This document shows positions 1 through 43,444 of a stretch of 43,444 nt of DNA, piece after piece. The DNA comes from an uncultured Pseudomonadales bacterium (lineage in GTDB: Bacteria; Patescibacteriota; Microgenomatia; UBA1400; UBA12028). Location: NCBI GenBank assembly GCA_964574065.1, contig CAZNKS010000001.1, positions 1 through 43,444 of the forward strand, read 5' to 3'. Both the position numbers and the translations under genes were made by a program. The notes under the pieces are model-generated. The model did not search any database and was not told where the DNA came from. It worked only from the letters and a program-made list of their open reading frames with translations. Position 1 is the stretch's first letter. The number at the start of each line of letters is the position of its first letter.

Positions 1-775
1 TTTGAGTACTTATGGGTTGCTCATTGTTATCATCATCGGTGATTTTCCATCCTGTAAGTGTCACGGAACTGTTAGTGCTGTTATATATCTCTATCCATTC
101 TTTTTCTCCTGTTGCAGCACACGCATATATTTCTGAGAGTTCTATTCCAGTTGGTTGGGTGGCGGGAGTGGGAGTTGGCGTTGCTGTGGGTGAGGATGTT
201 GGAGATGGAGTCGATGTCGGACTTGCTGTGGGTGATGGGGTGGGAGTAGGCGTTGGTGAAGGAGTTGGAGTAGGAAGAGCAATAAGTTTATTCTCTTGTC
301 CACCTGTTATGCTCGATGTTTGAATCCAACTCTGTCCTTGTTTAATCCAACTAACTGTATCATCAACAGCTGTGCATTTGTGAGTTTTTGAAGCATCAGA
401 TGAATATTCACTCGGGAATGTTTCCCAGACAAACCCAGTATTATCAATAAGTTTAACAGCAAATCCATTATCACTAAGGTTACTAGGAATAGAGATCTTA
501 AGATATCCCTCTTTACTAATACTTCCGGAAAGTGCGACATCTCCGTTAGAAGCATTTTTTTCTATTTTCCATCCACTAAGATCAACAGGAGCGGAGGACG
601 AATTGTAAATTTCTACCCAGTCTTTTTCTGTTGAACCAACTGGCTGGCATCCAACTATTTCTGATAATGTAATTCTTGCCCCAGCTCCTACAGGACTTGG
701 TGCTTGTGCCAATACTTTTGTTGAAAAGAGAAAGAGAAAAGTACAAATACCGCTGATAAATATCCGTCGTCGCAT
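1..775 (-). CDS. Secreted lamin-tail-domain (LTD) repeat protein, N-terminal part only. It runs off the window start and is absent from the ORF track because there is no stop codon in the window.
   Basis: Manual translation of the minus strand from the ATG at 775 gives MRRRIFISGICTFLFLFSTKVLAQA (signal peptide). This is followed by ...ITLSEIVGCQPVGSTEKDWVEIYNSSSAPVDLSGWKIEK..., a PT-rich linker (LPTPTPSPTPTPTPSPTASPTSTPSPTSSPTATPTPTP), and a second module IELSEIYACAATGEKEWIEIYNSTNSSVTLTGWKITDDD. The frame stays open to base 2. The EW[VI]EIYN...L[ST]GWK pattern is the LTD signature. Confidence 0.7.
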   Translation of the reverse strand, partial: MRRRIFISGICTFLFLFSTKVLAQAPSPVGAGARITLSEIVGCQPVGSTEKDWVEIYNSSSAPVDLSGWKIEKNASNGDVALSGSISKEGYLKISIPSNLSDNGFAVKLIDNTGFVWETFPSEYSSDASKTHKCTAVDDTVSWIKQGQSWIQTSSITGGQENKLIALPTPTPSPTPTPTPSPTASPTSTPSPTSSPTATPTPTPATQPTGIELSEIYACAATGEKEWIEIYNSTNSSVTLTGWKITDDDNNEQPISTQ

Positions 776-814
776 AAGGCTCGTGTGTAGTTAAGTGTGT
801 AGAATGCCACTCTT

Positions 815-2101
815 TTACACTTTTCTCAAGTAGTTAATATTAGAAATTTGGCTCGTGCGGTAGAAGCTTGAAAACTGCTTATCATATCCTTCAATCGGAT
901 CATGAATTGTATAGTTTCCTTTCTCTCCGCTTTTGATCACAATAAAGTGACCATCACGAGTCCCAATCCTCATGTGCGCGATGACGGGATTCTTTTTTAA
1001 CTCTTCATCAAGTTTGCTTTCCGAATAGGAGCTTCTCTCATATCGCCATCCACCTGGAGCAGGCCATGGTTGCAACATATAGGCGGTATTCGAAAAGAAA
1101 TAACTTGTGTTTCGTGCAATTGTAATCGGATTTACATCTTCGCCAAATTTTTTCTTCACCATGGCAGTACTACTGACTAAACACCCCACTTCCAAAATCC
1201 TGCCTTCATTCTTAGTCCCACAGCTGTTTCCGATACACACTCCTGCCCACCGCTCATCACGTTGGGAGAAAAACCATCCATCAGGGCTATTCTGTGGAGG
1301 CAAAACATTTGCCCCTCTGCTTTTCGCAAAGCTTGCAAACGAAGATAGTTCTGCTTCAGCTTGAGCCAGGAGCTTTTGATATGTACTTTCACTGTTCTTT
1401 GTGTCAGTAAGGAGTTTTTTCTTTGCAGCCTCTTGTGATTCCAAGTCTCTTTTTTGGGTTTCAAGCTTTGCCTTCAGGGTTTCAACTGATTTTTGTTTCT
1501 TCTCCTTTGAAATTTTTTGATTGTCATAGTCTATTTTTGTTTGCGTTGTTTTAGCAAGCAGACTTTGATAGTGGGCCTGCGTTAGTTGCATGTATTTGTA
1601 GCGTGTATACAAATCAGAAAAACTATGGCTAGAAAATAGGAGCTCGAAGGAGCCAATATCAGGTTGCTTGTACTCTGTTTGTGCTTCTTTTAAGAGTGCA
1701 GCAATGTAGGTATCCAAATTTTTTTCTTGGGTGGCGATCTTGCCTTCGAGTGATTCTATATCACGAGAAAGAAGTACGATTTCAAGTTCGGTTGCCTCAA
1801 CTTGTTTCTGTGTGAGTGTTTTTTTGTTGGTCAGGTATGAAATTGCGGATGAAAGCGTTTTGGCCTCACCCTGCAGCTGCGAGATTTTATTTTTGAGCTC
1901 TTCTATTTCTTTTTGTTTTTCTGCAATCTTATCCTGATTCACAGCTGGAGTTGGTGAGGGTGAAGGAGGAGGAGTTGGGTCTACTGCGTACGCTCCAACT
2001 GCAAAGAACATGACAAAAGTAAAAAAGAAAAACAATACGGTCAAAGTGGACCGTATGAGAAAAACGATGCTCGTCGATGTGTTTCGTTCTTTTTGTATCA
2101 T
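815..2101 (-). CDS. PcsB-like cell-wall hydrolase: N-terminal TM anchor, long coiled coil, and a C-terminal C39-like/CHAP-type cysteine peptidase domain
   Basis: 428-aa ORF immediately downstream of ftsE-ftsX on the same strand. It has a hydrophobic N-terminus, a PPPSPSP linker and heptad-rich K/E/Q/L sequence. The C-terminus reads WFFSQRDERW...EVGCLVSSTAMV...DGHFIVIKSG...IHDP, a Cys/His/Asp arrangement like Peptidase_C39_2/CHAP. Confidence 0.65.
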   Translation of the reverse strand: MIQKERNTSTSIVFLIRSTLTVLFFFFTFVMFFAVGAYAVDPTPPPSPSPTPAVNQDKIAEKQKEIEELKNKISQLQGEAKTLSSAISYLTNKKTLTQKQVEATELEIVLLSRDIESLEGKIATQEKNLDTYIAALLKEAQTEYKQPDIGSFELLFSSHSFSDLYTRYKYMQLTQAHYQSLLAKTTQTKIDYDNQKISKEKKQKSVETLKAKLETQKRDLESQEAAKKKLLTDTKNSESTYQKLLAQAEAELSSFASFAKSRGANVLPPQNSPDGWFFSQRDERWAGVCIGNSCGTKNEGRILEVGCLVSSTAMVKKKFGEDVNPITIARNTSYFFSNTAYMLQPWPAPGGWRYERSSYSESKLDEELKKNPVIAHMRIGTRDGHFIVIKSGEKGNYTIHDPIEGYDKQFSSFYRTSQISNINYLRKV

Positions 2102-2128
2102 TGTCTACAGCCTAATCTTTGTTCCCTT

Positions 2129-3007
2129 CTACAAACCTCGACGTACAAATCTCTTTACGGCTAGGAAACTTGAAACAATACCAATGAAAATTCCTGTCGT
2201 TGCACCAACAGCGAACATTCCTCCAAGGATTGTCCATGGTATGGGTAGTATATGGAGCTGTCCAAAGAATGAAATAAGCGTTGGAGTTAGATACAGTAGC
2301 ACGGTATAACTTGCGATCCAACCCAAAACTGCACCGTAGATACCATACAGCATTCCTTCATACACGAAGGGACCGCGGATATACCACATACTCGCACCCA
2401 ACAGTCGCATGATTGAAATCTCTGAGCGCTTCATTCCTACACGCAAACTCAAAATAACAAATGTTAGGAGGACTGTAATCACAACAAGAACACCAGTGAT
2501 AATCATGCCTCCGCTTCGAATCCGTTTAGTCCAAAGCGAAAGATTATCAATGACATCTTTTTGATACACAACTTCATCAACTCCAGGGACGGATTCTAAG
2601 TCAGTTTTGATTTTTTCGAGTGACTCAATGTCTTTGCTACTGACTTCCAAACTTGGTGGTAGTATTTCAGCCGTGACCAGTTCTAACAACAATGGATCTT
2701 TTTGGTTTTCTTCTTTAAAAATTTCCAAGGCTTCTTGTTTGGAAATGGCTTTCACAGAAGCTACATACTCTTTTTGTTCCATTGCCTGTTTGGCAGCTTG
2801 GAGTTGCTCATCTGTACTACTTACACTTAGATAGGCAATCACTTGAGGTCTAGTCTCAACATACTTTAACGCAAGATCGGCAGTGTAGAGCAAAATAGCA
2901 AATGAATACGCTACAAAAAATGTCAGCGTCATCATGATCGTAGCGACAAGAGCTTGGTAGGGGCTACGGCGCATATTGCGCACTGCCTGTTGGAGTGAAC
3001 GGAACAT
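2129..3007 (-). CDS. ftsX: Cell division ABC transporter permease FtsX
   Basis: 292 aa. The N-terminus is FtsX-like (MFRSLQQAVRNMRRSPYQALVATIMMTLTFF). There is a large extracytoplasmic loop and then 3 C-terminal TM segments. The start is 6 nt after the ftsE stop. Confidence 0.85.
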   Translation of the reverse strand: MFRSLQQAVRNMRRSPYQALVATIMMTLTFFVAYSFAILLYTADLALKYVETRPQVIAYLSVSSTDEQLQAAKQAMEQKEYVASVKAISKQEALEIFKEENQKDPLLLELVTAEILPPSLEVSSKDIESLEKIKTDLESVPGVDEVVYQKDVIDNLSLWTKRIRSGGMIITGVLVVITVLLTFVILSLRVGMKRSEISIMRLLGASMWYIRGPFVYEGMLYGIYGAVLGWIASYTVLLYLTPTLISFFGQLHILPIPWTILGGMFAVGATTGIFIGIVSSFLAVKRFVRRGL

Positions 3008-3012
3008 ACGTG

Positions 3013-3774
3013 TTATTTGTCCTCTTTTGTTGCTTTTTTCTTTTCCTTTGAATCTTCTTTTGATTTTGGTTTTTCTTCCTTCTCTTCTGTAGACTTCGTT
3101 TCTGCTTGTGGCTTTGGCGCATTTTTATCAACAACTCTGCCGTTTTGGAGTTCAATGACGCGCTTGTCGATTCGTTCAACCAACGACATGTTATGGGTTG
3201 CCATAATAATTGTGGTACCAAGCTCATTTATTTTTGCCAAAAGACGGACGATGGAGTATGCAGTTGCATCATCAAGATTTCCTGTTGGCTCATCAGCAAA
3301 CAACACTCGTGGAGCAGTTGCGAGTGCTCGAGCAATACACACACGCTGTGCTTCTCCTCCTGAGAGTTGGCTTGGGAACACATCAGCTTTATTGGGAAGG
3401 CCAATAAGTGTTAAGAGATCATTGGTTCGAGAAACGATCTCATCTTTTGGTTTTCCAATGATTTCTAATCCTAAGGCAATATTTTCTGCCACCGTTCGTT
3501 CGGGAAGAAGTTTGTAGTCTTGAAAGATGACACCAATTTTTCGGCGCAAGTTCACCACATCTCTCTGACGAAGTCTCCCAAATGAAAGCTCTTCAACGGT
3601 AATCGTTCCTTCATCAGGAGTCGTTTGATGGGTTAACAATCGCATGACTGTTGTCTTTCCTGTTCCGGATTTTCCAACCAAGAACACGAACTCTCCGGGA
3701 TTTACGTTAAACGTAACATCACCAAGAACTTCTTGTGATCCGTAGCGTTTTGTAACATTTGCGAAAGAAAGCAT
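3013..3774 (-). CDS. ftsE: Cell division ATP-binding protein FtsE, with a Lys/Glu-rich C-terminal tail
   Basis: Walker A GKSGTGKTT, ABC signature LSGGEAQR and Walker B LFADEPTGNLD. The ORF-track start at 3816 is a TTG. The ATG at 3774 (MLSFANVTKRYG) gives a canonical N-terminus. Confidence 0.9.
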   Translation of the reverse strand: MLSFANVTKRYGSQEVLGDVTFNVNPGEFVFLVGKSGTGKTTVMRLLTHQTTPDEGTITVEELSFGRLRQRDVVNLRRKIGVIFQDYKLLPERTVAENIALGLEIIGKPKDEIVSRTNDLLTLIGLPNKADVFPSQLSGGEAQRVCIARALATAPRVLFADEPTGNLDDATAYSIVRLLAKINELGTTIIMATHNMSLVERIDKRVIELQNGRVVDKNAPKPQAETKSTEEKEEKPKSKEDSKEKKKATKEDK

Positions 3775-3883
3775 ACAGTACACGATAGCAAAAAATAGCG
3801 TGTTTATGAAGACCAAAAAAAGGAAAACTAGAGATTAAACCTATGAAGCAGTACGTTGTTGGCAACTAGGACACAGCGTATCG

Positions 3884-4483
3884 TTATTCATCTTGCATGA
3901 GATCTTCAGCTGGTTTCTTGGCACCATCTGGGAGTTCTGCATTCAACTCCTTCACTTCCAAACGTCCGACATCCATTAACCAACCTGCTTTTTGTGCTTT
4001 AAATGTTTCACCGTATACCTTGACTTTGTGTCCTTCGTATTCCTTCAAATCCATGACTGAAGAGGTAAGATACACACTCTGTGAGACACCACCGGGTCGA
4101 ACGATGTGGTGGGATCCTTCACCACCAACTCCTCCGGCAACCAGAACTCCTTCAGCACTATCTTTAAAGGCACTTGCATCTTTTGCGCCAACAACTTGCC
4201 CCACTTTGACTGCAGGTGTAGTTTCCTCACTTGGCTGTTCGCCTTCAGATGTTGTAGTTTGAGTCACAACTGGTGCTGATTTGCTGGTCATTGATGCAGC
4301 CACATATCCAGTACCAATGCCTGCAAAAATGATGACAACTAGAAGAGGAAGAAAGATGTTTTGTTTTTTTGCCATACTATTTTCTTTCGCAAGGGTTTGT
4401 GCAAATGCATTGGATTGAGCCTTTGGCTGTGTTTGTAGCGCAGCTGGTGTCGGTTGGTTTTGTTCAAAAGAAATCTTTTCCAT
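3884..4483 (-). CDS. Hypothetical single-pass membrane-anchored protein
   Basis: ORF with one TM segment (IFLPLLVVIIFAGIGTGYVAA) and an extracytoplasmic domain of about 140 aa. The track start at 4624 is a TTG. ATG candidates lie at 4501, 4483 and 4375, so the start is uncertain. Confidence 0.5.
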   Translation of the reverse strand: MEKISFEQNQPTPAALQTQPKAQSNAFAQTLAKENSMAKKQNIFLPLLVVIIFAGIGTGYVAASMTSKSAPVVTQTTTSEGEQPSEETTPAVKVGQVVGAKDASAFKDSAEGVLVAGGVGGEGSHHIVRPGGVSQSVYLTSSVMDLKEYEGHKVKVYGETFKAQKAGWLMDVGRLEVKELNAELPDGAKKPAEDLMQDE

Positions 4484-4657
4484 ACCGATCCATCCTATCA
4501 TTTTCACAATGATATTGAAATATCGATTTATAACGCACAAAGCATTTGAAGCATCTGTATTTTCAGCACGCAGCGTCGCGTCTGGTTTCCAGACAGCTGT
4601 GAGTACTGCAGAATGCAGTTGCAAAAATGCGAGCTTAAAATAGTCAGCGCTTCATTG

Positions 4658-5752
4658 TTACAGTATTCGGACACAACTTTGTGTGAACATATCCAAATTC
4701 CCATCCAATACTGCCGTGGTATCTGAGGTTTCAACTTTCGTACGCGTGTCTTTCACCAAGTGATATGGATGAAGCACGTAGTTGCGAATTTGATTTCCCC
4801 ATCCTGCAATCTTGTGTTCACCTTTAATGTTTGCAAGTTCCTCCCCTCGTTTTTCTTCTTCCATTTGGGCAAGCTTACTCTTCAAAATAGAAAGCGCAGT
4901 TTTTTTATTTTGTTCTTGATAGCGCTCTTGTCTGCATTCCACGATTATGCCTGTGGGGATATGACGCAAAATAACTGCAGAGTTCACTTTGTTTACATTT
5001 TGTCCACCGTGTCCACCTGCCCGAGTAAACTGCCATTCCAAATCATCAGGTTTTACCTCAATCTCTTTATCATCCTCTTCAATCAGTGGCATGACTTCGA
5101 CTCCCACAAATGATGTTTGTCGAAGATTATCGGCATTGAAAGGAGAAAGTCGCACGAGTCTATGAGCTCCTCCTTCGTGTTTGAGCAAGCCATATACCAG
5201 GTCACCGTGGACAATATAGGTAACAGACTTTAAGCCTTCTTCGGCTCGTGATTCTTCAACTGTCTCCCACTTCCAGCCTTTACGTTCAAAGTATCTTGTG
5301 TACATACGTGACACAATACTTGCCCAGTCGCAAGCTTCGCTTCCACCTTGTCCTGCATGGATAGAAAATACCGCATCACGAGAATCGTATTTGCCAGAAA
5401 GAAAAGTTTGAATTTCTAGAGCATCCAGTTCCTGTTCAAGGGTCTGTACGGTTTGTGCGTATTCTGCTTCTAAAGCTGGATCATCTCCACTACCAATAAG
5501 TTCCTCAATACCTATGAGGTCAGAAAATTTTTTTTCAGTCTTGGCAATAACAGCAAGCACATTTTCAATTCGCGAAATTTCTTGACCGACAGTTTTCACC
5601 TTTGTTTGGTCATTCCAAAAATCTGGATTTTCGCGCTGAGAAGACAACTCTGCCAGTCGAGTTTGTTTTTCAGCTACCCCAAGCCTGTCTGAGATGGCAG
5701 AAAACTTAGCAGACAGCTCTTCTCTTTTGGTCGTTAATTCGTACGCAATCAT
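4658..5752 (-). CDS. prfB: Peptide chain release factor 2, a single uninterrupted frame
   Basis: SPF tripeptide (RLSPFNADN) and GGQ motif ([12 protein letters not shown]). The track start at 5782 is a TTG. The ATG at 5752 ([13 protein letters not shown]) gives about 364 aa, typical for RF2. Confidence 0.9.
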
Positions 5753-5802
5753 AGGAGTATTGTACAGCCAAAAAGCAAGCAATCAGAGGATAGACTCGAA
5801 AT

Positions 5803-5842
5803 CTATAGAGGAGTTTACGCCTACATGGAGTGGAAGGGTCAA
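5803..5842. repeat. Degenerate remnant of the cassette repeat (central module) at the prfB-proximal edge of the island
   Basis: ctatagaGGAGTTTACgCCTacatgGAGtGGAAGGGTCaa compared with the repeat core ATAGGAGTTTACCCTGAGCGAGGCCGAAGGGTCGG. It lies just downstream of the HEPN gene stop (5943), where a cassette-terminal repeat is expected. Confidence 0.45.
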
Positions 5843-5942
5843 CGATATTGCTCTACTGCCACGCGATCCCCGCTTTGGCGGTGGAAACACTTCTCCCGTG
5901 TGCTTGCGCTGCGGGAATAACCCATTTTCAGATAAGAACAAC

Positions 5943-6305
5943 TTATTGCCCCACCTTGCTTAATAGTTCTAAAAGTTGTTTTTTGAGCTGAGGTGCCTCT
6001 ATGGTGGCTGCTTGCCAAACAATCTCTGCATCGATATCCCAGTATTCGTGAGCCAATTTATTTCGCATGCCAATGATCTGGTTCCATGGGATATTGGGGT
6101 TCGAAGAACGAAATTCTTCTTCCAGGTGTGAACAAGCTTCTCCGACAATTTCCAAATTTCGTACAACCGCATCGTACATCATTTCATTTTTTGAAAATTT
6201 AGCTTGATCCGTATTTTCAAGATACTCATGAATCTTGGTAACGGCACCAATAATATGCTGAATGTATGGGCTAGGACTCTTTTGCATACACAATTTGAAG
6301 ATCAT
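5943..6305 (-). CDS. hepT: HEPN-domain (DUF86, HepT-like) toxin
   Basis: Rx4H motif in GMRNKLAHEYWDID. About 115-120 aa. The gene overlaps the 3' end of the upstream MNT gene. An alternative ATG is at 6287. Confidence 0.8.
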   Translation of the reverse strand: MIFKLCMQKSPSPYIQHIIGAVTKIHEYLENTDQAKFSKNEMMYDAVVRNLEIVGEACSHLEEEFRSSNPNIPWNQIIGMRNKLAHEYWDIDAEIVWQAATIEAPQLKKQLLELLSKVGQ

Positions 6306-6573
6306 CTTGGATATATGGTTTGATATATTTGCTCAGTCCCTGTCTAGTTACTAAATCAACTTTCACTCCCAAGGTATTACTTAGTTCTTGTTCTAAGCCT
6401 ATAAATTCTATGAGTCCTGGAGTTTTTTCAAATGAAACAAGCAAGTCAATATCACTTCCATGTTTTTGATCACCCCGAGAATATGAGCCATACAATGCCA
6501 TGTATGAAATACCATTATTCTTGGCAATCTGTTGAAGGGCTTGCTGATGTTTTTGGATTAACACTGGTAGCAT
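6271..6573 (-). CDS. mntA: Minimal nucleotidyltransferase (MNT-type) antitoxin
   Basis: LYGSYSRGDQKHGSDIDLLV contains the GSxxRG...DxD Pol-beta-type NTase motif. The ATG at 6573 (MLPVLIQKH) is preferred. The track's longer start at 6627 runs into the repeat. Confidence 0.8.
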   Translation of the reverse strand: MLPVLIQKHQQALQQIAKNNGISYMALYGSYSRGDQKHGSDIDLLVSFEKTPGLIEFIGLEQELSNTLGVKVDLVTRQGLSKYIKPYIQDDLQIVYAKES

Positions 6574-6605
6574 TTCTCTAGTATAACAAAAAAATTTGTA
6601 AGGGT

Positions 6606-6714
6606 GTTTACAAACTCTCAAAAACACGATAGGAGTTTACCCTGAGCGAGGCCGAAGGGTCGGATCTATGGAATGAAATAATAACTCACTTCCAGATCAA
6701 TAATCCTATAGTTT
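6606..6714 (-). repeat. Cassette repeat copy 1 (long form, 109 bp)
   Basis: GTTTACAAACTCTCAAAAACACGATAGGAGTTTACCCTGAGCGAGGCCGAAGGGTCGGATCTATGGAATGAAATAATAACTCACTTCCAGATCAATAATCCTATAGTTT. It lies between the stop of ORF 6734..7249 and the start of mntA. Confidence 0.95.
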
Positions 6715-6733
6715 GTTATGTTTTTGAGATCAA

Positions 6734-7249
6734 CTAAATTCTACGCGTTGCATTCCCTTGTTCCTCAGTTCTTATTTGTCCCTCATGTACATAATCCTTC
6801 AAAGGGACATACTCACCTTCTTTACCGACACAAATTCTAGCTCCCATTTCCTGAAGTAACTGACTGGTAAACACCTCATCAAACCCAGGAAACCTTACAA
6901 ACAACACCTCTCCTTGATATTTTCGCATATACTCCCAACTTGGAGGTCTTATTTGATGTCCATGCCCCTCATGACCCTTCATTTGATCGAAGTCAGAGTG
7001 ATAAACTAAAAGAAACGGTTGGAGTTTATTAAAAGTTTCCTCATTTAGATCAAGCTTAATTACACATGGTTTTGATTCACGATGAATTGTTGCTGCTTTT
7101 TTTGCATAGCTCCAGTTAACATCCTGATCCCAATCTAAGGAGAAAGATATCGGTCCTTCCACAAGGGTATTTGACATCAAAACTTGCTCAATAATCTCGC
7201 CATTCTTTCCTGTGTGTGTCCCTCTAGATAATGTTATTTTCTCTGCCAT
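6734..7249 (-). CDS. Hypothetical protein (171 aa) with a His-rich segment
   Basis: Clean ATG ORF that exactly fills the space between repeat copies 1 and 2. Contains MKGHEGHGHQIRPP. I recognise no family. Confidence 0.55.
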   Translation of the reverse strand: MAEKITLSRGTHTGKNGEIIEQVLMSNTLVEGPISFSLDWDQDVNWSYAKKAATIHRESKPCVIKLDLNEETFNKLQPFLLVYHSDFDQMKGHEGHGHQIRPPSWEYMRKYQGEVLFVRFPGFDEVFTSQLLQEMGARICVGKEGEYVPLKDYVHEGQIRTEEQGNATRRI

Positions 7250-7270
7250 ACGTTTAATTGTACCAGGACT

Positions 7271-7379
7271 GTTTACAAACTCTCAAAAACACGATAGGAG
7301 TTTACCCTGAGCGAGGCCGAAGGGTCGGATCTGTGGAATGAAATAATAACTCACTTCCAGACTAAAAGTCCCATAGTTT
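7271..7379 (-). repeat. Cassette repeat copy 2 (long form, 109 bp)
   Basis: The first 62 nt are identical to copies 1, 3 and 6. The 3' part diverges (..TTCCAGACTAAAAGTCCCATAGTTT). Its end overlaps the stop codon (7378-7380) of ORF 7378..8007. Confidence 0.95.
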
Positions 7380-8007
7380 ATAATGTGTAAATACCCTTAG
7401 TGATAAGTGATAACCCAAAGTGGTATTCAAGAGCCTCATGTACTCTTTCTACTACATCACTATTAACTTCATCCCAATTAACCAATTCTCCCGAGTCAAT
7501 AATTCGAACTTTCCCAGATTCATCTAACACAAATTCTGCTGTGCTTGGTGGCCAAAGTCGTAACTGTCTGAGTAAATTTTCAATTCTTTCAACTTCAGCT
7601 CTGCGGAATCCCTCATCGGCAACTTGTAGTTCACCTGGTTTAAAGTCTATAAACTCCATTTCTATAACAGCACACGAATCATCATTTTGGACACTAAAAA
7701 AACGAGCTGGCAATTCACCTAGTAGACTTTGGTTTCTAACCTCTCGTTCAAACGATTCCTTTCTAAAAGAGTCTAGTGGTTTTGGATACCAGCTTGTTGA
7801 ATCTGCAAATTTTGGCTTAAAAATTACCTTGTAAGCCTTACCTGTGGATTCTGATAAGAAAACTGATCCAACTTGTCCCCTACCAACAAAACTGAAAGGT
7901 CCTGCTTGAGGAAAGTGCTTTTGTAAGATAGTGATGGCGATCTTAAGATTTTCCGGAGAGAGAGTACTATCTTTTCCTCTCTCACCATATTTCGGTTTCT
8001 CAGGCAT
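7378..8007 (-). CDS. Small protein-kinase-like-fold protein, possibly a degenerate or pseudokinase (209 aa)
   Basis: G-loop-like VGRGQVGSVF, Lys candidate in AYKVIFK, Glu candidate in FEREVRNQ, hinge-like AVIEMEFID and DFG-like RIIDSGE. There is no recognisable HxD...N catalytic loop (PPSTAEFVLDESGKV instead). Confidence 0.35.
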   Translation of the reverse strand: MPEKPKYGERGKDSTLSPENLKIAITILQKHFPQAGPFSFVGRGQVGSVFLSESTGKAYKVIFKPKFADSTSWYPKPLDSFRKESFEREVRNQSLLGELPARFFSVQNDDSCAVIEMEFIDFKPGELQVADEGFRRAEVERIENLLRQLRLWPPSTAEFVLDESGKVRIIDSGELVNWDEVNSDVVERVHEALEYHFGLSLITKGIYTL

Positions 8008-8036
8008 ATAATTGATATCTTAACCCATGAAAGGTT

Positions 8037-8146
8037 GTTTACAAACTCTCAAAAACACGATAGGAGTTTACCCTGAGCGAGGCCGAAGGGTCGGATCTGT
8101 GGAATGAAATATTAACCGAGTTCCAGATAAATTAATCCTATAGTTT
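8037..8146 (-). repeat. Cassette repeat copy 3 (long form, 110 bp)
   Basis: The 62-nt core is identical. The hairpin stems ATCT/AGAT and GGAA/TTCC are retained although the loop differs (..AAATATTAACCGAG..). Confidence 0.95.
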
Positions 8147-8156
8147 TTTCTATCCT

Positions 8157-8459
8157 TTAGTCAAATAACTCTTTGTTTTGATCTAGGTAATATTTAGTTC
8201 TCTGGTCACTCTTATCAATTTTAGTCTTTAATGCTTGAAGAAGATCAAGCAACTCACGTTCCATTTTGTATATTTTATCCTGACATTCTATCGGTGAAGG
8301 TCTGGAAGCATGGAAGAACTCTCCTCTAATGTAGCGAAAGAATTCGACTGAAAGTACGAGTTTGGGATATGTTTCAGCAACGTCTTCCTGAGACTGAGCT
8401 TGTATTAACTCTTTCTTGATAAGCGTAAAAAGATCATCTGCTAAGTAACAGAAATCCAT
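8157..8459 (-). CDS. Hypothetical helical protein (100 aa), third gene of the orphan three-gene cassette
   Basis: The ATG at 8459 is separated by 1 nt from the stop (8461-8463) of the upstream ORF, which suggests translational coupling. The track's longer version begins inside the upstream gene. Confidence 0.5.
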   Translation of the reverse strand: MDFCYLADDLFTLIKKELIQAQSQEDVAETYPKLVLSVEFFRYIRGEFFHASRPSPIECQDKIYKMERELLDLLQALKTKIDKSDQRTKYYLDQNKELFD

Positions 8460-8460
8460 T

Positions 8461-8709
8461 TTAGAGACCCCCGCCGTGATTATTCTTAGCTTCGTAATAT
8501 TCAAAAGAAGCGACATCCAATCGATCTAGAAGTCTATGATCAAGAGCTGAGAATTTTTCCATAAAGATTTTTCTATCTTCGCCAGAAAGAGGCTCTTCAC
8601 CGTTCTTTTCAAGCAATACAATAAGTTGCTTCAAGTATGAAAGTGCTGTGTTCCTTGCTTCAATGTACGCTTGTTTTTTTTGCACTTCTATTTGCATTGC
8701 ATCAGACAT
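8461..8709 (-). CDS. Hypothetical helical protein (82 aa), second gene of the orphan three-gene cassette
   Basis: ATG ORF with AAGGA about 8 nt upstream. It starts 15 nt after the stop of ORF 8725..9585. Confidence 0.5.
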   Translation of the reverse strand: MSDAMQIEVQKKQAYIEARNTALSYLKQLIVLLEKNGEEPLSGEDRKIFMEKFSALDHRLLDRLDVASFEYYEAKNNHGGGL

Positions 8710-8724
8710 ACTCTATCCTTTCGA

Positions 8725-9585
8725 CTAGTTTCTACTTATCAGAGCCATATAGGACTTCATATTTTCAATGTGTCGGTGTAGCTCTTTGAAAAGTGTTTCT
8801 TGACTTCGAGATTCTTGATTAGGCAATTCACCAGTTTTAGGATCTGCCTGCGGATCAACATATCTACGCATAGCAACAAACCTATTTTCTATTGCAGAAC
8901 CCACTCTATCAAACCATGAACTTAATTCTGTCAATTGAGACTGCATCTGTTCTACGGTTTCAGCTTTTGATACATTCTTCAAAAAGTCATTTACTCTTGC
9001 CGTAGTTTCTACACCTTGTCCTGAACCAAAGATGCTCATAATTGTGCCTTGAGCTGCATTTGCATCTACAGAAATTTGATACATTCGATTCCAAGCACCT
9101 TGGAATTCACTCATTGCAGTCTTCACGGTTTGGAGATTGACTTCTTTATTCTGATTTTCGATCTCCTTTGGTGCAACACCAGTCCCTGTCTCTGTTTCAG
9201 TCTGAGGAGGTGTAGCTGTTGGAGTTTCACCTGCCTCTGCCGTGTCCTTAGCCTTTTCTGTTGTTTGTTCGCTTGAATCACCCCCAGTAACTTCCGGCTG
9301 TCTAGTTTTGGTTTGCTCTTGCATTTGCATACCTCTTGCTCTCATGAATTCAACCATCATAGGATCAGATGCGATCGCATCATTTAGTGCTTGAAGCTGA
9401 TTGGTTTCACCCATCGCTTTTGCTTGCTTACCTCGCTCAACATAGTCTTTAGCCTTCTGAAGCTTTTCGTTTTCAGCTTTCACTTCATCCATGGTAAATT
9501 GCTCATCATTTGTGTTTTCCTCGGGACGTACCCCTTGCTGTTCTTCTATAGCCATTTCTTCAAATGATGGTTTGGATTCCGACAT
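8725..9585 (-). CDS. Hypothetical acidic protein (286 aa): disordered E/T/Q-rich N-terminal half and helical C-terminal domain
   Basis: ATG ORF and first gene after repeat copy 4. The N-terminal half is low complexity (..TEKAKDTAEAGETPTATPPQTETETGTG..). The C-terminal portion of about 130 aa is helical. I recognise no family. Confidence 0.55.
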   Translation of the reverse strand: MSESKPSFEEMAIEEQQGVRPEENTNDEQFTMDEVKAENEKLQKAKDYVERGKQAKAMGETNQLQALNDAIASDPMMVEFMRARGMQMQEQTKTRQPEVTGGDSSEQTTEKAKDTAEAGETPTATPPQTETETGTGVAPKEIENQNKEVNLQTVKTAMSEFQGAWNRMYQISVDANAAQGTIMSIFGSGQGVETTARVNDFLKNVSKAETVEQMQSQLTELSSWFDRVGSAIENRFVAMRRYVDPQADPKTGELPNQESRSQETLFKELHRHIENMKSYMALISRN

Positions 9586-9632
9586 AGCCTGGAGTATAAA
9601 AGCATTTTGAAGAAACTTAAAGTAGCTAGTTT

Positions 9633-9716
9633 ATTTACAAACTCTCAAAATCACGATATGTGTCGGATCTATGGAATGAAATAATAACTCAGTTCCAGAT
9701 TAAGAATCCTATAGCA
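9633..9716 (-). repeat. Cassette repeat copy 4 (short form, 84 bp)
   Basis: ATTTACAAACTCTCAAAATCACGATATGTGTCGGATCTATGGAATGAAATAATAACTCAGTTCCAGATTAAGAATCCTATAGC. The 29-nt GC-rich module AGGAGTTTACCCTGAGCGAGGCCGAAGGG is replaced by ATGTG. Confidence 0.9.
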
Positions 9717-9718
9717 AA

Positions 9719-10090
9719 TTATGTTTTTATCCTAACAAAATAGAATTGATTTAATTCGTCTCCACCTGCCACAAATTTATGTTTACTTCCAGCAGGAATA
9801 ATAATCACATCGTCAGGTTTATACTCCACAATTTGATCTTCCCAATAAAACTTACCTGTACCAGCAAGAACAACTCCTAGTTCATCATGATCATCATGTA
9901 TGTGCCAATCCCAATATTGGCCTGGTTTCAATAAACCTTTAGTCATTGCATCAATGTTGTCCGTTACCAAATCATCTTTGGTTGCTAAAGTTTGACGAGA
10001 ATCAGGAAGATCATGTGTGCCTTCAAGTGGTATTTCGCTGATGTGTTTTATTTGGAACATTTTCATCGTTAATGTGATTCTATCAGACAA
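9719..10090 (-). CDS. Cupin-domain protein
   Basis: Cupin motif 1 in WDWHIHDDHDELGVVLAGTG (HxH-x4-E-x6-G). The track start at 10090 is a TTG. ATG alternatives are at 10066 and 10060. Confidence 0.7.
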   Translation of the reverse strand: MSDRITLTMKMFQIKHISEIPLEGTHDLPDSRQTLATKDDLVTDNIDAMTKGLLKPGQYWDWHIHDDHDELGVVLAGTGKFYWEDQIVEYKPDDVIIIPAGSKHKFVAGGDELNQFYFVRIKT

Positions 10091-10109
10091 GTGAGGATAT
10101 ATGAGAACT

Positions 10110-10195
10110 ATTTACAAACCCACAAAAATACGATACATGTCGGATCTATGGAACCAAATTGTAACTCACTTCCAGATCAAGGAGCCTATAGCTTT
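10110..10195 (-). repeat. Cassette repeat copy 5 (short form, 86 bp, the most diverged copy)
   Basis: ATTTACAAACCCACAAAAATACGATACATGTCGGATCTATGGAACCAAATTGTAACTCACTTCCAGATCAAGGAGCCTATAGC. It lacks the GC-rich module. Confidence 0.85.
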
Positions 10196-10203
10196 ATACG
10201 TTT

Positions 10204-10749
10204 TTACTGACTCAAGAACTCAGGAAACTTAATAATTAGTAATCCATATGCGCTGATAGTTGGAGCATCGGTAATCTGGCCTTGTTCGACAGCTTGAGCA
10301 AACTCTACTGGAGTCAATTCCAAACGCTCTAATCCTACTTCTGTTAAATCAAGATTTGCTTCTTTTTGAACAAGATCAGTCGCTAAATAAATATGAAATC
10401 CTTGATTACTGTAACCTGGTGCTTCGTGTAAAAATCCAATGTGTTTTAGTTTGTTTGCCTCAAACCCTGTTTCTTCAAGTAACTCGGCTTTTGCCATAAG
10501 ATCAGAGTCTTCATCTGGCTTATCTTCATGTTTACCCTGAGGGAATTCAATAGATTCTTGTTTAGTAGGGTAACGATACTGTTTAACTAAATGAAATTTC
10601 TTACCGTCAAAAGGCACAATTAAAGCAAAATCTGATTTATCAACGACTCCATAAATACCTTTATGTCCATTCGGAAACTCAACTTCATCTTCTAACACTT
10701 TCATCCATGGATTTTGATAGACAATCTTTGTTGCCAATTGCTTAATCAT
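10204..10749 (-). CDS. NUDIX hydrolase (ADP-ribose pyrophosphatase-like)
   Basis: Nudix box GKHEDKPDEDSDLMAKAELLEETGF (E-x7-[R/A]ELLEETG). 181 aa. Confidence 0.8.
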   Translation of the reverse strand: MIKQLATKIVYQNPWMKVLEDEVEFPNGHKGIYGVVDKSDFALIVPFDGKKFHLVKQYRYPTKQESIEFPQGKHEDKPDEDSDLMAKAELLEETGFEANKLKHIGFLHEAPGYSNQGFHIYLATDLVQKEANLDLTEVGLERLELTPVEFAQAVEQGQITDAPTISAYGLLIIKFPEFLSQ

Positions 10750-10787
10750 GTTTATATTCTATCTTGTAGGTGTTGTCTGGGAAAGGT

Positions 10788-10896
10788 GTTTACAAACTCT
10801 CAAAAACACGATAGGAGTTTACCCTGAGCGAGGCCGAAGGGTCGGATCTATGGAATGAAATAATAACTCACTTCCAGATCAAAAGTCCTATAGTTT
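10788..10896 (-). repeat. Cassette repeat copy 6 (long form, 109 bp)
   Basis: Identical to copy 1 except for a few bases near the 3' end (..CCAGATCAAAAGTCCTATAGTTT). Confidence 0.95.
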
Positions 10897-10975
10897 ATTT
10901 TGTTTTTACTGGTAACGAGTCTCCTACTTCTCAGCCAATAACTCAAAAGCTTGCTTTGGCTGAAATCGATTAAGT

Positions 10976-11281
10976 CTACTCTGTATCCAGAGAATCATTA
11001 TCATCCATATTCATTTCTGCGGCAACCATATTACCCCAGATCTGCATGAAGACTTGCATAGCTCCGTCTATCCCAACTAAATAGGCATACTCGCTTAAGA
11101 CCATCTTTGCTTGCTCTTCGTCGGCATTTCTTATAGCAATTTCTAGCAATCTTTTTCTCGATACAGACCAATCAATAGCACTATCTTTCAAATAATCTCT
11201 TGAAGGCAATTCAGTTGGTCTTCCGTTTGGAAAAACTTCAGCAACCCAAGCTTCACGAGATTCAAAACTAAAAACTGACAT
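10976..11281 (-). CDS. Hypothetical small acidic protein (101 aa), coupled to the upstream nuclease-like gene
   Basis: ATG with AGGAG 8 nt upstream. It starts 21 nt after the stop of ORF 11303..12238. The C-terminus is acidic (MNMDDNDSLDTE). Confidence 0.55.
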   Translation of the reverse strand: MSVFSFESREAWVAEVFPNGRPTELPSRDYLKDSAIDWSVSRKRLLEIAIRNADEEQAKMVLSEYAYLVGIDGAMQVFMQIWGNMVAAEMNMDDNDSLDTE

Positions 11282-11302
11282 AGAAAATTCTCCTAATAAT
11301 AA

Positions 11303-12238
11303 TTATTTTTCTTTCGTTTCAAGGAATTTTTTATATACTTGCTTCATAATGAAGACTGCGTAGTCAATATCTTCTGGTTTCTCGATATTCATCCTCGACA
11401 CATGATGATGGAAATACTCATAGGAGTTTTCCATGTAGGAGACCTTCTTTTCAGGATCATTGAGTTCTTCAGGTCTTGTTCTTCCAAATTCAAAACCTAG
11501 TTTGTTTCTATATACCTTCAAAACGGCGATATTCCATCTACCAATGTTGAATCCAATGTAAATCTTGGTCGGTTTTACTTCAATTCTCGAGTCAACAGCA
11601 GTAACTTTTTGCTCAAGTTCGTCAAACAACTCTCTACTGTGTTTACTACCTTCTTTAAAATGATCATCTATTGAATAACTTTTAATCTCCCTACTCACTT
11701 TTTCAACTACTTGATCATCTGTGATTTTACTAATTGATTCTTTTGCATTTTTTGCTTTGATCTGGTTATAGAGCAACGTGCCATTCTCAAAAACCTTTAC
11801 TTCCCAAAGTTGAATCGGTAAATCTTTAAAGTTAATGGCATTTTGCTGATGGACGGTAAAAGAGTTAGCAATAAAAAGCACTCTAGATTGTGACCAGTCT
11901 ATATCTTCCCGCTTCAATGTTTGTCCAAGTTGCTCGTTATACTCAAGGATAAACTCCGCTTTTTGATTCAGCATCAAGGACAAGTAAGCAAATCCTTGAT
12001 CAATAATTGAAAAACTTCTATCCCGTTTATACTCAAGAATTACAAACGAGCCAGTACTTTCATCAAAAGCAAGAGTATCAATTCTCAAATCTCCAAGTTG
12101 GAGTTCAGATTTAACAAAAGTGAGTCCAAAAATCTCTGATAGGTTCTGCTCTGTAAGACTTTGGATATCTTTTTCGAGCTCTATCTTCTTTTCATTAATA
12201 GTTTTCAGCTTTTTGCCATTGATCTGAAAAAGTGGCAT
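11303..12238 (-). CDS. PD-(D/E)XK nuclease-like protein (NucS/DUF91-type core) with a C-terminal DUF5655-like region
   Basis: LRIDTLAFDESTGSFVILEYKRDRS matches the D...E-x-K core of NucS/DUF91-type nucleases. 311 aa. It is the first gene of the island. Confidence 0.55.
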   Translation of the reverse strand: MPLFQINGKKLKTINEKKIELEKDIQSLTEQNLSEIFGLTFVKSELQLGDLRIDTLAFDESTGSFVILEYKRDRSFSIIDQGFAYLSLMLNQKAEFILEYNEQLGQTLKREDIDWSQSRVLFIANSFTVHQQNAINFKDLPIQLWEVKVFENGTLLYNQIKAKNAKESISKITDDQVVEKVSREIKSYSIDDHFKEGSKHSRELFDELEQKVTAVDSRIEVKPTKIYIGFNIGRWNIAVLKVYRNKLGFEFGRTRPEELNDPEKKVSYMENSYEYFHHHVSRMNIEKPEDIDYAVFIMKQVYKKFLETKEK

Positions 12239-12286
12239 ATTTGATCTGGATTATACATCCAAATTGGTTTTTTACCTATGGATATA

Positions 12287-12315
12287 CCAACTCTCATAGA
12301 GTTAGTCCTATTTTT
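12287..12315. repeat. Strongly reduced remnant of the cassette repeat at the tatD-proximal edge of the island
   Basis: CCAACTCTCA-TAGAGTTA-GTCCTATTTTT resembles three collapsed blocks of the repeat (CAAACTCTCA / TAGGAGTTTA / GTCCTATAGTTT) in the same orientation. Confidence 0.3.
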
Positions 12316-12444
12316 GTAATCCTGAGTAACTTGAGATTGGCATTTATTGAAGTTGTAATGAGCCGTGTTCTTTTTGAAGATTTGTCAACCAATCAATAAA
12401 GAATTTATTTGCTTCAATTCTTATTTGTGGCCGGGAGGATAGAA

Positions 12445-13272
12445 CTAGAACCTAAATGCTTTATGTGCGTTTTTATCTATAATGCCATCAAAGTCCACGA
12501 GCTCTTTTTCAAGTGTATTGGCAATAAACCGAGCAGTTTCCATCACTCCACTTGGATCGTTCGTTTGACCTCTTCTTGATTGCGGTGGGAGAAATGGACT
12601 GTCAGTTTCTACGAGCAGCCGATCAAGCGGAACGACATCAAGCAGAGCTCTGATCGCATGAGCGTTTGGATATGTCACGTTGCCTGCAAAGCTCACATAG
12701 GCACCAAGTTGTATGGCTTTGGAAATGTAATCAGGACTTCCAGAAGCACAATGGAGAATGAATTGAGGAAGTTCATTCTCTTGCTGTAACGCTTCAAGTT
12801 CATCAAGTAGATCAGCATAGGCATCAAAAGGAATGGTTGTTTGATCTCGAAAGGATCGACAGTGAATAATCAGGGCTTTTTGCGTCTTCAAAGCCAATTT
12901 TGCTTGTGCCCGGAACAGCTTGCGTTGTGCTTGCCTGGTTTCATTCCAGGTGTTGGAATCAAAGCGACTGTAATCAAGTCCACATTCTCCAATAGCTACT
13001 ACTTTTTCTGATGAGAGTAGAGTTTGAAGTGCGTCGATAGAGCTTTGTATTTGCTCATCGGATATGTCTGGAGTTGCTTCTTCCGGATGAATCCCTATAC
13101 TTGCGAATACTGATGAGAATTTCGTGGCACACTCGATTGCTGACTTACTCGTTTGTAGGTCAGTGCCAACTACAACCATAGCTTCCACACCTGCCAGGAG
13201 TGCTTTCTCGTAGTATTCCTGGGCCTTTTCGGCAAGCGGTGAGAGATTTAAATGACAATGGGTATCAATCAT
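12445..13272 (-). CDS. tatD: TatD-family metal-dependent DNase/hydrolase
   Basis: MIDTHCHLNL at the ATG at 13272, and a conserved ...ETDSPFL.P motif near the C-terminus. The track's 61-aa N-terminal extension overlaps secG and is not credible. Confidence 0.85.
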   Translation of the reverse strand: MIDTHCHLNLSPLAEKAQEYYEKALLAGVEAMVVVGTDLQTSKSAIECATKFSSVFASIGIHPEEATPDISDEQIQSSIDALQTLLSSEKVVAIGECGLDYSRFDSNTWNETRQAQRKLFRAQAKLALKTQKALIIHCRSFRDQTTIPFDAYADLLDELEALQQENELPQFILHCASGSPDYISKAIQLGAYVSFAGNVTYPNAHAIRALLDVVPLDRLLVETDSPFLPPQSRRGQTNDPSGVMETARFIANTLEKELVDFDGIIDKNAHKAFRF

Positions 13273-13354
13273 AGTTCGTAGTGTATCGCGGATTGTACGT
13301 ATGCGAAACAGAATCTGGATTTTTTCTCTCATTGGCGATAGAATTGGACAACAA

Positions 13355-13579
13355 ATGTCACTCTCAATGATTCTCCTCTCCATCCAAATTCTTATTTCTC
13401 TCCTCTTAGTTGGAGCCATCCTCTTGCAAGCACAAGGATCAGGACTTGGATCCACTTGGGGCGGAGGCGGAGAAAGCTATCACACCAAACGAGGAATTGA
13501 AAAATCGCTTTTTGGTTTTACGATAGTATTGATCGTCCTTTTTTTCATAGTGTCACTGGCAACAGTGATCTTGGTGTAA
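13355..13579 (+). CDS. secG: Preprotein translocase subunit SecG
   Basis: About 74 aa with two TM segments and the SecG-typical LLQ..GSGLG.. segment (VGAILLQAQGSGLGSTWGGGG). ATG at 13355. Confidence 0.8.
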   Translation: MSLSMILLSIQILISLLLVGAILLQAQGSGLGSTWGGGGESYHTKRGIEKSLFGFTIVLIVLFFIVSLATVILV

Positions 13580-13596
13580 GATAAAAAGATATTCCC

Positions 13597-15072
13597 ATGT
13601 CAACTCTTCGTACCACTGCCTGGTATATTCAAGGTTTCCTTAAGAAATATGGAAAAGTTTTAGGAATTAGTACATTCGTGGGTATAGCTATCTTCATTTT
13701 TTTGCCAAACCTTCTGTCCCGAGTACCTTTTTTTAAGCCAACCTCCTATATTGGACGTGTAGGAAGCTTTCCCCTTTCGAGACTTCCTCGTGATATTCAA
13801 GAAAAGGTCAGTTTCGGACTGACGAAATCAGCCGAAGATGGACAGCTTGTTGCTGCGCTTGCTTCTTCTTTCCACTTGGAAGAGGAAGGCAAAGCGTATC
13901 GATTTACGATTCGGCCGAACGTCAGCTGGCAGGATGGTAGAACAGTTACACCACAAGATATTTCCTACGTGTTTGCTGATATCGATGTGGCTCGCTCACA
14001 AAACGATATCGTATACCGAATCCGTACGAAACGAGAGAATGAAGCCACCACTGATCCGTTTTTACCTTCTTCCTTTCTATCTCTCGTATCACAGCCATTA
14101 TTTCGTCAGGAAAAAGAACGCACATTTTTATTCTGGGAAAAGAACACTATTATCGGTTTAGGAGAATATGAAATTACGGATCTGGTGTATAAGGGCCCCG
14201 TGATTTCAGAAATTCGCCTGGAGTCAGATACAGACAGGCTAATCTATCGATTCTATCCCACAGAGCATGATGCAATCATCGCATTCAAACACGGACAAGT
14301 TGATCGGCTCGAACAAATTCAAAACATAGAAGATCTTGCCAGCTGGAATACCGCCTCCCGACGAATTGAAGTGCATGATGATCAATATATTGGTGTGTTC
14401 TTTAACTTGGCATATCGTGATGGTGAAGATCAGCCTCTGAGTAACAGAGGTCTTCGTCAGGCTTTGAATTTATCAATCCAAAAGCCACAAGCTGATAATC
14501 GTGTCCTCTCACCCATTCATAAAAATTCCTGGGCGTATGTTTCCAACGAAGATGATTTGGATCGCTTTGAGCAAAATATTAATGAAGCAGTTGGAACTTT
14601 GTTGAAAGCAGAGGTTATAAAACCACTTACATTAGAATTGACCACTATTCCTTCCTACGCAGCCAAAGCCGAAAGTATCAAACGGAGCTGGGAAATGTTA
14701 GGTGATCAAGCAATTGACACCTGTAAAGCACAGGGATCTGAAAAGAATTGTGATAACTTCAAGATTTCAGTTGCAATTCGAATCACCAATGTCCCTGACC
14801 TTTCTAACTTTCAAGTTCTTTTAGTAGGACAACAGATTCCTCAAGATCCCGATCAATACACATTGTGGCACTCCACTCAGCAAAGCAACTTTACGCACTA
14901 TAAAAATGCTCGAGTTGATAAGCTCTTAGAAGATGGAAGAAAGACAACTGACCGCGAAGAACGAAAACTATACTATCAAGAGTTTCAGCGCATCCTCGTC
15001 AAGGATAGTCCTGTTATTTTCTTAGAGCCCATCACCACATTCAATGTGTGGAAGAAAACAAATATTTTATAA
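13597..15072 (+). CDS. Membrane-anchored ABC-type substrate-binding protein, family 5 (peptide/nickel type)
   Basis: N-terminal TM anchor. SBP_bac_5-like segment FTIRPNVSWQDGRTVTPQDISYVF. 491 aa. No permease or ATPase gene is adjacent. Confidence 0.65.
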   Translation: MSTLRTTAWYIQGFLKKYGKVLGISTFVGIAIFIFLPNLLSRVPFFKPTSYIGRVGSFPLSRLPRDIQEKVSFGLTKSAEDGQLVAALASSFHLEEEGKAYRFTIRPNVSWQDGRTVTPQDISYVFADIDVARSQNDIVYRIRTKRENEATTDPFLPSSFLSLVSQPLFRQEKERTFLFWEKNTIIGLGEYEITDLVYKGPVISEIRLESDTDRLIYRFYPTEHDAIIAFKHGQVDRLEQIQNIEDLASWNTASRRIEVHDDQYIGVFFNLAYRDGEDQPLSNRGLRQALNLSIQKPQADNRVLSPIHKNSWAYVSNEDDLDRFEQNINEAVGTLLKAEVIKPLTLELTTIPSYAAKAESIKRSWEMLGDQAIDTCKAQGSEKNCDNFKISVAIRITNVPDLSNFQVLLVGQQIPQDPDQYTLWHSTQQSNFTHYKNARVDKLLEDGRKTTDREERKLYYQEFQRILVKDSPVIFLEPITTFNVWKKTNIL

Positions 15073-15073
15073 C

Positions 15074-16381
15074 CTATCGCTGATACAACTGGGGAATTGA
15101 ATTTTCAAATAGAACGATTGATGAAGGCGCAAAACGGGAGGAAATGAGATTCATGCCTTCAATTTCATTGGCTGCCTCATAGATATCATCTTCTTTCATT
15201 CCACCACGACGCAATCCTTTTCGAAGGCTATCGGTATTTACACCCTTCATAATGAGACAGACATCGGCTACTTTCGCGATACGTTCTCCGAGTTTTTCAT
15301 TCTCTTCTTCTTGTTTTGATCCCAGCTCCACAAATCCAGGAGTACACACAATTTTGACACTTCCTTCCAGTTGTTTCAGCACCGCAAGAGTTTCTTTGGA
15401 GCTTTGAGGGTTGGCGTTATACCCGTTATCCAACAGCAGGATGTTATTTTCAAGTAGAGTTGGTTCTAGCCTGTGTGGGACAAATGGAAGAGAAGAAAGC
15501 GCTGTTTTGATCTGTTCAACTGTCATTCCCATTTTTTGTCCCAATAGAATTGCAGGCAACGTGTTTTCCGCATTATGACGACCAAACAGCGGAATAAAGA
15601 ATTCTCCATCTATTCCCTTTACCTGAAATTCTGTACCAGCACGCGACACGTGCACGTTGTCCAGGAAAGATGGTGAATAGAGCTCTGCCTCTTTGATCTT
15701 TTGGTGCGCAAGAGACTCTTCATTTCTTTCATGAACAAAGACGTGTGCCTTTGAATATCTGGCTGCATCAAAAATTTCTGTTTCAATTTCGTCTGCATTG
15801 GAAAACCGTTCGAGATGAGCAATCGTAATCGGCGTGATAATGACAGCAGAAGGATGCACAAATTGGGTCATTTGCTGAATATCCCCTCGATCGTATTCAC
15901 CCATTTCAACAATAAACACCTTGTGGGTTGGGTTGAGTTGAAATAGTATTTCTCGAGCAATGCCTATCGACCTATTTATATTTCCGGGAGTCATGTGCGT
16001 TGGAAAAGAAGTTGCAAGGACATGATGCAGGATATGCTTTGTGGAAGTTTTAGCGTAGCTTCCACAGACAGCCACCACGTATAGTCCCCTTTGTTGTAGG
16101 TATCGTAGTTTGATCCGAGCCACAGAAATAATCATCCAGGTGATGAAAGCTTGAGGGAAAGAAAGCAACTGTATTCCCAGATGCAATGCAGCATCAATAC
16201 CAATCAGAGCTGAGAATATTCGTGCAAAGGCCTTAAGAATCTGTAGTTTAAGCGTAAGCTGTTTTGGTTGAATTTCATCGGTATAGTCTGTGTGTGTGCT
16301 TCTCCATTCAAGGTACTGTCGCCATTCATACTCACCTTGTTGCAAAATTGCTAATCGAGTTATCAAAGGTATCTTATTCAT
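15074..16381 (-). CDS. murF: Mur ligase family protein, MurF-like (UDP-MurNAc-tripeptide--D-Ala-D-Ala ligase)
   Basis: P-loop-like VAVCGSYAKTSTKH. MurF-type HRLE and LLDNGYNANPQS (compare DDxYNANP). The N-terminal ~110 aa is atypical and hydrophobic. Confidence 0.6.
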   Translation of the reverse strand: MNKIPLITRLAILQQGEYEWRQYLEWRSTHTDYTDEIQPKQLTLKLQILKAFARIFSALIGIDAALHLGIQLLSFPQAFITWMIISVARIKLRYLQQRGLYVVAVCGSYAKTSTKHILHHVLATSFPTHMTPGNINRSIGIAREILFQLNPTHKVFIVEMGEYDRGDIQQMTQFVHPSAVIITPITIAHLERFSNADEIETEIFDAARYSKAHVFVHERNEESLAHQKIKEAELYSPSFLDNVHVSRAGTEFQVKGIDGEFFIPLFGRHNAENTLPAILLGQKMGMTVEQIKTALSSLPFVPHRLEPTLLENNILLLDNGYNANPQSSKETLAVLKQLEGSVKIVCTPGFVELGSKQEEENEKLGERIAKVADVCLIMKGVNTDSLRKGLRRGGMKEDDIYEAANEIEGMNLISSRFAPSSIVLFENSIPQLYQR

Positions 16382-16389
16382 ACATTCTT

Positions 16390-17160
16390 TTATTCTTGCA
16401 AAAATGAGAGCATATCTTGTCCTACAGGTATAGGCATTTCATGGTGCGGAAAATGTCCGGTGGCATACGATTTCAATTGATTCAAGGGGATGAGTGTGTG
16501 CATTGATTCTCCTTGCCATAGAGGAGTTGAGGTGTCATGTTTCCCCCATACAAGGAGTGTTTTTGCAGATATTTTTGCTAATCGCTCAGTCAGATCTTCT
16601 TTTAAAATAATCCGTAGGGTTTGCTTTTGAAACTCATTTGCAACCACATAGTCACTATCTACACCAAAGCTGCTGTATACCTTTCCTCGTATTTTGGTTG
16701 AAAGTTTTCCTTTTAGAAAGGCTGGCGTCATAGTAGCTAAAGCTGTGAGAAGTTTTTGTTTTGAAGACAGGACTGCGGGAATTCCAGAAGAATCCATCAG
16801 AATTAATTTTTGAAAAACGATGGTTGAAGCTTGTGATTGATTCCAGAGAAGAATTTTCCCCCCATAGGAATGTCCCACTGCAGAGGAAAGGCTGTCTCCA
16901 ATAACAGGATTTTTGCAGAGGTCATCAAGCCAGAGGCTGTGATCTTGTGTAGACCATCCACTGGTCGGAGTTTCTGTTTTCCCACACCCCGGGAGTTCTG
17001 GTAGGATCAGTGTGAAGTGATCAGATAAGAAAGGAATTACAGGAAGCCAAGATTCCCAGGTATTTGCCCACCCATGAAGCATTAACAACTTAGGGCCTTT
17101 TCCTATAACTTCAACATTAGTCTGGAGTCCCGCTGCTTGAAGAACTGGCATGGCATCCAT
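16390..17160 (-). CDS. Alpha/beta-fold hydrolase
   Basis: LLMLHGW oxyanion region, nucleophile elbow GHSYGG, and a C-terminal GHFPHHE His region. Confidence 0.75.
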   Translation of the reverse strand: MDAMPVLQAAGLQTNVEVIGKGPKLLMLHGWANTWESWLPVIPFLSDHFTLILPELPGCGKTETPTSGWSTQDHSLWLDDLCKNPVIGDSLSSAVGHSYGGKILLWNQSQASTIVFQKLILMDSSGIPAVLSSKQKLLTALATMTPAFLKGKLSTKIRGKVYSSFGVDSDYVVANEFQKQTLRIILKEDLTERLAKISAKTLLVWGKHDTSTPLWQGESMHTLIPLNQLKSYATGHFPHHEMPIPVGQDMLSFLQE

Positions 17161-17175
17161 TATACTCTGTAATCT

Positions 17176-17793
17176 ATGAAGAAAACGATTCTACTTTCAC
17201 TCCTTGCAGCTTCCTTTTTCCTTACTGGTTGTGCTCCACAAGAAACGTCTGCTCCTACTCCGACGTCTGACATAGAGATGCATAATGCATCACCTAAGCC
17301 TAGTGAAGCTCCAGTGGTTTCACCGGCAGCAAGTCCTCTATCATCAACAAAACCAAACACAAAAGGAGAAAAAATGTCAGTCGCAACCATTGATACAACC
17401 AAAGGGAAAATTCAAATCGAATTAGATAGTACTCGTGCTCCCGGCACCGTTTCAAATTTTGTGAGTAAATCAAAATCAAATTACTATAAGGGTCTTACCT
17501 TTCATCGTGTCGAAGATTGGGTAGTTCAAGGTGGAGATCCAAGAGGCAATGGTACTGGGGGTGGAGATATGCCTACAGAACTTTCTGATGGACAATTTGT
17601 CGAAGGCGCAGTTGGTGTGGCTCGAGCCGGAAATATCAAAATTAGTAATGATTCTCAATTCTTCATCTGTACCAAGGACTGTACATTCCTAAACGGAGCA
17701 TATACGTACTTTGGAAAAGTAACTTCCGGTATGGATGTCGTCAAGAAAATGGAAATTGGAGACAAGATTAACGGAATAACGGTTCAAGAATAA
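17176..17793 (+). CDS. ppiB: Cyclophilin-type peptidyl-prolyl cis-trans isomerase, lipoprotein
   Basis: Lipobox LLAASFFLTGC. Cyclophilin core FHRVEDWVVQGGDPRGNGTGG. Confidence 0.85.
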   Translation: MKKTILLSLLAASFFLTGCAPQETSAPTPTSDIEMHNASPKPSEAPVVSPAASPLSSTKPNTKGEKMSVATIDTTKGKIQIELDSTRAPGTVSNFVSKSKSNYYKGLTFHRVEDWVVQGGDPRGNGTGGGDMPTELSDGQFVEGAVGVARAGNIKISNDSQFFICTKDCTFLNGAYTYFGKVTSGMDVVKKMEIGDKINGITVQE

Positions 17794-17839
17794 AGCTTGG
17801 GCTTTAAAAACGATTTGATTTTGCATACGATAGGTAGAC

Positions 17840-18604
17840 ATGGTTTTACTCATCCTTCTTCCGATATTCATCATGATCTGCGTGTTGTACCTGTACCGTT
17901 TCAGTGGACGCAAAGAGTTTTTGCGCTTTGACCTAGTCCAGTTCATCTTTGCGTTCTTTGTGTATCCGGTAGCCTATATCTGGATGAAGCAGTTTTTGTA
18001 TATTCTGCTCCGTGAAGAAATTGGTGTCTTATTTAGTATTGGACAGTGGATCACAATTGATACCATCTTTACAATTTTCTTCTTGTATTTTTACGCATTT
18101 GGAATTATCCACTCACTCACCAAAAGCTTCAATCTGAAGGTCAACCGAGATCCTTTTTTTGACGTTTTTGAGCAATCGGAGTACTTCCATCAATTCATCA
18201 CACACGTAGGAATGTACGTGGCGGGATTTATTCTCTTTGTTATCTTCGGTGTTATTAATTCTTTCTTTCCCTTCGACATAGTCATACAAAAAAATCCTTT
18301 TTACACCATCCTAGGTAGCGCCATCGCAGCTGGGATGCTTTGTTACATCGGAGCATTTATTTCAACCGACAAGGGAATGGGGTATCAAAAGTATAAACGC
18401 ATCATGAAGCTTACATTTGGCATGAGTTTTGCAATTCTTGCAATTACATACTTCGTTCAGAAACCTGCGTTTAACTTACAATTTGCGATGTATTGGTTTG
18501 CAATAACTCTTTTTACGACGCTCATCGCCTCAATGTTTATTTTTAATCCGACCAGAAAATTTGGGAAGCTACTTCGAACTCTCCCGCTACAAGGTACGGA
18601 CTAG
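17840..18604 (+). CDS. Hypothetical polytopic membrane protein
   Basis: 254 aa with about 7 hydrophobic segments. I recognise no family. Confidence 0.5.
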   Translation: MVLLILLPIFIMICVLYLYRFSGRKEFLRFDLVQFIFAFFVYPVAYIWMKQFLYILLREEIGVLFSIGQWITIDTIFTIFFLYFYAFGIIHSLTKSFNLKVNRDPFFDVFEQSEYFHQFITHVGMYVAGFILFVIFGVINSFFPFDIVIQKNPFYTILGSAIAAGMLCYIGAFISTDKGMGYQKYKRIMKLTFGMSFAILAITYFVQKPAFNLQFAMYWFAITLFTTLIASMFIFNPTRKFGKLLRTLPLQGTD

Positions 18605-18987
18605 TTTCTAACTTCTCGAGCGTCTTTTAGACGAAGATCAAAATCAATTGGCGGGAATGGAATAGATTGCTTATCAGGATCACCTTGTTCTGCACGATCA
18701 AGCATAGGATTGATCTCTTGTTCCAACTCATTGGTTGAAGGAGTTGGTAGCACAGTAGGAAGTGGTGTTGGCTTCTTTTCTTGACCACTACCAGAGTGTT
18801 GGGTAGCAAAATACCCTATAAATCCTACTACAGAGAGAACTATGAAAAGAATCAGGACAAATAAAAGAGGGGATGGCTTTTTTACCTCACGGTTTTCTTG
18901 TGGTGCCTGTGGTTGCACTGGACTTGGAGCAGTTACGAACTGCTGTTCTGTGGTAAAGTCAGTTTGATTTTTTAGTTCGTCACTCAT
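18601..18987 (-). CDS. Hypothetical single-pass membrane protein
   Basis: 128 aa with TM segment LLFVLILFIVLSVVGFIGYF. Its start overlaps the upstream stop (ATGA at 18984-18987). Confidence 0.5.
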   Translation of the reverse strand: MSDELKNQTDFTTEQQFVTAPSPVQPQAPQENREVKKPSPLLFVLILFIVLSVVGFIGYFATQHSGSGQEKKPTPLPTVLPTPSTNELEQEINPMLDRAEQGDPDKQSIPFPPIDFDLRLKDAREVRN

Positions 18988-19781
18988 TGAGATAATTCCT
19001 TCGCAAAAGATATCCCTTGTAATAGTTTTATATATCCTTTTGATAGAGTTTCTGATATTTCGCTCCCTTTTGTCTCTGTTGTCGATCTCGTACTGTACTC
19101 TTCATAGAGTGCATTTGCGCCGATTAGGGAATCAGCAACAGCTGTAAGGGTACGCTCTAGTTCATCAATTCCCCGACGCTTTTCTACCCTTCTTGTTTCA
19201 CTGATAGGAGCAAATTGTACCCAATTTTTAATTCGTTCTTTGGCTTGGGTTACTTCATCTAGAGACTCTTGCATGCGTCCAATCTTGATTAACGATTGTG
19301 CCAGATCTACCAGCTTTAAATAGTCCTTTTGTCTTTGAGAGAACCAGAGTGCTTCCTCATCAACTTTGAGTCGATCAGTTGCGATATCTACTCTGGTTCT
19401 ATGCGTCTTGAGTTCATCCATGGTAAGTGTCAGGCGTCCGAGTATCTCATTTCGTCGTTGCACATCAATAGTCTGCCTATTCGATAGTGCCTGTGAAAGC
19501 ATGTTCAGGTATATCAAGGTTACGTCGACACGAGTCAAAAAAAGGTCTCTCCCAATCCGCACTGCCTCTTCCTGGGAAGCCAAGGTTTTGAGGTTATAGT
19601 ATTGCTGGACCGAAACAGTGTAGAGTTCCCGTTTGGTTCTATACACCTCCAATAGATTGCGATATTGCCCCTCCAAAACAGGATATTCTGGACCAAAAAC
19701 GCTCTCTGATTGCGCCAATACCACTCGAGGAGATATGGCAAGTAAAAGACCGGTAATAATCAAGAAAGCGAGAGTTTTCAC
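18984..19781 (-). CDS. Hypothetical secreted helical protein
   Basis: GTG start. Signal peptide MKTLAFLIITGLLLAISPRVVLAQ, then helical or coiled sequence. It forms an operon with 18601..18987. Confidence 0.5.
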   Translation of the reverse strand: MKTLAFLIITGLLLAISPRVVLAQSESVFGPEYPVLEGQYRNLLEVYRTKRELYTVSVQQYYNLKTLASQEEAVRIGRDLFLTRVDVTLIYLNMLSQALSNRQTIDVQRRNEILGRLTLTMDELKTHRTRVDIATDRLKVDEEALWFSQRQKDYLKLVDLAQSLIKIGRMQESLDEVTQAKERIKNWVQFAPISETRRVEKRRGIDELERTLTAVADSLIGANALYEEYSTRSTTETKGSEISETLSKGYIKLLQGISFAKELSQ

Positions 19782-19984
19782 ACCACTTAGTGTAGCAAAA
19801 ATGGTATACTACACATAGAGCCAGTATAGATTTCACCTTTTGGTGATAGTAACTATACCGGTATCAAGTATTAGTTTTTGTGTGCTTTCTACAGCATAAG
19901 TGTTGTTCCTGCTTCGTGATTTGTTGCAGTGAGATGCTCCATGATGTGAAAAGCTTTGACCATTTTGAAAGGTGGTGAACACAC

Positions 19985-20335
19985 ATGGACACCTCAACAC
20001 AACAAGCAAACCCTGCAAAACTTTTTGTAGGCAATTTGAATTTTGCAGTTACCTCAGATCAGCTTCGTGAGAAATTCTCAGCCTTTGGAACAGTCGTAGA
20101 CGCAATCGTTTTAACCGACAAGTTTTCTGGCCGCTCAAAAGGATTTGGATTTGTTACTTTCGAAACAGCCGAAGCAGCGAATGAAGCAGTTTCAGCTCTG
20201 AATGAATCTGAATGGGAAGGACGAAGAATGTTGGTTAACGTCGCAAGACCACCAGCACCTCGCTCTGACCGAGGCGGATTTCGAGGCGGAAACGGAGGCG
20301 GAGGACGTAGGCCTTTTCGTCGCGATGACCGATAA
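19985..20335 (+). CDS. RRM-type RNA-binding protein with a C-terminal RGG tail
   Basis: RNP-2 KLFVGNL and RNP-1 KGFGFVTF. C-terminal tail RGGFRGGNGGGGRRPFRR. SD-like AGGTGGTGA lies upstream. Confidence 0.85.
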   Translation: MDTSTQQANPAKLFVGNLNFAVTSDQLREKFSAFGTVVDAIVLTDKFSGRSKGFGFVTFETAEAANEAVSALNESEWEGRRMLVNVARPPAPRSDRGGFRGGNGGGGRRPFRRDDR

Positions 20336-20355
20336 AACTGTTTACAGTTGAAAGT

Positions 20356-20385
20356 AAAAAGCTCTCCTTTACCGGAGAGCTTTTT
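20356..20385 (+). terminator. Rho-independent terminator (bidirectional shape) after the RRM gene
   Basis: AAAAA-GCTCTCC-tttacc-GGAGAGC-TTTTT: a perfect 7-bp GC-rich stem, 6-nt loop and T5 tail. Confidence 0.8.
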
Positions 20386-20567
20386 CGTTCTAAAAGTAAT
20401 CTCCCTACTTAGCCGGTCCAAGTTTATATACTATTGCAATAAAGTTTTGACGTATATATAGGGATTTTCTCGCACCTACGGTTCTTGATTTTTTATTAAC
20501 CACAAGGTAGCGTATAGACATCGGTTTCTTATACATTCATGCACAGCACCTAAAAAGAAGGAGTGGT

Positions 20568-20843
20568 ATGACCAAGCTACAACTCGTTGGCATCGTTTCG
20601 AAACGTGCACATATGCCCAAGCGTGCAGCCGAAGATGCTGTAGAGGTGTTTTTAGAAGAAATATGTAGAGCGTTGCAAAAGGGTGATAAAGTGGTGCTTT
20701 CTGGTTTTGGAACCTTCACCTTAGGAAAAGTAAAGGACAAAGATGTTGTCCCCTTTGGGAAACAAAGTGGACGTATCACCATCAAGGGTCATAAAGTCGT
20801 AAATTTCCGACCTGGGAAACCTTTGAAGAAAATGGTCTGGTAA
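20568..20843 (+). CDS. hup: HU/IHF-family DNA-binding protein
   Basis: 91 aa with LSGFGTFTL...NFRPGKPLKK beta-arm motifs. Strong SD AAGGAGTGGT-ATG. Confidence 0.85.
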   Translation: MTKLQLVGIVSKRAHMPKRAAEDAVEVFLEEICRALQKGDKVVLSGFGTFTLGKVKDKDVVPFGKQSGRITIKGHKVVNFRPGKPLKKMVW

Positions 20844-20855
20844 ACCGTACGTCGT

Positions 20856-21308
20856 ATGAAATTTTTTCTGCTGGTTCTGCTCACCACAGGTGGAATTGTT
20901 GCCGCAACGTTTATGGTTCCGGGACTGAAAGAAAAAATTCCACGAATACCTCTCCCCACATCGATCTCACTGCCGAAAACACACTTATTGGATGCCCTGA
21001 CAAAAGCTCTTCCCAAAAAAACTGAAGAATCCCCCGATAAAAAAGAGAGCAGTCCCTCCGGATCTGTGCGAGGTATGCAAACGTCACAAGTCACACAGAA
21101 TCTACAGCAAGCTGGAAATGCGATCGGCAAGGTCGCTTCAGAAATCCTTACCACCTCTTCTGCATCTGGGGCGCCAATTGAAGTGAATTCAGTAGTTGGA
21201 CAAATATCAAAACAAGTTGAAAATATCCCCTCTCAAGTCTTACAGCAGGCAAAGGTTGAATACTGCAAGCAAGTTCTTATTCAAGATGGCTATAGTCTCA
21301 ACCGCTAG
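20856..21308 (+). CDS. Hypothetical membrane-anchored protein
   Basis: 150 aa with N-terminal TM segment MKFFLLVLLTTGGIVAATFMV. Confidence 0.45.
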   Translation: MKFFLLVLLTTGGIVAATFMVPGLKEKIPRIPLPTSISLPKTHLLDALTKALPKKTEESPDKKESSPSGSVRGMQTSQVTQNLQQAGNAIGKVASEILTTSSASGAPIEVNSVVGQISKQVENIPSQVLQQAKVEYCKQVLIQDGYSLNR

Positions 21309-21364
21309 ACGCCTGGGTTTAGAAAAAGTAAAATACATGGTATCTAGTCTATCAAGAAAAGCAC

Positions 21365-22861
21365 ATGTCTCCCCTAAAAAAGATTGTTCTTCGCCACCCA
21401 GTTAAAACCCAGCGGTTCTTAGAAATTCTCCCTGGGTTTGTCTCCTGGTCACTTATTTTGTTTCCGGTGTGGGGATCGTACGTGATTCCAGAATTCGTTG
21501 CTTATTACATCATTGCCTTCTCTGTGTACTGGCTCTATCGTTCTATCTCGATGGCAGTCCTCTCAGTCATTGCCCACTATCGGATTAAAGCCAGTATGCG
21601 CTATGACTGGATGGCTGATGCTGCTAAGGTTCCTCGCTGTGCAGATATTCATCACATCATTGTGATACCAACGTATAAAGAACCCGTTCATATTTTAGAG
21701 GAAACTCTTCAGAGTCTTTCTCAACAAACCTTTCCATTGAAAAACTTGCATATCATGTTGTCGTTTGAAGAACGTGAAGGTGATGCTGCCAAAGAAAAAG
21801 CTACAAACCTTCAAGAGAAATATCGTGACGTATTTGGAAACTTGTGGGCAACTCACCATCCAGACATTGAAGGTGAAGTTAAAGGAAAATCTTCCAATAC
21901 GGCTTGGGGTGCCCGACAGGCAAAGAAACACCTGGTTGATGAACAACACGTTCCGATTGAGAATGTAACTATCACGAGTGAGGATGCGGATGCGCGTTTC
22001 CACGAGTCATACTTTGCAGCCTTCACCTATTTATTCTGCACCAACAAGAAGCCATACAATCGTATCTGGCAAGGCAGTATCCGCTTCTATAACAACATTT
22101 GGAGAGTTCCGGTGCCGGTTCGAGTGCTGGCATCGATCTTTTCTGTCACACAAATGTTTATTCTCATGCGTCAAGATCGGTTGGTAAACTTCTCTACCTA
22201 CTCTACTTCCCTTCAGCTTATTGATTCTATCGGCTATTGGGATACGGATGTCATCCCAGAAGATTATCGTCTTTTTTTTAAGGCGTACTTTGCCCTCAAA
22301 GGAGATTTGGAAGTAGAGCCAATCTTTTTGCCGATAAATGCTGATGCCGCTGAAGCGCACAGTTTTTGGTCAACAATGATCAACCAGTATGAACAGATCA
22401 AACGCTGGGCCTGGGGTGTATCTGATGATGCCTATATCATCAAGCAATGGATTGTTGCGGATGGTGTTCCATTTTGGGATAAAACTATTCGTGTCATCAA
22501 AACCGTAGAGGATCATTTTCTTTGGCCGGTGAACTGGTTCGCCATTACCATCGGTGCACTTTTACCACCATTTTTAAATGAAGAATTTAACCGAAGTATT
22601 ATTGGAAAAACTTTACCACAAGTTACGTCTGCATTATTAACAATGTCTCTTATCTCCTTAGTTGTGATATTCATCATTGATGCTCAAGCCAGACCCGTAC
22701 GACCAAAAGAAATAGGAATTCTACGAAGAATTTTGCATCCGTTTGAGTTTCTTTTACTCCCGATCCTTGGACTCTTTTTCTCGGCTTTGCCAGGGCTTGA
22801 TGCACATACCCGACTTATGCTTGGAAAATATCTGGAATACCGCGTAACAGAAAAAGTATAA
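21365..22861 (+). CDS. Integral-membrane processive family-2 glycosyltransferase (synthase-type)
   Basis: N- and C-terminal TM segments flank a GT-A domain: IIVIPTYKEPVHILEETLQSL, TSEDADARF (DxD-like) and the QxxRW motif in YEQIKRWAWG. Confidence 0.7.
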   Translation: MSPLKKIVLRHPVKTQRFLEILPGFVSWSLILFPVWGSYVIPEFVAYYIIAFSVYWLYRSISMAVLSVIAHYRIKASMRYDWMADAAKVPRCADIHHIIVIPTYKEPVHILEETLQSLSQQTFPLKNLHIMLSFEEREGDAAKEKATNLQEKYRDVFGNLWATHHPDIEGEVKGKSSNTAWGARQAKKHLVDEQHVPIENVTITSEDADARFHESYFAAFTYLFCTNKKPYNRIWQGSIRFYNNIWRVPVPVRVLASIFSVTQMFILMRQDRLVNFSTYSTSLQLIDSIGYWDTDVIPEDYRLFFKAYFALKGDLEVEPIFLPINADAAEAHSFWSTMINQYEQIKRWAWGVSDDAYIIKQWIVADGVPFWDKTIRVIKTVEDHFLWPVNWFAITIGALLPPFLNEEFNRSIIGKTLPQVTSALLTMSLISLVVIFIIDAQARPVRPKEIGILRRILHPFEFLLLPILGLFFSALPGLDAHTRLMLGKYLEYRVTEKV

Positions 22862-22910
22862 AACGATCAGTTGTAGCAGTAGCGTGAAATTGCAGTGTAC
22901 ACTTATTCCT

Positions 22911-24548
22911 ATGAACGTTGAGCGAATCAAATCATTTCTCTTACGCCACGAATATTTGATTTGGGCAGTGTGTCTATGTGCTCTGCTTCGCTTGCCAAGC
23001 TTACTCGAACCCTATTGGTATGGGGATGAAGGCATCTATTTAACTCTGGGGCAAGGAATACGAAAAGGATTACAACTTTATCGAGATATTCACGACAACA
23101 AACCTCCAGTTGTGTATTTGCTTGCAGCAATTTCGGGATCGGTATTTTGGTACCGCATGCTTTTATTGCTCTGGAATACTGTAGCCATTGTGCTCTTTCA
23201 TCGACTAGCACAAAAGATTCTCGATCCTGTTCACACGAAAAAACCTTTCAAGCTAGCGGGAATAGAGTTTCCTCCTTTGTACCCATCGGTTTTCGCAACG
23301 TTCTTATTTGCAATTGTTCCTTTCTTTGCTGAAGGCAATATTGCGAATGGCGAGATTTTCATGATCATGCCCACCATTGGGGCCATGCTACTTTTAGTTA
23401 CAAAGTATTTTTCAAAGACGCAAAGAACACGCAGTTTCTGGGTGGATGCGGTGGCAGGCATTCTCTTTTCAATCGCCTTCCTTACAAAGGTTCCGTCGCT
23501 TTTTGATGCCGCTGCGGCAGGTGTTGTATTTTATGTCATCGCGTTTCTTGATGAAGCGCAGCTTTCAATTGCATCTTTTTTTCAAGCTGTTAAAAAGATT
23601 TTCTTGCACAAACCGACATATATTTTTATTTTCGCTTTCTTGCTGCCAATTCTTGCCACCATTGTGTACTATTCAGCTCTGGGAGTTGGAGAACAATATA
23701 TAAAAGCTGCGTTTGCACAAAATGTTGGCTATCTTTCATCCTGGAAAACGGGAACTCATGAAGCTAGCAAACTGTCCCAGTCTGGGCTGATGAATAGAGC
23801 TGTGATTGTAGCTGTAGCTACAATCTTTTTCGTTCTAGCTTCTCGCTTCTATTCAAAAAAAGCGGTTCTGCTATTTCTCTGGTTTGCCTACTCATTGTTT
23901 GGTGCTCTTCTATCGGAACGACCGTATCCGCACTATCTAATTCAAGTCATTCCACCGGCTGCTTTACTCGTTGTGTATGCATATACGAAAGGAAAAGAGT
24001 GGTTGAGTCAGCGAAGGCATACAGGTTCATTTGTATTGCTTGAGGGTACAACACTCGTTGTAATTGGAGTCTTTATTGCAAGTATTGTCATGGTGAAGTT
24101 CTGGTATTACCCGTTGCTTCCATACTATACAAACTATATTTCCTTTGTGACTGGACAAAAAACGAAAGAACAATACATTTCGTACTTTGATCCACGGATG
24201 CCACAGCTTTACGCAAGAGCTGAACAAATTCTTGCTCGTACAACTTCTACTGATTCAATTTTTATTTGGGGAGACTTGCCAACTCTCTATTCCTTGACTC
24301 GAAGGCTTCCTCCCGGTCGATATACAAGCAGTTATCACATTAAGGATTTCAATGGATTTGAAGAGACAATGCGAGCGATAGAAAAGAAGCAACCAAAATT
24401 GATTATCGTTGACTCTTTGTATGAGCCTCCTTTCCCTGAGTTGGCACAGACTCTTGATACAAAGTACATTCCTTTGTATAACAACTCATCGTTACTCATG
24501 TACCGGCTTCGAACCAGTAATGCTCCTTCAATGGGTACAAACGAGTAG
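22911..24548 (+). CDS. GT-C-fold membrane glycosyltransferase (ArnT/PMT, GT39/GT83-like)
   Basis: More than 10 TM segments. First-loop acidic motif EPYWYGDEGIYLTLGQ. Soluble C-terminal domain. The track start at 22884 is a GTG, and an ATG lies at 22911. Confidence 0.65.
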   Translation: MNVERIKSFLLRHEYLIWAVCLCALLRLPSLLEPYWYGDEGIYLTLGQGIRKGLQLYRDIHDNKPPVVYLLAAISGSVFWYRMLLLLWNTVAIVLFHRLAQKILDPVHTKKPFKLAGIEFPPLYPSVFATFLFAIVPFFAEGNIANGEIFMIMPTIGAMLLLVTKYFSKTQRTRSFWVDAVAGILFSIAFLTKVPSLFDAAAAGVVFYVIAFLDEAQLSIASFFQAVKKIFLHKPTYIFIFAFLLPILATIVYYSALGVGEQYIKAAFAQNVGYLSSWKTGTHEASKLSQSGLMNRAVIVAVATIFFVLASRFYSKKAVLLFLWFAYSLFGALLSERPYPHYLIQVIPPAALLVVYAYTKGKEWLSQRRHTGSFVLLEGTTLVVIGVFIASIVMVKFWYYPLLPYYTNYISFVTGQKTKEQYISYFDPRMPQLYARAEQILARTTSTDSIFIWGDLPTLYSLTRRLPPGRYTSSYHIKDFNGFEETMRAIEKKQPKLIIVDSLYEPPFPELAQTLDTKYIPLYNNSSLLMYRLRTSNAPSMGTNE

Positions 24549-24575
24549 CTGCTGATATACTTAGGCGTGAATGAT

Positions 24576-24914
24576 ATGAATGTTTCCTTGGAAAAACAAA
24601 AAAAATTACAGACAATTATTCCTTTTGCGATTAGTACTATATGTGCCGGAGCGAGCGTCTTTTTATACGCACTTGCGCCAGCACAAATTCCACTATGGTA
24701 CTCACTTGCAATTGCTGAACAACACCTCGTTGCGCGTGAATTTATTTTTCTCTTCCCTGCAGCGGCTTTTGGTGTGTCGCTTCTGCACACCCTTATATTG
24801 TCACGAACGACGATGTATGAGACTGAATTGAAAACCTTGTTATGGGGATTTACCTATGTACCATTATTTTTATTTATTACCGGAATGATTCATGCCGCGA
24901 TGGTTGTCCTATGA
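24576..24914 (+). CDS. Hypothetical small membrane protein (3-4 TM)
   Basis: Its stop overlaps the next start (ATGA at 24911-24914). Hydrophobic throughout. Confidence 0.45.
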   Translation: MNVSLEKQKKLQTIIPFAISTICAGASVFLYALAPAQIPLWYSLAIAEQHLVAREFIFLFPAAAFGVSLLHTLILSRTTMYETELKTLLWGFTYVPLFLFITGMIHAAMVVL

Positions 24915-25978
24915 CACAACTTTTTGCATTTCTATTCGCAACAGTATTATCCCTCGTGCTGGCTCCTTTCGTTATTTGGATATACAAAAAATACAATTGG
25001 CTGGATGATCCCAAAAAATCATCACATCCAAAGATTGTGCATACATCCCCATTACCTAGAGGCGGAGGCCTGGTCGTGTCGCTAGCTATTCTCATTTGTA
25101 TTGCTGTATTCCTTCCTCTGTATGCCAAACTTGCCGGTGTCATTGTGGGCGCAGTTATCCTGACTTTGATGGGAGTGTGGGATGACATTGCTGATCCTCC
25201 TCCTTTTTTCCGATTGGCTTTGCAAGTAGTTGCCGCTGGATGTGTCGCAGTTTCTGGGATCGGAGTGTATTACATCACCAATCCTTTTGGGGGAGTTATT
25301 CACTTTGATTCGTTTCTTCTACAAGTTGGAGCATTGAGTATTCCGATCATCACGATTCTGGTGACTCTCATCTGGATTGTTTGGTGTATGAATATTGTAA
25401 ATTTTTCGACTGGTCTTGATGGACAGATGCCGGGATATGTTGTGATTGCCGCACTAACCATTGGCATGCTCTCACGCAGGTTTATTGCAGATCCAAACGA
25501 GCAAAGTGTTTTGATTCTTTCTCTTATCGTTGCTGGAGCATATGTAGGTTTCCTGTTTTGGAACATGTACCCACAAAAAATGATGTCAGGGTTTGGAGCT
25601 AGCACCCTGGCTGGTTTTTTCCTTGCTATTCTTTCTATCCTTTCAGGAGCGAAACTAGCCACTGCAATCATGGTTCTGGCAGTGCCTATGGCTGACGCAC
25701 TCTTTGTGATCTTTCGAAGGTTAAAAAATAAGCGCTCCCCTTTCTATGGAGATCGGGGGCACTTACATCACGCTTTGCTTGATAGTGGGTTGTCCAAACG
25801 ACAGGTTGCGCTGGTGTATTGGCTTGCGGCAGCAATTTTAGGAATCCTGTCGCTATCACTCTCGAGCGAACAAAAACTATTTGCCATTTTACTTATTGGT
25901 AGCATAGTGTGTATGATTGCGATATGGCTTCGCTTATTTTTCATACAATTCGGGAAGTCCGTCCGCGACAATGGATAA
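24911..25978 (+). CDS. Polyprenyl-phosphate N-acetylhexosamine-1-phosphate transferase (WecA/MraY family, GT4 superfamily)
   Basis: MTQLFAFLFATVLSLVLAPFVIWIYKKYNWLDDP...HTSPLPRGGG and NIVNFSTGLDGQMPG (NxxNxxDGxDG). About 10 TM segments. Confidence 0.8.
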   Translation: MTQLFAFLFATVLSLVLAPFVIWIYKKYNWLDDPKKSSHPKIVHTSPLPRGGGLVVSLAILICIAVFLPLYAKLAGVIVGAVILTLMGVWDDIADPPPFFRLALQVVAAGCVAVSGIGVYYITNPFGGVIHFDSFLLQVGALSIPIITILVTLIWIVWCMNIVNFSTGLDGQMPGYVVIAALTIGMLSRRFIADPNEQSVLILSLIVAGAYVGFLFWNMYPQKMMSGFGASTLAGFFLAILSILSGAKLATAIMVLAVPMADALFVIFRRLKNKRSPFYGDRGHLHHALLDSGLSKRQVALVYWLAAAILGILSLSLSSEQKLFAILLIGSIVCMIAIWLRLFFIQFGKSVRDNG

Positions 25979-26862
25979 AAAACTTATCCTTGTATGCTGC
26001 TCTGGTTTTCTCAGGCTTTTTCTTTCAAGAAGGATATTTCCTTTCGGTGACTGTTGCGTTTGTCCTGTTTTGTTTTCTGTCTTCAGCTGTCTACATCCTC
26101 AATGACATTGTTGATGCCCCACAGGATCGACTACATCCCTTCAAGAAAAAACGTCCAATTGCATCGGGAGAATTACCGGTATCGTTTGCTTTAGGTGTGG
26201 CGCTCATCCTCTTAGGCATTGTTGGCGTAGCAGCCTTGTTTATTTCGCCATTTTTCTTCGTGCTGGCGGTGTTATACGTATTGCTGCACTTGGTCTACAC
26301 CTACAACTTAAAGCACACACCAATTCTCGATGTCATGGCGATCGCGGCGGGATTTTTAATCCGTATCTATGCAGGGGCCGTGATTGTGAACTTACACATG
26401 AGCGTATGGTTTTTATTAACCGTTATGTCTGCTTCTCTGTTCTTAGCTGTTGGAAAACGACAGAGTGAACGAACTCTCCTGAAAGGCAGAGGCGAAGATC
26501 TTTCCAAGCATAGGGAAACGTTGTCCCATTACACGCAACGCCTCCTGGATGTATATGTGGGAATGTTTGCAAATGCCACTTGGTTAACCTACGCGCTCTA
26601 TACATTCCAGCGTAATGAATTTAAACCAGAAGGTATTTTGTTTATTAGCCTACTTGCTATGTTGCCTCGCACCTTTACTGCTGAAAAATGGCTTATGATC
26701 ACGGTGCCGCTCGTTATCTTTGGTGTTATGCGTTATTTGCAGCTCGTCTATGAAAGCAATGAAGGCGAAAGCCCTGAGCGCGTACTGCTTCGTGACAAGC
26801 CATTGTTGATTACTGGTGTGGTTTGGGGAATTCTAGTTATGTTCTTCATTTACGGTTTCTAA
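25924..26862 (+). CDS. UbiA-family prenyl-phosphate phosphoribosyltransferase (decaprenyl-phosphate 5-phosphoribosyltransferase-like)
   Basis: VRPRQWIKNL N-terminal motif (compare RPRQWVKN in the mycobacterial enzyme). Also NDIVDAPQDRLH (NDxxDxxxD). Polytopic. Confidence 0.7.
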   Translation: MASLIFHTIREVRPRQWIKNLSLYAALVFSGFFFQEGYFLSVTVAFVLFCFLSSAVYILNDIVDAPQDRLHPFKKKRPIASGELPVSFALGVALILLGIVGVAALFISPFFFVLAVLYVLLHLVYTYNLKHTPILDVMAIAAGFLIRIYAGAVIVNLHMSVWFLLTVMSASLFLAVGKRQSERTLLKGRGEDLSKHRETLSHYTQRLLDVYVGMFANATWLTYALYTFQRNEFKPEGILFISLLAMLPRTFTAEKWLMITVPLVIFGVMRYLQLVYESNEGESPERVLLRDKPLLITGVVWGILVMFFIYGF

Positions 26863-26900
26863 AGGACATTTCCAGAATTTTGTGAGATACGAACAATATT

Positions 26901-27626
26901 TTAAGTCTGTGACTTCGTCATTTCCTTCTCGCGTGCAAACGTAATTGCTTCGTAGAGACTCTCGAATGTTCCAGTGTCAAGCCAGCGATTTTCCACGAAC
27001 GCTACATCCAAAGTTCCCTCTTTCAAATATAAGTTATTGAGGTCTGTAATTTCTAATTCGCCTCGTGGAGATGGTGCAAGTGCTTTTGCTTTCGAAACCA
27101 CTGTATTGTCATAGATGTACAGACCGGTTACAGCGTAGTCGGATACAGGCTCTTTTGGTTTCTCGATGATTGCGGTTGCCTTCCGATTTTCATCAAAGGC
27201 GACGACACCAAAGCGCTGTGGATCAGATACTTTCTTTGCAAACACTCGTGCACCTTTTTGGAACGAATTGATAGCGCTACTAAAATCATCCTCAAAGAGA
27301 TTGTCACCAAGAATCAAAGTGACATTATCATCACTAACAAATTTTTCACCAATAATGAATGCTTGTGCTAATCCCTCTGGTTTCTCTTGAACCTCAAAAG
27401 TGAATTTGCATCCAAATTCTTTTCCACTGCCAAGTAACTTTAAGAAATCACCGGCATGATCAGGAGCAATGATGATGAGGATATCTTTAATTCCTGCAGA
27501 GAGCAATGTCTCAAGAGGATAATAAATCATTGGCTTGTTATAAATTGGAAGTAACTGTTTACTCGTTACTCGTGTGAGTGGATGGAGCCTTGTTCCAGCT
27601 CCACCAGCTAAAATGATTCCCTTCAT
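26901..27626 (-). CDS. Sugar-1-phosphate nucleotidylyltransferase (short glucose-1-phosphate thymidylyltransferase-like)
   Basis: [38 protein letters not shown], the GGxGTRLxPLT motif. At 241 aa it is shorter than classical RmlA. Confidence 0.75.
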
Positions 27627-27660
27627 ATAAGCCCCTCAATCATAGTACAGGTAACATCTG

Positions 27661-27921
27661 CTATAGGCGTTGGAGTAACGACAGCAGCATTACCGTTGCT
27701 AACATTCCTACAACGGCATATTCTAGCATGAGACGAAATGTTTTTATTTCCTTCTGGTGTGTAAAAACTCCCCACAAAAAATAGAACAATCCAATCACAA
27801 CAGCGAGAAATGATTGTAAAGGAGAATTCTTTACAAAGACAAAGCTGGAGAAAAGAATCGCTTCACCAACGATGAGCAAAATATAGTGATGAGATCGTTT
27901 TTGTAGTTCTCGCTTGATCAT
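27661..27921 (-). CDS. Hypothetical small membrane protein (3 TM)
   Basis: 86-aa hydrophobic ORF, 7 nt downstream of the CAP-domain gene. Confidence 0.4.
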   Translation of the reverse strand: MIKRELQKRSHHYILLIVGEAILFSSFVFVKNSPLQSFLAVVIGLFYFLWGVFTHQKEIKTFRLMLEYAVVGMLATVMLLSLLQRL

Positions 27922-27928
27922 AAACAGT

Positions 27929-28951
27929 TTAGAGCGTTACTCCCGCTTTCAAAATGATGATCACAATTAACACACCTGATAAAAAGAGCATATGTGCAAG
28001 ATTTCTTCCCGCAATCCGAACTGTCTGCTTTTCATGCGAGAACCACATATCCACAAAGAGAACAACCAACAGGATTCCTAAGACACTCACCATGATCGCT
28101 TTACTCACCTGTAAGGGGGTGAATAAGTGTGGCAGTGATGAAACTGGTTCTGGCGTTGATAAGGTCAGGCTTGGATCGACATCGACAAGCAGCTTTGGAA
28201 CTGACTCTTCACCAGCAACTTGCTCTTCTTCTATAGGGGCTTCCACTGGGAGAGCTGGTTTAGCTTGTTCAATCTCTTGCGGTGCTACTTGCGAAGTTTG
28301 GGCTTCTACTTGTCCGGCTCTAGGTAATGAAGCCGATTCTCTAGCAGCCGCAACCGCTGGCACAACTTGCGTACCAAACATCTGCACAACTAGAGCGGTG
28401 TCAGTTCCAAGTAACTTACAGTCAATAACGGCAACACCAATTTCTGAGTACTTTGGATTTACAATATTCGCCTTGTGCGTGGGAGATGCCATCCACGCGC
28501 TGACCATACTTCCTGTATCAGCAAAATCACGGGCCAAGTTTTCACCAGCAACAGAGTATTTATACCCTGCATTTTTCATAAAAACCCAAGGGGTCACACC
28601 TGAAGGGGAAATGTGTGCCCAATACTGTTCTGCACACATATGATTTCCTTTTGCAGCTGCGGCAGCGGAAAGTTGCGCATTGGAACTGAGGGTGGACAGT
28701 CCCACACTTGCACGTTGTTGGTTTGTTTGTTCAACCACTTGTGAAGTAGTAATGCTCGAAGAAAATCCTAAAATTGCAGGAAGTGGTCCTGGATATGTTG
28801 AGAACGAATGGGTTAGAATTTGTCCAACCAATACGATGACGGTTAAAACCGCAATCCCCTCAACATGCAGGATACGTGCCCGATGGTTGTTTGATTTTTG
28901 TGGAAATAGAAAATGTCGTGCAGCACGATGCATAGTACCAACGTACCACAT
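27929..28951 (-). CDS. CAP/SCP (YkwD-like) domain protein with TM segments at both ends
   Basis: CAP-like core QTNQQRASVGL..L...L..AA..K...M.....WAH...........GENLA......MVSAWMASPTHKANIVNPKYSEIGVAV. It has an N-terminal TM segment and two C-terminal TM segments. Confidence 0.65.
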   Translation of the reverse strand: MWYVGTMHRAARHFLFPQKSNNHRARILHVEGIAVLTVIVLVGQILTHSFSTYPGPLPAILGFSSSITTSQVVEQTNQQRASVGLSTLSSNAQLSAAAAAKGNHMCAEQYWAHISPSGVTPWVFMKNAGYKYSVAGENLARDFADTGSMVSAWMASPTHKANIVNPKYSEIGVAVIDCKLLGTDTALVVQMFGTQVVPAVAAARESASLPRAGQVEAQTSQVAPQEIEQAKPALPVEAPIEEEQVAGEESVPKLLVDVDPSLTLSTPEPVSSLPHLFTPLQVSKAIMVSVLGILLVVLFVDMWFSHEKQTVRIAGRNLAHMLFLSGVLIVIIILKAGVTL

Positions 28952-29040
28952 CTTCCTTCCTGCTGCTAGTCAGCAGTGAGGTCATACAATCGAACATCTC
29001 ATGGTAGAATATTGGCAGAATATAACCTACTGCACACACT

Positions 29041-29847
29041 ATGACACCTTTCTTACACATCATCTCTGATTATGGGGTCTCAGACCCAGCGTTTGGAGAA
29101 GTCTTTCAACGACTGCATGCGACGACCGATGATCTCAAACCAACCACGTTCATCACTCCTGTCGATTTTTCTGACACAGTGGCAGGTGGTTTTTGGATCT
29201 ATCAATACGGAATGGGCAAATCTGAATCTCAAAACATGTTTGTATATTCAAACATTGCTCCACGCAAAGTGCAGCGCCAAGCAATGCGTGACAACGTTGG
29301 AGAAGGACTAAAGTACGGCAAATTAACGAATGGGACACAAATTGTGGCTGTTAATTCAGAGTATGTCTTCTCCTTCGTGAAACCATATTTGCAAGAGTTC
29401 AAAGAAATTTTTGTGAGCAATCAAGGAACACAGTTTCGTTCTCGAGACAATTATCCTCGTATCGTCAGTGAAATCATGCATGGAGACTACAGTAGTCTCG
29501 AGCAAAATCTTCCTTTGAGTTTAATTCCCGATGTACCAAAGAATCGAATTGCGTGGATCGATGGCTACGGGAATATCAAAACCACTATCCGACGCAGTGA
29601 GGTCACTTTTGAACCAGGTACAAAGCTTCGAATTGAAATCAACGGTGTTATCTGGACAGGAATCATGGCAGAAGGTTCATTTGGCGTTCACCATGGTGAA
29701 CTTGCCTTCTCTGCCGGAAGCAGTGGATATGATGACCCTTTTATGGAAATTTTCCTGCGTCGTCATATTGTTCGTGATGTATCCTCCCGAGATGTCTTTA
29801 ACTATCCCAAATGTGGAGATGTCATTTCAATCAGCGTAGAAGGATAG
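29041..29847 (+). CDS. DUF62/SAM hydroxide adenosyltransferase-like protein
   Basis: The N-terminal LHIISDYGVSDPAFGEV resembles the L.TDFG..D.YVG motif, and WIDGYGNIKTTI resembles iD.FGNl.TNi. Divergent elsewhere. Confidence 0.45.
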   Translation: MTPFLHIISDYGVSDPAFGEVFQRLHATTDDLKPTTFITPVDFSDTVAGGFWIYQYGMGKSESQNMFVYSNIAPRKVQRQAMRDNVGEGLKYGKLTNGTQIVAVNSEYVFSFVKPYLQEFKEIFVSNQGTQFRSRDNYPRIVSEIMHGDYSSLEQNLPLSLIPDVPKNRIAWIDGYGNIKTTIRRSEVTFEPGTKLRIEINGVIWTGIMAEGSFGVHHGELAFSAGSSGYDDPFMEIFLRRHIVRDVSSRDVFNYPKCGDVISISVEG

Positions 29848-29850
29848 GTC

Positions 29851-30921
29851 ATGCAGCTTCGCGAGAATCTGGTATATACCTCCAAAGCACTCACAACAAT
29901 TTTGACTGACTTCTTTACGAAACAGCACATAGAAGCAGTCGAAATCGACCCGCTTCTTGGCCGATCAGTTTCTCTTTTGTCTGATTTCACGTTACGAGGC
30001 GGAAAGTATGTCCGTGGGTTCCTAACGGTGGTTGGGTATGAACTAGCTTCTGGCAAGAAAGCGACTCAAAATGTATTGAAAGCTGCTGCTAGTGTCGACC
30101 TGCATCATCGCCACATTTTGATTCTTGATGACATTTCCGATCGAGATGAGTCTAGATATGGAGGTCCTACCGTAGAACATGCGTATCGGCCTTTGTTTTC
30201 ACCTGATGAGGATGGACAGCACCGAGCTAGGTCATTTGCGATGCTCGATGGTGTGTTGTTGGGGTCATTTGCCCGGCAGCTATTACTCTCAACTTCCTTT
30301 GATCTTCACATACTTGTACGGACTTTAAAGATCTTCGACACCATTATGTATCGAGATACCCTAGCAGGATGGCAAATCCATGGGATACAAGCAATTGAAC
30401 CATTGCCTATCGCAACACAAGAACAGTTCATCAAAGGGCTTCGGTATGTTACGGCTTCCTATACATTTGAAGGACCATTACTCGTGGGATATACCCTGGC
30501 AGATTCCACCGACAAAAAGCTACGGAAAGCCATACAAGACTACTCCCGTCTGGTAGGCACTGCCTTCCAAATGCATGATGACTATCTTGGGCTATTTGGA
30601 AACCAAGAAGTTACGGGGAAACCAGTTGGAAATGATGTGCGGGAAGGGAAAAAGACGCTCTTGCTGCAATATGCATACCAAGAGGCAGATAAAGTCGATA
30701 AAGCGTTTCTAGAGAAGGTCTGTGGAAATCCTCACCTAGGAGGGACAGATATCAGCCGAGTACAAGAGATCGTGCAAAAAACGGGTGCCTTGGACCATAT
30801 GCGTTCTCTTGAGAAAGAGTACGTTGCCAAAGGCAAAATGGCGCTTGCGAAGCTTCCAGACAGTCATGCCAAGCAACAACTGCTTGATGTAGCAGACTAC
30901 ATTATCGCGCGAGAAAAATAA
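29851..30921 (+). CDS. Polyprenyl diphosphate synthase (trans-isoprenyl diphosphate synthase family)
   Basis: First Asp-rich motif LILDDISDRDESRYGG. Second motif region FQMHDDYLGLFG. KT-type GKKTLL. Confidence 0.75.
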   Translation: MQLRENLVYTSKALTTILTDFFTKQHIEAVEIDPLLGRSVSLLSDFTLRGGKYVRGFLTVVGYELASGKKATQNVLKAAASVDLHHRHILILDDISDRDESRYGGPTVEHAYRPLFSPDEDGQHRARSFAMLDGVLLGSFARQLLLSTSFDLHILVRTLKIFDTIMYRDTLAGWQIHGIQAIEPLPIATQEQFIKGLRYVTASYTFEGPLLVGYTLADSTDKKLRKAIQDYSRLVGTAFQMHDDYLGLFGNQEVTGKPVGNDVREGKKTLLLQYAYQEADKVDKAFLEKVCGNPHLGGTDISRVQEIVQKTGALDHMRSLEKEYVAKGKMALAKLPDSHAKQQLLDVADYIIAREK

Positions 30922-31015
30922 GCAAAATCATTATCTCTTCTACCCTTCGTTTCAGATCACGAAAAAGTGTGGCTGATGGTTTTTTCAGTCTGTACTTCAT
31001 ACTGATCTTTTCGGA

Positions 31016-31735
31016 TTATCGACGAATACTGGCAATGGTCTTGGTAGTCAAGCCCTTGGTAAAGTAGCGAATCGGATCGATTGCGACATCATTTTGATAG
31101 ATCTCAAGGTGCAAGTGAGGCCCAGTGGTACGACCAGTCATACCAACTGATCCAATAACAGTGGTGGCTTCGACAACCTCACCTTCAGAAACTTTTGTCT
31201 CTTTCATGTGTGCATAGAGAGTGGTGACCTTTGAGGTACCCTCTTCGTGCTCGATGACGACATAGCGGCCATATCCTCCACCTTCATAGGCAACCGTAAT
31301 GACCTTTCCGGCGTGCATGGACATGATTGGAGATCCAATCTTGGCACGGATGTCGACACCATGGTGGAACCTCGTAAAGAAGGTAGAAATACCTAAGGTG
31401 TCACTTGGAGCAATAGGAAGAACCTTCACATTGGTATGTGATTTAGTTTCCCCAGCAGCAAGATCCTTGTTAGTAAGGTTCACCATAGGAACTAAGACTG
31501 GAGGCAAGGTTGGCAAAACGTCGGTAGTATTTTCTTTGGCTTCCCCTTCCTTTTCCTCAAAAGTGAGAACATAGGATGAAGGCTCACCGGATTGACCAGC
31601 AATCTTGGCAGCATCGAGTGCAAGGCTTGGAAAAACTTCAGATAATGAGACATATGTTTCTTCAGCAGCAAACGCTACAGAAGCGCCTGTGAAGAAGAAA
31701 CCAGTTGTCAGTAACAAAACGATACATCGTTTCAT
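31016..31735 (-). CDS. Secreted M23-family metallopeptidase
   Basis: Signal peptide MKRCIVLLLTTGFFFTGASVAFA. HxxxD in FHHGVDIRA and HxH in GPHLHLEI. The track start at 31744 is a GTG, and an ATG lies at 31735. Confidence 0.85.
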   Translation of the reverse strand: MKRCIVLLLTTGFFFTGASVAFAAEETYVSLSEVFPSLALDAAKIAGQSGEPSSYVLTFEEKEGEAKENTTDVLPTLPPVLVPMVNLTNKDLAAGETKSHTNVKVLPIAPSDTLGISTFFTRFHHGVDIRAKIGSPIMSMHAGKVITVAYEGGGYGRYVVIEHEEGTSKVTTLYAHMKETKVSEGEVVEATTVIGSVGMTGRTTGPHLHLEIYQNDVAIDPIRYFTKGLTTKTIASIRR

Positions 31736-32067
31736 GATTGCCACATCATCGTGGCCAGAGTTCCCCCCTATAGTTGGTTTCCTTTTCCCCTAGTTCGTGG
31801 ATCCCTTATAACAGAGATCCCCCAGAATTGTAGGGGATTAAAAAACCTCCTATATAGTTTGGAGGTGAATCCTATATTAGAATGGAAATAAAATATTGTC
31901 AAGTGAGTCAAGCCCTATTTTACCTCTGGAGAGGTTTTTCCTCCCAGAGGTGAAAGCCTCAAATTCATCCCAGAAAGGTAATTCTGTCCCTGTCTGGGAC
32001 GGTTGGGAACTAGAAGGTTATTTCCTCTGGCTAACTCTCTAATTTTCTGGTAAAATGGCAATACTGT

Positions 32068-33060
32068 ATGAAATACCTCTCCTCAGCGAAAATTGCTGGA
32101 AAACGTGTACTCGTACGTCTAGATCTTGATCTCCCCAAAATAGCCAAAGGCTATGATACTACCCGCCTTGAACAAGGGATTCCTACCCTCCAACACATCC
32201 TTCGTAAAGATGCTGCTGCAGTAACGGTTATTGCACATAGGGGTCGCCCAAAGGCCAAGAGCTCGCTCTACTCCCTAGGGCCAATTGAAAAACTCCTCCG
32301 CGCTCACTTCACCCCCGAGGACAATAAGAAAATAACCGTTCTACCTAACCTACGGTTCGATTCCCGGGAGGAAAAGGGGAGCCTTACCTTTGCCAAGACG
32401 CTAGCCAAAAAGCATGATTTGTTCGTTTTAGACGCCTTTGCGACCATGCACCGGGAACACACCTCAATAACCTTCCTTCCTGAAATCCTCCCTACCTATC
32501 CTGGATTGCAGCTCGAAAAAGAGCTCAAAGCCTTTGCTCAAGTATTCAATAATCCTAAGCGTCCATTTGTGGTGATCCTGGGTGGAGCCAAGCTAGAAAC
32601 CAAGCTTCCTCTGATTAATGCTCTTCAGGAACGAGCTGATATCATCCTGGTGGGAGGAAAGCTTGCTCTGGAAGCCAGAGAGCAGGATATGCAGGTTGGC
32701 CGCAAAGTAATCCTGGCTGAGCTAACCCGTGACGGGAAAGACATCTCCAAGGCTGCTGTAGAGCAGTTTGAGCGGTTTATTAAGGCTGCTGGCACAATCG
32801 TCTGGAATGGTCCAATGGGCGTTTTTGAGGATGCAAAGCACGCCTATGGCACCAAACGGATTGCCCAGATCGTCAACGATGCTAACGGGTTTTCCCTAAC
32901 TGGAGGTGGAGACACCGAAGCAGCGCAAACCAAGTACAAAGCTGAAGACAAAGTCAAACACCTTTCCTCAGGGGGTGGAGCAATGCTAGATTACCTTCTC
33001 CATCATACCTTGCCAGGCATTGAGGCTATCGAGAAGAGCCAGAAAGCCTTCAAGCTCTAA
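32068..33060 (+). CDS. pgk: Phosphoglycerate kinase (short, 330 aa)
   Basis: GKRVLVRLDLDLP, HRGRPK, GGAKLETKLPLI, GGGDTEAA and SSGGGAMLDYL. Confidence 0.85.
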   Translation: MKYLSSAKIAGKRVLVRLDLDLPKIAKGYDTTRLEQGIPTLQHILRKDAAAVTVIAHRGRPKAKSSLYSLGPIEKLLRAHFTPEDNKKITVLPNLRFDSREEKGSLTFAKTLAKKHDLFVLDAFATMHREHTSITFLPEILPTYPGLQLEKELKAFAQVFNNPKRPFVVILGGAKLETKLPLINALQERADIILVGGKLALEAREQDMQVGRKVILAELTRDGKDISKAAVEQFERFIKAAGTIVWNGPMGVFEDAKHAYGTKRIAQIVNDANGFSLTGGGDTEAAQTKYKAEDKVKHLSSGGGAMLDYLLHHTLPGIEAIEKSQKAFKL

Positions 33061-33300
33061 TTCTTACTTTCCCCGCTCCCATGTAGACGAAGTTCTTTGT
33101 CAAAGAGTTGATGAAGGGTTCGTACCACAGTGACCTCCTGTGCACGTTACTTGGGAGAACATAGATGGCCACTGTCACGTCTTGATAAGAATTAGGTATA
33201 GAATAGGCAAAGCTGCTCCTGGGAGAGGATGAGGATTGAAAATCTGTAGGTTTAGGCTATCTTGGAAGAATACATTGGTACAGTTTATGTAAGGAGTGGT

Positions 33301-34353
33301 ATGAATCTTGCCATTAATGGGTTTGGCCGTATTGGGAGAACCAGCTTTCGAGTCTGGTATCAATACCATCGAAGTGAGGCCTCATTAGTTGCTGTGAATA
33401 CATCTGGCTCCATGGATATCCAAGGCTGGGTACATTTACTCAAGTATGACTCCAACTATGGGGTCTGGAATGAGCCCATGACCGTTCAAGAACACCAGAA
33501 AGCAAAAGACGTCACCGATCAGGATCCAGTCCTGGGAACCATCATCATTGGAGATCAGCATGTTCAAGTTCTCGCTCAGAGGGATCCAGCCAAACTCCCT
33601 TGGGCAGCTTTGGGAGTCGATGCTGTTATTGAATCGACAGGAATTTTCATTTCTCAAGAGAAAGCGTCCCTCCATCTTCAGGCAGGAGCAAAACGGGTCA
33701 TTATCAGTGCTCCCCCCAAAGGGGGAAATGTGGGGACCTTTGTTCTTGGTGTAAACGAGACGGTTGGGACAAATCAAGAAACACAAGGGACAACCATCCT
33801 CTCCAATGCCTCCTGTACCACCAACTGTGTAGCACCCGTGGCAGCAGTGATCCATAGCAAGTTCGGTATTAAAAAAGCCATGATGAGTACCATCCATGCT
33901 TACACGGATGACCAAAACCTGCAGGATAACTCTCACAAGGACTTGCGTAGAGCCCGCAGCGCTGCCAAGAGTATCGTTCCAACAACGACAGGCGCTGCCA
34001 TTGCTGTCACCGAAACAATTCCAGAGCTCAAGGGCATGTTTGATGGCGTTTCTTTCCGAGTACCAGTATCAACAGGCTCTTTGTCTGATATGACCTTCGT
34101 AGTCAGTCGTCCCACAACTGTTGAGGAAGTGAATGCTGCTCTTGTTGAGGCCGCAAACTCTGACCGATACAAAGGAATCCTTGCGGTGACGAATGACCCC
34201 CTGGTCAGTAGCGACATTGTCGGAAGGCGTGAAAGCTCCATTATTGATCTTGATTTGACCCAGGTGGTCGATGGAGATCTGGTGAAAGTTGTCTCCTGGT
34301 ACGATAACGAGTTTGGCTATTGTAATAGATTAGTCGAACAATCTATACAGTAA
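33301..34353 (+). CDS. gap: Glyceraldehyde-3-phosphate dehydrogenase
   Basis: MNLAINGFGRIGR at the ATG at 33301 with SD AAGGAGTGGT. Catalytic SNASCTTNC. WYDNEFGY near the C-terminus. Confidence 0.9.
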   Translation: MNLAINGFGRIGRTSFRVWYQYHRSEASLVAVNTSGSMDIQGWVHLLKYDSNYGVWNEPMTVQEHQKAKDVTDQDPVLGTIIIGDQHVQVLAQRDPAKLPWAALGVDAVIESTGIFISQEKASLHLQAGAKRVIISAPPKGGNVGTFVLGVNETVGTNQETQGTTILSNASCTTNCVAPVAAVIHSKFGIKKAMMSTIHAYTDDQNLQDNSHKDLRRARSAAKSIVPTTTGAAIAVTETIPELKGMFDGVSFRVPVSTGSLSDMTFVVSRPTTVEEVNAALVEAANSDRYKGILAVTNDPLVSSDIVGRRESSIIDLDLTQVVDGDLVKVVSWYDNEFGYCNRLVEQSIQ

Positions 34354-34374
34354 TACATGCCATCCTGATCGTGC

Positions 34375-35070
34375 ATGTACAATACGGCTATGGGAGAACA
34401 AATAATAGCTGTCGTCCAGGCCGCCATATATGCTGTCATTGCGTTGACTGCTGTTTTCCTTTTCATTGGTGTTCTTATTATCTTTGCCTTTATTAGCCGA
34501 TGGTTTTCTCCCAAGAAAGAGAGTGTTTCCTTGGTTCGAAGACGTGGCCGTTCTAGATCTGAAGACGACGATACAAATACGTTTCAAGAGGAAATGTTGG
34601 AAACAGAGCTTGAAACAACTCCAGAAGAACCGGAGGAACCTCCTGTTAAACCGGTATCACCAGCAAGAGAACTTCCTATTTATGAGAAGTATCCCCAAAT
34701 GTACCGATTCGAGATTTTGTATTGGAGAGGAGTAAGTAAGCCTTGGTGGTGGAATAACTATGCGAAAGAACTCCTCGAGTATGCTGATGAATACTTTCCC
34801 CAAACAAAAGTAAACTTATTTGCTACGTACAATTCAAACTCCAAGAGTGCGGATTACAATAACCCCTCGTACCACAAGCGTATTTTGTCTCTTCGGCCAA
34901 AAAAGATTAGTAAACACCCACTTGTCGTCATCAACTATAACCAAGAGTACATTATGGTAGATAGCTATCCTGCTTTGGAAGCGATGAAGGATCGAATTGA
35001 TGCGGAATGGTATCGCCACTTTGGCTTCAAAAAAACATACCGAGATAGCCCCACTACATTCACACGATAG
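34375..35070 (+). CDS. Hypothetical membrane-anchored protein
   Basis: 231 aa with an N-terminal TM segment (IIAVVQAAIYAVIALTAVFLFIGVLIIFAFI), a basic/acidic linker and a Trp/Tyr-rich C-terminal domain. I recognise no family. Confidence 0.45.
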   Translation: MYNTAMGEQIIAVVQAAIYAVIALTAVFLFIGVLIIFAFISRWFSPKKESVSLVRRRGRSRSEDDDTNTFQEEMLETELETTPEEPEEPPVKPVSPARELPIYEKYPQMYRFEILYWRGVSKPWWWNNYAKELLEYADEYFPQTKVNLFATYNSNSKSADYNNPSYHKRILSLRPKKISKHPLVVINYNQEYIMVDSYPALEAMKDRIDAEWYRHFGFKKTYRDSPTTFTR

Positions 35071-35214
35071 AAGAAGTGAGGCACACCACTTCTCACTTAG
35101 AACTATCGTTATACAAAGAAATGGCGCTCTGCTTTCGGTATTATAACCTCGATCAAGTGTTTGTTAGAATAGGCGGTAATTACAAATATAAGCAACAAAA
35201 AAAAGAAGGATCAT

Positions 35215-35688
35215 ATGCCAATGGAAAGTCAACAAAATGCAAGCGATATTTTTTCGAGACTGATTCAAAATATGAGTGATAAAGATATTTTAAGAACAGA
35301 TGCTATTGGTAGCAACTTTGTTAGTCCAGAAGACTTGGAAAGAGTAAAAGAATTTATTAATAATCCTAAAAAAAATGAAGGGTTACTTAGATTATTGGAA
35401 AGAGAAGGTAGGGTTTTTGGAGTTGTTCACGCTGTAAATCCAGAGACTGATCATTCAGGTACTATAAACTATTTTGATCAATCAGGCTTCCCAATGGGGT
35501 TTGGCTACGACTTTCAGCGTAACCCAGATATGTATCCTGGGATTTCTAGTTTTGAGGTGGGGGATATCATTTTACTTGAGATGAATGGCCTAGAGAGAAA
35601 GAAAGTCACTAAACTTCCTTTAGCAAATGAAGATAGAGCCAATCTACTTGCTTATATTAAGAGTCAAAGTGATAGTTTAAATAAATGA
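35215..35688 (+). CDS. Hypothetical protein (157 aa), AT-rich orphan
   Basis: ATG ORF with GAAGGA upstream. Its composition is visibly more AT-rich than its neighbours. I recognise no family. Confidence 0.45.
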   Translation: MPMESQQNASDIFSRLIQNMSDKDILRTDAIGSNFVSPEDLERVKEFINNPKKNEGLLRLLEREGRVFGVVHAVNPETDHSGTINYFDQSGFPMGFGYDFQRNPDMYPGISSFEVGDIILLEMNGLERKKVTKLPLANEDRANLLAYIKSQSDSLNK

Positions 35689-35797
35689 TGTCCTGAAATC
35701 TTTTTGAGCTGCGGAGGGGATTTACCCGCTCAGGCTCATGGATTGTTAATCTTAATTGTATTTGCTTGAGCGAGTACCTTGCTTCTCATCCCAATTT

Positions 35798-35836
35798 CAA
35801 AAAACAAAAAGAAACCGATATTGGGTCTCTTTTTCT
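35798..35836. terminator. Bidirectional rho-independent terminator downstream of tRNA-Cys
   Basis: Stem AGAAACC (35810-35816) / GGTCTCT (35824-35830), 7 bp with one G-U pair, and a 7-nt loop. An A-run lies on one side and a T-run on the other. Confidence 0.6.
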
Positions 35837-35838
35837 TG

Positions 35839-35913
35839 AGGCACGGGCGGGATTTGAACCCGCGAATCGAAGGTTTTGCAGACCTCGCCATTAGGCCGCT
35901 CTGGTACCGTGCC
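35839..35913 (-). tRNA. tRNA-Cys (GCA)
   Basis: The reverse complement GGCACGGTACCAGAGCGGCCTAATGGCGAGGTCTGCAAAACCTTCGATTCGCGGGTTCAAATCCCGCCCGTGCCT folds as a cloverleaf. Acceptor GGCACGG/CCGTGCC, anticodon stem GAGGT/ACCTT with loop CTGCAAA (anticodon GCA), T arm GCGGG-TTCAAAT-CCCGC, and discriminator U. CCA is not encoded. Confidence 0.85.
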
Positions 35914-36027
35914 ATTGTCGGTAAGAATTGGAGTATAACGTATCTGGTAGAGATGGGAAAGAGGGCAGTCACCTTCTTTGTAAGAAAAAGGGAATTGGTC
36001 TAGACCCATGTTTTGGTTGATGTTAGA

Positions 36028-37023
36028 ATGAAATCTATGCACCTGCTTGTGAAATTTTCGGTTGTGACCGTGTCTTTTCTTCTCTTTGCAGCCTGCAATA
36101 AACTCTCTTCACAGCCTGCAGGTCTAAAAGTTATCACCAATGAACCTAGTTCTATTACTCTTGATAACGAAATCGTAGGGGAAAGCCCCTATCAAAGCTC
36201 TCAATTGAAGGTAAAAAAATACTCACTCAAACTGATGCCTGCTGTTGCAGGAAAACAACCGTTTGAGACCTCGGTGAAGCTTTATCCAGGATTCGAAACA
36301 CAAATTGAATGGACATTTGCCACAACCAAAGAAGAAAGCAGTGGTTTTGTTTTCGAGTATGAAGATGCCCAAAACAAATCCAAGGCAGAGCTTCAATTAA
36401 CTGCGAGCCCTGATAATGTCCCCGTGAGTATTGATGGAAAAAATGTTGGATTCACTCCCCTTTTGCTTGATAACTTGGAAGCAGGTACACACAACATTGT
36501 CATGCAGGCACCCGGGTATACATCCACAAATCGAAGTATTATTTTGGTCCAAGGCAAGCGCGTCTTAATGACAACCAAACTTGCAAAAGCTCCAACCCCC
36601 ACCCCATTGCCTCTTCCCATTCCAGAAGCGACACAGTCAGCTACAAAAGATGCAACTGCCTCTTCCAAAAAAGCTAGCCCCACACCAAAGGCAACTGCGA
36701 AGGCAAGCCCTTCCCCTTCCCCGAAAGCCTCAGCCACTCCGGCTGCATCTGCAAGCGCTACTCCGGCAGCGGGCGGAGCTGTAAAGAAAACGACAACTGA
36801 GAAACCGTACATTGAAGTGAAAGATACACCAACTGGATTCTTGCGGGTGAGAGAACAATCTGGAACCTCACCAACAGTAAATTCAAGTAAAGAATTATTT
36901 AAACTTGCTGTAGGATCAACCGTTCCATACGCCAATGCTTCCGCAAGCGGATGGTGGAAAGTCACCTATGATGGAACATCCACTGGATGGATTAGCAGCG
37001 AATACTCGGTGCTTGTGAAATAA
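36028..37023 (+). CDS. Lipoprotein with PEGA domains, a low-complexity Ala/Pro/Ser/Thr/Lys linker and a C-terminal SH3b-like domain
   Basis: Lipobox LLFAAC. PEGA-like VSIDGKNVGFTPLLLDNLEAGTHNIVMQAPGY. The linker is a low-complexity PTPTPLPLP...KASPSPSPKASATPAASASATPAAGGA tract. SH3b-like ASGWWKVTYDGTSTGWISSEY. Confidence 0.65.
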   Translation: MKSMHLLVKFSVVTVSFLLFAACNKLSSQPAGLKVITNEPSSITLDNEIVGESPYQSSQLKVKKYSLKLMPAVAGKQPFETSVKLYPGFETQIEWTFATTKEESSGFVFEYEDAQNKSKAELQLTASPDNVPVSIDGKNVGFTPLLLDNLEAGTHNIVMQAPGYTSTNRSIILVQGKRVLMTTKLAKAPTPTPLPLPIPEATQSATKDATASSKKASPTPKATAKASPSPSPKASATPAASASATPAAGGAVKKTTTEKPYIEVKDTPTGFLRVREQSGTSPTVNSSKELFKLAVGSTVPYANASASGWWKVTYDGTSTGWISSEYSVLVK

Positions 37024-37024
37024 T

Positions 37025-38305
37025 CTATTTCAGACCAAATCCCTTTTGAAGAAACTGATGAATCAGTAATCGAATTCTTTGAAATTGTGTCGGAGATTCA
37101 AAGTCTAATACGACTCTCACATTTTCCGGATTCGAACTGTCTACATCTACAACTTGTAGTTTCATCTTCGGATGAGAGAACGTGAGATTTGCCATCCGTC
37201 CCGAAAATGGCAAAAGGAACTTCCCTTTCTTATCGGAAAATGTAGTCCGTGAGCTTGAATACACGCGCACATCTTCTATTGGTTTTCCAAACGCATTCAC
37301 AACTATTCCTTTTGCAAGATTTGGTTTAAAGAAGGCATGGAGTGCTTCAACCGCTGGCTTTGGCTCACCGGTATCGGTCCAGATTGCAGTGGATCCTCCG
37401 ACGTTGACCCAGTAGTTAATACCCACAAGTGATGGACTTTGTGACAAAAGATTTAAACTTGATTCAATCCATTTAGCTTGCTCTTTCTCTGTCATCTCTC
37501 CATGAATATCTGGAATCGGTGCTCCAAATTCTCCCAAAATTACTTTTCCATTTCCCCGCTTTGCGAAATCCTCTATGTCAGCCGCTAATTGTTGGGGGCT
37601 TCCAACGTAATGATCAACGGTGATAATTCCACCCAATCTACTCGTTGTTTCTTGATCCATGATCAAGCGTGCAACATCTCCATTCATTGAATGAATATTA
37701 CTTTGGACATTTTTCCCAATTTCGCGAAAAAGTCGTTGAGTCATGTCATATTCATCTATCAAAAATTTCCTATGACCAGCTGCATCACCGTTTATACGAG
37801 GATCACCAGGACCTCCGTTTTCGCATTCAGGACATGCCGAAAAGAGATCACCGCTTTCAAAAAGATCGGGATGTTCAGTTATGAATGAAGCAAGTAATTG
37901 TTTATGTTGCTCCCGGGTTATCTTTTCGTAGCCAAACCAACCTTCCCATCCAGAAAAGTTTCCCCGAAACCAAACCTTCAAATTTTCTCGTCTCGCAGCT
38001 CCGACCCATCGTTTGAGAATAGGCAAGAATTCCTCATCGTATGGTGTAGCAATCCCAACGTGTGTAGCACCGACTTCTTTAATCTGACGGACTTGTGTAT
38101 TCACAATAGCTTCAAGCTCATCCATCTTGGATAAGAATTCACGTGAAGGATCACGTGAGTATTTCATCGTATCTATAGACTGAAAGTCCCAAAAGTGTTC
38201 TGATGATGCTTGCGCAAAAACAGAAGATGAAGAGAGAACAAGGAAACCCATGCTCACAAGGAACATACAAACTATCCGCTGGAGGAGAAAGAATGGAGAG
38301 AACAT
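37025..38305 (-). CDS. Putative secreted glycoside hydrolase (TIM-barrel-like) with a C-terminal carboxypeptidase-regulatory-like beta-sandwich
   Basis: Signal peptide from the ATG at 38305 (MFSPFFLLQRIVCMFLVSMGFLVLSSSSVFAQA). GEFG-type segment VILGEFGAP. C-terminal GIVVNAFGKPIEDVRVYSS..FSDKKGKFLL. The family assignment is tentative. Confidence 0.4.
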   Translation of the reverse strand: MFSPFFLLQRIVCMFLVSMGFLVLSSSSVFAQASSEHFWDFQSIDTMKYSRDPSREFLSKMDELEAIVNTQVRQIKEVGATHVGIATPYDEEFLPILKRWVGAARRENLKVWFRGNFSGWEGWFGYEKITREQHKQLLASFITEHPDLFESGDLFSACPECENGGPGDPRINGDAAGHRKFLIDEYDMTQRLFREIGKNVQSNIHSMNGDVARLIMDQETTSRLGGIITVDHYVGSPQQLAADIEDFAKRGNGKVILGEFGAPIPDIHGEMTEKEQAKWIESSLNLLSQSPSLVGINYWVNVGGSTAIWTDTGEPKPAVEALHAFFKPNLAKGIVVNAFGKPIEDVRVYSSSRTTFSDKKGKFLLPFSGRMANLTFSHPKMKLQVVDVDSSNPENVRVVLDFESPTQFQRIRLLIHQFLQKGFGLK

Positions 38306-38344
38306 TATGTCTTCGTTGTTCACGCGATGAGTGTGCCTACCTTC

Positions 38345-41056
38345 CTACAGCTTCTTCCAATCAAAGATCGCCGTGGCATGTGCTCCAGCGTCATAGTATT
38401 CTATGACAATAGTATGCACTCCAGCAGTCAAACTTTTCTGAATTTGATAGGTGGTCGTCGGCTGGTGAATCCAGTAATTGAGAACTGTTTCTCCATCAAT
38501 TTTCAAACGAAACCCATCATCAACAGTCATCGTAAACTCATAGAGTCCTGCTTCTACCGATGGTGTGGTCGTCGTAAAACGAGCAGAGAAATTATCTGCA
38601 GGAACGATAGGATCAGGTGATGCCGATCCCCAAGCAAAATCAATTTTGCTATCAGTCCTCGTTAAAACCGGTGAACCAGAGAGCGTCAGATTGTTAAAAA
38701 ATTGCGAGGTGAATTCCGAGGTCACGACCGGAGGCAATTCATCTGAAATCTTTTCCATCGACAGCTTTGCAACTGCTCCCCATGCATTCTCATAATATTC
38801 CAGTACTACAGCGTGTTGCCCTGCCGTCAAAGGAACATCCACGGTGTATGTGGTTGGAGCTTGATCGACCCAGCGCTCCAGTACCACTTCATTATCAATT
38901 TTGAGTCTGACTCCATCGTCTCCTGTCACGGTGAAGCGATATGTCCCTTGAGCAAAGGTTGGGTTCTGACTCCATCGTACTGAAAATCCATCGGCGGGTA
39001 GTTGCACCACAGGAGCTTGACTTCCCCATTCAAATTGAATCGTATCATCAATTCTTGTGAACGCTGGGATTCCTGATACATTCATGTTCGCAAAATATTC
39101 ACCCAAGAATGCGGATCCTACGGACACTTGTTCAATCGGTTCGTGTGACAAACTCGCAACCGCGCCCCCACCTTTTTCGTAGTATTCCAATACAATAGTG
39201 TGATCTCCTGCTTCTAATGTAGTTTCATAGGTATATAACGACGGTGCTTGGTCAATCCATTTATCAATCACCAGCTGATTGTCAATAAATAATCGAACGC
39301 CATCATCAGCTTGAACCGTGAATTTGTATGTTCCCTGTGCAAAAGTTGTAATACTTGTCCAGCGAGCAGAAAAGTCATCAATAGGAATTGAGGGATCTGG
39401 AGATCCTGCTCCCCAATCATAATTTATACCCGTTTCTGCACGAGTGAGTGTCGGTGTGCCTTCTAAGGTTCTATTTGCATAGTACTGTGCAGTAAACGCT
39501 CCATTCGCAGTAGGCGTGGGTGTCGGAGTTGCAGTCGGAGTAGGAGATGGGGTGACAGTTGGTATCTGTTCGAAGCTCATACTCATAATGGCTCCCCATG
39601 CATTTTCATAGTACTCTGCCACAACTTCATGTGTCCCTTCGGTTAACGGGACATCTACTGTGTAAGTTGTAGGTGGTTGATCAATCCACTTATCGATGAT
39701 TACATTTCCATCAATTTTGAGTCTGACTCCATCATCCGCACGCACAGTAAAGCGATAGGTTCCCTGTGAAAAGGAAATTGTTTTTGTCCAACGAGCGGAG
39801 AAGCTATCAACATTCACGATAGGATCAGGAGAACTACTCCCCCAGTCAGCTCCTACACTTACTTCATTGCGGGTTAGCACTGGAGGACCAGATAAATTCA
39901 TATTATTAAAGTAATGCGCCGTATACCCATCCCCTGGTGGTGGCGTAGGCGTGGGAGTAACAACCGGGGTTGCTGTTGGAGTAGGTGTTGGAGTAGAAGG
40001 ACCGCCTTGAGCACCAAGCGCAGCTGCCCAGGCTTGTGCCATCTTGTCATATCCTACTTGATTGGGATGAACTCCATCTGGCATGTCTGCCGTGGTGACA
40101 GATCCATAGATATCGACGATTGATAGGTTCGGATTCGTTTGCTTCTTTTGATTGATAAGCGTTGTAATACTTTGGTTGTAGCTTTGTGCTTTTTGATTTT
40201 GTGTTTCATTGGCAATAGGAGGAATGGTTCCGACATACACCTTTGCGGTTGGAGCCAAGGCAACAATCGAATCAACTACATTTCCTAATCGATTTGGAGC
40301 ACTATCAAGTTGGAAGCTTTGTAAAATATCATTGGTTCCAATAAGTAGCAAAATCGAATCTGGTTGATATTGAGTCAACCAATTTTGAATCTGGGATTGA
40401 ATCTCATCGATACGAAACCCAGGATGCCCCTCATGATCATGATCAGCTAAGCTACTAGGGCCACTTGATTGTGTGCCTAAGAAATCAATGCCTGGGATGA
40501 GTTCATATAACTTCGTCCTGTACGCACCATCAACGCTATATCCATGTGTCAAAGAGTCACCAATTGGCATGATCAGCTTTCCATTTGAAGTTGTGACTTC
40601 TGACCAAGAAAGCTTGGCCACAGCAGCCCCTCCTGCATCATAAAATTCCATAACAACGGTATGTGTGCCTTCTGAAAGGTCAAGCACAGCCGCATATGTG
40701 GTAGCAGCTTGATGTACCCATCGATCGATTTTGAGTTGTCCGTCAATGTAGAGGCGTACTCCATCATCTGCTGTTACTAAAAATCTGTATTTACCTGCTG
40801 CAAATGAAACGTTACCTGTCCAGCGAGCAGAGAAATTATCAGTTGTTACAGAAGCATCGGGAGAACCGGAACCAAAATCATGGTTTGGAGTGTCTTCTGT
40901 TCGTTCTAAAACTGGAGCCCCAGAAAGGTCAAGACTGTTGAAATACTGAGCAGAAAAAGATTCTGCTGCCAATGCTTTCTGAGGAAGGAGTGTTCCTGCT
41001 AGAAGCAGAAACAGTGAGATAAAAAGACTTGATAGTATAAAAACGTGTGTGTGCAT
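38345..41056 (-). CDS. Large secreted protein: PA14 domain, SGNH/GDSL hydrolase domain, then four more PA14 domains joined by PT-rich linkers
   Basis: Signal peptide. There are five repeats of the pattern F[ST]AQYFNN..LSG.P...R....I.[FY].WG..SP......D.FSARWT....F..G.Y.F.V.ADDGVRL.IDG..VID.W, at roughly aa 33-153, 378-497, 521-640, 650-769 and 782-903. SGNH blocks are IGDSLTHGY, LLLIGTNDI and DGVHPNQVGY (aa ~158-348). Confidence 0.85.
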   Translation of the reverse strand: MHTHVFILSSLFISLFLLLAGTLLPQKALAAESFSAQYFNSLDLSGAPVLERTEDTPNHDFGSGSPDASVTTDNFSARWTGNVSFAAGKYRFLVTADDGVRLYIDGQLKIDRWVHQAATTYAAVLDLSEGTHTVVMEFYDAGGAAVAKLSWSEVTTSNGKLIMPIGDSLTHGYSVDGAYRTKLYELIPGIDFLGTQSSGPSSLADHDHEGHPGFRIDEIQSQIQNWLTQYQPDSILLLIGTNDILQSFQLDSAPNRLGNVVDSIVALAPTAKVYVGTIPPIANETQNQKAQSYNQSITTLINQKKQTNPNLSIVDIYGSVTTADMPDGVHPNQVGYDKMAQAWAAALGAQGGPSTPTPTPTATPVVTPTPTPPPGDGYTAHYFNNMNLSGPPVLTRNEVSVGADWGSSSPDPIVNVDSFSARWTKTISFSQGTYRFTVRADDGVRLKIDGNVIIDKWIDQPPTTYTVDVPLTEGTHEVVAEYYENAWGAIMSMSFEQIPTVTPSPTPTATPTPTPTANGAFTAQYYANRTLEGTPTLTRAETGINYDWGAGSPDPSIPIDDFSARWTSITTFAQGTYKFTVQADDGVRLFIDNQLVIDKWIDQAPSLYTYETTLEAGDHTIVLEYYEKGGGAVASLSHEPIEQVSVGSAFLGEYFANMNVSGIPAFTRIDDTIQFEWGSQAPVVQLPADGFSVRWSQNPTFAQGTYRFTVTGDDGVRLKIDNEVVLERWVDQAPTTYTVDVPLTAGQHAVVLEYYENAWGAVAKLSMEKISDELPPVVTSEFTSQFFNNLTLSGSPVLTRTDSKIDFAWGSASPDPIVPADNFSARFTTTTPSVEAGLYEFTMTVDDGFRLKIDGETVLNYWIHQPTTTYQIQKSLTAGVHTIVIEYYDAGAHATAIFDWKKL

Positions 41057-41075
41057 ACAGGCTTTGAAATAAAGA

Positions 41076-42191
41076 TTACGATGTGTGTATCAATTGTGAT
41101 AATTTTCCAAGCAGTGTTGCTCCTTTGTATTGCAATGCCATTTTCCAGTCTGCTTTTCCCCAGTGAACCAAGAATTCATCCGTGTGAGTCGACATATTCC
41201 AGAGTCCATGGGCACCATACGCGTGTCCGGCTGCCCCATAGGTCACACTCACCCAGAATGCGAGCGCTTGGTAGCTCGCATCAAATGTACCTAGGATTCC
41301 CTCATACCATGGTTCCAGATTAATGATTGGTTTTCCTTTTCCACTGTTCTCCCGCAGTGTTTGTATCATGAAATTGATCGATTCTTCACTGTGTCCTGAT
41401 TGAATTGAATCGATGTCTAACCAAGATGGATCTCCCATTAGAATTCTGGCCGTTGTCTTTGCTTGCACGTGGATCGTACGCAAGTTTTTATGCTTATCGG
41501 ACGCTGCAACAAAGGACCCAATTCGATTCCATTTTTCTATTCGTTCTCGTCCTGCTTGTGAGAGTGACGAGGATTCATTCACCGCTGCAGATAATCCGTT
41601 CCTTACAAATCGTACAGCCTTTACCAAAAATTTGGGTAAGAAAACGGGTAGTGATTTTCTAATATGGGCTGTTATTGATGGGGAAAATGGAGTATTCGTA
41701 CCGAAATCTACTTCTCCACACAAAGAAAAGATGACTGGTACGTGACTATATCGACGAACAATTTCTTTCCACCATGCGCAAATTGTTTCCTCACCAAGAT
41801 CATCTATGTGGTGTCCCCATCCCCCAAAAATTACAGGAACAAGATTATGTTCAATGAAGAATGCAATTCTCCTATCAACTTCAGAAAAATACGCAACGTT
41901 TATTCCCCATTCATTCTTATGTTGTACAAACGGCATCCCTGTTCCACTTGCTGCATATGGAGAATCAATTGGAATTTCAGGTGGGACTCCAACGACACAC
42001 TGAATCGCTGTGAAACCTTTGGCTTCTCGGTCCAGCACTATTTTTTGAAAATCTTTCCAGGAAGTTCGAACAGACATTGCGTACCAAAGCGTATCTGCTA
42101 AATAGAAGAATGGAGTACCATCTTCAAAGCAGAGTGTGCTTTTGTTCAAAGCCACTTGTATTCGCTGGTGATTTTTCAATTTTGTTTTCAT
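41076..42191 (-). CDS. DUF4038-type (GH140-like) glycoside hydrolase
   Basis: The N-terminal FEDGTPFFYLADTLWYAMSVRTSWKDFQKIVLDREAKGFTAIQ matches the DUF4038 opening (dG.PFf.lgDT.W). The track start at 42209 is a TTG, and an ATG lies at 42191. Confidence 0.55.
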   Translation of the reverse strand: MKTKLKNHQRIQVALNKSTLCFEDGTPFFYLADTLWYAMSVRTSWKDFQKIVLDREAKGFTAIQCVVGVPPEIPIDSPYAASGTGMPFVQHKNEWGINVAYFSEVDRRIAFFIEHNLVPVIFGGWGHHIDDLGEETICAWWKEIVRRYSHVPVIFSLCGEVDFGTNTPFSPSITAHIRKSLPVFLPKFLVKAVRFVRNGLSAAVNESSSLSQAGRERIEKWNRIGSFVAASDKHKNLRTIHVQAKTTARILMGDPSWLDIDSIQSGHSEESINFMIQTLRENSGKGKPIINLEPWYEGILGTFDASYQALAFWVSVTYGAAGHAYGAHGLWNMSTHTDEFLVHWGKADWKMALQYKGATLLGKLSQLIHTS

Positions 42192-42201
42192 GTATTTTGT
42201 A

Positions 42202-43443
42202 CTATACAAGACCTAATAGCTTTGTCGCAGCATTGACTGGAATCTCCACGTCTTCTAAACGAATCGGTGCATCCTGAGGTACATTTCGCTTGAGCCGTGC
42301 ACCCTTTGCAACCCCTACTGGAAGATATTCCGCATTTGTTGCTGCTTTACGAATGCTCCCGTACATTGTGTCTCCACCAATACCATCCAATGTCTGTCCG
42401 ACTTCCAAATCAGATTTTGCAATTGTGATCGTGGTTGTTTTCGGGTTTAGGCCATTGTTAATGGTTTCTACTCCATAGAGGACAACTTTTGCGATTGATT
42501 CTGCAACTTCTAAGTGACACAGATGATACGAATCAAAAAGTACATAGCGAGGACCATCGCCCATATTTAAGTATCGAAGGTATTTTTGTTGATGAGGATC
42601 AACATGTTCTGCCACAATAAACACCCCAGGGAATAAATTCTTTCCGATCATGAAATCAACGACTCCTTGTTCTGGAATACTATCCCAATCAAACATTGAA
42701 AGAACCTGATCGAATCGTTCGACTGCTGGTCCCTTCATGCCTGCCGCAAAAAGTCCCATGCCAAAGTAGTTTGCAACTAAGGTCATTTCAATTGATTGTT
42801 TGGTTCCATCTGTAAAGGATACGGTTTGTCTGACTGCAAGCCCTTTATCATCTGCCCATGGTTTCATTTTCTTTTGGGTTGCATGACGGTCCATGTATCG
42901 TTTCATGTTGCCAGCCAATATGGGTTTAAAACCTTTGAGTTTGCTTGATGCGATAAGGCGAGACAAGCTTCCTGGTTGATCTCCAACCACATCGGTAATA
43001 TGCAAATTCTTTGAATCAAAAAGTTGTTTGAGTTGTGTTCCGACAGTTGCCTGCAATTCAGGATTCATAGTCACCAAATGCTTGCCAGCTTCATAGGCAG
43101 CCAGAGCAACTTGCGTTCCGTAATCAACGGTACCGGTCATTTCCAATACGACGTCAGCTTCAACTTTTTTAATTAAATCCAAATCATCTGATACACAGAT
43201 ATTCCCTTTTGCAACACAATCCCACAACTCATTTTCTTTGTGACAAACGGTTGTTTTGTATCCTTCATTCTGAAGAAAATCGACTGTTTCTTGAGGGCGT
43301 CTGCTGATGATAAGTGGGATACGAATTCTGTTTGCATGTTGCATCAACGACACAAATCCAAATCCCATGAAACCCAAGCCCACCACAATTACATCGATTG
43401 GTTTTTCTCGTTTGTTTAGATGGTCAAGTAGTACTGTTTGCAT
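42202..43443 (-). CDS. NAD(P)-binding dehydrogenase with a C-terminal SAF domain (COG4091-like, homoserine-dehydrogenase-like fold)
   Basis: Rossmann N-terminus PIDVIVVGLGFMGFGFV. The C-terminal part of about 70 aa resembles SAF (AKSDLEVGQTLDGIGG...LPVGVAKGARLKRNV). The ATG lies at the window edge (43443). Confidence 0.55.
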   Translation of the reverse strand: MQTVLLDHLNKREKPIDVIVVGLGFMGFGFVSLMQHANRIRIPLIISRRPQETVDFLQNEGYKTTVCHKENELWDCVAKGNICVSDDLDLIKKVEADVVLEMTGTVDYGTQVALAAYEAGKHLVTMNPELQATVGTQLKQLFDSKNLHITDVVGDQPGSLSRLIASSKLKGFKPILAGNMKRYMDRHATQKKMKPWADDKGLAVRQTVSFTDGTKQSIEMTLVANYFGMGLFAAGMKGPAVERFDQVLSMFDWDSIPEQGVVDFMIGKNLFPGVFIVAEHVDPHQQKYLRYLNMGDGPRYVLFDSYHLCHLEVAESIAKVVLYGVETINNGLNPKTTTITIAKSDLEVGQTLDGIGGDTMYGSIRKAATNAEYLPVGVAKGARLKRNVPQDAPIRLEDVEIPVNAATKLLGLV

Positions 43444-43444
43444 A

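Follow-up and report, generated by a model that had tools for sequence, protein, structure and literature searches.

A tandem array of integrase-less gene cassettes, probably shuffled in trans, between tatD and prfB of a Woesebacteria-like bacterium

Introduction

Integrons and CALINs (Cury et al. 2016, PMC4889954) are made of co-oriented cassettes of one to a few genes with a recombination-site module at the 3′ end of each cassette; the order of cassettes varies between strains, the cargo includes toxin-antitoxin pairs, small enzymes, and orphan proteins, and arrays without a neighboring integrase are possible. The array described here has each of these properties. In integrons attI lies beside intI, and attC sites are conserved in structure rather than in sequence (PMC4889954).

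A second kind of system is the CIME, a decayed ICE or IME of several kilobases that keeps its att sites, has lost its integration genes, and carries att repeats that are copies of the target-gene end. CIMEs accumulate in tandem at the 3′ ends of tRNA or tmRNA genes (Pavlovic 2004 and Bellanger 2011, as reviewed in PMC5704250), and arrays of islands at ssrA in Dehalococcoides are described in PMC3146451. The units analyzed here likewise keep att-like sites, lack integration genes, and stand in tandem at a tRNA 3′ end, and they can be likened to CIMEs, which can be mobilized in cis or in trans by an integrase that shares their specificity and which take in newcomers at resident att sites. The tycheposons of Prochlorococcus (Hackl et al., bioRxiv 10.1101/2020.12.28.424599) offer further parallels: a streamlined genome, tRNA-adjacent islands in which successive integrations displace older elements inward, att repeats between cargo modules, and integrase-less remnants. 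A tycheposon is defined by its own tyrosine recombinase, often accompanied by replication genes, and its repeats are partial tRNAs.

IS200/IS605-derived PATEs insert in strict orientation and without target duplication at a short, sequence-specific target, and have a sub-terminal imperfect hairpin. The present units share the absence of target duplication, the short target, an imperfect hairpin on the junction side, and the strict orientation.

Results

The window (the whole 43,444-nt stretch of DNA that was analyzed) comes from a Woesebacteria-like (CPR) bacterium in which a 6,640-bp insertion at 5795–12434, carrying seven co-oriented cassette units on the minus strand, separates the core genes tatD and prfB. 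Both flanks are core genes, as an earlier note on this DNA had claimed: on the left tatD (12445–13230, minus strand; Pfam TatD_DNase, 8.7e-61), and on the right prfB, encoding RF2 (4658–5752, minus strand; Pfam PCRF and RF-1), whose ATG at 5750–5752 agrees with the starts in two relatives, L018 and L020. These relatives have the same secG-tatD-prfB synteny; in L020 only 15 nt separate tatD from prfB, in L018 the interval holds nothing but a ParE/Phd pair on the opposite strand, and the repeat modules A and B described below are absent from both intervals. The comparison of this interval among relatives, suggested in the earlier note, thus found the island missing from two genomes with the same synteny, and we concluded that the island is an insertion and that an empty site exists in relatives.

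The limits of the island were defined by end homology, a direct repeat, and the relatives without the island. The 12434 end is where homology to two other genomes, L016 and L017, begins, and the 5795 end was set by a 9-bp direct repeat. The 9-mer TCTATCCTC occurs twice in the 43-kb window, at exactly the island ends on the minus strand: at 12435–12443, 1 nt past the tatD stop codon (12445–12447), and at 5786–5794, with the prfB ATG 33 nt downstream.

Six copies of a repeat on the minus (gene) strand split the island into its seven units. Two subsequences of the repeat, a 15-mer and a 16-mer, each had six exact occurrences and none elsewhere in the 43 kb, and eight matches were observed when up to three mismatches were allowed, a total reached by 0 of 100 shuffles. 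The six co-oriented copies were therefore confirmed at the positions first reported for them, but the 5′ limits were not, because each copy runs about 11 nt further 5′. The copies begin with AAAAACATAA, often overlapping a stop codon, and are composite: module A (about 67 nt, with CCGAC at its end) is followed by module B, for a total of 96–120 nt. Module B has a short form of 29 nt and a long form of 53 nt, in which the ACAT beside the core is swapped for a 28-nt hairpin-containing segment. Module A starts at or on the stop codon of the preceding gene, and module B lies 20–50 nt upstream of start codons. Remnants exist at both outer edges, as the earlier note stated, but their description required revision. 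One is a degenerate full A plus long-B copy at 5795–5945 (minus strand), split by a 68-nt GC-rich insert (about 5850–5917); the other, a long-B-like remnant at 12283–12330 (minus strand), lies within the first cassette rather than in backbone DNA.

All cassettes and their parts are on the minus strand. Cassette 1 (10841–12434) consists of a gene remnant (12349–12430) homologous to the 3′ end of a 133-aa gene in L002, the long-B-like remnant just described, genes for a 311-aa PDC-S18-like protein (11303–12238; PADLOC PDC-S18, 5e-101) and a 101-aa ORF (10976–11281), and module A copy 6 (10841–10907); its identity to L016 3430–5022, and to L017, is 99.75% over 1594 nt. Cassette 2 (10139–10840) has a long B (10788–10840), a NUDIX gene (10204–10749), and module A copy 5 (10139–10205); a homologue of this NUDIX protein (84% aa) is the first unit past tRNA-Pro in L022–L025, with an A module at its end. 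Cassette 3 (9662–10138) has a short B (10110–10138), a cupin gene (9719–10090), and module A copy 4 (9662–9728). In cassette 4 (8090–9661), a short B (9633–9661) precedes three orphans of 286 aa (8725–9585), 82 aa (8461–8709), and 100 aa (8157–8459), followed by module A copy 3 (8090–8156); in L004, too, a short B precedes the homologue of the 286-aa gene and an A-only end follows it. Cassette 5 (7324–8089) has a long B (8037–8089), a 209-aa orphan (7378–8007), and module A copy 2 (7324–7390), which lies over the stop codon. Cassette 6 (6659–7323) has a long B (7271–7323), a 171-aa orphan (6734–7249), and module A copy 1 (6659–6725), and is 98.35% identical to L016 2707–3435, where the same long B follows a different upstream cassette (298 aa). 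Cassette 7 (5795–6658) has a long B (6606–6658), an MntA-HepT pair (MntA-like nucleotidyltransferase, about 6271–6573; HepT, 5943–6305), and the degenerate A plus long-B copy. This division into seven units and the cargo agree with the earlier description, except that the label "kinase-like" for the 209-aa protein found no support in Pfam, NCBIfam, or PADLOC. The cassettes apparently carry their own −10 elements.

In five other genomes, B alone opens arrays and A alone closes them. The B alone of L016 is fused to the 3′ end of tRNA-Pro (...CACCGCCCCGAC followed by ATATATCGCGTTTTTGAGAGTTTGTAAAC), and that of L003 follows ...CACTCGAC. Arrays are closed by A alone in L001, L002, L003, L004, L016, and L022, and the DNA after CCGAC(A) differs each time. 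Despite unlike upstream cassettes, the 171-aa gene is paired with a long B in the window and again in L016; the 286/262-aa gene is paired with a short B in the window and again in L004, and the variable 5′ part of module A goes with the upstream gene. Since B travels with the gene that comes after it and A with the gene that comes before it, we concluded that the unit is B-gene(s)-A and that the crossover is at the CCGAC core. The same core forms the 3′ end of tRNA-Pro(UGG), the location of arrays in four other genomes; the arrays of L001, L004, L016, and L022–L025 are found just past this gene. L022 contains a 15-nt duplicate of the tRNA-Pro 3′ end, TCCTGTTTCCCCGAC, which is the classic scar of integrase-mediated insertion at tRNA-Pro.

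The near-identical strains L016 and L017 (98.4–99.75% nt) demonstrated a change of cassette order. The cassettes encoding the 171-aa and the 311- plus 101-aa proteins, which in the window are the sixth and first units between tatD and prfB, are adjacent and reordered at tRNA-Pro in these strains, with breakpoints exactly at the core (junction sequence GATCCGGCCAC). In the window the left end of cassette 1, (C)CGGCCAC..., abuts tatD; in L016/L017 its neighbor is the A module of the 171-aa cassette. These two partners have only TCC in common, which rules out homologous recombination and assembly path-switching. The order change bears out the proposed cassette-array layout with cassette-level variation, and the presence of the same cassettes in another order at tRNA-Pro in near-identical strains is integron-like behavior. 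All of the data are metagenomic contigs, few assemblies stand behind the mobility, and L016 and L017 may share one source community; the samples holding array-bearing strains are JGI 3300059434 and SRR35971346.

The mean nucleotide identity of module A was 87% within the window and 84% between the window and other genomes, compared with a background of 46–50% aa identity for TatD and its nearest relatives and 65–72% nt identity for rarA of L002 and L016. Conservation beyond this background fits a functional site recognized by a protein, cassette exchange, or both, and would not fit a recent within-genome burst. A MITE- or REP-like selfish element inserted independently into existing intergenic spacers of an accessory island would have the size, intergenic location, and multiple copies seen here; such an origin is nevertheless hardly credible, because terminal inverted repeats and per-copy target duplications are absent, half-copies lie exactly at array ends, the flanking halves travel with genes, and copies within a genome are no closer than copies between genomes. 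Scattering of the repeat, which the earlier note regarded as the mark of such elements, was not seen in the 43 kb outside the array, and all copies detected across six genomes lie against ORF ends within arrays. The idea of a structured intergenic element spread within one island was likewise rejected, because genes move with half-repeats and the family is distributed over about six genomes.

A true chromosomal integron remnant (CALIN), in which the repeats would be divergent attC sites recombined as folded single strands by an IntI encoded elsewhere, was the reading suggested by the co-oriented one- to three-gene units with a 96–120-nt repeat close behind each and by the cargo of a toxin-antitoxin pair, NUDIX, cupin, and orphan proteins. 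The imperfect hairpin of module A, with its 2-nt bulge, and the reshuffling between strains also favor it. The site itself argues otherwise. The doubt about R boxes was justified, since no RYYYAAC...GTTRRRY pairs were found at 50–150 nt on either strand (shuffled mean 1.5), and the site has no L boxes. Unlike attC, it is conserved in sequence; conserved secondary structure, named as a test in the earlier note, was not supported by covariation, with zero compensatory changes, disrupted pairing at variable hairpin positions in 6 of 16 copies, and fold energies no better than those of shuffles (z −1.5 to +1.25). The crossover is in mid-site, at CCGAC and not at a 3′ R′ box, leaving a 29–53-nt module with the next gene. 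Arrays open at a tRNA gene, without an adjacent integrase, intI, or attI, and the primary attachment site is the tRNA-Pro 3′ end; moreover, the cassettes seem to have their own promoters, and the host is a Patescibacterium. We therefore rejected a sedentary integron or CALIN with divergent attC sites as very unlikely.

That no recombinase is in view was confirmed: no recombinase or transposase Pfam family was matched by window ORFs of at least 150 aa or gap ORFs of at least 60 aa in the 43 kb. No recombinase was found among the no-Pfam ORFs beside arrays in L022, L016, and L003 or in precomputed Pfam matches for L016 and L022; the array-side ORFs of L001, L002, and L004 were inspected by eye only. 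Around the core, which is just 5–6 nt, no convincing dyad of recombinase-binding half-sites was found.

Discussion

We consider it probable that the units are integrase-less mini-islands in a tandem array, shuffled by an unseen site-specific recombinase acting in trans. Each unit consists of module B, one to three genes with an apparent −10 element of their own, and module A, encodes no recombinase, and is joined head to tail to the next at a short core, (T)CCGAC. Excision as a circle would join A and B across the core into one attP-like site of 96–120 nt, which could recombine with another A-B junction or with a core-bearing chromosomal site. The preferred chromosomal site would be the 3′ end of tRNA-Pro(UGG), ...CCCCGA followed by C, and secondary sites such as the tatD-prfB interval of the window would also be used; repeated integration and excision would build, reorder, and disperse arrays. 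The reaction is presumably conservative site-specific recombination by an enzyme supplied in trans by another genomic locus or by a helper element, and a tyrosine integrase is the likeliest candidate because a tRNA 3′ end is targeted. Module A may be the essential recombination arm, and B a dispensable second arm, a 5′ expression element, or both.

Alternatively, the repeat may be an expression module kept conserved by selection, with A forming 3′ ends, terminating transcription, or stabilizing RNA and B acting as a promoter or other 5′ element; arrays would then be reshuffled by general recombination alone, homologous or illegitimate, with no dedicated recombinase. The placement of A at or on stop codons and of B 20–50 nt ahead of start codons is what this would predict; for the 171-aa gene, the TTGAGA of B has a TACAAT partner at 18 nt; in L026 a B-like sequence without A lies between tRNA-Pro(CGG) and a NUDIX gene, as if B were a native 5′ region; and RecA-dependent excision and re-insertion are possible on 96–120-nt repeats at 87% identity. 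We consider this explanation unlikely. The junctions with tRNA-Pro, tatD, the L003 backbone, and five dissimilar right flanks lie within a few nucleotides of CCGAC, and homologous recombination cannot explain non-homologous partners all joined there. A correctly spaced −10 for the −35-like hexamer of B is present in only a minority of copies, and a promoter scan found fewer promoter-like sites than in shuffles. Module A has no G+C-rich stem or T-run, a terminator scan found one site (3.9 expected), on the other strand and outside the repeats, and Rfam gave no match to the repeat at E values as high as 5.

Somewhat less probable still is single-stranded movement of the units in the manner of PATEs, driven by an IS200/IS605-type HUH/Y1 transposase that acts in trans, with A as the right-end hairpin, cleavage just 3′ of it, and insertion 3′ of (C)CGAC without target duplication. 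The internal junctions indeed lack target duplications, the imperfect hairpin stops 3–5 nt short of the junction, all units are on one strand, and every right end re-creates the short specific target, which would account for tandem insertion in one orientation. The hairpin is at one end only, however: the A-hairpin motif occurs once per repeat, with no counterpart in the left end (B). Units without a recognizable B, such as cassette 1, also move, no Y1_Tnp or TnpB Pfam match was found in the window, small gap ORFs included, no TnpA is in view, and the 15-nt tRNA duplication in L022 suggests that an integrase has acted at the locus. PATE cargo is nothing or tnpB, whereas the cargo here consists of ordinary genes.

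In our best reading, the trans-shuffled array would be functionally integron-like, yet would most resemble the accretion of elements at a tRNA gene in the manner of CIMEs or tycheposons. It differs from both. The units are 0.5–1.6 kb and mostly single-gene, up to seven stand in a row, and only CCGAC is identical to the tRNA; the 67-nt A and the B arm form a dedicated site that is not tRNA-derived and is conserved across genomes. Unlike tycheposons, no unit has a recombinase.

Because the outer ends of the island carry the 9-bp TCTATCCTC and not CCGAC, its arrival between tatD and prfB was an event unlike those at the internal junctions; the island may have integrated at a secondary site or through microhomology, or may have transposed and duplicated 9 bp.

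Structure of the repeat

The repeat family in the prfB-tatD interval was recovered by a repeat search of the window. Two probes, a 15-mer central to the repeat and a 16-mer taken toward its 3′ end, each had six exact matches, all on the minus strand, and neither had an exact match elsewhere in the 43,444-bp window; the six copies in a single orientation described in the earlier note were thus present where it had placed them. None of 100 shuffles attained the 8 matches (up to three mismatches) observed for the repeat k-mers.

The copies consist of two modules. Module A (~67 nt; AAAAACATAAnAAACTATAGGAttaTTGATCTGGAAgtgaGTTAttATTTcaTTCCAyAGATCCGAC in gene orientation) begins at the stop codon of the gene upstream or overlaps it. 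Module B follows module A, either as a short form of 29 nt (ACATATCGTGTTTTTGAGAGTTTGTAAAY; 9633-9661 and 10110-10138) or, in the remaining four copies, as a long form of 53 nt, in which ACAT is swapped for CCTTCGGCCTCGCTCAGGGTAAACTCCT, containing a small hairpin. A seventh, degenerate copy of A plus long B lies upstream of prfB (5795-5945) and is split by a 68-nt GC-rich insert. This insert (~5850-5917, minus strand; CCCGCAGCGCAAGCACACGGGAGAAGTGTTTCCACCGCC...) has a fold energy of −24.6 kcal/mol, with a z-score of only −1.1, and gave no Rfam match and no copy at the other loci.

The mean identity of module A was 87% within the window and 84% between the window and other genomes. The TatD protein of the window is 46-50% identical in amino acid sequence to its nearest relatives, including that of the Woesebacteria MAG GCA_040006915.1, which contains loci L001 and L018, and the rarA genes of two other repeat-bearing contigs, L002 and L016, are 65-72% identical in nucleotide sequence. 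Set against this divergence, module A is conserved at the sequence level. Nothing in Rfam 15 matched the repeats, either at the gathering threshold or at E-values up to 5, which rules out a known RNA family as their identity. The possibility that module A is a degenerate 3′ half of tRNA-Pro was also rejected, because only CCGAC and the nonconserved GTGAGTT agree; similarity to the dif consensus of Xer/dif-like sites was weak.

The mobile unit and its distribution

When 185,579 species-representative genomes were scanned, the module A motif was found in only four contigs: L001, from the Woesebacteria MAG, and L002, L003, and L004 (CAYMVN010000004.1, CAZWPK010000004.1, and CAYOMO010000068.1), which are labeled uncultured Pseudomonadales or Gammaproteobacteria. 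The content of the last three is CPR-like, and the repeat family is common to them and to Woesebacteria-like contigs. Because of the shared repeat, the arrangement of tRNA-Leu(UAA) and tRNA-Pro(UGG) in L004, and the rarA identity between L002 and L016, there seems to be an error in these taxonomic labels or in the binning. Metagenome scans for the repeat gave nothing or one chance match, viral scans gave nothing or chance 18-mer matches lacking flanking similarity, and blastn against phage and plasmid sets gave no match.

Partial copies were revealed by a profile made from nine repeat copies. The array in L003 consists of B alone, an ORF, A+B, an ORF, and A alone; those in L004 and L001 end with A+B, an ORF, and A alone; and that in L002 is a larger block with A alone at its end. 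The same end pattern was found in L016 and in four further contigs (L022-L025). Ends with A only always have ...TCCGAC(A) and then unrelated DNA; starts with B only always have (Y)CGAC and then ACATATCG.... CCGAC is common to all junctions, so that units are bounded by direct repeats of this core, with attL- and attR-type half-sites at the array ends. Because arrays start with B and finish with A, we conclude that the unit is B-gene(s)-A. The linkage of each module to its gene agrees with this unit: the 171-aa gene has a long B both in the window and in L016 despite a different upstream neighbor, the 286-aa gene and its 262-aa homolog in L004 both have a short B, and where the window and L016 share an upstream gene, the variable 5′ part of its A is identical. 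Units are 0.5-1.6 kb in size and carry intact cargo genes, and up to seven are stacked.

A dispersed element of the MITE or REP type would be expected to show terminal inverted repeats, a target duplication at each copy, and scatter throughout the genome in arbitrary contexts. Here there are no inverted repeats at the ends of the copies, no copy lies outside the island in 43 kb, and half-copies occur at array ends only, making such an element extremely unlikely.

Reshuffling of cassettes between strains

Two contigs, L016 (a 5.5-kb JGI contig) and L017 (a 1.6-kb Logan contig), were reached through the 311-aa and 171-aa proteins, and the cassettes they share with the window are 98.4-99.75% identical to it. 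The order in L016 is tRNA-Pro(UGG), B, a 298-aa ORF, A plus long B, the 171-aa ORF, A, the 311- plus 101-aa cassette, A, and unrelated DNA. In the window, the 311- plus 101-aa cassette comes first and the 171-aa cassette sixth among those between tatD and prfB, with no 298-aa cassette.

The left end of the 311-aa cassette is the same in both contexts, TCTATCCTCC/CGGCCAC in the window and CACAGATC/CGGCCAC in L016 and L017, with the slash marking the junction. The left partners share only TCC, which neither homologous recombination nor a repeat-induced assembly switch would account for. These junctions also bear on the proposal that the repeat is an expression module and that general recombination moves the genes. 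TTGAGA in B is a possible −35 element, and a properly spaced −10 is found in only a minority of copies, for which reason B was rejected as a complete sigma-70 promoter. The proposal is rather unlikely, because it fails to account for recurrent junctions with nonhomologous partners at the same nucleotides.

Positions 12349-12430 of the window, at the left end of cassette 1, are a 3′-end remnant (approximately the last 27 of 133 codons, matching 2693-2774 of L002) of a gene that L002 has in intact form. This left end is therefore itself secondary, so that movement with precise ends has occurred even in a cassette that lacks a canonical B. The 5′ region of cassette 1 is thus a pseudogene fragment. 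In L002, the intact 133-aa gene shares a block with a 770-aa helicase-like ORF, and the block is closed by a module A; cassette 1 may therefore derive from a larger defense-type island, shortened by deletion at the core.

In a cassette otherwise 99.75% identical, the 101-aa ORF of the window (10976-11281) corresponds to ORFs of 49 and 64 aa in L016 (4583-4887). The other differences in cassette 1 between the window and L016 fall mostly within module A, in a linker of 5 nt (GGACTTTTGATC versus GGATCATTGATC), and this clustering suggests gene conversion among A copies.

Insertion of the island between tatD and prfB

Two homologous loci, L018 and L020, have in common with the window the order SBP, secG, tatD, prfB, a hypothetical gene, ftsE, ftsX, and a C39-like peptidase gene. 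In L020 only 15 nt separate the tatD stop codon from the prfB ATG. In L018, the spacer (6752-7290 of the locus in GCA_040006915.1) contains only a ParE/PhdYeFM toxin-antitoxin pair on the opposite strand, and neither A nor B was found at tatD-prfB of either locus. The empty site in L020, together with the order of cassettes in the window compared with L016 and L017, demonstrates cassette-level variation between relatives. As read from these comparisons, the prfB-tatD island is an insertion, and insertions may be generally favored in the tatD-prfB spacer.

Exactly two occurrences of the 9-mer TCTATCCTC exist in the 43-kb window; they share a strand and lie at 12435-12443 and 5786-5794. The first of these copies is directly outside the left island boundary, which the strain comparison had fixed independently. 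This boundary and the 9-mer pair define the island as 5795-12434, flanked by 9-bp direct repeats. The 9-bp repeat does not resemble the CCGAC core at which units are joined internally, and it could be either a target duplication or a brief stretch of identity that served secondary-site integration. Entry of the array, or of its founder, into tatD-prfB may have been through secondary-site or microhomology recombination, or through an event that generated the 9-bp duplication.

The tRNA-Pro target

A tRNA-Pro(UGG) gene, intact by ARAGORN, is directly upstream of the arrays in L001, L004, L016, and L022-L025, with tRNA-Leu(UAA) further upstream in L001, L004, and L022. The arrays are integrated at the 3′ end of these tRNA-Pro genes and leave them intact. 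At the junction in L016, the last bases of the tRNA pass straight into B (...CACCGCCCCGAC/ATATATCGCG...); CCGAC therefore corresponds to the acceptor-stem end of tRNA-Pro plus the discriminator A and one flanking base. The arrays of the window and L003 are at non-tRNA sites, and the window site is secondary.

In L022, a remnant of ~190 nt (9779-9970) lies between tRNA-Pro and a 15-nt copy of the tRNA 3′ end (TCCTGTTTCCCCGAC). This duplicate points to ordinary integrase-type insertion at tRNA-Pro in the clade, and the remnant has the look of an integrative element that decayed completely at the attachment site used by the arrays. It holds a strong terminator-like hairpin (AAAAAAACCAGCCGTATGGCTGGCTTTTTTT).

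Comparison with integrons and related elements

An attC site carries a core box at either end, R″ (RYYYAAC) on the 5′ side and R′ (GTTRRRY) on the 3′ side. On both strands of 5700-12500, we found no RYYYAAC...GTTRRRY pair at a spacing of 50-150 nt, compared with 1.5 in shuffles, in agreement with the observation in the earlier note that the repeat ends lack R boxes. Sites of the attC type have an architecture of R and L boxes, are modeled by structure on account of their low sequence conservation, and become chimeric through integron crossover (PMC4889954). Module A contains an imperfect hairpin, TCTGGAA(N16)TTCCA-NN-AGA, whose core is invariant in 16 copies from six genomes. Its variable positions disrupt pairing in 6 of these 16 copies, and none of the copies has a compensatory change; the same was found for a second candidate helix. 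The fold energies of the repeats, on either strand as RNA, were unremarkable (z from −1.5 to +1.25). With two A helices lacking covariation and ordinary fold energies, a stable conserved structure was ruled out, and attC-like pairing, for which the earlier note had suggested looking, was not found in the repeats.

The position of crossover differs as well. In integrons it is at the 3′ edge of the site (G/TT of R′), leaving nearly the whole site behind the ORF, whereas here the half-sites and the strain comparison map it to CCGAC, 67 nt into the site, leaving the 29-53 nt of B with the downstream gene. No IntI was detected by the array, and no Phage_integrase match in the window, although IntI is optional for a CALIN. 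The cassettes are co-oriented and are reshuffled, gained, or lost between strains, as in integrons and CALINs, so that at the cassette level the array does behave as an integron would. Because there are no boxes and no covariation, the repeat is conserved as sequence, the crossover is in mid-site, and no recombinase was detected in the window, we do not file the array as an integron or CALIN, and a true member of either class is most unlikely.

No recombinase or transposase family of Pfam was detected in the 43-kb window, in ORFs of at least 150 aa or in gap ORFs of at least 60 aa, as the first inspection of the sequence had indicated. Pfam scans of ORFs without Pfam matches next to the arrays of L022, L016, and L003 revealed no recombinase, nor was there one among the precomputed Pfam matches of L016 and L022 genes. 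A 374-aa ORF between tRNA-Leu and tRNA-Pro in L022 had no PDB or Pfam relative and no likeness to the ORF at the same position in L004. No remnants of integrase, relaxase, or phage genes were detected in the units, the sole remnant being the fragment of a cargo gene.

The closest known behavior is the tandem accretion of integrase-less elements at tRNA genes, as in CIMEs (PMC5704250). Both integrate at a tRNA 3′ end with the gene left intact, and both have direct repeats of the core and half-sites at the ends; however, the units of CIME-type accretion are decayed ICEs, IMEs, or prophages, whereas here the cargo is intact and such remnants are absent. Tycheposons, which build islands in Prochlorococcus (10.1101/2020.12.28.424599), have their own tyrosine recombinase and partial-tRNA repeats, whereas here no unit has a recombinase and A shares only CCGAC with tRNA-Pro. 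Compared with CIMEs, tycheposons, and the ssrA island arrays of Dehalococcoides (PMC3146451), the arrays studied here have single-gene-sized units, up to seven deep, in a CPR host, and their shared end modules are not tRNA-derived and are conserved across divergent genomes. We found no published description of such arrays in Patescibacteria/CPR in the literature on integrons, cassettes, genomic islands, and tyrosine recombinases.

Proposed mechanism of cassette movement

The unit boundaries, half-sites, target, insertion, and reshuffling are direct observations. From these, the units probably move by conservative site-specific recombination, with CCGAC as the core. Once excised, a unit would bear A-core-B as an attP-like site, which would recombine with another A/B junction, with the 3′ end of tRNA-Pro, or occasionally with secondary sites. 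The tRNA 3′-end target and the scar in L022 favor a tyrosine integrase, which we infer would act in trans. Module A is likely the essential arm, because it is found at the end of every unit, and B may be dispensable for movement, because several units that are truncated or in first position (L001, L004, L022, and cassette 1 of the window) have no B or a degenerate one.

The hairpin of long B is located exactly at the crossover, and no binding-site symmetry was seen around the core. A hairpin beside the junction and the absence of a target duplication would suit single-strand mobilization of the IS200/IS605 kind. PATEs of that kind have like subterminal hairpins at both ends, whereas here the hairpin is at one end only, in A, and no match to Y1_Tnp was found in the 43-kb window; we consider this mode of movement quite unlikely.

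CPR bacteria (Patescibacteria) have tiny genomes and are generally held to be poor in classical mobile elements. To our knowledge, how they acquire accessory and defense genes is poorly understood. The locus offers a concrete route, in which small recombinase-less cassettes with standard ends are stacked at a tRNA gene or at secondary sites and take a different order in near-identical strains. More speculatively, Woesebacteria-like Patescibacteria might hold an independently evolved gene-capture system, analogous to integrons, in which a putative non-IntI recombinase recognizing the 67-nt module A and CCGAC stacks single-gene cassettes at tRNA-Pro and secondary sites. In the same tentative reading, cassettes including defense genes and even a broadly conserved NUDIX gene would be traded between genomes with TatD proteins only ~47% identical in amino acid sequence. 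If one recombinase family drives the arrays, they would be a second, mechanistically distinct answer to the problem of cassette capture that integrons solve; the compact site of ~100 nt and the defined target at the tRNA-Pro 3′ end would then be testable in heterologous assays. For annotators, the locus is a caution that an integron-like layout can come from ordinary att-site logic.

Cargo and flanking genes

Every gene in the prfB-tatD interval is on the minus strand. The 311-aa protein, partnered by the 101-aa ORF, matches the PADLOC candidate defense family PDC-S18 (5e-101). The other cargo is a NUDIX gene, a cupin gene, orphans of 286, 82, and 100 aa, orphans of 209 and 171 aa, and a MntA/HepT pair. 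The list drawn up earlier stands, except that its label of "kinase-like" for the 209-aa orphan has no database support. Pfam matches identified core genes on both flanks, prfB on one side and tatD and secG on the other, as previously proposed. The 286-aa orphan had no homolog but itself in a set of 5.8 billion proteins.

The family of the cassette NUDIX gene (10204-10749) is widespread in Patescibacteria, with 601 matches at E-values up to 1e-10, of which the best 120 are 52-88% identical. The NUDIX genes of relatives directly adjoin a tRNA-Pro gene. That of L022 (10001-10555) is downstream of tRNA-Pro and terminates with a module A; that of L026, another homologous locus (4669-5232), is preceded by B-like sequence after tRNA-Pro(CGG); and that of L001 (4742-5377) belongs to another subfamily and is upstream of tRNA-Pro. 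Neither A nor B was found with the relatives at ~70% identity (L027, L028, and L029). This broadly conserved gene seems to live within the cassette system or to have seeded it.

The prfB gene (4658-5752) is one unbroken ORF, in which no site for a programmed +1 frameshift was seen. By our reading, most genes of the island, and prfB too, have TAnnnT ~6-13 nt 5′ of the start codon. A position so near the start codons suggests that cassette transcripts are leaderless or have very short leaders, and that they are driven from each cassette.

Follow-up and report, generated by a model that had tools for sequence, protein, structure and literature searches.

A repeat between gene cassettes of a CPR bacterium is probably the junction site of small mobile units and carries a widespread mini-hairpin

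The repeated element of the window, the whole 43,444-nt stretch of DNA analysed, is best explained as the junction site of small mobile cassettes, of the kind that related ultra-small bacteria (Woesebacteria) line up next to tRNA-Pro genes, with a widespread mini-hairpin (the module) landed inside the site; we give this reading a probability of roughly 0.6. The repeat behaves as an attachment-type site with the layout P-core-P'. All six copies lie on the plus strand, four of them 106-107 nt and two 82 nt long, and a 20-nt pattern drawn from the copies matched six times against 0.37 matches expected by chance. The copies and the island that contains them comprise these features:

5786-5794, plus strand: GAGGATAGA, 9-nt direct repeat at the prfB edge of the island
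5795-12434, minus strand: inserted island, cassette array and head genes, all genes on the minus strand
~5795-5938, plus strand: seventh repeat copy, decayed, interrupted and terminal, adjoining prfB
5943-6573, minus strand: MNT-HEPN (HepT) toxin-antitoxin cassette
6606-6711, plus strand: repeat copy 1, long form (P arm 6606-6630, module 6631-6659, core TCGG 6660-6663, P' arm 6664-6711)
7271-7376, plus strand: repeat copy 2, long form
8037-8143, plus strand: repeat copy 3, long form, P' arm with a 1-nt insertion
8725-9585, minus strand: 286-aa gene of the three-gene cassette
9633-9714, plus strand: repeat copy 4, short form, the same form as in all relatives
10110-10191, plus strand: repeat copy 5, short form, the most diverged copy
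10204-10749, minus strand: NUDIX cassette
10788-10893, plus strand: repeat copy 6, long form
12349-12434, minus strand: truncated 3' gene remnant, marking the tatD edge
12435-12443, plus strand: GAGGATAGA, second copy of the 9-nt direct repeat, at the tatD edge of the island

The invariant 62-nt block described in the initial annotation was recovered as an exact string at 6606, 7271, 8037 and 10788, and resolves into a 25-nt P arm, the module and a short core, TCGG(ATCT). Copies 4 and 5 do carry ATGTG or ACATG in place of the 29-nt AGGAGTTTACCCTGAGCGAGGCCGAAGGG of the long copies, as had been described; this 29-nt segment of the long form stands for 5 nt of the short form and is, as claimed, richer in GC than the remainder of the repeat (62% versus 32%). 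These two short copies indeed bracket the cupin gene (9719-10090). The perfect identity of the long copies had been taken to imply strong constraint or recent homogenisation, and homogenisation holds for the module only, since the P arm is identical even across other genera. The seventh copy consists of a partial P arm with module-like AGGAGTTTACGCCT at 5808-5822 and the right half of the P' arm at 5916-5938, directly after the HEPN stop codon, and is broken up by other GC-rich stretches at ~5843-5915; its supporting local alignments were equalled by 16 of 1000 and 1 of 1000 shuffles.

Read on the minus (gene) strand, the order is core, P arm (..CACATATCGTGTTTTTGAGAGTTTGTAAAC), one to three genes, P' arm (CTATAGG..GATCTGGAA..TTCCATAGAT) and core (CCGAC), giving a one-orientation array of short cassettes with one site each. 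Genomes of the same family have the short form only, and in relatives the two halves of the repeat are found apart, flanking cassettes. In G010:C1 the order is tRNA-Pro(CGG) ...CACCCCGAC | ACATATCGTGATTTTGAGAGTTTGTAAAC, then MNT-HEPN, then the P' arm, and in G010:C4 and G012:C13 it is P half, cassette, full site, cassette, P' half. Full sites in relatives lie between units and partial sites at array ends, where several terminal sites are not clean halves and retain weak P-arm-like sequence. The similarity of half sites stops or begins at TGTCGG (that is, CCGACA), and the 3' end of tRNA-Pro (CCCCGAC) is the exact starting point of the relatives' cassettes. Arrays start at or just past tRNA-Pro in G010:C1, G013:C22 and L097, and contig C18 of the same genome as the window also has an array at tRNA-Pro, in diverged form; the window's own array, unlike those of the relatives, is not at a tRNA. 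The core shared with the tRNA-Pro end amounts to 5-6 nt only, and beyond it the P' arm showed no resemblance to the tRNA-Pro 3' half. Two arrays of one genus have sites in common (80-87% identity), but not genes.

The island is a 6.65-kb block of six cassettes and head genes between tatD and prfB. These two genes adjoin (less than ~30 nt) in four relatives, which indicates that the window's array is an insertion; a fifth relative, G013, has an unrelated insert of ~0.6 kb between them. Three window cassettes recur in other genomes behind like sites. G010 also has the MNT-HEPN cassette, at a different locus, tRNA-Pro(CGG), where it lies between the P arm and the P' arm; the window's cassette and P arm together show 84.5% identity to that copy. 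A homologue of the 286-aa gene (E 3e-64) lies in the tRNA-Pro(TGG) array of L097, between a full and a terminal site, and a homologue of the NUDIX cassette adjoins a P' half-site in G013 (L045). The outer junctions of the island, marked by the 9-nt repeat and the truncated gene, are unlike what recombination at core sites would leave. The 9-nt repeat occurs twice in the whole window, and 9 nt are shared by 1.1% of random pairs of 60-nt windows; the gene remnant has its homologue in the C-terminus of a 133-aa ORF of the L093 island.

The suggestion that the repeat contains an element inserted within an element was borne out, as the GC-rich module is found alone in many other genomes and contexts. 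Such independent occurrence, which the initial annotation had named as telling against its proposal, counts against a built-in module. Of 286 genomes of the order, 38 carry the module by itself, as do 58 of 401 genomes of the phylum (a reversed control pattern gave 0 matches); it also occurs in over 120 viral contigs, with GC contents of 31-73%. It is 20-25 nt long and nearly letter-perfect across the phylum and the viral contigs, with a conserved 12-nt loop and the consensus (G)TTTA-CCCT-GA-GC-NNA-GY-CGA-AGGG. The proposed ACCCT/AGGGT stem is backed by covariation, compensatory changes being present in 16 cells against 2.6 expected, a value reached by 0 of 500 shuffles. The module often lies in frame within housekeeping genes, with 20-24 nt shared among unrelated protein genes, in the manner of RPE-like or SDR-like palindromic mini-insertions. 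When orthologues were compared for its in-frame presence or absence, the ValRS genes of one genus comprised three genomes with the module and one with the stems but without the 12-nt loop; CysRS was a further case. In its own genome the module is confined to the four window copies and one diverged copy. All four window modules carry the private variant GAGGCC, which points to descent from one insertion and later spread. An Rfam search of 12 module loci returned chance-level matches and tRNAs only. Genes for Y1 transposases were present in five of five high-copy and two of five zero-copy module genomes, and no modules lay within 1.5 kb of five fetched Y1 loci. An identity as REP/REPIN with RAYT was rejected, as no Y1 gene is flanked by the module and many modules are inside ORFs rather than extragenic. 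A consistent DUF559 nuclease partner was not found either.

No recombinase is encoded in the window, nor within ~10 kb of the relatives' arrays, with one exception at G010:C4, where there is a large serine recombinase element. Repeat and recombinase family are not distributed together: G012 has sites without the recombinase and G003 the recombinase without sites. Large serine recombinases and one Xer-like enzyme are present, and none co-varies with the sites. The Xer-like enzyme is the only tyrosine recombinase of the genome, with XerA, XerD and XerC as its best models (158-173 bits).

The initial annotation had also proposed a conserved hairpin, GATCT-xx-GGAA...TTCC-AGATC, in all six copies. 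The inner GGAA/TTCC pair stood up in six of six, but the outer AGATC survives in just three copies (1, 5 and 6) and reads AGACT in copy 2, AGATA in copy 3 and AGATT in copy 4. As a selected structure the hairpin found no support: 12 pairs in 18 copies gave 0 compensatory changes, in a covariation test whose power is limited by low divergence (78% mean column identity), and P' arm pairing was no better than in shuffles. The supposed loop (TGAAAT..TAAC) ranks among the most conserved parts, and folding energies of the repeat were like those of shuffles for both strands (z -1.2 to +0.8). The suggested ATAGGA/TCCTAT and AAACT/AGTTT pairings likewise lack support, because CCTATAG is kept in all short-form copies, which have no ATAGGA partner; the distal TCCTAT reads TCCCAT in copy 2. 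The P' arm is conserved as sequence, without covariation, and its TGGAA..TTCCA inverted repeat with conserved spacer would be protein-binding DNA and not an RNA hairpin.

These results bear on two rival explanations. The repeat might be an RNA-level element (for instance a terminator, a processing site or a 3' hairpin that confers stability) copied along with genes and having no role in DNA recombination. It does sit between convergently read units of one strand and contains an inverted repeat, and the P arm lies 25-60 nt upstream of every start codon and contains TTGAGA, with a good -10 partner (TACAAT) in copy 2 only. The lack of covariation, the conserved loop and the shuffle-like folding argue against it, no T-run terminator was found at the repeats, and an Rfam search of window positions 5500-11500 (E up to 10) returned chance-level matches and tRNAs only. 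It also leaves unexplained the split halves at array ends and the start at the tRNA-Pro 3' end, and we consider it improbable. Less credible still is that the repeats are true integron attC sites in a CALIN (an attC cluster without integrase), recombined by IntI as bottom-strand hairpins. Cassettes of one to three genes that all point the same way, each with an imperfectly palindromic site of 82-107 nt behind it, would suit such a cluster, as would the toxin-antitoxin, accessory or defence cargo, and the chromosomal attC repeats of Vibrio are similar in length to the site. However, all six copies lack both RYYYAAC and GTTRRRY on the two strands, and no such pair 40-130 nt apart is present anywhere in the window. 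The sole tyrosine recombinase of the genome scores 74 bits with the integron-integrase model, whose cut-off is 265, and half sites break in mid-repeat and not at the repeat 3' end. With conservation residing in sequence rather than structure, an attC-type fold was rejected together with an integron identity, and the attC reading is already close to refuted.

Of the other two rivals, one makes the repeat a selfish intergenic element of the REP, BIME or MITE type and has the island genes reshuffled by homologous recombination between copies. No recombinase was found, 82-107 nt at 80-100% identity is enough for homologous recombination, the terminal sites are untidy, and the 9-nt repeats flanking the window's island are transposition-like. 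Against this, the genome has no dispersed copies outside arrays, orientation is strictly uniform, MITE terminal inverted repeats are lacking, and separate halves at array ends share one fixed break that equals the tRNA-Pro end; we regard this explanation as unlikely, though it deserves some weight. The other, which we judge very improbable, takes the long and short forms as two functional subfamilies with a built-in module, for example as an accessory-protein binding site. The decayed seventh copy, with its module-like sequence, implies that the long form is not brand new, and the module lies directly beside duplicated tRNA 3' ends in L018, L023, L024 and L025, so a tie to tRNA-type attachment sites is possible. 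However, the module is absent from all 12 sites examined in relatives, its orientation to the tRNA-end core in the window sites is opposite to that in the tRNA-linked cases, and the same 20-24 nt recur in frame in unrelated genes and in viral contigs across a wide range of GC.

The cassette junction site has partial counterparts among known systems; we found no published description of this site or of the module. Like integron cassettes, sedentary chromosomal integrons and CALINs, it belongs to one-orientation arrays of one- to three-gene cassettes, each with a single recombination-type site of ~100 nt and with toxin-antitoxin and accessory cargo, and within a lineage the sites are far more alike than the genes. 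Unlike them, it has neither RYYYAAC/GTTRRRY core sites nor an integron integrase in the genome, its apparent exchange point is in mid-site, no covariation signature of folding is seen, and its arrays have the tRNA-Pro 3' end as their anchor in place of attI with a Pc promoter. CIMEs are integrase-less cis-mobilisable elements. The tycheposons of Prochlorococcus are tRNA-anchored islands built by tandem integration (bioRxiv 10.1101/2020.12.28.424599). As in tycheposons and CIMEs, units are stacked beside tRNA genes with tRNA-end copies marking junctions (in the relatives and in contig C18, but not in the window's array), integrase-less units could be moved in trans, cargo concerns niche or defence, and host genomes are small and streamlined. 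By comparison, the present units are much smaller (0.4-1.5 kb, often a single gene), only 5-7 nt of the tRNA are shared, a conserved ~80-nt P/P' site lies at the junctions, and none of the elements examined carries a recombinase gene of its own. The module resembles the Rickettsia palindromic elements and the small dispersed repeats of Nostocaceae (Elhai et al. 2008, Genome Res 18:1484, as cited in PMC3116915) in being a very short, GC-rich, palindromic and dispersed unit that is nested in other repeats and lies in frame within conserved genes. It differs from both in its length of 20-25 nt only, its conserved 12-nt loop, its near letter-perfect form phylum-wide and in viral contigs of very different GC, and the lack of a module-flanked REP-associated transposase gene or a consistent DUF559 partner.

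In the mechanism that we propose for the junction site, a circularised cassette would carry P'-core-P, and a site-specific recombinase would exchange strands in or beside the core CCGAC(A), so that the cassette enters either at the end of tRNA-Pro, whose last bases (CCCCGAC) are identical, or at a site already in place. Successive rounds of insertion would give arrays in which full sites separate the cassettes and partial sites lie at the ends. The long form is best read as a short site altered by one secondary event, in which 4-5 nt between the P arm and the core gave way to a copy of the mini-hairpin. The presence of the module version at four junctions is not explained by simple site-specific exchange; that version probably reached four or five junctions via gene conversion.

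A wider reading, which we offer tentatively and would not bet on, is that Woesebacteria and related bacteria of the Candidate Phyla Radiation (CPR) carry out an integron-like exchange of cassettes with a recombinase not encoded with them, at sites targeted by a ~24-nt hairpin. Such sites, of ~80 nt and with a core equal to the tail of tRNA-Pro, may be served by a housekeeping Xer-type recombinase or by one from another element, and the hairpin, also found in frame in essential genes phylum-wide, may be among the smallest mobile DNAs known. For annotation, the repeat should not be read as an RNA structure or an attC site. The nested module indicates that an extremely small hairpin moves within CPR genomes, into recombination sites and essential reading frames, and its mobility bears on how loops in proteins, and non-coding sites, are remodelled. 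The genomes of CPR bacteria are tiny, and few mobile elements have been recognised in them. If the reading is true, these bacteria would have a compact way of exchanging genes, by tRNA-anchored cassettes with conserved junctions but without a resident integrase, and this would bear on how they acquire accessory and defence genes.

The window contains six direct copies of the repeat, all on the plus strand and lying between genes that are all on the minus strand. The initial annotation was correct in describing these six copies and a module that is present in some and absent from others.

Repeat copies, parts of the repeat and island edges in the window
6606-6711, + strand, long form of the repeat (106-107 nt), copy 1
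7271-7376, + strand, long form, copy 2
8037-8143, + strand, long form, copy 3
9633-9714, + strand, short form (82 nt), copy 4
10110-10191, + strand, short form, copy 5
10788-10893, + strand, long form, copy 6
5808-5822, module-like AGGAGTTTACGCCT in a seventh, decayed site at the prfB edge that also has a partial P arm
5916-5938, right half of the P' arm of the decayed site, directly past the HEPN stop
5786-5794 and 12435-12443, 9-nt direct repeat GAGGATAGA at the island edges, its only two copies in the window
P arm, left 25 nt of the repeat, GTTTACAAACTCTCAAAAACACGAT
Core, TGTCGG (CCGACA on the gene strand)
P' arm, right ~48 nt of the repeat, ATCT.TGGAATGAAAT..TAAC....TTCCAGAT...CCTATAG

The 62-nt string reported earlier occurs exactly four times, and where the long copies have a 29-nt segment (the module; 62% GC against 32% for the remainder of the repeat) the short copies have ATGTG or ACATG. 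Two details of the earlier description held in part: only copies 1, 5 and 6 retain an unbroken outer hairpin arm AGATC, and the distal TCCTAT of the long copies reads TCCCAT in copy 2. A 20-nt pattern derived from the repeat gave six matches where 0.37 were expected, and the repeat is confined to this array in the whole 1.05-Mb assembly (97 contigs, 42.6% GC; relatives labelled Candidatus Woesebacteria). Searches of the same genome for a further site copy, dif-like or other, returned only chance matches within genes. The decayed site is interrupted at 5843-5915 by other GC-rich, self-complementary stretches, such as CCACGCGATCCCCGCTTTGGCGGTGG and CCCGTGTGCTTGCGCTGCGGG, which are possibly further nested mini-hairpins.

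Among 60 related genomes searched, the repeat was present in three of the same family (G010, G012 and G013), and scanning public genomes with a pattern brought in three further contigs; all copies in these genomes and contigs are of the short form. One scan of metagenomes and one of genomes with the hairpin pattern yielded only a handful of additional copies, indicating that the site family is narrow. In the relatives the halves of the repeat are also found apart. On the gene strand of G010 contig C1, a tRNA-Pro(CGG) ending ...CACCCCGAC is followed directly by a P arm (ACATATCGTGATTTTGAGAGTTTGTAAAC), an MNT-HEPN pair and a P' arm, and contigs G010:C4 and G012:C13 have the order P half, gene, full site, gene, P' half. 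Arrays begin at or just after tRNA-Pro(TGG) in G013:C22 and in locus L097. In every half site the similarity begins or ends at the core TGTCGG, which as CCGACA on the gene strand matches the last bases of tRNA-Pro. Full sites between units with partial sites at the ends are the layout expected of circular P'-core-P units integrating at a short core, and we regard the repeat as a cassette junction site of the attachment type, with a probability of about 0.6. Circular units carrying P'-core-P are predicted to integrate at the short core by site-specific recombination, and the long form would have arisen by secondary insertion of a ubiquitous mini-hairpin into the junction site. A literature search found no published description of the junction site or the module.

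A diverged one-gene cassette (an ORF of ~78 aa) lies at tRNA-Pro(GGG) on contig C18 of the window's own genome (6435-6935). Its diverged but recognisable P arm abuts the tRNA 3' end, and at its P'-like end GGAA/TTCC is changed to GGTA/TACC. Derivation of the P' arm from a diverged tRNA-Pro 3' half was considered and rejected, since beyond the 5-nt core 34-79% of shuffles score equally well.

At the DNA level the window MNT-HEPN cassette, including its P arm, is 84.5% identical to its G010 counterpart at tRNA-Pro(CGG). The genes around that G010 locus are syntenic with C13, another contig of the window's genome, and the tRNA-Pro site on C13 is occupied by other DNA. A homologue of the 286-aa gene (8725-9585) is present in L097 (E 3e-64), where it is flanked by a full site and a terminal one, and the NUDIX gene has a homologue adjoining a P' half in G013. 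The arrays of G010:C4 and G012:C13, from one genus, have sites that are 80-87% identical and no genes in common. The MNT protein matches PDC-S09 in PADLOC, a library of anti-phage defence profiles. The island head (10976-12238) encodes a 311-aa protein with a match to PDC-S18, a phage-defence candidate in PADLOC (E 5e-101), and then a small protein of 101 aa that matches no family.

The repeat had also been credited with a conserved hairpin, which our comparison does not bear out as a structure. In an alignment of 18 P' arm copies, the 12 proposed pairs were paired in 90% of cells, the same as in column shuffles; no two-sided changes were seen in these pairs, 21 cells were plainly broken, and the supposed loop (TGAAAT, TAAC) was invariant or almost so. 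The extra copies thus brought no compensatory changes to the proposed stems, the outcome that the initial annotation had named as refuting them, in a comparison whose power is limited by the modest divergence of the copies. Folding energies were ordinary on both strands of long and short copies (z -1.2 to +0.8). With neither covariation in the 18 copies nor excess stability, a structural, RNA-like reading is not supported. The proposed pairing of ATAGGA with the distal end is likewise unsupported, CCTATAG being kept in all short copies and ATAGGA being found only in long ones. Neither the repeat nor the module matched an Rfam family, and promoter and terminator consensus scans of the repeat stayed below shuffle expectation, with a good -35/-10 pair in copy 2 only. 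Judged from sequence, the TGGAA-N16-TTCCA inverted repeat and its conserved spacer are most likely protein-binding DNA recognised in a sequence-specific manner.

The 62-nt "invariant core" is a composite. Its 25-nt P arm recurs without a difference in G013 and L097, both of other genera, so constraint and not recent copying explains why it is identical here; TCGGATCT is also conserved throughout. The earlier inference of constraint or homogenisation is therefore divided: constraint accounts for the P arm, and recent copying is needed by the module only. All four window modules read GAGGCC where the family consensus is GAAGTC, and this common variant indicates that they descend from one insertion, which replaced 4-5 nt between P arm and core for a net gain of 24 nt. 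As simple site-specific exchange does not separate a P arm from its cassette, the spread of the module is best ascribed to gene conversion, through which we infer that it reached four junctions and the decayed one.

The array itself is an insertion. In four genomes of the same family secG, tatD and prfB are adjacent, with less than about 30 nt from tatD stop to prfB start; a fifth genome (G013) has an unrelated insert of ~0.6 kb between tatD and prfB, and in the window 6.65 kb lie between them (5786-12443 including the edge repeats). The chance level for GAGGATAGA is given by random window pairs, ~1% of which share 9 nt. The tatD edge holds the 3' end of a truncated gene, the full version of which is found in another such island, L093. 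The edge repeats, the truncated gene and the decayed terminal site suggest that the array was probably built elsewhere and reached the tatD-prfB interval as a block.

The suggestion of an element within an element is supported by the module itself, which a first search found alone, without the rest of the repeat, in 11 other genomes; its independence from the repeat is very probable. Of 286 genomes of the order, 38 carry the pattern TTTACCCTGAGCGAAGTCGAAGGG (up to 3 mismatches), with up to 9 copies each, and the reversed-pattern control had no matches in this set. The 20-nt core of the module (up to 1 mismatch) was found in 58 of 401 genomes drawn from across the phylum, with up to 18 copies. 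In a separate scan of viral contigs, the matches listed come from more than 120 contigs, whose GC content ranges from 31-73%. The module folds into two short helices, CCCT/AGGG and GC/GY, with unpaired GA and CGA conserved and an NNA loop that is variable. In a set gathered with a mismatch-limited pattern, two-sided changes were seen in 16 stem cells, compared with 2.6 in shuffles (0/500), with C-G replaced by T-A, A-T or G-C at three pairs. The ACCCT/AGGGT-type stem proposed earlier thus stands, its CCCT/AGGG helix being backed by compensatory changes.

The module occurs in both orientations and in frame within CysRS, ValRS, Lgt, RecG, aldolase and other genes of other genomes (loci L019 in G006, L075 in G258, L057, L055 and L032), encoding the peptides PFDFAQGKP, YPERSRR and LSEVEG. 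It is also found between genes, or at gene ends as the source of the stop codon. Within one genus, ValRS has the module in three genomes, while a fourth has the stems without the 12-nt loop and is still in frame; CysRS of the window's genome (C32:5245-5400) resembles the G006 module minus its loop. In four genomes (L018, G029:C10; L023, G005:C21; L024, G040:C12; L025, G043:C27) the module lies in a T-arm-like stem and is followed by an exact duplicate of the neighbouring tRNA's 3' end. A complete tRNA (Ser, Val, Val) lies ~60-90 nt upstream of the stem, which has the module as its loop. The duplicate comprises the last 16-20 nt of the upstream tRNA and includes CCA in three of the four cases; two of the upstream tRNA genes encode CCA incompletely.

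A diverged module, TCCTGAGCGAAGTCGAAGGA, with a compensated stem change, is present on contig C84 of the window's genome (1141-1164) beside CTCAGAATGAC-type sequence, possibly another family of small GC-rich repeats. In the GC-rich viral contigs L135, L116, L126 and L149 the module is half of a larger palindrome (CCGTTCG-module-spacer-inverted module-CGAACGG), so that the 20-mer is a component of larger repeat units outside the CPR. No transposase or nuclease linked to the module was found: modules were absent within 1.5 kb of Y1 transposase genes at five loci, contrary to a REP element with a RAYT, and a DUF559 nuclease gene occurred in only one of five high-copy genomes. By-eye inspection showed no fit to a hammerhead, K-turn or T-loop.

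A large serine recombinase was rejected as the cassette enzyme because its distribution fails to track the sites. In relatives, tRNA-Pro(TGG) is the location of both arrays and large serine recombinases. Locus L041 (G010:C4) has two such genes (6436-8019 and 18877-19899), 78-81% identical and in opposite orientation, with ~11 kb between them that takes in the cassette array. The first gene overlaps tRNA-Pro(TGG), and 2.6 kb downstream a degenerate tRNA-like end adjoins the P half-site. In the window's genome, two tandem large serine recombinase genes stand at the start of contig C25 (1-1711), one truncated where the contig ends and one containing Ns, and no tRNA-Pro(TGG) was found in the 97 contigs. 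Contig C3 of this genome encodes an Xer-like protein.

The array resembles integron arrays in having one site per cassette, a single orientation, and toxin-antitoxin and defence cargo, but identification of the repeat as attC failed on four counts: a motif search found no R''/R' motifs, no IntI was found in the genome, the apparent exchange point is central and not terminal, and structural conservation is lacking. The system is closer in logic to integrase-less cis-mobilisable elements and to tycheposons (10.1101/2020.12.28.424599), which are tRNA-anchored islands that arise by tandem integration. It departs from these in its far smaller units, in a tRNA-derived core of only 5-7 nt and in having no associated recombinase. 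The module behaves like Rickettsia palindromic elements and cyanobacterial small dispersed repeats, but is shorter and far more widely conserved.
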